From positions 1-43,624 of IMG/VR virus record IMGVR_UViG_3300028586_000007: DNA of 43,624 nucleotides. One strand, written 5' to 3'. The notes under the pieces are model-generated. The model was not told the origin of the DNA, searched no databases, and saw nothing but the letters and a program-made list of their open reading frames with translations. The position numbers and the translations under genes are program-made. Below are positions 1 to 43,624 of the stretch, in pieces. Positions within the stretch are counted from its first letter, which is position 1; every line of letters begins with the position of its first letter. The stretch is from a virus (lineage: Duplodnaviria > Caudoviricetes).

Positions 1-45
1 CTGGCGGAGAGAGGGGGATTCGAACCCCCGGTAGGCTATGAACCT
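1..45. repeat. Left att core (displaced 3' end of the tRNA)
   Basis: ctggcggagagagggggattcgaacccccggtaggctatgaacct is identical to 43580-43624; the sequence after position 45 does not look like tRNA. Confidence 0.95.
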
Positions 46-100
46 CTAACGCAGGGTAAACAAGGGGAATTGCGGGGACTCCGTCATAGGGGAGCAACCC

Positions 101-1285
101 CTATGCCTCCCTCGCCTTCCCCTCGATTTCCCCGGGAAATTCCCCAGACCTCGCAATCGTCCGTTCCAGCTTCGCCATTTCTCGATCGTCGTCCGATCCG
201 CTGATCCATTTCGCGTAGACGGTGAAGAACATGCGCAGACTGTGACCCAGCTGGCCAGCCATGAAGCCGGGCTTGACCCCGCTCATCAGCCCCATGGTTG
301 CGTAGGTGTGCCGCATATTGTACGGCCTTCGATACCGGATCCCGGTTTTCTTCAACGTCGCCTGCCAGAACGACCGCACGTCGGTGATTTTCGCATAGGC
401 CCAAGGCTCGCCCGTCTTCGGGTCGTGGAACACGTGCGCGCCGGCCAGGTAGGTATGGGCCTTCTGCCGCTGCAGCGCCTCCATCGCCATGCCGTTCAGC
501 TTCACGATCCGCGGCTCGTAGGTCTTAGTGGTGTCCGACTCCTCGTCGTACACGTTACCCCCGTCGATTAGCACCTCCTTCTTCCGGAAGTCGACGTCTG
601 GCCAGCGCAGCGCGATTCCCTCTGACGTGCGCAGCCCGGTGAAGAACATCAGCTGCACGAAGTTCAGGACTTGCTCCGATCGGTGCTCGACCAGGTGCGC
701 CAGGATTACGTGCACCTCGGCCAGGTCGAACGGATCCGGCGCCGGCTTCTGGTAACCGGCGCGCTTCACCTCCGCGCAGGGGTTCTCTTTGATCATCTTG
801 TCGAGCCGCGCGAACTCGAACACTCCGTTGATCAGGGACAGCTCGTTGTTGCGGCTCTTCCCACTCTTCCAGGTGCCGGAGTTCAGTGCGGCCAGGATAT
901 CCGAATAGCTGACCTCCCCGATCGGGCGATTGCGCAGCGCCTTCTTCCAGAACCCTTCCAGCCGCCTCCCGTATTGTCGCTTCGTCGACGCCTTCCCTTC
1001 GAACAGCTCGACGTATCGATCCATCACCTGGTGCAGCATCGGCGCGCCCTCCTCCGGCTCGTCCGCGTACTGCGACTTCGGGAAATAGGCTGCGTACTCG
1101 AACGTCCCGTTTTCGATCTTCTGCCGGATCTCGGCGACCAGGCGCTTCGCATATTTCGCGTTCGCTGGCGTCGGGGCCATCGGCTCGTCGTCGATGTACA
1201 GCGTCTCCCGGCGCTGCTTCCCCCTCCACTCGAAGCGCACGCGAATGCTCTTCGCGCGCAGTTCTACTCCGCCTGCTCCACCCAC
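101..1285 (-). CDS. int: Tyrosine integrase with N-terminal arm-binding domain
   Basis: GLRTSE, YNMRHT, LGH and VYAKW catalytic motifs; adjacent to att. Confidence 0.95.
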   Translation of the reverse strand: MGGAGGVELRAKSIRVRFEWRGKQRRETLYIDDEPMAPTPANAKYAKRLVAEIRQKIENGTFEYAAYFPKSQYADEPEEGAPMLHQVMDRYVELFEGKASTKRQYGRRLEGFWKKALRNRPIGEVSYSDILAALNSGTWKSGKSRNNELSLINGVFEFARLDKMIKENPCAEVKRAGYQKPAPDPFDLAEVHVILAHLVEHRSEQVLNFVQLMFFTGLRTSEGIALRWPDVDFRKKEVLIDGGNVYDEESDTTKTYEPRIVKLNGMAMEALQRQKAHTYLAGAHVFHDPKTGEPWAYAKITDVRSFWQATLKKTGIRYRRPYNMRHTYATMGLMSGVKPGFMAGQLGHSLRMFFTVYAKWISGSDDDREMAKLERTIARSGEFPGEIEGKAREA

Positions 1286-1461
1286 TTGTAGTACTCCTGG
1301 ATATCCAACGTGATCCGCCCGTCAGGGGCCTTCCGGAAGTGCTTGCCTTGCAGCCAGACCCCGTCTTCGATCTTGCGGCGCACCGCCTTCTCGGTGTAGC
1401 CCGTCAGGCTACAGAACATGGGCAGCAGCACCCATTGTAGTTGCACGATCAGATTGCCCAT
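1264..1461 (-). CDS. xis: Excisionase
   Basis: 65 aa from ATG 1461 with AAGGAGG RBS; FCSLTGYTEKAVRRKIEDGVW winged-helix pattern; overlaps the int start. Confidence 0.8.
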   Translation of the reverse strand: MGNLIVQLQWVLLPMFCSLTGYTEKAVRRKIEDGVWLQGKHFRKAPDGRITLDIQEYYKWVEQAE

Positions 1462-1462
1462 C

Positions 1463-2116
1463 TCATCCTCCTTTTCCATTATCGATCTCCCTCTCGGCCT
1501 CAGCCAGGGCCACATTCAATTCCGACATCGCGGCATCGCTGCCGCCGGCACGGTCCGGATGGCGCGCGCTGGCCAACTTCCGGTACCGGTCGCGGAGCAG
1601 CTCGGCGCTGACCTGGGCAGCGGCGGCAAAGCCGAGCACTTCGCGCCAGTGCTTGCGCGCGTCTGGCGCCGGCAACGCCGTGAAGCCGGTGAACGCCCTC
1701 TCGAGCACGCGGGCTCCGCCGTGCCGCTCGATCGCGCGCATGGCGTCCAGCGTCGCCGCGACGGCGGCCAGGTTCTCTTCGACCTTCCAGTACTGGTCGA
1801 TCGCCATTACGCGACGCTCGCCCTTCCGGGTCTGCCAGTAGACGGCGGCGCCGGCATCGCGTGGCGCGGCCTGGCCGGAGCGCGGCAGGCCATCCAGACG
1901 CAGGGCCAGGTTGGTCGAAATCACGACGTTGGCGCGGTCAATGCCCATGCGGGACAGCTCGCCCAGCACGCGCTTCGTCGCCTCGGCGACGGTGATCTCC
2001 GCGAACGAGGTGTGGGAGCGGTCCTGTCGCTTGACGCCGAATCGCCCTGCGCGCGTCTCAGCTGCAGGCGTGCGCGGCCACCCGGCCGGCCACTGGAGTG
2101 GGTATGCCGGGATCAC
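1463..2116 (-). CDS. Phage J-domain (DnaJ-like) protein
   Basis: C-terminal WREVLG...YRKLASARHPDRAGGS with HPD motif; GTG start overlapping the upstream TGA. Confidence 0.85.
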   Translation of the reverse strand: MIPAYPLQWPAGWPRTPAAETRAGRFGVKRQDRSHTSFAEITVAEATKRVLGELSRMGIDRANVVISTNLALRLDGLPRSGQAAPRDAGAAVYWQTRKGERRVMAIDQYWKVEENLAAVAATLDAMRAIERHGGARVLERAFTGFTALPAPDARKHWREVLGFAAAAQVSAELLRDRYRKLASARHPDRAGGSDAAMSELNVALAEAEREIDNGKGG

Positions 2117-2550
2117 GATGCACTGCCTTCCTGGCCAATCCCGATCTCCAGCGCTTCGCGCAGCTCGTCGATGAAGTCCTGGCCGTAAATCTTCCAGTTG
2201 TCGTCGCGGTTGACGCCGCAGACGTCGGCGCTGCGGTTGCACATGTGGCGCGCCGCGGCGGACAGCTGCGCGTGCGTCAGGCCGGCCGCGACCGCCACAG
2301 GCTCGTCGAAGGACAGCGCCGGCACTGGCGGATCGCTGGCGCGGCGGCCGCCGACCATTGGCTCGCGCACTGGCGCGCGCAGCAGCTGGCCGATGCGGTC
2401 TTCGGCGCCAAGCAGGATCACGCAGGGCGGCACGCTGGCCGGGATCTCGATCGCGATGCCGTCGGTGCCGGCGGCGCGCAGCAGGTCGCGGGCGGCGGTC
2501 ACGAGGGCGATCTTGTACGGGGCGAGTAGTTCGGGGGCAATATCGCTCAT
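2113..2550 (-). CDS. Hypothetical protein
   Basis: ATG with AAGGA RBS; stop overlaps the next start (GTGA). Confidence 0.7.
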   Translation of the reverse strand: MSDIAPELLAPYKIALVTAARDLLRAAGTDGIAIEIPASVPPCVILLGAEDRIGQLLRAPVREPMVGGRRASDPPVPALSFDEPVAVAAGLTHAQLSAAARHMCNRSADVCGVNRDDNWKIYGQDFIDELREALEIGIGQEGSAS

Positions 2551-2586
2551 GTTAGTATTCCTTTATTGAAATTTCCTTGTCGATCG

Positions 2587-3186
2587 ATGATTAATCGCTA
2601 CCTTCTTTGGGGGCTGCTGGGCGCAGTCGTAGTTGGGCTAACGCATACCGCCACATCTCTGGGGCTCAAGGACGACGAGTGGCCGGCATGGGTAGGCGCA
2701 GTTGGCACGGTAGCCACGTTGATAGGGACTATTTGGCTTGCCACAGACAGCGAAAGGAGGCGGAGGCGCGAAAAGATAGATCTCGCCTTGATTTACGCAG
2801 CCGGATTTCCTACGCAAATCATGAGTGCCAAAATTGTTATCTGGGAGGCTATGAGCCACATGCTCGCGCACTCCGCCGATGGGCCTGGTAGCGGGTACAT
2901 AGAAGCGGCGAAAAAGCTTCGCACAGCGATTACGTGGAACGAAGAATCGCTCAAGAACCTCGTCATTGTTCCTGGAAATGCAGCGGTAATGCTTGCCCGA
3001 GCTTCTGGGAGAAACCTCTGGATAGCCGACATGTGCGAGGAAACGGGAACCGCAGGTGACTCCGTGCGCTTGCGAGATGCATATCGCTCCTACCACGAAC
3101 AGCTCGAGCTCTCGCTCAACGAAATGAGTACCGCATCTCAGCTTTGCATGAAGTTCACGGACCATCATCTTAATTCCACAAGATAA
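2587..3186 (+). CDS. Hypothetical membrane protein (moron-like, opposite strand)
   Basis: Two N-terminal hydrophobic segments followed by a basic run (RRRRREK); lower GC than neighbours. Confidence 0.75.
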   Translation: MINRYLLWGLLGAVVVGLTHTATSLGLKDDEWPAWVGAVGTVATLIGTIWLATDSERRRRREKIDLALIYAAGFPTQIMSAKIVIWEAMSHMLAHSADGPGSGYIEAAKKLRTAITWNEESLKNLVIVPGNAAVMLARASGRNLWIADMCEETGTAGDSVRLRDAYRSYHEQLELSLNEMSTASQLCMKFTDHHLNSTR

Positions 3187-3200
3187 TTTATCGTTTCGCT

Positions 3201-5126
3201 TTAAGGCGCATGTCCTGGCATCGTTAGCGCTAGCGCCACGTTCCGCACCCAGATCGGCGTAGCGCTCAGCACGAAGGTCTCCCCGCCCCAAGCCAGCAGA
3301 AGCGTCGTTCCCATCACCTCGGCGATCGCGGTCGCCGCATCCGGCGGCACCAGGTTCCCGATGTGCTCGCGCCAGACGCTGTCGCTCGCGCCGTCCAGCA
3401 GCAGGTATTCCTCGGGCTCGATCAGTGACTGCAACGCGGCCAGCTCGAGCGTAGTGAACGGCCGGTGCCAGGTGCCGTCGAGCGAGCGGATGATGGCGAC
3501 CGTCTTCTGGTCTAGCGCCGGCAGCGCACGCGGATCAGCAACCGACCAGCGGCCGTTGTCCTGGCGCGCGGCCGCGCTCACGGCGCCGCTCGGCGAATCC
3601 CAGGGCACCACGCCATAGTGGCCGCCGCCGAAGAACGCATCACCGGCGCCGCGGCTCGCGTTCAGGCTGGAGCGCGGGTCCGCGACGGCGAACGCGCCCT
3701 GCCCCGTGGTGCTGGCGCCAATCACGGTTCCGGCCGCCTGGTCGAACGGCGTGACCAGGTACTTGCCAGCGCCGTCGAATGCGCTGGTCGACCGCGGATC
3801 GGCGACGCATCCGCCGCCGCTGCTCGGGCTGTGGCCACTAGTGACGGTGCCGGCCGGGCCAGCCCAGGGCACGATGCGATACACGTTCTTGTGCGTGTCG
3901 GCGCCGCCGGCGCGCGGGTCGGCTACCGAGAACCCACCCTGGATGGGCGAGCGCTGCGCGGTGATCGTGCCGGTCGGCTCTTCCCAGCCGCGGACACCGA
4001 GCTGGCCGTAGTCGCCGCTGTTCGAGTAGCGCGGATCTGCGATGCATTGGCCAGTGCCGTGGGCACCCGACACCACGCGCGCCGCGTCATCCCATTCGCC
4101 GACACGCAGCTCGTTGCTGTGTTTGTCCGGGCCCATATGGCGCGGATCGGCCACAGAGAAATTCCCGGTGGTCGGCGTGCCGCGGCTGGTGATCGTGCCG
4201 ATCGGCTCCGACCAGTCGTTCACACCCAGCGTCCCGCCGCGCATCTCCGGCACAATCAAGTAGTCGCGCAGGTGGCCGTTCTCTACCGCCAGGCGGTTCA
4301 GGCTGCGCCAGTCGCTGCCGGCCTCGACGAACGCAAGGCGCACCCAGGTCTTCCACTGCAGGCGCGGGATGCGGTGCATCGGCCCGCCCGCCTCGTCGCC
4401 CGGAAACGGCATGCGGCCGAGCACGTCGCCGACCGCGCGCAAGCGCTTCTTCGCCGGCTCATAAAGGAAGGCCGGCACCTTCTCGGTATGGCGCGCTACC
4501 AGCAGGAAGCGCTTGCGCGACTGTGCCAGGGCGCCCAGCTCGCCGCAGTCGTGCGTGGTCTCGGCCACGGCGTAGCCGTAGCGCTGCAGCACCTGGTTGA
4601 TCTGGTCCAGCAGATGGCGGCCGCGCGACGCCAGGCGCGGCACATTCTCGAACACGATCAGGTCGACCGGGTCATCGGCCCAGGCCTCGGCCATGAGCCA
4701 GATGCAACGCAGCGTCAGCTCGTTGAGCGCCTGGTACTTCGCGGTCTGGCTCTTCTTCTCCGACAGCAGGCCTGACGCACCCTTGCACGGGCTGCTGATG
4801 AACACGATGTTCGGACGCTCGTTGCCAGCCGCGCGCCGGATGTCGGCGGGGCCCATCTCGCGCCAGTCCGCCGGCGGTTGCCTGCCGTGGAAGGCGATGT
4901 GCTGCTCGCGGCTGAACAGGTCCATCACGGTGCCGGGCACGCCGGCGATGCGATTGAAGTCGCGGATCGCTGCGGGCGACACGTCGACACCACCCAGGCA
5001 GCGGAAGCGCGCAGCGACGGCGCCGACGCGCGGGTTCGCCTTGTTGAAGCCTTTGGCGCCACCGCCGATACCGCAGCAGAAGTGGAAGTGGGTGACCTCA
5101 CGGGTCAGGGTTGCGTCACGCGGCAT
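3201..5126 (-). CDS. DNA (cytosine-5) methyltransferase with repeat-expanded variable region
   Basis: Motif I FCCGIGG, catalytic SPC, ENV, QSRKR and C-terminal IGNLVPP. Confidence 0.9.
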   Translation of the reverse strand: MPRDATLTREVTHFHFCCGIGGGAKGFNKANPRVGAVAARFRCLGGVDVSPAAIRDFNRIAGVPGTVMDLFSREQHIAFHGRQPPADWREMGPADIRRAAGNERPNIVFISSPCKGASGLLSEKKSQTAKYQALNELTLRCIWLMAEAWADDPVDLIVFENVPRLASRGRHLLDQINQVLQRYGYAVAETTHDCGELGALAQSRKRFLLVARHTEKVPAFLYEPAKKRLRAVGDVLGRMPFPGDEAGGPMHRIPRLQWKTWVRLAFVEAGSDWRSLNRLAVENGHLRDYLIVPEMRGGTLGVNDWSEPIGTITSRGTPTTGNFSVADPRHMGPDKHSNELRVGEWDDAARVVSGAHGTGQCIADPRYSNSGDYGQLGVRGWEEPTGTITAQRSPIQGGFSVADPRAGGADTHKNVYRIVPWAGPAGTVTSGHSPSSGGGCVADPRSTSAFDGAGKYLVTPFDQAAGTVIGASTTGQGAFAVADPRSSLNASRGAGDAFFGGGHYGVVPWDSPSGAVSAAARQDNGRWSVADPRALPALDQKTVAIIRSLDGTWHRPFTTLELAALQSLIEPEEYLLLDGASDSVWREHIGNLVPPDAATAIAEVMGTTLLLAWGGETFVLSATPIWVRNVALALTMPGHAP

Positions 5127-5535
5127 GCTGCATTCCTTGGTTGTTGTTGGTTGGCGCGGGCCCGAAGAACGCCGCGATCAGCGGATCCCGGTGCATGCCA
5201 AGCTGGCGCGCCGGGCCAATGCCGCGCTTCGGCGCAAAGTACTCGTCCAGCGCCTCGTCCGGCGTGGGCAGCGCCGGATCGGTGCCCAGCTCCCATAGGA
5301 TCCAGGACCCCTCCTTCTCGCCCGACGGCCGCACGGTGCGTCGGTCCTTGTGCATGTAGCGCAGGTAGTTGGCCAGGGTGGCACGGATGCCTTCGCATCC
5401 GTCGAAGAGCTCATGGGCCGTCTTCCGCCCTTCCATCAGCAGCGCTTCCATCTTGGCCACGGCGTCGGCGCGCGCGGCCAGCTGCTGCTCCTTCGTCCGG
5501 GGCTGGAATGGCAGGTGATCTGGTCCGCGCGCCAT
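5116..5535 (-). CDS. Hypothetical protein, possible winged helix
   Basis: Coupled ORF in the leftward operon. Confidence 0.65.
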   Translation of the reverse strand: MARGPDHLPFQPRTKEQQLAARADAVAKMEALLMEGRKTAHELFDGCEGIRATLANYLRYMHKDRRTVRPSGEKEGSWILWELGTDPALPTPDEALDEYFAPKRGIGPARQLGMHRDPLIAAFFGPAPTNNNQGMQHAA

Positions 5536-5537
5536 GA

Positions 5538-6281
5538 TCAGGCCGCCTCGTCCAGCAGCGACTTCTGATCCTTCTCGACCTTCAGCGCGTCGCCCTCGTC
5601 CAGCAGCTTCGAGCGCTCCTCGATCACGATGGTCACGAAGCCGCCTTCGGCGTCAGCCAGGCTGTGGGCCCAGTCGCCCTTGGCCAGGGTCAGCACTGCC
5701 TTGACGCCATCCTTGAACACGACCTGGTCGACCGCAGCCTGGAAGGTCAAGCGCGCGTTGCTGGCGATGATGTCGATCGCGTCCTGCACGGCGCGGCGGC
5801 AATCCTGCTGCACGGCGCTCAGCACGCGCTGTTGCTCGCCTTCCTTGAGTTCGATCCAGGGCTTCGACAGGGTCTTCAGGTGCTTCGTGGCCGCCTTGAT
5901 CAGCGAGCCCAGCAGGAACTCGGCGGCGTAGGCCTTGCCGTCAGCGGCGCCATGCACGCCAGGGCGGGCGAAGACGGCGTACGGACCCTGGTCATCCTCG
6001 GACACGACCGCAAGATTCCAGCCGTCGCCTTGCGGCGCAGCCGGCTCCCATGCGCTCACGTCCCTGTGCCCGGCGAGATAGGCTGCGCCGATCCCGATAG
6101 CCTTCGTGCTGGTGTCGTCCACCAGGCGGCGAACGGCGATCTCGCGGCCGTCGATGACAGCCCCTTCCGCCAGTTCCTCTTCCGGCAGGTAGAAGTCTTC
6201 GAAGCCCGGCGCGGCGCCGTAGCCATGCTCGTCGCGCTTCAGGGCGCTGTCGTTTGCTGCTGCTGGTGCTTTCTTAGTCAT
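5538..6281 (-). CDS. Hypothetical phage protein
   Basis: AGGAG RBS; codon pattern matches neighbours. Confidence 0.75.
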   Translation of the reverse strand: MTKKAPAAANDSALKRDEHGYGAAPGFEDFYLPEEELAEGAVIDGREIAVRRLVDDTSTKAIGIGAAYLAGHRDVSAWEPAAPQGDGWNLAVVSEDDQGPYAVFARPGVHGAADGKAYAAEFLLGSLIKAATKHLKTLSKPWIELKEGEQQRVLSAVQQDCRRAVQDAIDIIASNARLTFQAAVDQVVFKDGVKAVLTLAKGDWAHSLADAEGGFVTIVIEERSKLLDEGDALKVEKDQKSLLDEAA

Positions 6282-6282
6282 G

Positions 6283-6528
6283 CTATTTCTCCTGGGTGGT
6301 CGGGTTGTTTTTCGTGTCTTGCTGGTACTGCATGAACGGCAGTCGGATGAATTGGTGGAACCGCTTCTCCGCCGCCGCGTCGCGATCGATATCGCCGCGC
6401 GAGCGCACGCCGCAGATGGCGCGCACGCTGTGCGCCGCCGTCGCTTCGTCGGGCGCGCGCAAGAAGCGCTGGAAGTCGGCCTCGCGGCAGCGCAGCGCGA
6501 CCCAGCGGGAGAGCAGCGGGCGGGCCAT
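6283..6528 (-). CDS. Hypothetical protein
   Basis: ATG 6528 two bases after the YqaJ stop; MARPLLSRWVALRCREADFQRFL. Confidence 0.65.
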   Translation of the reverse strand: MARPLLSRWVALRCREADFQRFLRAPDEATAAHSVRAICGVRSRGDIDRDAAAEKRFHQFIRLPFMQYQQDTKNNPTTQEK

Positions 6529-6530
6529 CG

Positions 6531-8369
6531 TCAGGCGGCCTTCGCCTGGGCCACGTTGGTCACGTGGCGGATCAGCGCGGCGCACATCGAGGGGAAGTCC
6601 GCCTCGTGGTACAGCTTGGCCGACTTGTCGGTCGCGGCCGGCGCGAAGCCCAAGCGGGTCAGGCCTTCGGCGGTGATGGCGATCGGCGCCAAGCGCTCGT
6701 TGATCTGGCCAAGGCGCAGGGACGGCGGGGTGCTGGTGCTGGCCGGGCGCGCCGCAGCGATCGGCGTGACCTGGGCGGCCTGCACTTCCTGGAAGTCCGG
6801 GTCACCCTTCGGCGTCTCCGATGCTGGCGCTGGCGCCGGCGCAGCGCTGACCTGCTGCACAGCGCGCGCAGCAGCCTCGTCGCGTGCGCGGGCAGCGGCG
6901 ATGCTGGCGGCCTGCTCCTCGAGCTGCCGCTTCGTTTCGGCCGACACCCGGGCACGCTCGGCCGCTGCCACTTCTTCGGCGACCCGTGCGGCCTCCGCCT
7001 GCTCCAGGCGAACCTTTTCCGCGGCCGCCGCCTCGGCCTTCACGCGCTCCTCCTCGGCGATCTTGGCGCGCAGCGCCGCGGCCTTCGCCGCCTCGGCCGC
7101 TTCGTGCTCGGCAATCCGCATCTTCACCAGCGACACCAGGTCGTCGGTAGCTTTCAGCACGATCGATGCGGTGTCGGCGAACAGGAAAGCATGGCCGCCG
7201 GCCAGCTCGCGCAGCGTGCCCAGGTTGATCTGGATCCGGTCGGCCACGGCATTGGCTTCAATCTTGAAGCGCGCCAGCTCTGTATCGACGGCGTCGCGCA
7301 GGCTGGTGACGGTCTTCTTGCCCTTCATGACGCCGGCGAAGTCGACGGCGATCGCCGGCATGTATGGCTTGCCCAGGCGCGCGTTCAGAGAGGCGATGTG
7401 GGCTGCCGCCTTGTCCTTGCCGGCCTGCTGGATCTCGACGCGGATCGTCTCCTTACGTGCCTTGACCACCTTCTCCAGCATCAGGCGGGTCTTGCGCGCC
7501 AGGTCCTTGTAGCTGGCGACGGTACGCACCATCTCGTCGACCGTCGATATCTGGCCTAGGGCGGATGCCTCGGCCGCGCCCAGCGCATCCTCGGCGCGCT
7601 CCATCACCTTGATCGCCTGTTCCGCATCGGCGAAGGCCTGGTCGTCGCTCGGGTTCGTGTCGATGTCGGCCACGAACGCCTTCAGCTTTTCACCGAACAG
7701 CACCAGGTTGTGATTCAGGGTCAGCTGGCCGTCGACGCGGATCGACAGCGCCGGCAGGTCCTGCACCGCGGCGGCGACCGGTGGCGGCAGAACTTCGACG
7801 TGCTGGTACGTGGCCAGGTCCTGCTCGAACTGCGCCCAGCCGGCGCGGATGCGCTCATGCCAGGCCGGATCCGGCAGCACGTCCATTTGCACGAAGTTGT
7901 CGAGCGTGCCGTCCGAACAGACGAACACCACCTTGCCGGCGCCGGTCACCATCATGATCTGCTGGCATTGCGGCATGTACTCGTCGGGCAGCACGCCGGC
8001 GGCGACGGCCGCGGCCAGCACCTGGTTCCATTGTTTGTGCTCGAAAGCGACGTCTTCGGCCATGGTCAGGCCGTCGCAGGACGCCGACAGCAAGCCATCT
8101 GAACAGGTCACCGGATACAGCTCGGTGCCGATCAGGTCTTCGACCAGCGGGCGCGCCAGCGCTTCCACGTGGTGGCCATGGTCGAGAATGTTCTCTTGCA
8201 CCCAGTCGCTGAATTCCTGGGCGGTACCGGTCGCCTTCATGTGCAGCAGCTCGGTGCGCTTCACCTTCGTGGACAGGCCGAGCATTGCGGCCGCTTCACT
8301 GGCGCCGCGGTGCTCGAGGCGGAAGGCTGCCCATTCCGGCGTGCCCTGGGTAAGATCGTGGATCTGCAT
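6531..8369 (-). CDS. YqaJ / lambda-exonuclease family protein with long coiled-coil C-terminus
   Basis: QGTPEW...R...GASE, GHHVE, ASCDG, EHK and YMPQCQQ motifs. Confidence 0.9.
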   Translation of the reverse strand: MQIHDLTQGTPEWAAFRLEHRGASEAAAMLGLSTKVKRTELLHMKATGTAQEFSDWVQENILDHGHHVEALARPLVEDLIGTELYPVTCSDGLLSASCDGLTMAEDVAFEHKQWNQVLAAAVAAGVLPDEYMPQCQQIMMVTGAGKVVFVCSDGTLDNFVQMDVLPDPAWHERIRAGWAQFEQDLATYQHVEVLPPPVAAAVQDLPALSIRVDGQLTLNHNLVLFGEKLKAFVADIDTNPSDDQAFADAEQAIKVMERAEDALGAAEASALGQISTVDEMVRTVASYKDLARKTRLMLEKVVKARKETIRVEIQQAGKDKAAAHIASLNARLGKPYMPAIAVDFAGVMKGKKTVTSLRDAVDTELARFKIEANAVADRIQINLGTLRELAGGHAFLFADTASIVLKATDDLVSLVKMRIAEHEAAEAAKAAALRAKIAEEERVKAEAAAAEKVRLEQAEAARVAEEVAAAERARVSAETKRQLEEQAASIAAARARDEAAARAVQQVSAAPAPAPASETPKGDPDFQEVQAAQVTPIAAARPASTSTPPSLRLGQINERLAPIAITAEGLTRLGFAPAATDKSAKLYHEADFPSMCAALIRHVTNVAQAKAA

Positions 8370-8379
8370 GGTGTTCTCC

Positions 8380-9150
8380 TTATTCGCCTTCGTGAGCCCA
8401 CGAATCGATCGTCAGCTTCTGGTCTTCGGTGAGGATGGTCTTCGTGCTGAGCATGGCGACCAGGGCGGCCGGAGTCTTCTTGCCCGACAGGACGATGTCG
8501 CGCCACGCCGGGGTGTTCTCGGCGAACTTTTCGGGCGTGCACTCCGGCAGCGGCGCGGCCACCTGGGCGGTGCGCACAGCGGCTGCTGCTGGCGCCGGCG
8601 TGATGTCGCGCTCGACGCGTTCGTCGGCCGGGTAGTCGCGCAGCTCCTCGATCGACTTGATGCCCTTGAGCGCATCGGCGAACAGGTCGCGTGCTGCGAA
8701 GGCGAAGGCACGCATCTGCAGCATCCGCTTCGGCGCCGTCTGCCATGGCCCCTGCTTGCCGGCCAGACCTGCCTTCTTCGCGTCCTCCATCGTGAAGGTC
8801 GTCACCACCGGCGAGCGGCCGCGCCGCTTCAAGGTGACCGTGCACTGGGTTTCCTGCTTGTCCTCCTGCAGGTCTTCGAACTCGGGGTGGCTGATCACCA
8901 ATGCGCGCATCGCATCGCCCCACACGCCCGGGCGGCCGTTGATGACCGAGATGCCCTGGAGCGACTGCATCGGCTTGAGGCCCAGCTCGGCGCCGGTCTG
9001 CACCGCGACCAGGACGTTGCCGGGCTTGCCGACGTAATCCTTGGGCACCATGTCCGACTTGGCAATGATGTTCGCGAACTCCATGGCTTCGGCCAGGTTG
9101 CGCGGGGCAAGGGAGAACGTCTGTTCGCCCGTGGTGGTGAGGTCGTTCAT
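8380..9150 (-). CDS. RecT-like single-strand annealing protein
   Basis: MVPKDY.GKP, GAELGLKPMQSLQGISVINGRP, W...PKRML..RA...AARDLFAD.LKG; paired with the exonuclease. Confidence 0.85.
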   Translation of the reverse strand: MNDLTTTGEQTFSLAPRNLAEAMEFANIIAKSDMVPKDYVGKPGNVLVAVQTGAELGLKPMQSLQGISVINGRPGVWGDAMRALVISHPEFEDLQEDKQETQCTVTLKRRGRSPVVTTFTMEDAKKAGLAGKQGPWQTAPKRMLQMRAFAFAARDLFADALKGIKSIEELRDYPADERVERDITPAPAAAAVRTAQVAAPLPECTPEKFAENTPAWRDIVLSGKKTPAALVAMLSTKTILTEDQKLTIDSWAHEGE

Positions 9151-9165
9151 GGTTTCCTTCGTGGG

Positions 9166-9267
9166 TTAAAAGCCGGTGAAATAGGTGTGCACGGCGCGCG
9201 CGATCGCGCCACGGCGAAGGCCTGCGCGGCAGGCGTGGCGGTACTGCTGGTAGAAGTGGCGGATCAC
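9166..9267 (-). CDS. Small basic hypothetical protein (33 aa)
   Basis: GTG start overlapping the upstream TGA. Confidence 0.45.
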   Translation of the reverse strand: MIRHFYQQYRHACRAGLRRGAIARAVHTYFTGF

Positions 9268-9506
9268 GGCTGGACCTCGCGCAGGCGATCGACCAGCTGT
9301 AGCCCCTTCGAGCTCAGGAAGGGGTGCGATACCCGCCCGAGGCTTACCGTGAACCAGTTGACGCCCGCCGCCAGCAGGCCATTCGCCTCGAAGTACTCGA
9401 ATGCCTCTTCCATGGCGGGCGCGTTGACCTGCTCGAGCGGCATGTCCACGAAAGGGTTGGCGCGCACGTGCAGCCGCAGGAGCATCATGATTTTCAGCGG
9501 GCTCAC
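9264..9506 (-). CDS. Hypothetical protein
   Basis: GTGA overlap with 9503-9736; MSPLKIMMLLRLHV. Confidence 0.6.
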   Translation of the reverse strand: MSPLKIMMLLRLHVRANPFVDMPLEQVNAPAMEEAFEYFEANGLLAAGVNWFTVSLGRVSHPFLSSKGLQLVDRLREVQP

Positions 9507-9736
9507 AGGACACCCCGCTCGATGCCCATGCGGCGCGCGGCCAGGCGGGCTACCTGCTCGGCGGCCTGCTGCTTGAGGACCGAAGCCTCGACGCGCACGC
9601 CTTCGAAGTAGTCGATGTCCTGCTCGGCGGTCGCCAACTGGTGACGCACGACGGCCAGGCGCAGCGGCTTCGTGGCGCGGCGCACCAGGCGGCGCAGGAC
9701 GCGGGCCGGGCCGCGGAGGATACGGGCGGCGGTCAT
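9503..9736 (-). CDS. Hypothetical coiled-coil protein
   Basis: ATGA overlap with the upstream gene. Confidence 0.65.
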   Translation of the reverse strand: MTAARILRGPARVLRRLVRRATKPLRLAVVRHQLATAEQDIDYFEGVRVEASVLKQQAAEQVARLAARRMGIERGVL

Positions 9737-10062
9737 GCAGCACCTACCGGGGCAGCAGCGGCGGCAAGGGCGGCGTTCACCAGGTCGAGGATCTCGGCTG
9801 GCAGGTACGAGTCGGCGGAGAACGGATCGGCGCCGTGAACTTCGCGGCGAACCGAGCGCAAGGCGTCGACCAGCTGGTGGTGCGCATTGCAGGCGCGGAC
9901 GATGAACTCGGCGTTGCGCGGCGCGATCGACTCGGCGATCAGGTGGCCGCCGTAATGTTGGGTGGCGTCACTTCCCCGAATTTCGGGCACCGGCTCGTCG
10001 GCGACGACGGAACCCATCTGGCTCGGCGCGCCGACGCGCCATGGCGTTTTCGTGTGCTGCAT
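9733..10062 (-). CDS. Hypothetical phage protein (HT.tPW...NA.FIVRACN pattern)
   Basis: AGGAG RBS before ATG 10062. Confidence 0.7.
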   Translation of the reverse strand: MQHTKTPWRVGAPSQMGSVVADEPVPEIRGSDATQHYGGHLIAESIAPRNAEFIVRACNAHHQLVDALRSVRREVHGADPFSADSYLPAEILDLVNAALAAAAAPVGAA

Positions 10063-10212
10063 CCCTGCTCTCCTGGTTGGCGCCGGCGCGGCCGGCTCTC
10101 GAATTGGTGCCGTCTTCCCGGCTGCCAGGGCATGCTCAGTTCCCACTGTCCCTGTTGATTCGGCCGGGCCTGCCTATCCGCGCGTTGAACTAGGGGCGCG
10201 GCGCGCCCGTGA

Positions 10213-10560
10213 TCAGGGGGCGCGCGCGTCCACCGCGCACTCGATGCGTTGTTCGTCGTGGGATTCCTTGCGGCGGCGGGCGCCAGCCGCCATCTCGTTG
10301 CGCGCCTGGCGCTCGCCCTCGTCCAGGGCCGGCTGCTGCAGCAACGTGAGGAAGGCGTTCTTGCCCTGGACAGTCTCGCGGATCAGCGCGGCAAGCGCCT
10401 GGTCGTCGCCGAGGAACGTGCCCAGGTCTTCGATCATCACGGCGGTGTTCAGGCGGCTGCCGGCCTTGAGTGCCAGCAGGATCACGTGCGCCTTCTCGCG
10501 CGTCAGGCGGTCAAGCTCAGCTTGGTGGTGCAGGTCGTCGGTAGGGTCGTGCAGGGCCAT
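10213..10560 (-). CDS. Hypothetical protein, first gene after PL
   Basis: GGAG RBS; lies directly downstream of PL. Confidence 0.75.
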   Translation of the reverse strand: MALHDPTDDLHHQAELDRLTREKAHVILLALKAGSRLNTAVMIEDLGTFLGDDQALAALIRETVQGKNAFLTLLQQPALDEGERQARNEMAAGARRRKESHDEQRIECAVDARAP

Positions 10561-10598
10561 GGTGGTCTCCAGTCGGCGGCTCGGGGCGAACCGTTAAT

Positions 10599-10637
10599 TT
10601 GCATCCTACGCATATTTCGAATATGCGTCAAGCGCAA
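10599..10637 (-). promoter_or_regulatory. PL promoter with two overlapping repressor operators (OL)
   Basis: Minus strand TTGACG-17 bp-TAGGAT (10631-10603); operators TTGCA-N5-CGCAT (10599-10613) and ATGCG-N5-CGCAA (10623-10637). Confidence 0.8.
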
Positions 10638-10697
10638 ATTTCTGATGAAACGGACACACACGAACTGCCAGGGAGCAAGGTACCTGCGCACAGATGC

Positions 10698-10722
10698 AAA
10701 AAAGCCCGCGTGCGGCGGGCTT
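10698..10722 (-). terminator. Intrinsic terminator of the cI operon (t-imm like)
   Basis: aagcccgc...gcgggctt hairpin followed by six T on the minus strand. Confidence 0.8.
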
Positions 10723-10741
10723 GGAAGGGAAGATGAAACGA

Positions 10742-11149
10742 CTACCGTCGTTTGATGTGACGGAGAAGCTCGTGAATAGCGGCCTCTATGTGATCCGTAC
10801 GCGTATAGCTGACATGGCCTATATGATTCACTTGATTCTCGGTTCTAGCCAGCTTGTAGGCTTCCCAAGCCCTATTGAAGCGCAGCCGCTGCCCTCTTCG
10901 CATCAGCAGTCCCAGGGTGACTATGTCACTCAGATCGGGATAACGTACATAAGGGCTGATATTTGCCAGCTCCTCTAGTAGCTGGGCGGAAATAGGAGTG
11001 GCAAGTCCGTTGAATTCCTTGGCCCGATCCCAGTCGCGGCTAAGCCAGTTTCCAACAAGCGCTCCAGCAAGAAAAGTGGCAGCCGACCACAGCAAAGCAT
11101 TTCCAGGAGTGGAAATCCAAGAGGCGAAACTGGTGAGGAAGTCCGTCAA
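10742..11149 (-). CDS. Hypothetical single-pass membrane protein
   Basis: N-terminal hydrophobic helix; low GC; TTG start uncertain. Confidence 0.65.
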   Translation of the reverse strand: MTDFLTSFASWISTPGNALLWSAATFLAGALVGNWLSRDWDRAKEFNGLATPISAQLLEELANISPYVRYPDLSDIVTLGLLMRRGQRLRFNRAWEAYKLARTENQVNHIGHVSYTRTDHIEAAIHELLRHIKRR

Positions 11150-11218
11150 GGTATGCTCGCGTTTCTAATCGCACCATTCGCCGCTGGCATTATATTTTCT
11201 CCAATGATGAGAGAAACG

Positions 11219-11599
11219 TTAATCATTATCCTGCGGCAAATCGAGGCGCACGCCATAATCACCTCGATCTCCAGGGCCGCGATCCCATCCGCCGCGGATA
11301 ATCGCAGCGCATTCGAACACCTCGTATTCGCTCAGCTTCCCGTAGCGCACCGCGCGTCGAAACTCGCGCGCCATGTCTCGCGATAGGTGCCCAACTGGCA
11401 GGCCGTTGATGCGGACCTGAACAGCTTTCTTGTCGTGCGGGTTATCGTCCTGCAGCACTAGGTGTGCGCGCACTTCGAGGTTGTAGCCGTCCTCGCAATA
11501 TGGGCCGCAGATCGTGGTGAAGCTGTCGCGGTAAAAGCTTTCGCCAGCGACGTCGATGGCGTAATGGCCTGGGCCGGTTATCACTGGTATTTCAGCCAT
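11219..11599 (-). CDS. HIRAN-like domain protein
   Basis: VAGESFY...L...DNPHDKKAVQV.I.G..VGHL motif. Confidence 0.75.
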   Translation of the reverse strand: MAEIPVITGPGHYAIDVAGESFYRDSFTTICGPYCEDGYNLEVRAHLVLQDDNPHDKKAVQVRINGLPVGHLSRDMAREFRRAVRYGKLSEYEVFECAAIIRGGWDRGPGDRGDYGVRLDLPQDND

Positions 11600-12008
11600 T
11601 GAGTACGGCTCCGCAGCGACCGCACTCGGCATCGTCAGCGCCACCCATGCTGCGGCATTTAGGACAAATGGAAACTGCCGCAGGCTCTGCGGCCTGAGCG
11701 TGCGGCTTCTCGTTCAGGAAGTCGAGCAGACCCTCACCCTCCCTCAATACGACCGGGTGCGGCGGCGGGGACTTCGGCTGCATTGACGCGAAACCAGTCA
11801 AGATTGCGCCCACGACAGCGAGTACGCCAGAAAAGATAAGGAAGTTCTGCCGCTGCGCCATTTTGTCAACATTCGCAATGTCAGCGGCCGGTGTTCGGAG
11901 GCCATACCCAAGATCCTGAGCAGGGACATGCACACTCACGTCCATATTCAAAGCGAATGCACCGAGCAATAACCCGGCGACCAAGATAATGATCCCGATT
12001 GCCTTCAC
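11592..12008 (-). CDS. Two-TM membrane protein with C-terminal zinc ribbon
   Basis: Two hydrophobic helices; CPKC...CGRC; AGGAG RBS right after the cI stop. Confidence 0.75.
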   Translation of the reverse strand: MKAIGIIILVAGLLLGAFALNMDVSVHVPAQDLGYGLRTPAADIANVDKMAQRQNFLIFSGVLAVVGAILTGFASMQPKSPPPHPVVLREGEGLLDFLNEKPHAQAAEPAAVSICPKCRSMGGADDAECGRCGAVLNG

Positions 12009-12020
12009 GAACTTCTCCTA

Positions 12021-12752
12021 TTATGTTCGCCGATATTTTTTTCGGTGCTCGGTCATCACGCCAATGATTATCAACTTTTCGATATCGCTACGTAGGCTCG
12101 GATAGTCATCATTAAGAGGAACGAGCTCGAAAACGTCATTCCCGTTCGCATCGATTCCTCTAGGGCGATATTTCTTAAATGTCGCCTGAGCCTTACCATT
12201 TTTCGCCACAACAAAATCACCCGGGTTCGGCGCTATCTCTGGGTCAACGATGATTCGATCGCCGGGTCGAAATTCCGGCATCATCGAGATACCTTCAATG
12301 TCGAGCGCGAACGCCCACTCGGATAAATCGCTGTCGACATATTCGTACGCATAGCCCGATCCAGGAGGGTATGGCTCCTCCATATCGGTCAGCGCCCCGG
12401 CCTGAACTGCCGAAATGACGGGCACGGGACGCGCACCTATCACTGCAGGCTTGACGTTCTCATCAAAGGGCGCCCGCCCGTATAGTCGGAAGTGCTCGTC
12501 GCCCGACATAGTGACGAGATTGCCTTCTTCCACAGCGCGTTCCCCAAGCGGCTTTATGTGCTCCAGAAACAGGGCTGCCACAGGAACATTCAACGCCGCA
12601 GCGATCTTGCTTAGCGTCTGGTCGCTGTAGCCCTGCATCCCCCGCTCCAAGCGTGACAAATTCCCCACATCGCTATCGATCTGGATGGCCAGCTGGTTCA
12701 GCGTCAGGCCCTTCTCCTTGCGGAGTTTGCGGATTGTGTTGCCAATACTCAT
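12021..12752 (-). CDS. cI: CI-type repressor (HTH plus S24 peptidase)
   Basis: XRE HTH; VQAG cleavage site, GISM catalytic Ser, TFKKY catalytic Lys. Confidence 0.92.
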   Translation of the reverse strand: MSIGNTIRKLRKEKGLTLNQLAIQIDSDVGNLSRLERGMQGYSDQTLSKIAAALNVPVAALFLEHIKPLGERAVEEGNLVTMSGDEHFRLYGRAPFDENVKPAVIGARPVPVISAVQAGALTDMEEPYPPGSGYAYEYVDSDLSEWAFALDIEGISMMPEFRPGDRIIVDPEIAPNPGDFVVAKNGKAQATFKKYRPRGIDANGNDVFELVPLNDDYPSLRSDIEKLIIIGVMTEHRKKYRRT

Positions 12753-12759
12753 ACATTTC

Positions 12760-12836
12760 ATCATCAGGCTTTCTTGCGGGAGACGCAAAGCGTATTGCGC
12801 AAATTTTGGATCGTGCGTAATATGCGTACTACGCAA
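12760..12836. promoter_or_regulatory. OR region: PRM, PR and three operators
   Basis: Operators at 12774-12788, 12788-12802 and 12822-12836 (WWGCG-N5-CGCAA); PR TTGCGC-17-TAATAT (12795-12823, +); PRM TTGCGT-17-GATGAT (-). Confidence 0.75.
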
Positions 12837-12853
12837 ATTCACTCAGGTACAAA

Positions 12854-13084
12854 ATGAAATCACCACTTCGCCAAATCCGCGAGCGCAAGGGCCAGACCAT
12901 TGTTGAGGTCGGCCGCGCGGTGTCGCTCGATCCCGGGAACTTGTCGCGCATCGAAAACTGCAAGCAGAAGGCCTCGACTGAGTTGGCCGAGAAGCTGGCC
13001 AAACACTTCGACAACGAAATCACCGAGATGGAAATTTTGTACCCGGACCGCTTCACCGTGACAGAAGCGTCGGCGCGCGCCTGA
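12854..13084 (+). CDS. cro: Cro-like XRE regulator
   Basis: Short HTH divergent from cI; helix PGNLSRIE resembles the cI helix VGNLSRLE. Confidence 0.88.
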   Translation: MKSPLRQIRERKGQTIVEVGRAVSLDPGNLSRIENCKQKASTELAEKLAKHFDNEITEMEILYPDRFTVTEASARA

Positions 13085-13204
13085 ATAGCCGCCGCAGCAC
13101 GCTGCGGGCTGCGGCACGGCTGCGAACTTGAGACTCAGATTTTCCATGCTCGCATTGTCCAGCTGACAAAGTTTCCCCGCCTCATTTGTTTCAAGGAAAA
13201 CCAC

Positions 13205-13654
13205 ATGAACTACAAAGACGCCTTCCATAGAACCGTGCATAACACCCCAGGCGGCTGCGAGGCGCTGGCCGTGCGCATGGGCTATACCGCCGGCCTGCTG
13301 CGCAACAAGGCGAACCCGAACAGCTCGACCAACGTGTTGACGATGGACGATGCCTCGCGCGTGATGGAGATCACTGGCGATTACGAGGTGCTGCACGCGC
13401 TGGCGCGCGAGCACGGCTTCACCTGCACGAAGGTGGACGAGCAGCCCGCCGGCGACATGGCCGTGCTGGAGACCACCACCGACATCTGGGCGAAGCTGGG
13501 CGACCTGGGCACCGCGGTGCACGCCGCCCTGGTCGACGGCCGCATCGAGCAGCACGAGGTCAAGAGCATCGAGGCGGCCACCTTCGCCGCCTTCCGCCCG
13601 ATGATGCAGCTGCTCGCGCGCGTGAACGGCATGGCCGAGAAGCCGGGGGCGTGA
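13205..13654 (+). CDS. Phage regulatory CII-family protein
   Basis: PGG..ALA.RMG....L.NK.NP pattern; position after cro; AAGGA RBS. Confidence 0.8.
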   Translation: MNYKDAFHRTVHNTPGGCEALAVRMGYTAGLLRNKANPNSSTNVLTMDDASRVMEITGDYEVLHALAREHGFTCTKVDEQPAGDMAVLETTTDIWAKLGDLGTAVHAALVDGRIEQHEVKSIEAATFAAFRPMMQLLARVNGMAEKPGA

Positions 13655-13848
13655 TCATGGACCAGATCATCTCCCGCGAAGCCATGCGTCAGCGCGGCGC
13701 CGAGGCGTTCAACGAAGGTCGCTCGCGCGACTCCCACAACATGAACTGGCATTCGCCGGCCCTGGTCGAATGGCTGGCCGGCTTCGACGAGGCGGCGCAG
13801 GCCTGGCTCGCCGAGCAGCAGCTGGCCGGCGAGCTGGCGGGGGCGTAG
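13651..13848 (+). CDS. Small hypothetical protein (Rmf/CrpP-like pattern)
   Basis: G..AF..G.......W..GF; coupled to cII. Confidence 0.6.
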   Translation: MIMDQIISREAMRQRGAEAFNEGRSRDSHNMNWHSPALVEWLAGFDEAAQAWLAEQQLAGELAGA

Positions 13849-13853
13849 GCGCC

Positions 13854-14984
13854 ATGAAACCCTCCGACCTCCAGGCGCTGCCGGCGCCGCTCACCCCGGC
13901 CGACTGCGACCTGCAGGACTTCAAGTTCATGCCGCTCGACGTGGCGCGCTTGCGCGACAGCGACATGGCCAGCGAGCAGACACCTGAGGAGAACTGGTCC
14001 GCGGTCCTGCTGTGGGCCGCGGCGTGGCACCAGGTCCCCGCCGGCAGTATTCCGGATAGCGACAACTGGATCGCGAAGGCGGCCGGCTACCTCTCGCGCG
14101 GTCGCATCGATCCCCATTGGAAGGAAGTCCGCACAGGCGCCATGCGTGGCTTCGTCCTGTGCAGCGACGGCCGCTGGTACCACCCGGTGGTCTGCGAGAA
14201 AGCGAACGAGTCGTGGGTCAGCAAGCTCAAGCAGCGGCTGAAAACGGAATGCGCGCGGATCAAGAAACACAACGACCGTCACAAAACCAGCATCGCGTTT
14301 CCCGAGTTCGACGCGTGGTTCGCGGCAGGCTGTCCCGTGGGACAACCCCTGCCTGTCCCGAAGGACATTACCCCGTTGTCCCCGAGGACAGAAAGCCCTG
14401 TCCCTGGGGACAACACCCCTTTGTCCCTCGACGAAGTGCTGGGCGTCCCCGGTGAAACACCATCCAAGGGACAGGGAGAGGGACAGAGACAGGGAGAGTT
14501 AACTTCAAAAGCAATGAGCGGCGGCGCAAACGACAGTAGTCGCGAGGACGACGACGATCGATTTCCACGCCGCCCTCAGCACCAGGGCGTGAGCCCTGAC
14601 ATGCGCGCCGTCGCAATTGCCACCCTGCTGACCGGCGCCGGCGTGCGCAAAGTAACCGCGTTCCACCCCGCCGTCGCCGTGACCTGGGCCCAGGACAAGC
14701 GCGTGACCGACGAGCTGCTGCTGGCCGCCGTTGCTCGAGCGAAGGAATCGCTGGGCGACGAGCCCTTCCAGGTCCCGTACCTGAGCCCGATCGTGGTCGA
14801 GCTGCTGAACCCGCCGGCGCCGAAGCCCGCGAAGGTCGACAACCACGCCTGGCGCCGATCCGATCAAGGTATCGAGGCTAAGGGCCGCGAGCTCGGGATG
14901 ATGGCTCGCGCTGGCGAGAGTTGGAACCAGTTCGCCGCGCGCATCGACGCCGAGATCGCCAAGCGCCAAGGGCAAGCGGCATGA
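13854..14984 (+). CDS. Replication initiator (DUF1376/YdaU-like)
   Basis: FMPLDV.RLRDS, LW..AWHQVPAGSIPD, DGRWYHPVV.EKA; internal iterons. Confidence 0.8.
   Translation: MKPSDLQALPAPLTPADCDLQDFKFMPLDVARLRDSDMASEQTPEENWSAVLLWAAAWHQVPAGSIPDSDNWIAKAAGYLSRGRIDPHWKEVRTGAMRGFVLCSDGRWYHPVVCEKANESWVSKLKQRLKTECARIKKHNDRHKTSIAFPEFDAWFAAGCPVGQPLPVPKDITPLSPRTESPVPGDNTPLSLDEVLGVPGETPSKGQGEGQRQGELTSKAMSGGANDSSREDDDDRFPRRPQHQGVSPDMRAVAIATLLTGAGVRKVTAFHPAVAVTWAQDKRVTDELLLAAVARAKESLGDEPFQVPYLSPIVVELLNPPAPKPAKVDNHAWRRSDQGIEAKGRELGMMARAGESWNQFAARIDAEIAKRQGQAA
14331..14435. repeat. Iteron array, probable phage replication origin
   Basis: Palindromic TGTCC-N4-GGACA at 14331, 14354, 14377 and 14399, with a partial copy at 14422; 22-23 bp period. 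Confidence 0.8.
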
Positions 14985-15208
14985 GCGACCACCAGCCCTG
15001 CAGCACGTGCAACCGCTTCACGCCGTCCGCCGTGAAGGCCGAGGAGCGGCCAGGCCACTGCAGCGGCTGGGAGAAGCCCGTATTGCCGACCAATGTCGAG
15101 CGCCCATGCGTGCTGTTCCTCGAGCGCGATACCTGGCAGGCCCGGAAAGTCGAGCGGGACATCAGCAAAAGCCAGTTCCCGCGCGATCGGAAGCTGGCGA
15201 AGGTTTGA
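14981..15208 (+). CDS. Small Cys-rich hypothetical protein
   Basis: ATGA overlap; CxxC...C...C. Confidence 0.65.
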   Translation: MSDHQPCSTCNRFTPSAVKAEERPGHCSGWEKPVLPTNVERPCVLFLERDTWQARKVERDISKSQFPRDRKLAKV

Positions 15209-15270
15209 CCAACGAGACCATTTCGCGCGCGAGCGCACAACCACAGCACCACGACGAAACGGAGAGAGCA

Positions 15271-15645
15271 ATGGCAGATGTGACCGGACCAATTTCGACC
15301 TTACCAGGAAGCCGCCACGAGAGCCCGAAGGCGGCGATGTGTGACAGCCATCCTCATCGACCGGCCGTCGCACGCATACAGGGCGAGACTGACGCGTTTG
15401 GCTCGGAAATGGTCGACGCATGCCAGGAATGCGCCACCGAAATGCGGGAAGCCAGAAACGCAGCAAGCGCTGGCCGCTGCGACTGGTGCGGATCCAATGC
15501 AACCGACCTTCGCCCTAGGCGTGACTACGAAGAAGGCATGTCGGGACGGGTCTACGACGTCTGTGGCGCCTGCGTTCGCAGGGAAAACGAGCAGGTGCAC
15601 GAGGAACTGGAAGCGCTTGGCTACTACGACGACAACTACGACTAA
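15271..15645 (+). CDS. Zinc-finger hypothetical protein
   Basis: GGAG RBS; CxxH and three CxxC pairs. Confidence 0.7.
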   Translation: MADVTGPISTLPGSRHESPKAAMCDSHPHRPAVARIQGETDAFGSEMVDACQECATEMREARNAASAGRCDWCGSNATDLRPRRDYEEGMSGRVYDVCGACVRRENEQVHEELEALGYYDDNYD

Positions 15646-15700
15646 CCCAGCACCACCAGCCCGACGAAGCGCCGGGCCACAACAACGACACGGAGAACCT

Positions 15701-16159
15701 ATGAACCCGATCACCCTCACCCTGCCCTACCCGCTGTCGGCGAACCGCTACTGGCGCCCGGTGAAGCTCGGCGCCCACATCAGCATCGTCCCGACGAAGG
15801 AGGCGAAAGACTTCCGCAAGGACATTGCCGCGCGCTGCCGCGACCAGGGCGTGACCACGGCGATCACTGGCCGCGTGCACGTCGACGTGAAGCTGTACCC
15901 GAAGCGCCCCCTCGACTGGCAGAAGCGCATGCGCCAGGCCGGCGCCGCCTGGGACGACACCGTCATGTGCATCGACATCGACAATGCGAACAAGGTGCTG
16001 CTCGACGCGCTCAAGGACGTGGCCATCGAGGATGACAAGTGGGTCCGGCGCCTCACCAGCGAGCGCATGGAGCCGGATGGCCAGGCCCGCGTGGTGGTGA
16101 CGATCACGGCGATTCCGACTGCGCAGCCGCAGGCCAGCCTACTGGGAGAAGCAGCGTGA
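15701..16159 (+). CDS. rusA: RusA-family Holliday junction resolvase
   Basis: LPYP.S.NRYWR...DIDN..KVLLDAL......DD. Confidence 0.88.
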   Translation: MNPITLTLPYPLSANRYWRPVKLGAHISIVPTKEAKDFRKDIAARCRDQGVTTAITGRVHVDVKLYPKRPLDWQKRMRQAGAAWDDTVMCIDIDNANKVLLDALKDVAIEDDKWVRRLTSERMEPDGQARVVVTITAIPTAQPQASLLGEAA

Positions 16160-16266
16160 CCGCCCTCGCCCTCTGGCTCGCGCTCTCCCCGTTTGTCGGC
16201 CTGGTGGCCGGCTGCTGCATCCGTGCCGGCATGGTCGATCAGGTGCCGGAGGAGGCCCAGCCTTGA
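16156..16266 (+). CDS. Small membrane peptide (36 aa)
   Basis: Overlaps both neighbours by four bases; hydrophobic. Confidence 0.5.
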   Translation: MTALALWLALSPFVGLVAGCCIRAGMVDQVPEEAQP

Positions 16267-16649
16267 CCGACCGCCGTACCTACGACATCGGCGCGCGCCT
16301 GGAGAACTGGGCGCGCGTCTACCGCCCAGGCCGGACCATCGGGATCAGCCCGACGGCGGCCTACTGCGACCAGCTGAAGCGTGAGAAGGAAGGCGAAGGC
16401 GCCACTGGTGAGCGACGCAAGGTGGACGAGGCTGACGCCGACGTAATCGAGCAGGCCATGCGTCACCTGAAGCACCGCGACCGCCAGCTGCTCAAGCTGT
16501 GCTACATCGACCAGCGCGAGCCGCATGTCGTGTGCCGTGTGTTGAGCATTCCACACCGCCCCCCAGCAGCGTTCGTCGCCGCATTCCGAGCGGCGCAGGC
16601 TGCGATCGAAGCCATTGCCAGCTGTAGTGAAAATTTCCACAGCGCATAA
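16263..16649 (+). CDS. Late antiterminator Q-like protein
   Basis: RLENWA N-terminus and sigma-region-4-like C-terminus; directly followed by a promoter and terminator. Confidence 0.7.
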   Translation: MTDRRTYDIGARLENWARVYRPGRTIGISPTAAYCDQLKREKEGEGATGERRKVDEADADVIEQAMRHLKHRDRQLLKLCYIDQREPHVVCRVLSIPHRPPAAFVAAFRAAQAAIEAIASCSENFHSA

Positions 16650-16656
16650 AAATCTC

Positions 16657-16685
16657 TTGACCACAGGAAAACTCAGCAGTACATT
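16657..16685 (+). promoter_or_regulatory. Late promoter (PR'-like)
   Basis: TTGACC-17 bp-TACATT. Confidence 0.75.
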
Positions 16686-16763
16686 CGCAGCCTACAACTT
16701 GATTCCGTCCAGAAATTCGACGCGCGTGGTTTCCCAAATGGGAGCCCCTCGCACGACCAGATG

Positions 16764-16795
16764 AAAGCCCGCTCCGAAAGGTCAGCGGGCTTTTT
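16764..16795 (+). terminator. tR'-like intrinsic terminator
   Basis: aaagcccgct...agcgggcttttt. Confidence 0.8.
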
Positions 16796-17062
16796 GCATT
16801 CTGGGCCCATCCATCCGAGGAGGCGATCATGTGAGCGAACCCGTGATCGAAGCGCAGCGCATCGGCACCGCTGCCACCCTCAACCCAACGGCAGAGGTGT
16901 CGTACGGACAACCCTGCCTCATGGGAGCTTCGCGCCTCACCGGCGTAACCGGTGACCACAACGAAAGCCGACTGGCTACTGGGGGTTCCTGGTAGAGCGC
17001 ACCAGTCGGCTCCCGTGTGGTAAATCCCTGGTGTCTCCGCCCCGCTGATCAATCGGGGCTTC

Positions 17063-17094
17063 GGGCCTGGCCTCCAACAGCCAGGCCCTTTTTT
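17063..17094 (+). terminator. Second late-leader terminator
   Basis: gggcctggc-N8-gccaggccc followed by six T. Confidence 0.8.
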
Positions 17095-17107
17095 ATTCGA
17101 GGTCCGC

Positions 17108-17269
17108 ATGGCTCAGCTCAGCATCACCCTGCAGGTACACCACCGCTGGTGGTTCGGCCCGGCCCTCAAGCTGCTGCTCGTCGTGCACCTGGTCACAGGC
17201 TGGGCGCCGAGCACGAACGCCATCCGCCGGCTGACGAACCTGGGCGTGCGCTGCACGGTCGGGCCATGA
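17108..17269 (+). CDS. Small hypothetical protein (53 aa)
   Basis: GAGG RBS; ATGA overlap with the next gene. Confidence 0.55.
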   Translation: MAQLSITLQVHHRWWFGPALKLLLVVHLVTGWAPSTNAIRRLTNLGVRCTVGP

Positions 17270-17487
17270 CGGACGAAGCCCAGATCTACCGAGGCTTGCT
17301 CATTCGCGCCATCAGCGGCCAGCGCCCGGCCATCGTCGTAGCCGTGGCCGATCCGGACAGGCTGGAGCAGCTGTGTGAAGTGCTGGCCCGAGCCGAGCGT
17401 GTGGCCGAGCTGCTGCACGTGCACGGCTTCGGGCCGCGTGGGATGGACATTGAGCAGGTGGTGGCGCAGCTCCTTGAGAAGGAATGA
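17266..17487 (+). CDS. Hypothetical protein
   Basis: Coupled at both ends. Confidence 0.6.
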   Translation: MTDEAQIYRGLLIRAISGQRPAIVVAVADPDRLEQLCEVLARAERVAELLHVHGFGPRGMDIEQVVAQLLEKE

Positions 17488-17714
17488 AGATGGATCAACG
17501 ACAGATCGTTCAGGAGCTCGTCACGCTCCTGGGCCTACCGAAGGGGCTGCGCAGCTTCACCGTGCGCGCATCCGTTACTGGACAGGTTGTCGTCGAATGC
17601 GAGTACTACCCGCAGGGTGACGTCGCCAAGGAAGCAGGCCTCGTTCCGCCACCGCCACCACCTCCCCCGACACGACAGGTATGCGACAGCAAGCCGCCGC
17701 TGCGCAACCCATGA
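17484..17714 (+). CDS. Hypothetical protein with polyproline run
   Basis: Coupled at both ends. Confidence 0.6.
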   Translation: MKMDQRQIVQELVTLLGLPKGLRSFTVRASVTGQVVVECEYYPQGDVAKEAGLVPPPPPPPPTRQVCDSKPPLRNP

Positions 17715-18076
17715 CCAAGCTCACCACCCTGAAGTCTCGGCTGCAGAAGGTTGGCCCTCGGCTCTCCTCCCTGCCTGTCGCAGCCGGCACCGTCGAGCGC
17801 AAGCGCGGCTCGGCCGGCGTGCGTGACCGTGACCGGATCCGGAAGCGCGACTGTGGCCTGTGCCAGAACTGCGGCCACCTCGGCAGCGTGGTCGACCACA
17901 AGAAGCCGCTATGGGCTGGCGGATCTGATGAGGACGACAACAAGTGGGTGTTGTGCCCGGTTTGCCACGACGCCAAGAGCAAGGTTGAAGCGGCGCAGCG
18001 CGCGGCCAGCAGCTACGACCAGCACGTCGTGCGCGAGGTCCTGCGCCAGGTCGGGGAGCAGCACCGCCGGGCCTGA
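17711..18076 (+). CDS. Terminase-associated HNH endonuclease
   Basis: RD.GLCQNC...VDH..PL..GG.D..DN...LC..CH; lies before terS. Confidence 0.9.
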   Translation: MTKLTTLKSRLQKVGPRLSSLPVAAGTVERKRGSAGVRDRDRIRKRDCGLCQNCGHLGSVVDHKKPLWAGGSDEDDNKWVLCPVCHDAKSKVEAAQRAASSYDQHVVREVLRQVGEQHRRA

Positions 18077-18134
18077 GCCTGCTCAAAAAGCAGGCATCGC
18101 ACAGAAATTGTGCAGCACAAAATTTAGGCAGATC

Positions 18135-18215
18135 CCAGGGGGGGCTTCAAAGTCTGGAGCCTCCCCCGACGGACACCGCCTGCTTCCCCACGCGCGGAAA
18201 AAAGTCCCCTTTTTG
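18135..18215. other. Putative cos region
   Basis: Non-coding gap between HNH and terS with a G-run followed by GACACCGCC...CGCGCGGAAAAAAG, a layout typical of HK97-like cos phages; exact cut site not determined. Confidence 0.55.
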
Positions 18216-18232
18216 ATTTAGGAAATCAGCAA

Positions 18233-18661
18233 ATGGCAGGCGTACAAGGCAAGAGCGGAGGGCCCCGCCCCAACTCTGGCGGTGCCCGTCCTGGTGCTGG
18301 GCGCAAGCCCAAGGCTGAGGCATCGAAATCAGCAAATGCGAAGGCCGAGACGGCGTCGTCGGTCGAGGTGAAGCTCGAGCGCCAGCCCCGCGGCGGCGCG
18401 CTGAAGCGGAAGAAGGCGGTACCCGTTCCTGTCGAGGCCAGCGACATGCTCGACCTGCTGCAAAAGATCGCCCTCGGCCACATCGACGCGACTGCTGGCC
18501 AAATCCGCGCCGCGATCGCCGCGGTGCAGTACACCCACACGAAGCGGGGCGACGGCGGGAAGAAGGACGAGAGGGCTGACAAGGCGAAGTCGGCCGGCGC
18601 CGGAAAGTTCGCTTCGGCCGCGCCGCCGCGCCTGGCCGCTGCCGGCGGGAAGAAGGTCTAA
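18233..18661 (+). CDS. terS: Terminase small subunit
   Basis: GGARPGAGRKPK N-terminus; directly upstream of terL. Confidence 0.85.
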   Translation: MAGVQGKSGGPRPNSGGARPGAGRKPKAEASKSANAKAETASSVEVKLERQPRGGALKRKKAVPVPVEASDMLDLLQKIALGHIDATAGQIRAAIAAVQYTHTKRGDGGKKDERADKAKSAGAGKFASAAPPRLAAAGGKKV

Positions 18662-20380
18662 ATGGTCGAGTGGACAACAGCATGCCCCGATTGGGCGGAT
18701 AGGCTGCGCCGCGGCGATTCGATCATTCCCCCGCCGATCTTCCCCGAGGAGGCTGAGGCCGGCCTGGCGATCATGCGCGACCTACGCATCGTCGACGCAC
18801 CCGGCAGCCCCAGGATGGATGACGCGTGCGGGCAATGGATCTTCGACCTGGCGGCTACCATCTTCGGCGCCTACGACGCTGAGAGTGGGCGGCGGCTGAT
18901 CACGGAGTGGTTCGTGATGCTGCCGAAGAAGAACTTCAAGTCTGGGTTGGCCGCATCGATCATGCTGACTTGCTTGATCCGGAACTGGCGGCAGTCGGCT
19001 GAATTCACGATCCTGGCGCCGACGTTGGAGGTGGCGAACAACAGTTTTGGCCCCGCCCAGGACATGGTGCAGTACCAGCCGGACGAGGAGGAAGGCGACG
19101 AGCCGAACGAGCTCGTCGACCTGATCCAGGTGCAGACGCACGTCAAGACGCTGACCCACCACGAAAAGCGGGCGAAGCTCAAGGTCATCGCCGCCGACGA
19201 GAAGACCGCAGCGGGCAAGAAGTCAGTCGGCACACTGATCGAGGAGCTGTGGCTGTTCGGGAAAATGCCGAACGCGAAGGAGATGTTCCGGGAAGCCCTG
19301 GGCGGCCTCGCGTCGCGGAAGGAAGGCTTCACGATCTACATCACAACGCAGAGCGACGAGCCTCCCGCCGGCATCTTCAAGGAAAAGCTGCAATACGCGC
19401 GCGACGTGCGCGATGGGAAGATCCACGATCCGCAGTTCCTGCCAATCATCTACGAGCACCCGCCCGAGATGGTCAAGCGCAAGGAGCACCTGAAGCTGGA
19501 AAACATGGCGATGGTGAACCCGAATATCGGGTACTCGGTCGACGACGCCTTCCTCGAGCGCGAGCACCGGAAGGCAACGCTCGAGGGGGAGGCCTCGCTT
19601 CGCAGCTTCATGGCGAAGCACGCCAACGTCGAGATCGGCTTGAACCTGCGCTCCGACCGCTGGGCCGGCGTCGACTTCTGGGAAGAGGCGGCCGACAAGT
19701 CGATCAACCTGGATACCCTGCTGGCGCGCTGCGAAGTCGCGGTGGTCGGCATCGATGGCGGAGGCCTGGACGACTTGCTGGGCCTGGCCGTGCTGGGCCG
19801 CGAGCGCGGTACCGGGCTATGGCTGCTGTGGTGTCACGCCTGGGCGCACAGGATCGTGCTGGAGCGCCGCAAAGAAATCGCATCAAAGCTGGAAGATTTC
19901 GAGAAGGACGGCGACCTCACCATCGTCGATAAACCAGGCCCAGACGTGAAGGCAGTCGCCGACATTGTCTGCCGCGTTCGCGACACCGGTCTGCTGCCCG
20001 AAAAGCACGGCATCGGCGTCGACGGCGCTGGTATCGGCGCGATCGTGAAGGAGTTGCTCCTGCGCAAATTCTCGGCTGAGCCAGAGCACGACATCGTCGC
20101 GATCTCGCAGGGCTGGCGGCTGAACGCGGCGATCAAGGATACGGAGCGCGCGGTGGCCGGCGGCGAGCTGCTCCACGGTGGCCGCCCGCTCATGGCCTGG
20201 TGCGTGGGCAATGCCCGCACCTACCAAGCCGGGAATGCGGTCGGCATCAACAAGCAGGTCAGCGGCACCGCAAAGATCGACCCGCTCATGGCGACCTTCG
20301 ACGCCGCGCAGCTCATGACGCTGAACCCGATTGCCCGCGGCGACTCGGCTTACCAGAGCCGCGGCATTCTCATGATTTAA
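18662..20380 (+). CDS. terL: Terminase large subunit
   Basis: PKKNFKS Walker A, LIEELW Walker B, ITT motif, GIDGGGLDDL nuclease, KIDP. Confidence 0.95.
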   Translation: MVEWTTACPDWADRLRRGDSIIPPPIFPEEAEAGLAIMRDLRIVDAPGSPRMDDACGQWIFDLAATIFGAYDAESGRRLITEWFVMLPKKNFKSGLAASIMLTCLIRNWRQSAEFTILAPTLEVANNSFGPAQDMVQYQPDEEEGDEPNELVDLIQVQTHVKTLTHHEKRAKLKVIAADEKTAAGKKSVGTLIEELWLFGKMPNAKEMFREALGGLASRKEGFTIYITTQSDEPPAGIFKEKLQYARDVRDGKIHDPQFLPIIYEHPPEMVKRKEHLKLENMAMVNPNIGYSVDDAFLEREHRKATLEGEASLRSFMAKHANVEIGLNLRSDRWAGVDFWEEAADKSINLDTLLARCEVAVVGIDGGGLDDLLGLAVLGRERGTGLWLLWCHAWAHRIVLERRKEIASKLEDFEKDGDLTIVDKPGPDVKAVADIVCRVRDTGLLPEKHGIGVDGAGIGAIVKELLLRKFSAEPEHDIVAISQGWRLNAAIKDTERAVAGGELLHGGRPLMAWCVGNARTYQAGNAVGINKQVSGTAKIDPLMATFDAAQLMTLNPIARGDSAYQSRGILMI

Positions 20381-20388
20381 GGAACCCC

Positions 20389-21642
20389 ATGGAAATTTTC
20401 GACGCCCTCCTCGCCACGTCGCACTGGCGGGAGGATCAGTCGCGCCCGTCTAGCGCGTCGGTGTCAGCGGCCCTGACCAGCGCCGACCTGCCGGCGTTCA
20501 TGCGCGGCGGCGAGACCGCCAGCGGCGAGTACGTCACAGCGTCCAAGGCGCTGGAGAACATGGCGATCCTGCGCTGCGTCAGCCTGATCTCCGAATCGAT
20601 CGGCATGCTGCCGCTGAACCTGATCGCCAGGGGCGACGAGAAGGCCTATGCGACCGAGCATGCGGTGCATCGATTGTGCAAGCACCGGCCGAATGAGTAC
20701 CAGGGGCCATACAAATTCAAGAGCACGATGCAGCTGCGCGCACTCCTGAGGGGTAACGCTTACGCGCGCATCATCTGGCGCGGCGCCACGCCGGTCCGGC
20801 TGATTCCTCTGGACTCGACGAAGGTGACGCCGCAGTTGAACGACGACTTCACGGTTCGCTACGAATATCGGCGTCCAGACGGCGGCATTCTCACGCTGCC
20901 GGCGCGCGACGTGCTGCACCTGGCCGACTTGGCTGACGATGAACACGGCCTGGTTGGCCTCTCGCGTGTAAAAAAGGCACGCGAGGCGATCGGCCTGGCC
21001 CTGCAGGCACAGAAGGCCGCCGGCCGGATTTTCAAAAACGGCGTCATGGCCGGCGGCGCCCTGGTGTACCCGCGCAAGCTCGACCCTCAGCAGATCGAAA
21101 ACATCCGCCAGAGCCTGGAAGCGAACAGCGCCGGCGTGAGCAACGCCCACAAATGGATGGTCCTCGAGGATGGGATCACTGCCGAAAAGTGGGCCAATAC
21201 TGCGCGCGACTCGGAGCTGGGCGGCAGCCGTGATCACCAGATCGAGGAAATCGCCCGCGCGTTCGGCGTGCCGCGCCCGCTGCTCATGATGGACGACACC
21301 TCCTGGGGCTCGGGCATCGAGCAGCTGGGCATTTTCTTCGTGCAGTACGGCCTGCAGCACTGGTTCAACATCTGGGAAGACGAGATCGCGCTCAAGCTGC
21401 TGAGCGAGAAAGAGCGCGATCTCTACTACGCCAAGTTCAACGAGCGCGCGCTGCTGCGCGGCACGCTGAAAGACCAGGCCGAATTCTTCGGCAAGGCCCT
21501 GGGATCCGGTGGCAGCCAGCCCTGGATGAAGGCCAACGAAGTCCGCGACCTGCAAGACCTGTCGAAGTCCAACGACCCGGCCGCTAACTCGCTGGAAAGC
21601 ACCCTCACAAGGAAAACGAATGTCCCTGCTGAAACTACCTGA
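20389..21642 (+). CDS. HK97-family portal protein
   Basis: LLRGNAYA, VLHL...GLS, EEIARAFGVP, NEVR motifs. Confidence 0.95.
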   Translation: MEIFDALLATSHWREDQSRPSSASVSAALTSADLPAFMRGGETASGEYVTASKALENMAILRCVSLISESIGMLPLNLIARGDEKAYATEHAVHRLCKHRPNEYQGPYKFKSTMQLRALLRGNAYARIIWRGATPVRLIPLDSTKVTPQLNDDFTVRYEYRRPDGGILTLPARDVLHLADLADDEHGLVGLSRVKKAREAIGLALQAQKAAGRIFKNGVMAGGALVYPRKLDPQQIENIRQSLEANSAGVSNAHKWMVLEDGITAEKWANTARDSELGGSRDHQIEEIARAFGVPRPLLMMDDTSWGSGIEQLGIFFVQYGLQHWFNIWEDEIALKLLSEKERDLYYAKFNERALLRGTLKDQAEFFGKALGSGGSQPWMKANEVRDLQDLSKSNDPAANSLESTLTRKTNVPAETT

Positions 21643-22471
21643 AATCCGGGCCGACGCCCGCATCGCCACCGCGCAGTTCGACCTGCGCCAGGACGCACTG
21701 GACACCTGGGAGCCAGGCGTGCGCGCCGCGGCCGACGGTGATGCGAAGACGATCAGCATGTACGCACCGATCGGCCAGACCTGGGACGGCGAAGGCGTCA
21801 CCGCCCGCCGCATCGGCGCCGCGCTGCGCAACATCGGCGACAACGATGTGGTGGTCAACCTGAACTCCCCGGGTGGCGACTTCTTCGAAGGTGTTGCGAT
21901 CTACAACCTGCTGCGCATGCACACAGCGAAGGTCACCATCAACGTGATGGGCATCGCCGCATCGGCGGCGTCGGTGATCGCCATGGCCGGCGACGAGATC
22001 AACATGGGTGAGGGCACGCACCTGATGATCCACAACGCCTGGGTGGTCGCCGCTGGCAACCGCCACGACATGGCCGAGGCCGCCGCCTACCTGGAACCGT
22101 TCGACAACGCGATGCGCGACCTGTACGCGGCGCGCACCGGCCTGGACAGCAAGGTAATCGCGAAGATGATGGACGACGAGACCTTCATCAGCGCGTCAGA
22201 CGCCGTCGCCAAGGGCTTCGCCACCGGCAAGCTCGACCGCGCAGCGGTCACGAAAGACACCAAGGCGGCGCAGCACATGAAGGTGCTGGCCACAGTCGAG
22301 TCCTCGCTCGCGAAGTCCGGCCTCAGCCGCACGGCGCGCCGCGAGACGCTCAACGCCCTATTCAACGACAAGCCGGGCGCTGTCGTGAAACCCGATGCCA
22401 CGCCGGGCGCTGGCAACGACCCCCAAGTTGAAGCCTCGCTTCGAAACCTCCTGAATACTCTGAAAGGGTAA
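21620..22471 (+). CDS. ClpP-type head maturation protease
   Basis: NSPGGD, GIAASAAS, MIHN, ET.ISA.DAV..GFA. Confidence 0.93.
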   Translation: MSLLKLPEIRADARIATAQFDLRQDALDTWEPGVRAAADGDAKTISMYAPIGQTWDGEGVTARRIGAALRNIGDNDVVVNLNSPGGDFFEGVAIYNLLRMHTAKVTINVMGIAASAASVIAMAGDEINMGEGTHLMIHNAWVVAAGNRHDMAEAAAYLEPFDNAMRDLYAARTGLDSKVIAKMMDDETFISASDAVAKGFATGKLDRAAVTKDTKAAQHMKVLATVESSLAKSGLSRTARRETLNALFNDKPGAVVKPDATPGAGNDPQVEASLRNLLNTLKG

Positions 22472-22475
22472 GCAA

Positions 22476-23744
22476 ATGAAAAACAATCGCATCGTGCTGG
22501 CGAAGGCCGCTGAACTGGCAGCCGCGTCGAAGCGCGTCCCGCGCGGCGTTATCGGCGGCGTCCGTGCCGACGGCAGCAACCTCAACCAGATGGTCCAGCA
22601 GCTGCAGCAGGCGTTCGCCACCTTCAAGGACGAGCATACCCGCCAGCTGGGCGAGATCAAGGCTGGCATCAATGATCCACTGCAGGCCAGTAAGGTCGAA
22701 AAGATCAACGAGACCATCGCAGATCTGCAGGCCGCCATCGACGTCAACAACACCAAGATGGCCGCCATGGAAATGGGCACTGGCGGCGCTACGCCGGTCA
22801 AGGATAAGGAATACAGCGCCGCCTTCCAGGCGCACATGCGCAAGGGCGACGTCCAGGCTGCGCTGAACAAGGGTGCAGCGGACGACGGCGGCTACACCTC
22901 GCCAGTCGAATGGGATCGTAGTATCACTGACAAGCTGATCATCGTGTCGCCGATGCGCGCGCTGTGTACCGTGCAAAAAGTGGGCGGCGACGGCTACAAG
23001 AAGCTGGTCAACCTGCGCGGCACCACCTCCGGTTGGGTCGGCGAAACCGATGCGCGTCCGGAAACCAACACCCCGAAGCTGGTCGAGCAGGCGTATAGCT
23101 GGGGCGAGCTGTACGCCAACCCATCGGCCACCCAGCAAATGCTGGACGACAGTGAGATCAACATCGAGCAGTGGCTGGGTGGCGAAGTCGACGTCGAGTT
23201 CGCCTACCAGGAAGGTAACGCCTTCGTCGTCGGTAACGGAACCAAAAAGCCGCGCGGCCTGCTGACCTACGCTGCCGGCGGCACCGCACTGCATCCCCTG
23301 GGCGGCATCGAGGTCGTCGCTTCCGGCGCCGCCGGCGGCATCACCGGAGATGCGATCCTGGACCTGATCTATGCGCTGCCCGAAGTCTTCACCGGCAATG
23401 CGAAGTTCGCAATGAACCGCAACACCATGCTGCGCATCCGCAAGCTGAAGGATTCGGACAACAACTACCTGTGGCAGCCGTCGCTGCAGGCCGGCCAGCC
23501 CTCGACCCTGGGCGGCTACGCGATCGCCGACATTCCCGACATGCCGGGCGTCGCTGCGAATGCCCTGTCGATCGCGTTCGGTGACTTCAAGCGCGCCTAC
23601 AAAATCCTGGACCGCGTCGGCGTGCGCGTACTGCGTGACCCGTACACCAAGAAGCCCTACGTGATGTTCTACACCACGAAGCGCGTCGGCGGCGGCCTGG
23701 AAAACCCGGAGTGCATGAAGTTCATGCGCATCGCGGCGGCGTAA
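22476..23744 (+). CDS. Major capsid protein (HK97 fold, N-terminal scaffold domain)
   Basis: GGY..P, GWVGE, GNG..KPRG, KLKD....YLW, FGDF, RVGG. Confidence 0.95.
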   Translation: MKNNRIVLAKAAELAAASKRVPRGVIGGVRADGSNLNQMVQQLQQAFATFKDEHTRQLGEIKAGINDPLQASKVEKINETIADLQAAIDVNNTKMAAMEMGTGGATPVKDKEYSAAFQAHMRKGDVQAALNKGAADDGGYTSPVEWDRSITDKLIIVSPMRALCTVQKVGGDGYKKLVNLRGTTSGWVGETDARPETNTPKLVEQAYSWGELYANPSATQQMLDDSEINIEQWLGGEVDVEFAYQEGNAFVVGNGTKKPRGLLTYAAGGTALHPLGGIEVVASGAAGGITGDAILDLIYALPEVFTGNAKFAMNRNTMLRIRKLKDSDNNYLWQPSLQAGQPSTLGGYAIADIPDMPGVAANALSIAFGDFKRAYKILDRVGVRVLRDPYTKKPYVMFYTTKRVGGGLENPECMKFMRIAAA

Positions 23745-23754
23745 TTCACCACCA

Positions 23755-23785
23755 GGGCGGGCCACTTCGGTGGCCCGCTCTCTTT
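23755..23785 (+). terminator. Hairpin after the capsid gene (weak terminator or stabiliser)
   Basis: agggcgggccac-ttcg-gtggcccgctct followed by cttt. Confidence 0.6.
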
Positions 23786-23796
23786 CAGGAGCACAG

Positions 23797-24117
23797 ATGA
23801 AACTCATCGCAATTGCGGCCTTCAGCTGGGCGCACGCGGGCATCGTCGTGGAACACTTCGAGCCGGACCAGGAAGTCGACACCGACGACCAGGACCTGAT
23901 CGACACGGCCGTGCGCGAGGGCTGGGCAACGCCCGAAGGTGCGGAGGTGATCGCGCCGGCGTCAGACCCGGAACCGGGGCCCGATCCCGTGCTGGATCCT
24001 GCGCCAGACCCGGCGCCCGATCCCGCGCCGGCGCCAACGTCGGAACCAGAACCCGAACTCGCCCCAGCACCTGCAGCACCTGCAGCGGCGCCGGCCGCCG
24101 GCCGCAAGAAGAAATAA
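23797..24117 (+). CDS. Small capsid-associated protein with Pro/Asp/Ala-rich tail
   Basis: AGGAG RBS; PDPAPDPAP repeats. Confidence 0.75.
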   Translation: MKLIAIAAFSWAHAGIVVEHFEPDQEVDTDDQDLIDTAVREGWATPEGAEVIAPASDPEPGPDPVLDPAPDPAPDPAPAPTSEPEPELAPAPAAPAAAPAAGRKKK

Positions 24118-24120
24118 GCC

Positions 24121-24306
24121 ATGGACGCCCGCACCGTCGCCTGGCTCGCAAAGTTGCGTGCCGAGGCGGAGGTGCCCGGCACCATCCTGGTGTGCGCAGG
24201 TCAACTGCGCATGCTCCCCGAAGACATAGTCGGCAAGTCCGACGACGAGCTGCTCGCCCACGTGCGCGCGCTGCTCGAAAACGAAAACAAGGCCCACTCC
24301 GCATGA
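24121..24306 (+). CDS. Hypothetical protein
   Basis: Coupled to the next gene. Confidence 0.6.
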   Translation: MDARTVAWLAKLRAEAEVPGTILVCAGQLRMLPEDIVGKSDDELLAHVRALLENENKAHSA

Positions 24307-25718
24307 AAGTCGTCGACCGTCTCCGCCAATCGTTCAACGCCACCAGCACTGCAACCATCACCCTGGGCGGCGCCGTCACTGGCTTCCGCACAATCGCGGA
24401 GGCGATCGCCCATGGCGACCTGGCGATTGGCGACGAGGTGCCAATGTGCGTCGAGAGCGGCCCTTCGTGGGAACTGAGCCTGTACAGGGTCGATAACCCG
24501 ACCCAGTTGACCCGCCTCGAGGTGCTGGCCAGTTGGACCGGCGGCGCGGCGGTGACGTTTCCCGGTGGCCTGAAGCAGATCTTCTGCGCAGCGCCGGCGC
24601 AATACCTGAATGGCATCCAGGTAGGGGCGCTGCCGGTGCAGTCCATTGCCGACGCGACACGCCTGCTGGCCCTGAATCCGTCGAATGAAGCATTCCTGGT
24701 CACGGCGGCAGTGCTGAAGGCATACATCGGCGGCACTTCCCCGCCAGCGGACAGCACTGCGCCGGGCGCGCCGACGAACCTGGCCTCAACGAACGCCGGC
24801 CAGACTGGCTACACCATCACCTTCACGCCCGGCACCGACAACGTCTCCGTGGCGCGCAGCGAATGGAGCCTCGACGGGTCGACCTGGACGCCAGTCGGCG
24901 GCGGCGCAACCGGCAACACGTTCGGCGTCACCGGCCGCACGGCCGGCAGCACCGACACCGTCCGCGTCCGGATGGTGGACACCTCTGGCAACCCGTCGCC
25001 CGTGGCCACCTTGCCTGTCGTGTTGCAGTCGGCCGGTGGAAATGCAACGCCGGTCATGTCCGGCAGCATCACCAAGACCAACATCACGTCGAGCGGCTAT
25101 ACGTTCGCATGGGATGCGCCGACCGATGCGAATGGCAACGGCAGCAAGGTGCAGAGCAGCGTCGACAGCGGCAGCAGCTGGGTCGACCATGCGTTCGCAG
25201 CCGGCAGCCGCACCGTCACCGGCCGCGCCGCCGGCAGCACCGACCAGCTGCGCGTGCGCGCGGTCGACACGGCAAACGCAATCTCGAACGTGCTGAGCGA
25301 CAGCGTGACCATGTTGAATGGCGCGCCTGCAGGTGACGTTTACAACTATTTGACAAATGAAAGCTACACGTTCTTCCCCGCAGACAGGGTTCATTCGGGT
25401 GGTGCTTACATCGATCCAGGTAGCGCCGTCGTATTGAAAATTACGCGAAAGGACAACGGCTTGGCCCCAGTTGGCACGCTGGTGTTTGCATGGGCCAAGA
25501 TTGGTGGGCAGGCCGCAGACGGTGTGGGTACGCAGCACCTCGGGGATTGGCAGGATGGTCAGACCACTCACGAGCACTACGCTAAATTTGGCGTCACGAG
25601 CACCCTGTACCTTTGGGGCACCCCCGGCCAGTATCGGCTGGCTGTGATTCTCCCAGACGGCTCGATTGAATACGTCAAAAACCCTGACGGCACCCTGCGC
25701 CTGTGGACGCTCTCGTGA
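24303..25718 (+). CDS. Virion protein with two fibronectin type III domains
   Basis: DSTAPGAPTNL...TDN..V...G...G....VRVR.VD..GN.S and a second similar unit; Thr/Gly-rich. Confidence 0.8.
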   Translation: MKVVDRLRQSFNATSTATITLGGAVTGFRTIAEAIAHGDLAIGDEVPMCVESGPSWELSLYRVDNPTQLTRLEVLASWTGGAAVTFPGGLKQIFCAAPAQYLNGIQVGALPVQSIADATRLLALNPSNEAFLVTAAVLKAYIGGTSPPADSTAPGAPTNLASTNAGQTGYTITFTPGTDNVSVARSEWSLDGSTWTPVGGGATGNTFGVTGRTAGSTDTVRVRMVDTSGNPSPVATLPVVLQSAGGNATPVMSGSITKTNITSSGYTFAWDAPTDANGNGSKVQSSVDSGSSWVDHAFAAGSRTVTGRAAGSTDQLRVRAVDTANAISNVLSDSVTMLNGAPAGDVYNYLTNESYTFFPADRVHSGGAYIDPGSAVVLKITRKDNGLAPVGTLVFAWAKIGGQAADGVGTQHLGDWQDGQTTHEHYAKFGVTSTLYLWGTPGQYRLAVILPDGSIEYVKNPDGTLRLWTLS

Positions 25719-27382
25719 TGAAGCCACTTATCATCAATTCGCGGCTGTTCATTCTGGAGGCCGGGTTCCTGACCGCCAATGGCGCTGTTTCGCAGCCTGG
25801 CGGGCCGGAGTCGATCACCGCCGACCCCTTCAAGCTTGGCAACAGCAAAGCGCGCTTCATCATGCAGCGCAAGGCCGGCACCTACAACGACACGATTGCC
25901 GGCCAGGCTGGAACCTACGACCCCATCATCGCCTATGGCTTCGAAGGTTCGCCTCCTGCCAGCGTGCAGGCGCGCGCTGTGGACTTCACCACCGGTGCCG
26001 AAGTGAAGGGTTGGACCACCCTGACCGGAAACACCATCTCCGGCCAGCAGGGACAGGGGCGGTTGCCAGGGGTTCCGAGCGGTTGCGATTACCGTTTGCA
26101 GATCCGCGACCCGAGCCGCCCAACCGTGATCTACAGCGGCACGGTCATGTGGGGCGTGGGCGTGGTCGGCGGTTCTTTCGGTCAGTCGAACAACCTGGGT
26201 ATCCTGGCGGCCGGGTCATACAACGATGCCGTCCCTGGTGTCGGCAAATCGGAATACGACTACATAATCGACATCAGGGCATCACATGGTTTTTACGGAA
26301 CCTATGGCCCGGTCGTTCCTCAGGGTCTCGGCGGCTCTGGGGCGGATTACGGCACCCATCAATTCAATCTCGCGCGTGGAGGCGCGATCAAGTTCCCGCG
26401 CGTACTGTCGAAGGCGTTGGAGGCAAAGCACGGTCGTCGAATCCCGGTGGCCCTGATCCCCTGCGCCGTGGATGGACGAGCTATCGAGGATTTCATTCTG
26501 CCCGATGGTGGTCTGGTAAAAGCCCTCTTCAACAACAGCGGCATGTCGGGCGGTTCTTTCGGCCTAAGGTCGCCGAATATGGGCGATTTCGAGTTCGTGC
26601 AGAAGCACCAAGGCGAAGCGAATAACGGCAATGAGCGCGCCGTCTATGCCGCAAAAGAGCGTCAAATGGTCGATGGCTATCTGGAGCACGTTTCGTCGCA
26701 TGGTCGCGCGCCCGGTCAGTTCAACTACATTCCCGGCGTGCTGGGCGTCTATTCTGGTCTCAGTCTGATCGAGAAAATCCGCAGTGCCACGCTTGATGTC
26801 GTCGCGTACTCGAAGGCTAATGCGTGGGCCAATGTTGTACCGTTCAACTGCATCGACCTGGACCCATCCGACGGTGGAGATGCAAACCTGCATTTCCTCG
26901 ACCAGCCAAACGGCGGCCCACGCTATCAGGAGTGGGGCCTATGCCGCGCGATCCAATCCGTGCTGTTCAGCATGGGATTGGCGCCATTCGACGGCATGGG
27001 TCCGAAGGTCACTACCTACACGCGCGCCGGCAACGTCGTCACGTTCGAAGTGCTCGGCGCACAAGGGGCGCTCGTCGCGCGCAAGCCGGGCGAGCCGATC
27101 ACCGGCTGGTATGCGAACACCCAAGCCGACTTCAAGGGCGCAGCCACCGCTGTTTCGGTGGCGATCGTGGGCAACAAGATCGTGTTGACCTTTCCGGCCG
27201 GCACCTTCGACAACGGTAAGAAGGCGTATGTGAAGCACTGCGGCGGCGATCCCGGCACGCAACAAAGCTGCCATCCGGACGTCAGCAACCTGGTGTACGA
27301 CAGCGCGCAGTACCCAAGTGCGGAGCCGAAGTTCACCGGCCTGCCATTCTGGCCGATCCCTGATGCCCTGGAGGTGGTCTGA
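25718..27382 (+). CDS. SGNH / sialate-O-acetylesterase (SASA)-like carbohydrate esterase
   Basis: GQSN, QGEAN and late D..LH motifs. Confidence 0.75.
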   Translation: MKPLIINSRLFILEAGFLTANGAVSQPGGPESITADPFKLGNSKARFIMQRKAGTYNDTIAGQAGTYDPIIAYGFEGSPPASVQARAVDFTTGAEVKGWTTLTGNTISGQQGQGRLPGVPSGCDYRLQIRDPSRPTVIYSGTVMWGVGVVGGSFGQSNNLGILAAGSYNDAVPGVGKSEYDYIIDIRASHGFYGTYGPVVPQGLGGSGADYGTHQFNLARGGAIKFPRVLSKALEAKHGRRIPVALIPCAVDGRAIEDFILPDGGLVKALFNNSGMSGGSFGLRSPNMGDFEFVQKHQGEANNGNERAVYAAKERQMVDGYLEHVSSHGRAPGQFNYIPGVLGVYSGLSLIEKIRSATLDVVAYSKANAWANVVPFNCIDLDPSDGGDANLHFLDQPNGGPRYQEWGLCRAIQSVLFSMGLAPFDGMGPKVTTYTRAGNVVTFEVLGAQGALVARKPGEPITGWYANTQADFKGAATAVSVAIVGNKIVLTFPAGTFDNGKKAYVKHCGGDPGTQQSCHPDVSNLVYDSAQYPSAEPKFTGLPFWPIPDALEVV

Positions 27383-27915
27383 TGCTCGGAATGTATGCGA
27401 ACGGAGAGCTGGCCCTGGGCGAGATGCCAGCGATTCAAACACAGCCGCCGGACCCGGGCGACGGTGTGGTCGACGCGATCGACATCCCTAAGTCGCGCGT
27501 TGTCGAGTTCGGTGGCGGATCCCGTGTCGTCACCTTCGGCGGCGGCACTCGGGTTGTCACATTCGATGTCCCATGGAACGGACGAAGCAAAGGAAATAAC
27601 ATGACGAATGCACCAGAGCCGTATTTCAAGGACGGCAAGTGGTGGGTCGACAAGGACCCGGACGAGCAAAGCTTCTATGTGGCGAACGTCACAAAAGAGC
27701 TGGCCGATCGCGGCACCACAGCCGTCTCGGTTGAGCCGGTGGTAGAGGGTGTCGAGATCCTGATCCAGCCGCAGATCCAGGGCTCGTTCGTGGTGATCAA
27801 GCTGGGCGGCATGGATGTCACCGCTGGCGCCGAGAACTACTGGACCGCGCGCGTGACCTGCGCCAATGGCGAGCGCTTCGACCGCACCATGCACTTCAAC
27901 AGGGTGGACAACTGA
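27382..27915 (+). CDS. Putative fibre adaptor protein (KDP-type C-terminal beta domain)
   Basis: DKDPDEQ.FY...T..VTC.NG...DRT; possible internal start at 27601. Confidence 0.6.
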   Translation: MLGMYANGELALGEMPAIQTQPPDPGDGVVDAIDIPKSRVVEFGGGSRVVTFGGGTRVVTFDVPWNGRSKGNNMTNAPEPYFKDGKWWVDKDPDEQSFYVANVTKELADRGTTAVSVEPVVEGVEILIQPQIQGSFVVIKLGGMDVTAGAENYWTARVTCANGERFDRTMHFNRVDN

Positions 27916-28166
27916 TGATCAACGTGAACGACATCCCTGCGGTGCGCGCCCTGGTCGAGCAGCACGCCGGCGCGAGTAGCTCCGGTACCGCGCCGGCCGC
28001 GGCGGCGCCAGCCCAGGGCGGCGCAACGATGGTTCAGGTGGCCGAACTTCCGGCAGTGCGCGCGCTGCTCGAGCAAGTCGACGCGCCCGCGGAGCCGCAG
28101 TACGCTCGTGCGCCGGCGGGCAATGGCCACGAAGCCGCCATTCGGCAACCAGGTGGTGCTCCATGA
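27915..28166 (+). CDS. Hypothetical protein with a duplicated motif
   Basis: PAVRAL.EQ occurs twice; coupled. Confidence 0.6.
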   Translation: MINVNDIPAVRALVEQHAGASSSGTAPAAAAPAQGGATMVQVAELPAVRALLEQVDAPAEPQYARAPAGNGHEAAIRQPGGAP

Positions 28167-28708
28167 GCGCCCGCCTGATTCTGCCGCCGACCGAGCTGCC
28201 AGTGCCGCTGGCCGCCGCCATCACCAAAGCGCGCGCCAACGGCGCCGGCATGGACGCCGAGATCGCGCTCGAGGTGCAAGGCATCGCCGGCGAGGTCGAG
28301 CACGAGCTGCAGCGCGCCCTGGTCGAGCAGACCTGGGCGGTAACGATGACAGCATTCCCTCCGTTCATCCCGCTGCACATGGCTGCGCCGCTGATCGCGA
28401 TCGACCACGTGCAGTTCTACGACGTCGACGGCGAGCTGCAGACCCTGGACCCGCAGGACTACGTGGTCCCGAAAGGGAGCGGGCGCGCGCGCGTCATCCC
28501 GGCGCCCGGCCACCGCTGGCCTGATACCGCGGTTCGCGCCGACGCCGTCGATGTGCAGTACCGCTGTGGGTTCGGCGTCGACCACACGGCGGTGCCGGCG
28601 CCGATCCAGAGCTACATCCTGGGGCGGATCGAGGCGATCTACTCAACGGAGAGTCGCACCGCCAGGTTCCTCGATGGCCTACTGGACCGCTTCAAGGTGT
28701 ACGGCTGA
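28163..28708 (+). CDS. Head-tail connector (phiE125 gp8-like)
   Basis: PV.LA...RALVEQTW...Y.D.DG..Q.L...WP.T..R.DAV.V.Y..G.G....VP. Confidence 0.85.
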   Translation: MSARLILPPTELPVPLAAAITKARANGAGMDAEIALEVQGIAGEVEHELQRALVEQTWAVTMTAFPPFIPLHMAAPLIAIDHVQFYDVDGELQTLDPQDYVVPKGSGRARVIPAPGHRWPDTAVRADAVDVQYRCGFGVDHTAVPAPIQSYILGRIEAIYSTESRTARFLDGLLDRFKVYG

Positions 28709-29064
28709 TGGCGGCCCCGGTTCGACTGAACGAGCGAGCAACCGTCCAAAAGCCACCCGAGGGCAAGGATCCGACGTATGGACGCAAGCCTGCAGCCAGC
28801 GCGCCATGGCCGGCCGTGGCCGAAAACATCTGGGTCGAGGTTCAGGACGTGCTGCCCAGCCGCGCCGAATCGACGACGAACGGCGTGAAGAGGGCCGCGA
28901 AGCAGGCGCGCCTGCGGTTGCGGAAGCAGATCGCGATCGCCGCCGACATGCGCGTCGTTCTGCACGGCCGCGGCGATCGCGTCATGCAGGTGATCGCTGG
29001 CCCTGCCTTGCTGGATGACCGGACGCACAACGAATGCATGCTCGAAGAGATCGGCAATGGATGA
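28708..29064 (+). CDS. Head closure / head-tail adaptor
   Basis: LNER.T.Q...W......W..V...I.ADMRV pattern; position. Confidence 0.8.
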   Translation: MAAPVRLNERATVQKPPEGKDPTYGRKPAASAPWPAVAENIWVEVQDVLPSRAESTTNGVKRAAKQARLRLRKQIAIAADMRVVLHGRGDRVMQVIAGPALLDDRTHNECMLEEIGNG

Positions 29065-29539
29065 TGAAGTAATCGTCGGCGGGCGTGAGCTCGCCAATTT
29101 TCTGCAGCAGCTGCCTGTGAAGGTCGAGAAAAACATCCTGCGGGCCGCGCTGCGTGCCGGCGGCATCGTCTTCCGGGAAGAGGCCAGGGACAACGTACCG
29201 GTGGAAGACGGCGATCTGAAGGCGAGCATTCGCGTCACCACGCGCATGAAGCGCGGCACGATCTACGCATCGGTGAAAGCCGGTGGCCGGCGGGCGCCGC
29301 ACTGGCACTGGGTCGAGTTCGGCACGAAGCCGCACAAGATCAAGGCGAAAAAGCAGAAGGCCCTGGCCTTCGGCGGCAATATAGCGCGCGTCGTCGACCA
29401 CCCCGGCGCGCGGCCGAAGCCCTACATGCGCCCTGCCTTGGATGCGAAAAGCACCGCGGCTATCGCTGCTGTCGCGGCGAAAATCCGGGAGCGGTTGACC
29501 AGGGAGGGAATCAACATACCAGCACCGGAGCCTATATGA
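29057..29539 (+). CDS. HK97 gp10-family tail completion protein
   Basis: G.LKASI...VEFGT...PYMRPA. Confidence 0.88.
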   Translation: MDDEVIVGGRELANFLQQLPVKVEKNILRAALRAGGIVFREEARDNVPVEDGDLKASIRVTTRMKRGTIYASVKAGGRRAPHWHWVEFGTKPHKIKAKKQKALAFGGNIARVVDHPGARPKPYMRPALDAKSTAAIAAVAAKIRERLTREGINIPAPEPI

Positions 29540-29931
29540 ACGCGATTGCCATCATGCGCGCGCTGCTGTTGGCGCATGCGCCTGTGGTCGACCTGGTCGG
29601 CGACAACGTTATCGCCGGCGACATCGACCCCGGCCAGGTCCCAGCCATCGGCTTGCGCGAGATCAGCAGGCGCGACGCCGACACGGTCGACGGCAGCAGC
29701 CGCATGGTTACCGCCAGGGTGCAGACGACAGTGCACGCGCACGACTACGGCGAGCAAAAGCAGCTGCTGCTAGCCACACGTCTCGATGATGGCGTCTTCA
29801 CTGGCACCGTCGCCGGTGCCGAGGTGCGCAGCGTGCTGCGCGACGTCGTTGGACCTGACCTGGAAGACGCGGAGGCCGGATTATTCCAGCAATCGCGCGA
29901 CTTCATCGTGACCTACCTGGACCCCGTTTAA
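29536..29931 (+). CDS. Tail terminator (DUF3168-like)
   Basis: Position and size. Confidence 0.7.
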   Translation: MNAIAIMRALLLAHAPVVDLVGDNVIAGDIDPGQVPAIGLREISRRDADTVDGSSRMVTARVQTTVHAHDYGEQKQLLLATRLDDGVFTGTVAGAEVRSVLRDVVGPDLEDAEAGLFQQSRDFIVTYLDPV

Positions 29932-29945
29932 CCCCGCATCACCAA

Positions 29946-30006
29946 CCGGCCGCCGTGTGCGGTCTTTTTTTCGCCCGCCCGTGTCGCTGACGCGCGCGGG
30001 CTTTTT
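29946..30006 (+). terminator. Tandem terminator-like hairpins before the tail tube gene
   Basis: ggccgc...gcggtc-T7 and gcccgc...gcgggc-T5. Confidence 0.6.
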
Positions 30007-30026
30007 AATTGAAAGGCATCACCATC

Positions 30027-30470
30027 ATGAGCGATTTCGACACTGTCGCCGGTTCCCAGCTGTTCATCTGCGCGTCCGCGCCGGCGGCGCAGACTGTGGA
30101 CGCTTTCGAAGACCTGACCTGGGTCAAGGTTGGCAAGATCAGCAACATGCCCAGCGTCCTCGGCCGCACCTACAGCACGTCGACCATGAGCTTCGTCGAC
30201 GAATCCCAGGATATCGAGAAGAAAGGCACCTTCAAGCTGCCCAACGCCCAGTTCGAATACGGCTGGGTGGAGGACGACGCCGGCCAGGTGATCCTCTACA
30301 ACGCCTCGAAGGATTACTCGATCCCCTCGTTCAAGCTGGTGAAACAGAGCGGCGACATCCGCTACTTCACCGCCCAGGTCCTGGAATGCAACGAGAGCGG
30401 CGGCGGCGGCAACGACGCCGTGAAGGGCAACTGCACCCTGCTGCGCCAGACCGACACCATCAAAGCATAA
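30027..30470 (+). CDS. Major tail tube protein
   Basis: W.KVG.I....LG...K.KG...D.GQ..L...YF.A.V; position. Confidence 0.8.
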   Translation: MSDFDTVAGSQLFICASAPAAQTVDAFEDLTWVKVGKISNMPSVLGRTYSTSTMSFVDESQDIEKKGTFKLPNAQFEYGWVEDDAGQVILYNASKDYSIPSFKLVKQSGDIRYFTAQVLECNESGGGGNDAVKGNCTLLRQTDTIKA

Positions 30471-30571
30471 CCCCGGCCCTAGGCCATCCCTGAGCACCGA
30501 CTGGCCGCCGTCTTCCTTCGCGGGAAGCGGCGGCCGGCACGGGCATTACCATCCCGCGAAAAGGAAATACC

Positions 30572-30973
30572 ATGAACTACGATCAAACCAACACCGCCGC
30601 CATGAACCTCGCCGACCTGGAAGCCCGCGACACCGCCTGGCTGGATGTCCAGAACAAGCAGGACGACGGCCCCCTGATCTTCAACGGCAAGCCGGTGCGC
30701 ATCGAGGTCCGCAGCCCGGGCACCCGCGAAGCGCTGAACGCCCAGCACAAGCAGGAGCTGGCGGCCAACGCCAAGACCTTCGCCGGCATCCGCGGCAAGC
30801 AGGTCAAGGAAACCGTGGACGACAAGATCAAGACCCACGCTTCGAAGCTGGTCGCGATCACCGCGCAGATCGACGGCCTGCCGCTCACCCCGGAGGAGCT
30901 CTACAGCAACCCGAAGCTGGGCTACATCACCGAGCAGGTGTCGAAGTTCCACGGCGACTGGGCTAATTTCTAA
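30572..30973 (+). CDS. Tail assembly chaperone G
   Basis: AAGGA RBS; ends ...WANF; between the tube and TMP genes. Confidence 0.8.
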   Translation: MNYDQTNTAAMNLADLEARDTAWLDVQNKQDDGPLIFNGKPVRIEVRSPGTREALNAQHKQELAANAKTFAGIRGKQVKETVDDKIKTHASKLVAITAQIDGLPLTPEELYSNPKLGYITEQVSKFHGDWANF

Positions 30974-31416
30974 ACGCCGCCTGCGACGACCTCCGCCTGT
31001 ACGTTCGGCACTGTGCCTGGCTCAGCACGGCGCCGGACAGGGACGAGTCGGACCGGTCGAAGACACCGGTGAAGACACGCGCCGAGCAGATGGAAGTTGA
31101 CGCCGGCGGCGACTTCGAGCCAGATATGCCTGACCCGGGCGCGGCCGTCTACCTCCTTAGGCACTTCTGGGCGGCCGGGCCAACGTTTGGCGAGCAGATG
31201 CTCACGAACGGCGAGCTGCGCGACTACCAGGAAAACGCCGGCATCCGGCTGACACCCTGGGAGTGCGAAACCCTGCGGCGCTTGTCCAGTGCCTACCTAT
31301 CCGAGTCGCACAAGGCTCGGGAGGCTGATTGCGCGCCACCATTTACCGATTCGACCGATGCGCAGCGCCTTCACCAGGCTGAGCTGAACCGGAAGATGGA
31401 TACGTTCTTGGACTGA
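30967..31416 (+). CDS. Tail assembly chaperone T segment (-1 frame extension of G)
   Basis: The -1 frame is open from TTT at 30967 to TGA at 31416. Confidence 0.7.
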   Translation, partial: FLNAACDDLRLYVRHCAWLSTAPDRDESDRSKTPVKTRAEQMEVDAGGDFEPDMPDPGAAVYLLRHFWAAGPTFGEQMLTNGELRDYQENAGIRLTPWECETLRRLSSAYLSESHKAREADCAPPFTDSTDAQRLHQAELNRKMDTFLD

Positions 31417-31420
31417 ACCC

Positions 31421-31448
31421 TGCCCGCCTTGCGCGGGCATTTTCTTTT
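31421..31448 (+). terminator. Terminator-like hairpin before TMP
   Basis: tgcccgc-cttgc-gcgggca followed by ttttctttt. Confidence 0.65.
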
Positions 31449-31459
31449 GTGAGACAACG

Positions 31460-34400
31460 ATGATCGCCGGCCAAATCGAAATTCAACTGCTTGCCAATGT
31501 CGCGCGCCTGCAGCGTGACATGGACCGGGGAAGCCAGATCATCAGCAGCGCGACTGCCCAAATGACGCGCGCTGCCAATGCAGTAAAAACCGCGCTCGGT
31601 TCGATCGCATCGGGACTTGGCGGACGCGAACTGATCCGCATGAGCGACGAATATGCGAAATTCACGGCCCAGATCAAATTGGCGACCCAGTCGCAGCGCG
31701 AGTACGCCGCCGCTTACGCGGACGTTAAGCGCATTTCGACCCAGTCAACCCAGGGCCTGGGCGAAACCGGCGTCCTGTACGCCCGCATCGCCAACGGCAC
31801 CCGCGAGCTGGGCGTGGCACAGAAGCAGGTCGCGGCAATCACCGAGACCGTCAACCTGTCCCTTATGGTGTCGGGCGCCACCGCATCCGAAGCAGCCTCT
31901 GCCCAGCTGCAGCTATCCCAGGCATTCGCCTCTGGCACGCTGCGAGGGGAAGAGTTCAATGCCGTCAACGAGGCGGCGCCGCGCCTGATGCTCGCCCTGG
32001 CCGACGGGATCGGCGTGCCAGTGGGCGCGCTCAAGAAAATGGCCGAGGAAGGCCAAATCACGTCCGGAATCATGGCTGACGTGCTGCCCAACGCCCTGGC
32101 CAAACTTCGCGAAGAAGCGAAGGAAGTCCAGACGATCGGAGGGGCTTTCACCGTGCTGAAGAACAGCGTCATGGAATTCACCGGTGTTCAGGCGCAGTCG
32201 AGTGGTGCCGTAGCGGCGCTCACCGGCGCGATCAGCGGCCTGGCCAGCAACCTCGACGCCCTGGCAAAGGTCGGCATGGTGGTGGCGGCCGTGTACGGCA
32301 GCCGAATGGTGGCCAGCCTGGTGGCGACGGCGAGCGCCAAGATGGACGACATCATCGCCAGTCGTGCGCAAGCCCGAGCAAATGAAGAAGCCGCAGCCGC
32401 CGCGCTGCGTCGCGCGCAGGCAGAGCGCCAGACCGCCCTGATCACCCAAAGCAAGGCCCGGGAGAACACGGCGCTGGTGCGCGCGGAGGTAGTGGCCGAC
32501 CAACAACGCGTCGCTTCGGCCGTAATGGCAGCTGAGCAGCAGATCGTTGCCCGCCAAGGGCAGTTCGCCGCAACTGCAGCCATCGTCCGTCAAGAAATTG
32601 CGCTCGAACAGACCCGGCTGGCAGCGCAGATCAACAGCATCGGCCGCGCACAGCGCACCGCCGAGCTGGCCCGCCTGGCAACCCAGTTGGCCGCGATCGA
32701 GAAAGGAATGGCGGCGCAGTCGGCAGCGCTGGCCGCGCAACGGATCGCTGGCGAACAGGCTGTGGCGAATGCTGCAGCTGCTGGCGCCGCCCGGATCGCC
32801 GCCGCTCGCGAAGCCGAGGTCATTGCAACCGGAGCCGCAGCCGCCGCCACCCTGCGCATGCGCGCGGCGAACGCCGCCCTCACTGCGGCTATGGGCGCGA
32901 CGGCCGTCGCCTCCCGCGTCCTGACCGGCGCCCTGGCCCTGGTGGGCGGTCCGATCGGCCTGGTCACCCTGGCGATCATGGGCGGCATCACCGCCTGGAC
33001 GATGTGGGGCAACAAGGCCGAGGAGGCCAACGATAAGGCCCTGCAGTCGACCGAGGAGACGACGCCAGAGATGATCGCGCGCCTCGACAAGCAGATTGAA
33101 AAGCTGAAGGAACGCAATGCGCTGGCGGAAGCCGAACCGCGCATCAAATCGCTGGGCCAGATGAGCGACGTCGACATGGCAGGGTTGGCCCGTGCGAAGG
33201 CAGCCTTGGACGCCGTGCGCAGCGGTACCGGCGAGTGGGCAAACCAGTCTGCGACGATGCGGCAGCTGGCCGAGATCGATATCCTGGCCAACTACGAAAC
33301 CGCTCTGAAGCGCGTCCAGCAGGTCCAGGACGAGGTCACCAAGGCAGCAGCACGCACCCGCAACGAGCGCCTGGCCGACTGGTACGCCCAGAATGGTTCG
33401 AACGCCCAGAAAATGACGGCCGAGCTGGACAAACTGAAGAAGGAGTTCGGCGCCATTCCCCCTGAGATGGAAAAGATGGTGCGCGCAAAGTATGCCGACA
33501 AGGGTGCGGCCGCGGCTATCAAGCAGGAGGCGACCGCCTACCAGAACCTGGTGACCTCGATCCGCGAGAAGATCGGCGCCAACCAGCTCGAGCTTAGCGG
33601 CTACGACAAACTGACCGAATCGCAGAAGGCCACGATCAAGCTGGACGCCGAGATTAGCACCGGCAAGAACAAGCTGAGCGACGGCAGCATCAAGCAGGCG
33701 CGCGCGGAGATCGAGCGCCTGGAAGTGCAGGAACAAGCCCTGGAATTCCAGAAGCTGCGGGCGAAGGCCACCGAGGCGGAGACCAAGGCGGATTCGGATC
33801 ATTACGACAAGCTGCGCGCAAGCACCTCGGCGGTCGAGGAGCGGATCGTCCAGATGCAGCGGGAAATCGATCTGCACGGCCTCTCCGCCGCCGCCGCCGT
33901 GGAGGCTGAGAAGGCCAAGCTGGAGGCGAAGCTCGCCCTCGGCCCGGCGACGCACGCCGAATTGGTCGCCCTGGACCAGCAGATCGAAAAGCTGGGCCAG
34001 CTGGCCGACCTGGTGCGGAAGAAGGAAGTGCTCGACGCCAGCAAGAAGGCGGCCGACCAGATCGTCGAGGATCAGAAGCGCATCTGGGGCGACATCGAGC
34101 GCACCGCGCACGACACCTTCATCAGCATCTTCGACAGCGGCAAGTCGGCCTTCGATCGCCTGAAGGACGCGCTCAGGAATGGCCTGTACGAACTGCTGTA
34201 CCAGATGACGGTGAAGAAGTGGATCGTCAACGTGCAGACGTCGTCCTCGGGCGGTTCGCTCATGCAGACGCTGACGTCCTCCGGCTCGGGCGGGTCCAGC
34301 ATCCTCGGCACCGCCTCGAACCTGTTCGAAGCGGGCAAGTCGATCTTCGGCGGCTTCAAGACTGGACTGTCGTCCTACCTGGGCCAGGGCCTTTCGTACG

Positions 34401-36928
34401 TTGGCAACGCCGTCAACTCCAACGCCATGTTCAGCTTCGGCCAAGGCATGCAGGGGTTCGGCGCCGGCGGCGTGGGCAGCGGAATCAGTGGTGGCGCGGC
34501 GAGTGCAGGCGGCAGTTTCTCGTCAGTGCTGGGCGTGTCGGGCTGGGTAGCGGCCGGTATGGCTCTGGCTGATGGCCTGTTCAAGAAGGGCTTCACCGAC
34601 CCCAGCACTATCCAGAAAAAGGACATGCTGCATCCGCTGGTCGGCGAATCCCTGCTATTCAACAAGGTGTTTCAGGCGCTCGGTATGTCCGGAAAAACAG
34701 CGAATCTGCTGTCGGGCGCGAGCATTGCCACCGCGCTTTTTGGCCGCAAAGCACCGGAGGTGGAGTCGCAGGGAATCCAGGGTAGCTTCGGCGGCTCCGG
34801 CTTCTCGGGCGAAGCCTACGCCAATATTCTGGAGAAAGGCGGCGTTTTCCGCAGCGACAAGCGCTACGTGAAAACGGGAGCCCTCTCCGCCGACCAGGAT
34901 GCGAGCTTCGACGCTACGTACAAGGCCATGGTCGACGCGGCCAAGGGCTTCGCGTCGATGCTGGGCATCGAGGCCGGCGTCATCGACGGCTACAACAAGC
35001 AGATCAAGCTGCAGCTGGGGGCCGACGAGGCGAAGAACCAAGAGGCGATCGCCAAGCTGTTCGGTGAGATCGGCGACGAGCTGTCGCTGCGCCTGGTGCC
35101 GAACCTGGCCGGATTCGCGCTGGCCGGCGAGACCACGAGCGCGACGCTGCAGCGCTTGGTGACCGACTACGTGACAGTCGACGAGGCGCTGACCGCCATC
35201 GGCATGCAGTTCGGTGCCGTCGGCGTGGCGTCGCTCAGCGCGCGTGAGCGCCTGGTGGCGGCGTCCGGAGGCCTGGAAGCATTCTCAGCAAATACCGCGG
35301 GCTTCCAGCAGAACTTCCTGACCGAGGCCGAGCGCAACGCACCGGTGCTCAAGGCCGTGACGGAGCAGCTTGCCGCGCTCGGCCTGGCCGGCGTGGACAC
35401 GCGCGACGAGTTCAAGCAGGTGGTGCAGGGGCTGGACCTGACGACTGAAGCGGGCGCCAAGCAATACGGCCAGCTGATTGGGATGCAGGCGGCCTTCGCC
35501 CAGGTGTACCCGGCTCTGGAAAAGACCGTAGACGCCGCGGCGGAAGCGGCTGCCAAACTGGCCGAGGTCAACAAACCGTACCTCGAGCAGATCGCGGAAC
35601 TGGAGCGGTCGCTGATGTCGGCGAACGATCGCCGCCTGGCCGAGATTGCCGGTATGGATGCTTCGACGGTCGCGCTGTACGACCACGTGGCGGGCCTGCG
35701 TCTGGAAATTGAGGCCCGGGACAAAGCGGCGAGCCGCGCGCAGGAGGTTGCTGCCGAGGCGAAGTCACTGCAGGACCGGTTCGATGCAATGACGATGTCG
35801 ACCCAGCAGCTGCGCGACAAGGAACTCGACCAGCTGGACGCCAGCAATCAAGCGATCCTACGCAACATTTTCGCCATCGAGGATTCGAAGGCGGCATTGA
35901 ACGCGGAGACCGAGGCACGCAATAACGCCGTCCAAGCGGCAAGGGATCGTGGGGCTGATGCGCTGTCGGGTCTCGACTCGATGTTCTCGGTGCTGCAAAG
36001 CGTGGTCAACAGGGAAAAGGCGCTACTGCAGGAGTCGGCAACCGCGCACCGCTCGCTGTCGTCCGCTCTGCACGGAACTCTCGACAGCATGCATGCTGTT
36101 GGTGATGATCAGGGGGATCGAATGGGCGCCCAGGCCCAGATCCGTGCCGCCCTGGCGATCGCGCGCGCGGGCGGCGCGTTGCCGGATGCCGACAGCCTGA
36201 AAGGTGCCCTGTCGGCCGTAAGCAAGGACGCCTCGTCCATGTTCGCGACGCAACAGGACTACCTGCGTGATTTCTACGCGACCCAGAACGATATCGCCGC
36301 CCTGGCCGGGCTGAGCGACCAGGCCCTGAGTGCGGAGGAGCTACAACTCCAGAGGCTCGACGGGATCCTGTCGAGCGCCCAGCAGCAGATCGATGCGCTG
36401 AAAGGAATCGACACCTCGATCTTCTCGCTGGCAGAAGCGCTTGGCGGGTTCGATCGTGCCATTGAGGCGGTGAAGGCTGACCCAGTGGCCAGCGCCGGCG
36501 GCGAATTGTCGAAACTGTACAAGGAGCTGCTGGGGCGCCAGGTAGATAGCGTCGGCATGAAGTTCTACACCGACCGCATGGCCGACGGTGTGACGCTTGC
36601 CCAGATCCGCGAGGCCATCAAGCAGAGCGAGGAGTACAAGAAATTCAAAGGCGTTCCCGGGTTCGATGCTGGCGGTGCGCACGAAGGCGGCTGGCGCGTC
36701 GTGGGCGAGAACAACTGGGAGCTCGAGCACACTGGCCCGTCGCGAGTGATCTCGAACAGTGACTCCAAGCGGATGCTGGACAACCGTCAGGTGGTCGACG
36801 CGATCAAGGAACTGCAGGCCGCGGTTTTCCCTGTGCTGTATCAGTCGGCCAAGAATGCCGGGCGGGCCGCGAACAGCTTGGAAAACATGGATCGAGTTGG
36901 TGTCGAAATGAGAGAGGAGGTTAATTAA
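31460..36928 (+). CDS. Tape measure protein (1822 aa)
   Basis: QLSQAFASGTLRGEEFNAV.E tape domain; Ala-rich helical body; C-terminal GF..GG...GG.R.VGE...E. Confidence 0.95.
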   Translation: MIAGQIEIQLLANVARLQRDMDRGSQIISSATAQMTRAANAVKTALGSIASGLGGRELIRMSDEYAKFTAQIKLATQSQREYAAAYADVKRISTQSTQGLGETGVLYARIANGTRELGVAQKQVAAITETVNLSLMVSGATASEAASAQLQLSQAFASGTLRGEEFNAVNEAAPRLMLALADGIGVPVGALKKMAEEGQITSGIMADVLPNALAKLREEAKEVQTIGGAFTVLKNSVMEFTGVQAQSSGAVAALTGAISGLASNLDALAKVGMVVAAVYGSRMVASLVATASAKMDDIIASRAQARANEEAAAAALRRAQAERQTALITQSKARENTALVRAEVVADQQRVASAVMAAEQQIVARQGQFAATAAIVRQEIALEQTRLAAQINSIGRAQRTAELARLATQLAAIEKGMAAQSAALAAQRIAGEQAVANAAAAGAARIAAAREAEVIATGAAAAATLRMRAANAALTAAMGATAVASRVLTGALALVGGPIGLVTLAIMGGITAWTMWGNKAEEANDKALQSTEETTPEMIARLDKQIEKLKERNALAEAEPRIKSLGQMSDVDMAGLARAKAALDAVRSGTGEWANQSATMRQLAEIDILANYETALKRVQQVQDEVTKAAARTRNERLADWYAQNGSNAQKMTAELDKLKKEFGAIPPEMEKMVRAKYADKGAAAAIKQEATAYQNLVTSIREKIGANQLELSGYDKLTESQKATIKLDAEISTGKNKLSDGSIKQARAEIERLEVQEQALEFQKLRAKATEAETKADSDHYDKLRASTSAVEERIVQMQREIDLHGLSAAAAVEAEKAKLEAKLALGPATHAELVALDQQIEKLGQLADLVRKKEVLDASKKAADQIVEDQKRIWGDIERTAHDTFISIFDSGKSAFDRLKDALRNGLYELLYQMTVKKWIVNVQTSSSGGSLMQTLTSSGSGGSSILGTASNLFEAGKSIFGGFKTGLSSYLGQGLSYVGNAVNSNAMFSFGQGMQGFGAGGVGSGISGGAASAGGSFSSVLGVSGWVAAGMALADGLFKKGFTDPSTIQKKDMLHPLVGESLLFNKVFQALGMSGKTANLLSGASIATALFGRKAPEVESQGIQGSFGGSGFSGEAYANILEKGGVFRSDKRYVKTGALSADQDASFDATYKAMVDAAKGFASMLGIEAGVIDGYNKQIKLQLGADEAKNQEAIAKLFGEIGDELSLRLVPNLAGFALAGETTSATLQRLVTDYVTVDEALTAIGMQFGAVGVASLSARERLVAASGGLEAFSANTAGFQQNFLTEAERNAPVLKAVTEQLAALGLAGVDTRDEFKQVVQGLDLTTEAGAKQYGQLIGMQAAFAQVYPALEKTVDAAAEAAAKLAEVNKPYLEQIAELERSLMSANDRRLAEIAGMDASTVALYDHVAGLRLEIEARDKAASRAQEVAAEAKSLQDRFDAMTMSTQQLRDKELDQLDASNQAILRNIFAIEDSKAALNAETEARNNAVQAARDRGADALSGLDSMFSVLQSVVNREKALLQESATAHRSLSSALHGTLDSMHAVGDDQGDRMGAQAQIRAALAIARAGGALPDADSLKGALSAVSKDASSMFATQQDYLRDFYATQNDIAALAGLSDQALSAEELQLQRLDGILSSAQQQIDALKGIDTSIFSLAEALGGFDRAIEAVKADPVASAGGELSKLYKELLGRQVDSVGMKFYTDRMADGVTLAQIREAIKQSEEYKKFKGVPGFDAGGAHEGGWRVVGENNWELEHTGPSRVISNSDSKRMLDNRQVVDAIKELQAAVFPVLYQSAKNAGRAANSLENMDRVGVEMREEVN

Positions 36929-37830
36929 TGAAGGTGATTACGCCGATTTCCATCACCGATGCGGTACTCAGTTCCTCGTCGTTGGTCGAGAACGATACGG
37001 TCGACGCCCCTGTTTGGGTTGCTGGGACGTTCGCCGTCGGCGCGCGGCGGCGCCGGCCGAATCACCGCGTCTACGAATGTCTGACCGCTCACACCGCCAC
37101 GAATATATCCGCAGACTATCCAGAAAACAGTTCGAAATGGCTGCTGGTGCGCCCCACCAATCTGTACGCAGCATTCGATTCCGTGATCAGCACCCCGAGC
37201 ATCGGCGCGTCCGATGTCCTTTCATGGGTCCTCACGCCCGGTGTGCGGGTCGATTCGATTGCGATGTTTGGTGTCTATGGATCGAGCGTGCGGGTCCGGG
37301 TCACGAGGGCTGGGGTCGTCAAATACGACAAGACACAAAACTTGCGACTGAGGAACTGCAGGAGCTGGAGCGAGTGGTTCACGAAGGCCGTGACGTTCCG
37401 GCGCGATATCTCGTTCACCGACCTGCCAACCTATCGAGATGCGGTGATCGAGATCATCGTTTACTGGCCCGGCAATTTGCCTAGGGTCGCGGAGATGCAG
37501 ATAGGGCGATTCGACTTCTTGGGCAAGGTGCAATGGAAGCCGAGCGTTCGCACCGTCGATTATTCCAAGGTCGAGACCGACCAGTGGGGCAACACCAAGT
37601 TTTCGCCGAGGCGTGCGGTGCGCGTTGTCGAGTATGACCTATTTATCGAGAACGAAAACGTGGACGAAGCGATCCGGCTGCTGACCTTGGCCAAGTCTGC
37701 GCCTCGGGCGTGGCTGGGCAGCCCTAAATTCGGCGCGTTGAACCTGTTCGGGTTCGTTCAAGACTTTCAAGTCGTTGTAGACGGGCCGGCTGGCTCGTTT
37801 CTTAATATTCAGATTCAGGAGCTGACCTAG
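36928..37830 (+). CDS. Tail tip protein (distal-tail or hub-like, with CBM-like insert)
   Basis: Directly follows TMP; W..GT..VG.....RVYECL..H...P....W; DYSK..TD.WG. Confidence 0.7.
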   Translation: MKVITPISITDAVLSSSSLVENDTVDAPVWVAGTFAVGARRRRPNHRVYECLTAHTATNISADYPENSSKWLLVRPTNLYAAFDSVISTPSIGASDVLSWVLTPGVRVDSIAMFGVYGSSVRVRVTRAGVVKYDKTQNLRLRNCRSWSEWFTKAVTFRRDISFTDLPTYRDAVIEIIVYWPGNLPRVAEMQIGRFDFLGKVQWKPSVRTVDYSKVETDQWGNTKFSPRRAVRVVEYDLFIENENVDEAIRLLTLAKSAPRAWLGSPKFGALNLFGFVQDFQVVVDGPAGSFLNIQIQELT

Positions 37831-38522
37831 TGACCCCTATCACCGAAGTTCTTCCTACCCTGGGAATCTCCCCTAGCCGTGATGACCCTGACTTCGACGA
37901 CAACGCAGAGACGATGATGGATCGTCTCCCGCCGCTCCAGCAAGGCATGGATCGCATGGCCGGGCAGATGAACGTACTTGCCGTCGAAGTCAACGCGCTG
38001 TCGCAAGCCGCGAATCAGTCGGCCGCGGCAGCGCAGTCGGCGGCGCAAGCGGCCGGTGCCTCGCTATGGGTCTCGGGGCAGTCGTATGCGCCGGGCGCGC
38101 CGGTCATCGATCCAGTCGACCTGTTCCTTTACCGAAAACGTACCGCTAGCAGCTCGGGCACGACGTCGCCGCGCCTCGACCCGACGAACTGGAAGAACGT
38201 CTCGGTCGTTCCGGACGTGGCGGCCACGCTCGCCGACGCTGCCACGATTGCATGGGACGCTGGCGCCGTGCAGGTCCCTACCATCGTGCTGGGCGGGAAC
38301 CGCACGATCGCTGCCCCGACGAACCTCACGCCGCGAACCTACGTGATGTTCATCAAGCAGGACGCGGCGGGCGGCCGCGTGCCGACGTTCGACCAGGTGT
38401 TCGTCTTCCCCGACGATATCCAGCCGCAAATATCCCTGGAGCCGAATCGCATCACGATGTTCTCGTTTATCTGCGACGGCACCTACCTGCGCGCCTCCTA
38501 CCTTCCGGGGTACACCCGATGA
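37830..38522 (+). CDS. Tail fibre-like protein (coiled coil, CBM-like repeat, beta domain)
   Basis: Ala/Gln coiled coil, WVSG..Y..G..V motif, QDA.GGR...F domain. Confidence 0.7.
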   Translation: MTPITEVLPTLGISPSRDDPDFDDNAETMMDRLPPLQQGMDRMAGQMNVLAVEVNALSQAANQSAAAAQSAAQAAGASLWVSGQSYAPGAPVIDPVDLFLYRKRTASSSGTTSPRLDPTNWKNVSVVPDVAATLADAATIAWDAGAVQVPTIVLGGNRTIAAPTNLTPRTYVMFIKQDAAGGRVPTFDQVFVFPDDIQPQISLEPNRITMFSFICDGTYLRASYLPGYTR

Positions 38523-39415
38523 TCCCGATCGTCCTGCCGCGCCCGATCACGCTAAAGCCTGGCAATACGAACAACTTCAACATGCGGACAGCGGTCGGCA
38601 ACGTACGCGGCCCGGTGTGGCTGCGGTGCGTGGTTGAGGGTACGGTCGGCTCGACCAGCACGGCGACGCCGGCGCTGACCACCGGCACCGGCTGGGCGCC
38701 AGGCTCGCTGCTGCACCTGATCAACAAGGGCATTGTGCGCGGCAGCGTGGGCGCGACGGGGTCGAACGGCAGCGGCAGCAGCGGCAACTTTGGCACGAGC
38801 GGCGCCGGAGGTTCTGGAGGTTCTGGCGGCACGCCTTCTGGCCAGAGCGGTAGCAGCGGCGGCACCGGGGGCGCGGGCAGCGCGACTGACGGAGGCAGCG
38901 GAACGCCGGGAGGGCCTGCACTCGACGCCACGTCAAAAATCATTGTCAAGAACGAAGGCACGATTTCGGGAGGCGATGGAGGCCCGGCCGGGCTGGGCGG
39001 TATCGGCAGCGGCGGCTCGGGCGGCGGCGGCGGCGGCGGGGGTGGCGGCGGTAGGAGTTTCCGCGACTCGATTAGCAACGCGTATATCAGCACGCAGAAC
39101 GGAGGCGATGGCGGGTGGGGGGCTGGTAGAAACGGAAGTCGCACATTTGGCACGACTGGCCCATCTGGCAGTAAAGGCGGCGACGGCGGCATTTATCAAG
39201 GCTCGGGCACCGCCGGCCAGCAACCGGGCGGCGTAGTCCCGCCGTCCGGACAGAGCGCAACAAACTGGAGCGGCGGCGCCGGCGGGCCAAACGGCAGTCG
39301 CGGCACGACCCGCTACGGCAGCGACGGCTCGGCAGGCACGCGCGGCTACGCCGTGAACGGTACGGCCAATATCAAATTTGTTCAAACTGGCACCATCGTA
39401 GGGAGCACTGTATGA
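38519..39415 (+). CDS. Glycine-rich adhesin (T-even gp38-like)
   Basis: IN.G.V.G..G, GG.AL....I.N.G.I.GG, long G runs, C-terminal G.AV.G......G.I.G. Confidence 0.65.
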   Translation: MIPIVLPRPITLKPGNTNNFNMRTAVGNVRGPVWLRCVVEGTVGSTSTATPALTTGTGWAPGSLLHLINKGIVRGSVGATGSNGSGSSGNFGTSGAGGSGGSGGTPSGQSGSSGGTGGAGSATDGGSGTPGGPALDATSKIIVKNEGTISGGDGGPAGLGGIGSGGSGGGGGGGGGGGRSFRDSISNAYISTQNGGDGGWGAGRNGSRTFGTTGPSGSKGGDGGIYQGSGTAGQQPGGVVPPSGQSATNWSGGAGGPNGSRGTTRYGSDGSAGTRGYAVNGTANIKFVQTGTIVGSTV

Positions 39416-40005
39416 CCAAAATCTTCTACAAGATCATCGAAAGCGACCCGAGCGACCTGCAGATCAGCGTGCGCTTCTTCAGCGACAAGCTGCCTGAATC
39501 GGAACTCATGGTAGACGTCGGCCGCGCGCGTACCGATTACGCGATCTCGCTGCCTGTCCCAATCCCGAGCGGCGACGCTCTGCACGAGCTGATTATGCGA
39601 GCATGCCCGGTCGAATGGTTCCACTCGATGCATGCCGCGCGCGACCCGAACGTAGACACCGGCATGCCGCACATCGCGATCGGTACGGTGCGCGAGGTGG
39701 CGCCAGTCGTCCGTGAGCCCACCGAGGCCGAGCAGCTCGCGGCCTACGAGACCGAGGTCCAGCTGCACATGGAGCGGGCAGCGCAGGCGCGCGGCTACGA
39801 CAGCCTGATGACGGCGATCAGCTACGCGGATGAGCCGGCGGCGCCGCAGTTCCAGGAGGAGGGCATCGCCTTCCGCGCCTGGCGGTCCGCCTGCTGGCTC
39901 AAGTGCCACGACGTGCTGAATGCCTACCAGGCCGGCGACCGCGCGGCGCCGACTGTGGCCGAGCTGATCGCCGAACTGCCGACGCTCGGCGTCCCAGGCA
40001 CCTGA
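39412..40005 (+). CDS. Tail fibre assembly-like protein
   Basis: A.ARGYD...AISYA.......EG.AF.AWR...W pattern typical of post-fibre genes. Confidence 0.7.
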   Translation: MTKIFYKIIESDPSDLQISVRFFSDKLPESELMVDVGRARTDYAISLPVPIPSGDALHELIMRACPVEWFHSMHAARDPNVDTGMPHIAIGTVREVAPVVREPTEAEQLAAYETEVQLHMERAAQARGYDSLMTAISYADEPAAPQFQEEGIAFRAWRSACWLKCHDVLNAYQAGDRAAPTVAELIAELPTLGVPGT

Positions 40006-40028
40006 CCACCTGTCCTGCAACACCATCC

Positions 40029-40053
40029 AAGCCCGCTTCGGCGGGTTTTTTTT
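40029..40053 (+). terminator. Intrinsic terminator
   Basis: aagcccgc-ttcg-gcggg followed by eight T. Confidence 0.85.
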
Positions 40054-40072
40054 CGTCTTTTGAAAGAACCCC

Positions 40073-40306
40073 ATGTCAAAAATGAGCGGCCCCGAGGTGG
40101 GCAGCTACGCCGGTGGCGCAGTGTCCGTCAGCGCGGCCTTCACGTTGACCGAATTCGGCGTCGCGGTCGGCATCATCACCGCGCTGCTGACGTTCGCGTT
40201 GAACACTTGGTACACCCGGCAGAAAAACGCGCGCGAGCAGCGCCTGGCCGACCTCGACATCCGCGAACGCGAGGTACGCCTTGCGCAGCTGGAGGCCGCG
40301 AAATGA
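40073..40306 (+). CDS. Holin
   Basis: Hydrophobic segment(s) ending ..NTWY, charged tail; M-S-K-M possible dual start. Confidence 0.8.
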   Translation: MSKMSGPEVGSYAGGAVSVSAAFTLTEFGVAVGIITALLTFALNTWYTRQKNAREQRLADLDIREREVRLAQLEAAK

Positions 40307-40803
40307 CGCCGATCCGCCTCCTGCGCACCGCGATCATCCCGGCCCTGGCCGCGCTGGCGCCCTACGGGATCCGCGACGGCGCCGACGCCAGGCGGATCCT
40401 GCTGGCGATCGCAATTCAAGAATCCGGGCTCCGCCACCGACGCCAGGTCGGTGTTGGCGGCGCCGAGACCGGTCCGGCGTCGTCTTTCTGGCAGTTCGAA
40501 GCTGGCGGCGGCTGCAAGGGTGTGCTGTCCCATAGCCTGACCGCGCAGCGCATGCGCGAGCTGTGCAACGACTTCAACGTCACCCCGACGCCGCAGGGCC
40601 TGTGGGAAGCGATGCGCTACCAAGACATCGTCGCCGCGATCGCCGCGCGCCTCCTGATCTATACGCTGCCGCAGCAGCTGGCCACCACCGCCGAAGAAGG
40701 CTGGGCGCAGTACCTCGCCGCCTGGCGCCCGGGGAAGCCGCACCTCTCAACCTGGGCAGGCGCCTGGGCAACCGCAACCGAAACTGTGAAGGAAATCGCA
40801 TGA
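40303..40803 (+). CDS. Putative endolysin (lysozyme-like)
   Basis: AIAIQES...RRQ...GPA..FWQFE...W..Y...WRPGKP; coupled to the holin. Confidence 0.75.
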   Translation: MTPIRLLRTAIIPALAALAPYGIRDGADARRILLAIAIQESGLRHRRQVGVGGAETGPASSFWQFEAGGGCKGVLSHSLTAQRMRELCNDFNVTPTPQGLWEAMRYQDIVAAIAARLLIYTLPQQLATTAEEGWAQYLAAWRPGKPHLSTWAGAWATATETVKEIA

Positions 40804-40910
40804 AGAAGCGCACCCTGGTGCTGGCGCTGCTGATCACTCTGGCCGGCTGCGCCAACGTCACCGTCAAGGCCACTTTCCAATACCCCGCGCCGGCGGCGGT
40901 CGCTAAATGA
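40800..40910 (+). CDS. 36-aa lipoprotein
   Basis: MKKR, hydrophobic core and LAGC lipobox; AAGGA RBS; ATGA overlaps at both ends. Confidence 0.75.
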   Translation: MKKRTLVLALLITLAGCANVTVKATFQYPAPAAVAK

Positions 40911-41368
40911 AGCGCAAGGCCGAGTTCCTCACGGTGCTGGAAAACGGTCCGCTCGACGACACGGGCTTCGCGCTGCTGACGGCGAAGCTGGTCTATTTCT
41001 CGGCGAAAGCCGGACAGCAGTTCGAGGCGCTACCCGGGTTTCGCACGAATTTTGTTACCGGCCGCAAGTTGCTGGTGGTGCGCCGCATCGTGCAGGACAC
41101 GATGAACCCGGCGGCTGTCATCCACGACCAGCTGTACGACACCGGCGAGGTGAGCCGCGCGCTGGCCGACGAGGTCTTCCTGGAGGCGATGCTGGTTTTA
41201 GGCGTCGCTGGTTGGCGAGCTTACGCGGCCTACGCCGCCGTACGCGCGTTCGGCTGGAAGTTTTACCGTGCTGCGCCGGCGATCGGGGTGGAGAAGAACC
41301 CGGTGCGCCAGATCGAGCGGCAGTCCGAACTCGAACAGCGCTCGGGCGCCAGCAGCAACGCCATGTGA
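40907..41368 (+). CDS. DUF1353-like protein
   Basis: PGF.T, AAVIHD.LY, R..AD.VFLEAM, Y.AVR.FG. Confidence 0.8.
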   Translation: MKRKAEFLTVLENGPLDDTGFALLTAKLVYFSAKAGQQFEALPGFRTNFVTGRKLLVVRRIVQDTMNPAAVIHDQLYDTGEVSRALADEVFLEAMLVLGVAGWRAYAAYAAVRAFGWKFYRAAPAIGVEKNPVRQIERQSELEQRSGASSNAM

Positions 41369-41492
41369 CGTTACTACGTTCAATGCAGAATCAACTTGCA
41401 GGCAGGCGAGACGATCTTTACGCTTATCCATGTCACAATCTCATGTGAGTGATCTTGAGATAACGTAGCAGCTTACGTCCTGAGGAATTAAA

Positions 41493-41993
41493 ATGTTTGC
41501 CCCTTCTGCCCGCCACTTTCACGACGAAGACGCAGCTCAACTGTTCTTCGAAAAATGTCTCTGGACTAGCGGGCCGATTTGCCCGCACTGTGGCGGGGCA
41601 ACGCGAATTAATCTAATGAAAGGCAACAGCACACGCAACGGGACTTATAAATGTTACATGTGCCGCAAGCCTTTTACTGTAAAGGTCGGAACTATTTTCG
41701 AGAATTCTCGTGTACCGATGCATACTTGGTTGCGGGCGATCTATCTAATTACATCAGGCGCTGCGGATAGCTCGAACCAGCTCCATTCGCTACTCGGCGT
41801 TACACGGAAAACTGTATCACTCATGGCGCTTCGCATTCACCAAGCGTTGCACGCCAGCTCGAGTGCCTTGCGTAGCTCAGGTATCGATGAAGTCGAGGCA
41901 GGCCGACTTAATTCCCGCACTGCTGATGATGCTTTTGATGATGCGATATTAAAAATCGTCAAGTTATATCAGAGGTGGATGTCGGGACAATAG
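41493..41993 (+). pseudogene. Truncated IS1595-family transposase (zinc ribbon and HTH only)
   Basis: HFHDE.AA...W..GP.CPHCG...YKC..CRKPFTV.VGTIFE.S; no complete DDE domain. Confidence 0.75.
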
Positions 41994-43041
41994 GGTCAGG
42001 AAAATCTGCCTTGAGGACTCTGTCGACGATCCTAGAAAACAGCGCCGTATCTAAAAAATAATTGGGGTACGCCCTTTTGAGCGCATTAATGTCGGCAACT
42101 GAAACTAAGACAACCTGACGTCGAGACCCTTCAGGTATTTGGCTTTCAAGGTCTGTATACTGCCGATTGGCTTCGGCCGATTCTTTGTTTTTAAACCGGC
42201 GTACCGTAACCTTATTGGCATCCGGATCAAGCTCGACAATAAAATACTTTGCGTCTTTCGCTGAGCCGAGCGTATTAAGCGTTGTATTATATGCCCGAAG
42301 CATATCTCTTGCGGTAAGGCTGTCTGCAAGGTCTCGAATTTCCGCAACTAATTCATCCTTAGTCGTCGGCGTGCCCGGAATACAAGGTGTTCGCTCAATT
42401 GAAGCAATGGCAGTACCCATGAGAGAGAAAAAGCGAAGCCAGTCTGCGTCTCCCTGATTCGATTTGAGAGCTTGTTTTGTGAAGATACCTACAGCTTCAA
42501 CGGCTGTTGCCCAAGCGTGCTGTATTTGCGTGCGAACCTGCACTTCAACTCGGAGACCAGAATAGGGGATTCCAGGACCAGAACCGACATATTCATATAC
42601 TAGATGATATGACCTGTACCCGTCAGGTTTCGGGTTTACAATGTAGTCCTTCTCGTTTCGGAACTTGTGGCCAAATTGCGAAGTCTTATAAAGTTCGACT
42701 AGTTTATAGACATCCGCCAACTTATTGAACACTGCACGGCACCCGGCAATGTCCTGCATTTGTGTCATGCGCATTGTCTTTTTAGAGACAAGCTTACGGT
42801 GGATCGAATCGAGTCGTTTTTCCCGCTGGGCGACAATCACGTTCCGCTCAATTCTACGTGCACGATTGCGAAGCGTAATTTGAAATGTGTTAAGCGGATA
42901 AGCATGCGACGAACGCCAATTGTTGATGACGGAAAGCGCGGCGAGGCCTTCTTGCGTTGTCACTGGAAAAGACATTTTCCCGAGAGCCTTCCCGGCCGCA
43001 TTCACTTCTTCGGGTTCATATTCTGGAATTGCCCACGCCAT
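41959..43041 (-). CDS. capRel: CapRel-like fused toxSAS-antitoxin (RelA/SpoT domain) anti-phage protein
   Basis: NWR..H.YPL, R.KR..SI..KL, MQDIAGCR, DYI..PK..GYR..H, EVQVRT..QHAWAT.VE, C-terminal domain ending AYPNYF.DT; low GC. Confidence 0.8.
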   Translation of the reverse strand: MAWAIPEYEPEEVNAAGKALGKMSFPVTTQEGLAALSVINNWRSSHAYPLNTFQITLRNRARRIERNVIVAQREKRLDSIHRKLVSKKTMRMTQMQDIAGCRAVFNKLADVYKLVELYKTSQFGHKFRNEKDYIVNPKPDGYRSYHLVYEYVGSGPGIPYSGLRVEVQVRTQIQHAWATAVEAVGIFTKQALKSNQGDADWLRFFSLMGTAIASIERTPCIPGTPTTKDELVAEIRDLADSLTARDMLRAYNTTLNTLGSAKDAKYFIVELDPDANKVTVRRFKNKESAEANRQYTDLESQIPEGSRRQVVLVSVADINALKRAYPNYFLDTALFSRIVDRVLKADFPDPIVPTSTSDIT

Positions 43042-43120
43042 CTCTACCTCCGTATAGTGGTAGCAGAGTATCATGAAGCCAAGAAAGTGGGTACGTTAAG
43101 TATCGCGAGATAGGAGAAAC

Positions 43121-43480
43121 TTAACCGTGCTCTTCGTCGTGGTCTAGGACCGCAAACTCAATCTGCTCGAGCTTCGCGATAACCGCGACGAGCGACGCCT
43201 TCACCGCCTCGAAGAACGGGCGATGCACTTCGTCCACCACCACCCTGTCCTTGAACTCCGTTTCCCGGTGCAGCCAGATCGTGGTGTCCAGCAGCTCGCT
43301 CAGCGGCGACGCCACCACCAGCACCTGCTCTTCGTCCTGGCCGGCGCCAGCGATTAGCACCGGTAGCGCCGTCTTGAACGGGCCAGCCCGGTCGCTAAAA
43401 TGGTGCACCAGGTTCGGCTCCTGCTGGCCGGCCGAGGGGTCGAATTCGATATCAGGATGCTGCGTGTGTCGGATGAACAT
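43121..43480 (-). CDS. Hypothetical protein next to att
   Basis: 119-aa ORF with phage-like codon usage. Confidence 0.65.
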   Translation of the reverse strand: MFIRHTQHPDIEFDPSAGQQEPNLVHHFSDRAGPFKTALPVLIAGAGQDEEQVLVVASPLSELLDTTIWLHRETEFKDRVVVDEVHRPFFEAVKASLVAVIAKLEQIEFAVLDHDEEHG

Positions 43481-43540
43481 GGCTCAAAATTCCCTGTGAA
43501 TTCCCCGACGCTTGTCGGGGTCGCCTCTTCTCAACCACCG

Positions 43541-43576
43541 AAAAGCAAAAAGCCCTTGAAAATCAAGGGCTTTCTT
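43541..43576 (-). terminator. Phage-supplied intrinsic terminator downstream of the reconstituted tRNA
   Basis: Inverted repeat aagcccttga-aaa-tcaagggctt followed on the minus strand by TTTTTGCTTTT. Confidence 0.8.
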
Positions 43577-43579
43577 ATC

Positions 43580-43624
43580 CTGGCGGAGAGAGGGGGATTC
43601 GAACCCCCGGTAGGCTATGAACCT
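43580..43624. repeat. Right att core
   Basis: Identical 45-bp copy of 1-45. Confidence 0.95.
43581..43624 (-). tRNA. 3' half of a tRNA, probably tRNA-Ser (5' half outside the window)
   Basis: Minus strand reads AGGTTCATAGCCTACC-GGGGGTTCGAATCCCCC-TCTCTCC-G-CCA: long variable arm, T-arm with GTTCGAATC, G discriminator and CCA. The anticodon is not visible. Confidence 0.8.

Follow-up and report, generated by a model that had tools for sequence, protein, structure and literature searches.

The window, the whole 43,624-nucleotide stretch of DNA analysed here, is a 100% complete record with terminal repeats. It represents the 43.6-kb genome of a temperate phage, whose genes include an integrase, a repressor and those for an HK97-type head and a long tail. 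Massilia or a close relative is the probable host, given that an endolysin named in Massilia is 77% identical and that Massilia sp. X63 (L003) has a near-identical lipopeptide. The late operon terminates in genes for a holin, a probable endolysin, a lipoprotein of 36 amino acid residues and a DUF1353 protein. The initial annotation had described four genes chained by ATGA overlaps, and the three overlaps coupling the four ORFs were confirmed. The features are:

40029..40048, plus strand: terminator-like hairpin that separates the lysis cassette from the last tail gene (consensus match only)
40073..40306, plus strand: holin of 77 aa (74 aa if started at 40082), with one strong transmembrane segment (TM) and a charged C-terminal tail
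40303..40803, plus strand: probable endolysin, 166 aa, phrog_3108 family, assigned from homologs and position
40800..40910, plus strand: micro-lipoprotein, 36 aa, with an LAGC lipobox, a 16-aa signal, Cys17 and a 20-aa mature peptide
40907..41368, plus strand: predicted DUF1353 phospholipase A2 of the TtaP class, 153 aa, PF07087, with H73/D74/D88 and without a signal peptide

Consensus matching returned three terminator-like hairpins, compared with 1.8 in shuffled sequences.

The holin is supported by the PHROGs families phrog_4237 (E = 1e-8) and phrog_20 (E = 3e-8) and matched PF16080 with E = 3.5e-5, under the cut-off. The second protein had neither a Pfam match nor a PDB sequence match, and its family, phrog_3108, carries the PHROGs label 'unknown function'. 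By tblastn it matches genes annotated as lysozyme or endolysin, with 36–43% identity to those named lysozyme, genes of its family adjoin holins in related loci, and its nearest named Atlas clusters are SLT at 0.84–0.85, which is a lead only. Homologs, lead and position make it a probable endolysin, likely with a lysozyme/lytic-transglycosylase fold.

The predicted lipoprotein would mature to 20 residues, as initially annotated. The mature peptide contains an 11-residue stretch of alternating hydrophobic and polar residues with a Tyr at its end. Among 17 relatives, the Cys, Asn+3 and Tyr+12 are invariant (17/17) and the alternation between them is kept; in the second locus sample described below, five more divergent members were seen by eye to share this pattern. 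The 180-degree (beta) moment of the 11-mer had p = 0.009 in 5000 shuffles, and other variants gave p = 0.007–0.11. In E. coli, an Asp at position +2 governs the sorting of lipoproteins. The micro-lipoprotein carries an Ala at +2, and hence is predicted to be sorted to the outer membrane; Asp at +2 was likewise absent in all 65 adjacent lipoprotein calls. Against the Rz-like spanin and Cor PHROG profiles, the 36-aa peptide produced weak matches (E = 8e-4 to 0.06), half of the matched stretch being signal peptide. Micro-lipoproteins as a group also scored weakly against the Cor profile phrog_1119 (E = 3e-6 to 4e-3), with matches that span the first 19–40 of its 78 positions, mostly signal peptide; the peptide of the window covers positions 1–20 only, and relatives reach at most 1–38. 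The likeness to colicin lysis proteins proposed in the initial annotation found no support in Pfam, where the colicin lysis family did not match at E = 0.1 and only LPAM_1 and UPF0257 appeared at E up to 0.1. The peptide has the lipobox of a u-spanin and no C-terminal TM.

The last ORF affiliates with DUF1353 (PF07087, E = 1.3e-14; 54 bits against a curated cut-off of 22.5). Its motif, H73-D74-x2-Y77...D88, had been likened to the His-Asp active site of phospholipase A2 (PLA2), and the likeness holds: TtaP, a DUF1353 protein, was shown to be a PLA2 with residues H70, D71 and D85 (Gartly et al. 2024, PMC11525133). H73, D74 and D88 of the window keep the same spacing (His, Asp at His+1, Asp at His+15). 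His, Asp, Tyr and Asp were invariant in 45/45 and 43/43 aligned DUF1353 proteins, and a simple pattern recovered the His+15 Asp in 112 of 153 DUF1353 loci. The AlphaFold model (pLDDT 86) comprises helices at residues 64–79, 84–97 and 102–119. In a Foldseek search, its two highest-probability rows were bacterial PLA2s, 8k1w (probability 0.93, rmsd 2.6 over 64 columns) and 7ygk (probability 0.80), but with E-values of 0.5 and 0.8; nothing was retrieved at E = 0.001. We therefore predict from sequence that the protein is a PLA2 of the TtaP class, a resemblance already in print at the family level. PHROGs assigns DUF1353 to phrog_1158, 'tail assembly chaperone' (E = 3e-21), a label that is probably wrong for these members. 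The family also extends to chromosomes. Many genomes of the family to which genome G001 belongs have a subfamily of about 185 aa whose genes follow two small membrane-transporter genes, in no phage context (L188, L262, L265, L266, L268-L272, L275-L277). One chromosomal DUF1353 protein (L182:1249-1893) is predicted to be a lipoprotein in its own right, with lipid anchor and phospholipase in a single fusion.

The absence of an Rz/Rz1 pair and of a u-spanin, claimed in the initial annotation, was borne out by strict and relaxed six-frame lipobox scans of the complete genome. These returned a single credible lipoprotein, no i-spanin/o-spanin pair and no lipoprotein with a C-terminal TM. A separated i-spanin was sought elsewhere in the window and not found, and no type II membrane protein with a coiled-coil periplasmic domain and an overlapping or adjoining lipoprotein was present. 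The N-terminal helix of the endolysin was the only i-spanin flag in the window and was dismissed by eye.

The recurrence of the lipoprotein and DUF1353 genes was followed in two samples of DUF1353 loci. The first comprised 218 loci, reduced to 172 by dereplication at 90%, to 147 after removal of 25 dereplicated chromosomal loci (non-phage subfamilies) and to 95 counted loci after removal of 52 with too little flank; the second comprised 59 loci, of which one was dropped. The window itself (L092) was excluded. Since the loci were picked by similarity to the protein of the window and are rich in Massilia-type prophages, their counts are not independent. In the stricter first count, a solo lipoprotein adjoined DUF1353 in 28/95 loci, compared with 6/362 control genes from the same loci. 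With a relaxed lipobox, adjacent solo lipoproteins were found in 31/95 loci of the first sample and 30/58 of the second, together 61 of 153 dereplicated loci. Adjacency was enriched where an endolysin lay within 2 kb (20/42 vs 8/53 without). The endolysins 5' of the block belong to at least six types (phrog_3513, phrog_7, phrog_894, phrog_315, phrog_181 and phrog_3108).

A survey of 110 genomes of the genus of G001 yielded 22 DUF1353 matches, of which 16 belong to lysis cassettes of prophages. In 13 of these a lipoprotein gene precedes DUF1353 (an insertion sequence interrupts one of the cassettes), in two DUF1353 directly follows the endolysin and one is decayed. None of the 3-kb loci of these 16 cassettes contained Rz/Rz1. 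All 12 full-length micro-lipoprotein matches in the 110 genomes directly precede DUF1353; ten of the 12 were in the profile, so what counts is the lack of matches at any other site. Viral scans anchored on the lipoprotein added six loci, with DUF1353 as the next gene in five and not in one, and the micro-lipoprotein occurred with DUF1353 in both new viral loci (2/2). In L311, a 94-aa lipoprotein is followed by another gene and the contig stops 300 bp later. Lipoprotein and DUF1353 thus form a real, recurrent lysis module.

The partner lipoproteins belong to many unrelated families with 19–163 mature residues. On a tree of 85 DUF1353 tips, built from a short alignment, the micro type needs 8 changes compared with 21 for shuffled labels; as far as this tree indicates, the type is clustered, yet has been swapped repeatedly. 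A strict co-evolution of lipoprotein and lipase was ruled out, as a given lipoprotein type occurs with more than one DUF1353 subtype, and a given subtype with more than one lipoprotein type. Complex prediction for the micro-lipoprotein of a relative (32 residues) and its DUF1353 protein scored 0.00, which is no answer either way. The free swapping of partners between lineages points to a coupling that is probably functional rather than a fixed complex.

Several variants accompany these loci. Seven adjacent lipoproteins (13 by family) have a hydrophobic C-terminus and may be u-spanins. Two families of 120–140 residues with hydrophobic C-termini, a periplasmic Cys and no PHROG names (L255, L317-L321, L326, L334, L336, L338, L355, L371, L375) are candidates for new u-spanin families. 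L047, L070, L081 and L330 encode a holin-like TM pair followed by an in-frame internal lipobox upstream of DUF1353, possibly a fusion or a nested start. In L261, L322, L331, L354, L070, L081 and L238, the lipoprotein is followed by an Ala-rich protein of 70–100 aa, with DUF1353 next except in L238; the two may constitute a further two-gene module.

For the search for spanins around these loci, a profile of Rz from related phages recognised only 3/7 spanin controls and was too insensitive to show absence. It was therefore replaced by a topology detector for Rz/Rz1, which found 14/18 known pairs; its flags L007, L091, L331, G535 and G541 were rejected by eye as false spanins. With this detector, Rz/Rz1 was found within 2 kb in 0/61 lipoprotein+DUF1353 loci versus 4/92 other DUF1353 loci. 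The exclusion within the DUF1353 loci is not significant (Fisher p = 0.15) and the contrast of lipoprotein+DUF1353 loci with the endolysin-anchored set gives p = 3e-6, both values ignoring kinship. No credible spanin pair was present anywhere in 14 records that are at least 95% complete and carry lipoprotein+DUF1353, six of them with the micro type.

The endolysin-anchored set consisted of 48 loci, whose 3' genes were classed by eye. Behind the endolysin were Rz/Rz1 in 14 loci, PF11351-like or 173-aa membrane proteins in 29, lipoprotein+DUF1353 in three and other genes in two. No cassette of the 48 combines two of Rz/Rz1, PF11351-like protein and lipoprotein+DUF1353. When 41 records of this set were searched whole, DUF1353 was found only in the two with lipoprotein+DUF1353, and in 0/13 Rz/Rz1 records. 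Judged by gene order, the block occupies the position where related cassettes carry Rz/Rz1. The PF11351-type cassettes (29/48) have an ordinary holin upstream in most cases and no Rz/Rz1 was seen in them. In L194-L237 (e.g. L203:4498-4911, L208:4501-5019, L252:1031-1450), the endolysin is followed by a PF11351 'GTA 3TM holin' or a similar 173-aa protein (phrog_1544), with the family confirmed for three proteins only. The PF11351-like protein may carry the holin label wrongly and represent a further outer-membrane module.

DUF1353 itself is found in mixed company. It adjoins Rz/Rz1 in L064, L343, L366 and L390 (4/153 loci), co-occurs with PF11351-like proteins in L252 and L339, and lies beside an endolysin without a lipoprotein in many loci (e.g. 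L172, L173, L315, AH02, Bjorn). No endolysin was detected within 2 kb in 53 of 95 DUF1353 loci. Twenty annotated phage regions were hand-picked from tblastn lists, which comprised 287 records in the case of the broader query, and in 12 of the regions DUF1353 is among lysis genes. It occurs with Rz/Rz1 in four (Bas80, Seuss, phiPMW and an Aquificae virus), with a solo lipoprotein in three (DMCA, NrS-2 and Carin1) and, where both lipoprotein and Rz/Rz1 are absent, with an endolysin (known or likely) in five; it lies among tail genes in four and elsewhere in four. The gene follows tail-fibre genes in Mae-JY29, SNW-1, S2B and COL 5-PUJ. Its associations with Rz/Rz1, with an endolysin alone and with possible u-spanins make DUF1353 a gene linked to lysis in general, which does not replace a spanin on its own. 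As to the mutual exclusivity with spanins that the initial annotation suggested testing, the lipoprotein+DUF1353 block never occurred with Rz/Rz1 (0/61 loci, 0/14 near-complete records), whereas DUF1353 as such did (4/153 loci, 4/20 regions). Routine co-occurrence with spanins, which that annotation had named as evidence against its proposal, was encountered for the phospholipase family and not for the block. These comparisons point to the lipoprotein, not the phospholipase, as the part that excludes Rz/Rz1.

We propose, with a probability of about one half, that in this spanin-less cassette the lipopeptide weakens the outer membrane and the phospholipase, released by the holin, completes the break, once holin and probable endolysin have done their part. 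The 20-residue lipopeptide, without Asp at +2, would reach the outer membrane and accumulate late in infection. Its amphipathic beta-strand would pack into the bilayer, probably as oligomers, and weaken it. The signal-less 17-kDa phospholipase would stay latent in the cytoplasm until the holin lesion releases it along with the endolysin, and would then cut phospholipids of the inner leaflet of the outer membrane. Lysolipids and lipopeptide together would rupture the outer membrane, and fusion of inner and outer membrane would not be needed. Latency until lysis fits with the traits of TtaP, which lacks a signal peptide, stays with the cells, shows activity in lysates and causes no overt envelope damage while cells are intact (PMC11525133). 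Against the proposal speak the loci with DUF1353 beside Rz/Rz1, those with an endolysin but no lipoprotein or with tail genes around DUF1353, the partner lipoproteins that may be u-spanins, the high Foldseek E-values and a ttaP deletion that had no envelope phenotype (PMC11525133).

The proposed system shares features with several known ones. As with lambda Rz/Rz1 and u-spanins (T1 gp11), it takes the last position in the cassette and includes a predicted outer-membrane lipoprotein. Unlike them, it has no i-spanin and no C-terminal TM, and an enzyme gene follows the lipoprotein; the lipopeptide is, unlike spanins, not proline-rich at its start and too short to span the periplasm. Colicin lysis proteins act with the outer-membrane phospholipase A of the host, so that a tiny lipopeptide and a phospholipase activity open the envelope. 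There the lipase is a host beta-barrel, whereas the window encodes a predicted soluble PLA2 of the phage, plus holin and endolysin. In mycobacteriophages, the lipolytic enzyme LysB is part of the lysis cassette and acts on the outer lipid layer. LysB differs from the DUF1353 protein in fold, substrate and host envelope, and has no lipoprotein partner. A beta-strand-like mature region, as in the micro-lipoprotein, is described for u-spanins by Kongari et al. (2018, PMC6139136). The disruptin phiKT gp28 is likewise small and disrupts the outer membrane for a phage that lacks spanins; it is described as a cationic antimicrobial peptide (10.1101/515445), whereas the peptide of the window is a lipoprotein with two mature Lys residues, a beta pattern and a lipase partner.

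In the strongest alternative, which we regard as unlikely, the lipoprotein would stand in for the spanin unaided, either as a disruptin with a lipid anchor or as a minimal, TM-less u-spanin. The phospholipase would then have an accessory role under any outer-membrane system, hastening lysis or freeing the progeny of membrane debris. This would agree with the occurrence of DUF1353 alongside Rz/Rz1, PF11351-like proteins and possible u-spanins, with the exclusion of Rz/Rz1 by the lipoprotein and with the eight micro-type changes on the DUF1353 tree. It would also agree with the 31 genomes that have a lipoprotein but no i-spanin in Kongari et al. (PMC6139136). An independent spanin substitute would, however, be expected to occur alone, as Rz/Rz1 does in 13/13 records, and the micro-lipoprotein was never found without DUF1353 in the genomes and new viral loci searched (12/12 and 2/2).

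Less probable by a clear step is that the phospholipase breaks the outer membrane on its own and that the lipoprotein is a late receptor blocker of the Cor/Llp type, or an exclusion protein, that keeps progeny off cell debris. Cassettes with endolysin and DUF1353 but neither lipoprotein nor spanin do exist (AH02, Bjorn), the complete record G568 has no spanin pair and no lipoprotein in its cassette, and the micro-lipoproteins score weakly with the Cor profile. Those scores, however, derive mostly from the signal peptide, the 20-residue peptide is far shorter than the profile, and a receptor blocker would have no reason to exclude Rz/Rz1. Least probable of all is that DUF1353 is a tail assembly or virion protein, or that the hosts need no outer-membrane step, so that the pair has no role in lysis: the phrog_1158 label, the four phages with DUF1353 behind tail-fibre genes and the 53 loci without a detected endolysin speak for it, but the catalytic residues are invariant, one family member has shown PLA2 activity, translation of the gene is coupled to that of the preceding holin, endolysin and lipoprotein genes, with a terminator-like site separating the tail genes, and 12 of the 20 annotated regions place it among lysis genes.

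A wider reading of the combined action of lipopeptide and PLA2 is put forward more tentatively than the mechanism itself. It may be an enzymatic, fusion-free route across the Gram-negative outer membrane, apart from spanins and disruptins, that is used by many betaproteobacterial and other phages; DUF1353 would then be a mis-annotated lysis gene, and the route would explain part of the spanin-less 13% and of the genomes with a lipoprotein and no i-spanin. According to Kongari et al. (2018, PMC6139136), 91 of 677 genomes have no spanin and 31 have an orphan lipoprotein; the word phospholipase is absent from that paper. The TtaP protein and that of the window share the Pfam family, the catalytic spacing and the lack of a signal peptide. 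The ttaP gene lies in a bacterial toxin islet rather than a phage lysis cassette, and this islet also encodes a muramidase related to prophage muramidases (PMC11525133). The same paper treats prophage DUF1353 proteins as a filtering issue only and does not contain the words spanin or lipoprotein. The combination of lipoprotein and DUF1353 in lysis was not found in the literature searched, chiefly the main text of freely accessible papers, in which four further papers that mention DUF1353 have titles unrelated to lysis; Table S1 of the TtaP paper, on domain fusions of DUF1353, may be relevant here. The enzyme class is hence known and the recurring module apparently unpublished.

As a candidate for the way in which phages without spanins get through the outer membrane, the module has two genes in 570 bp, offers a defined catalytic mutant and suits the standard lambda complementation assay. 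If the proposal is true, a widespread phage family labelled 'tail assembly chaperone' would be re-annotated. The module also suggests a lysis-cassette origin for TtaP, and the 20-residue lipopeptide would offer a minimal model for outer-membrane perturbation.

Further observations concern the rest of the genome. Four large genes at 24303-28166, between those for the capsid and the head-tail adaptor, carry no annotation, and no classical lambdoid tail-tip genes were recognised in the phage genome. A lower-GC insert downstream of the cassette contains an IS1595-type zinc-ribbon fragment (41493-41993, plus strand) and a RelA/SpoT-domain protein (41959-43074, minus strand; PF04607, E = 3e-21; phrog_4773), possibly a defence or toxin moron. 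At the right end of the window, opposite the integrase at the left end, a tRNA-like fragment (43580-43624) is probably the attachment site; ARAGORN detected no whole tRNA gene in the window. A 119-aa gene without a family match (43121-43480, minus strand) recurs just 3' of the lysis cassettes of related prophages in L003, L095, L200 and L203.
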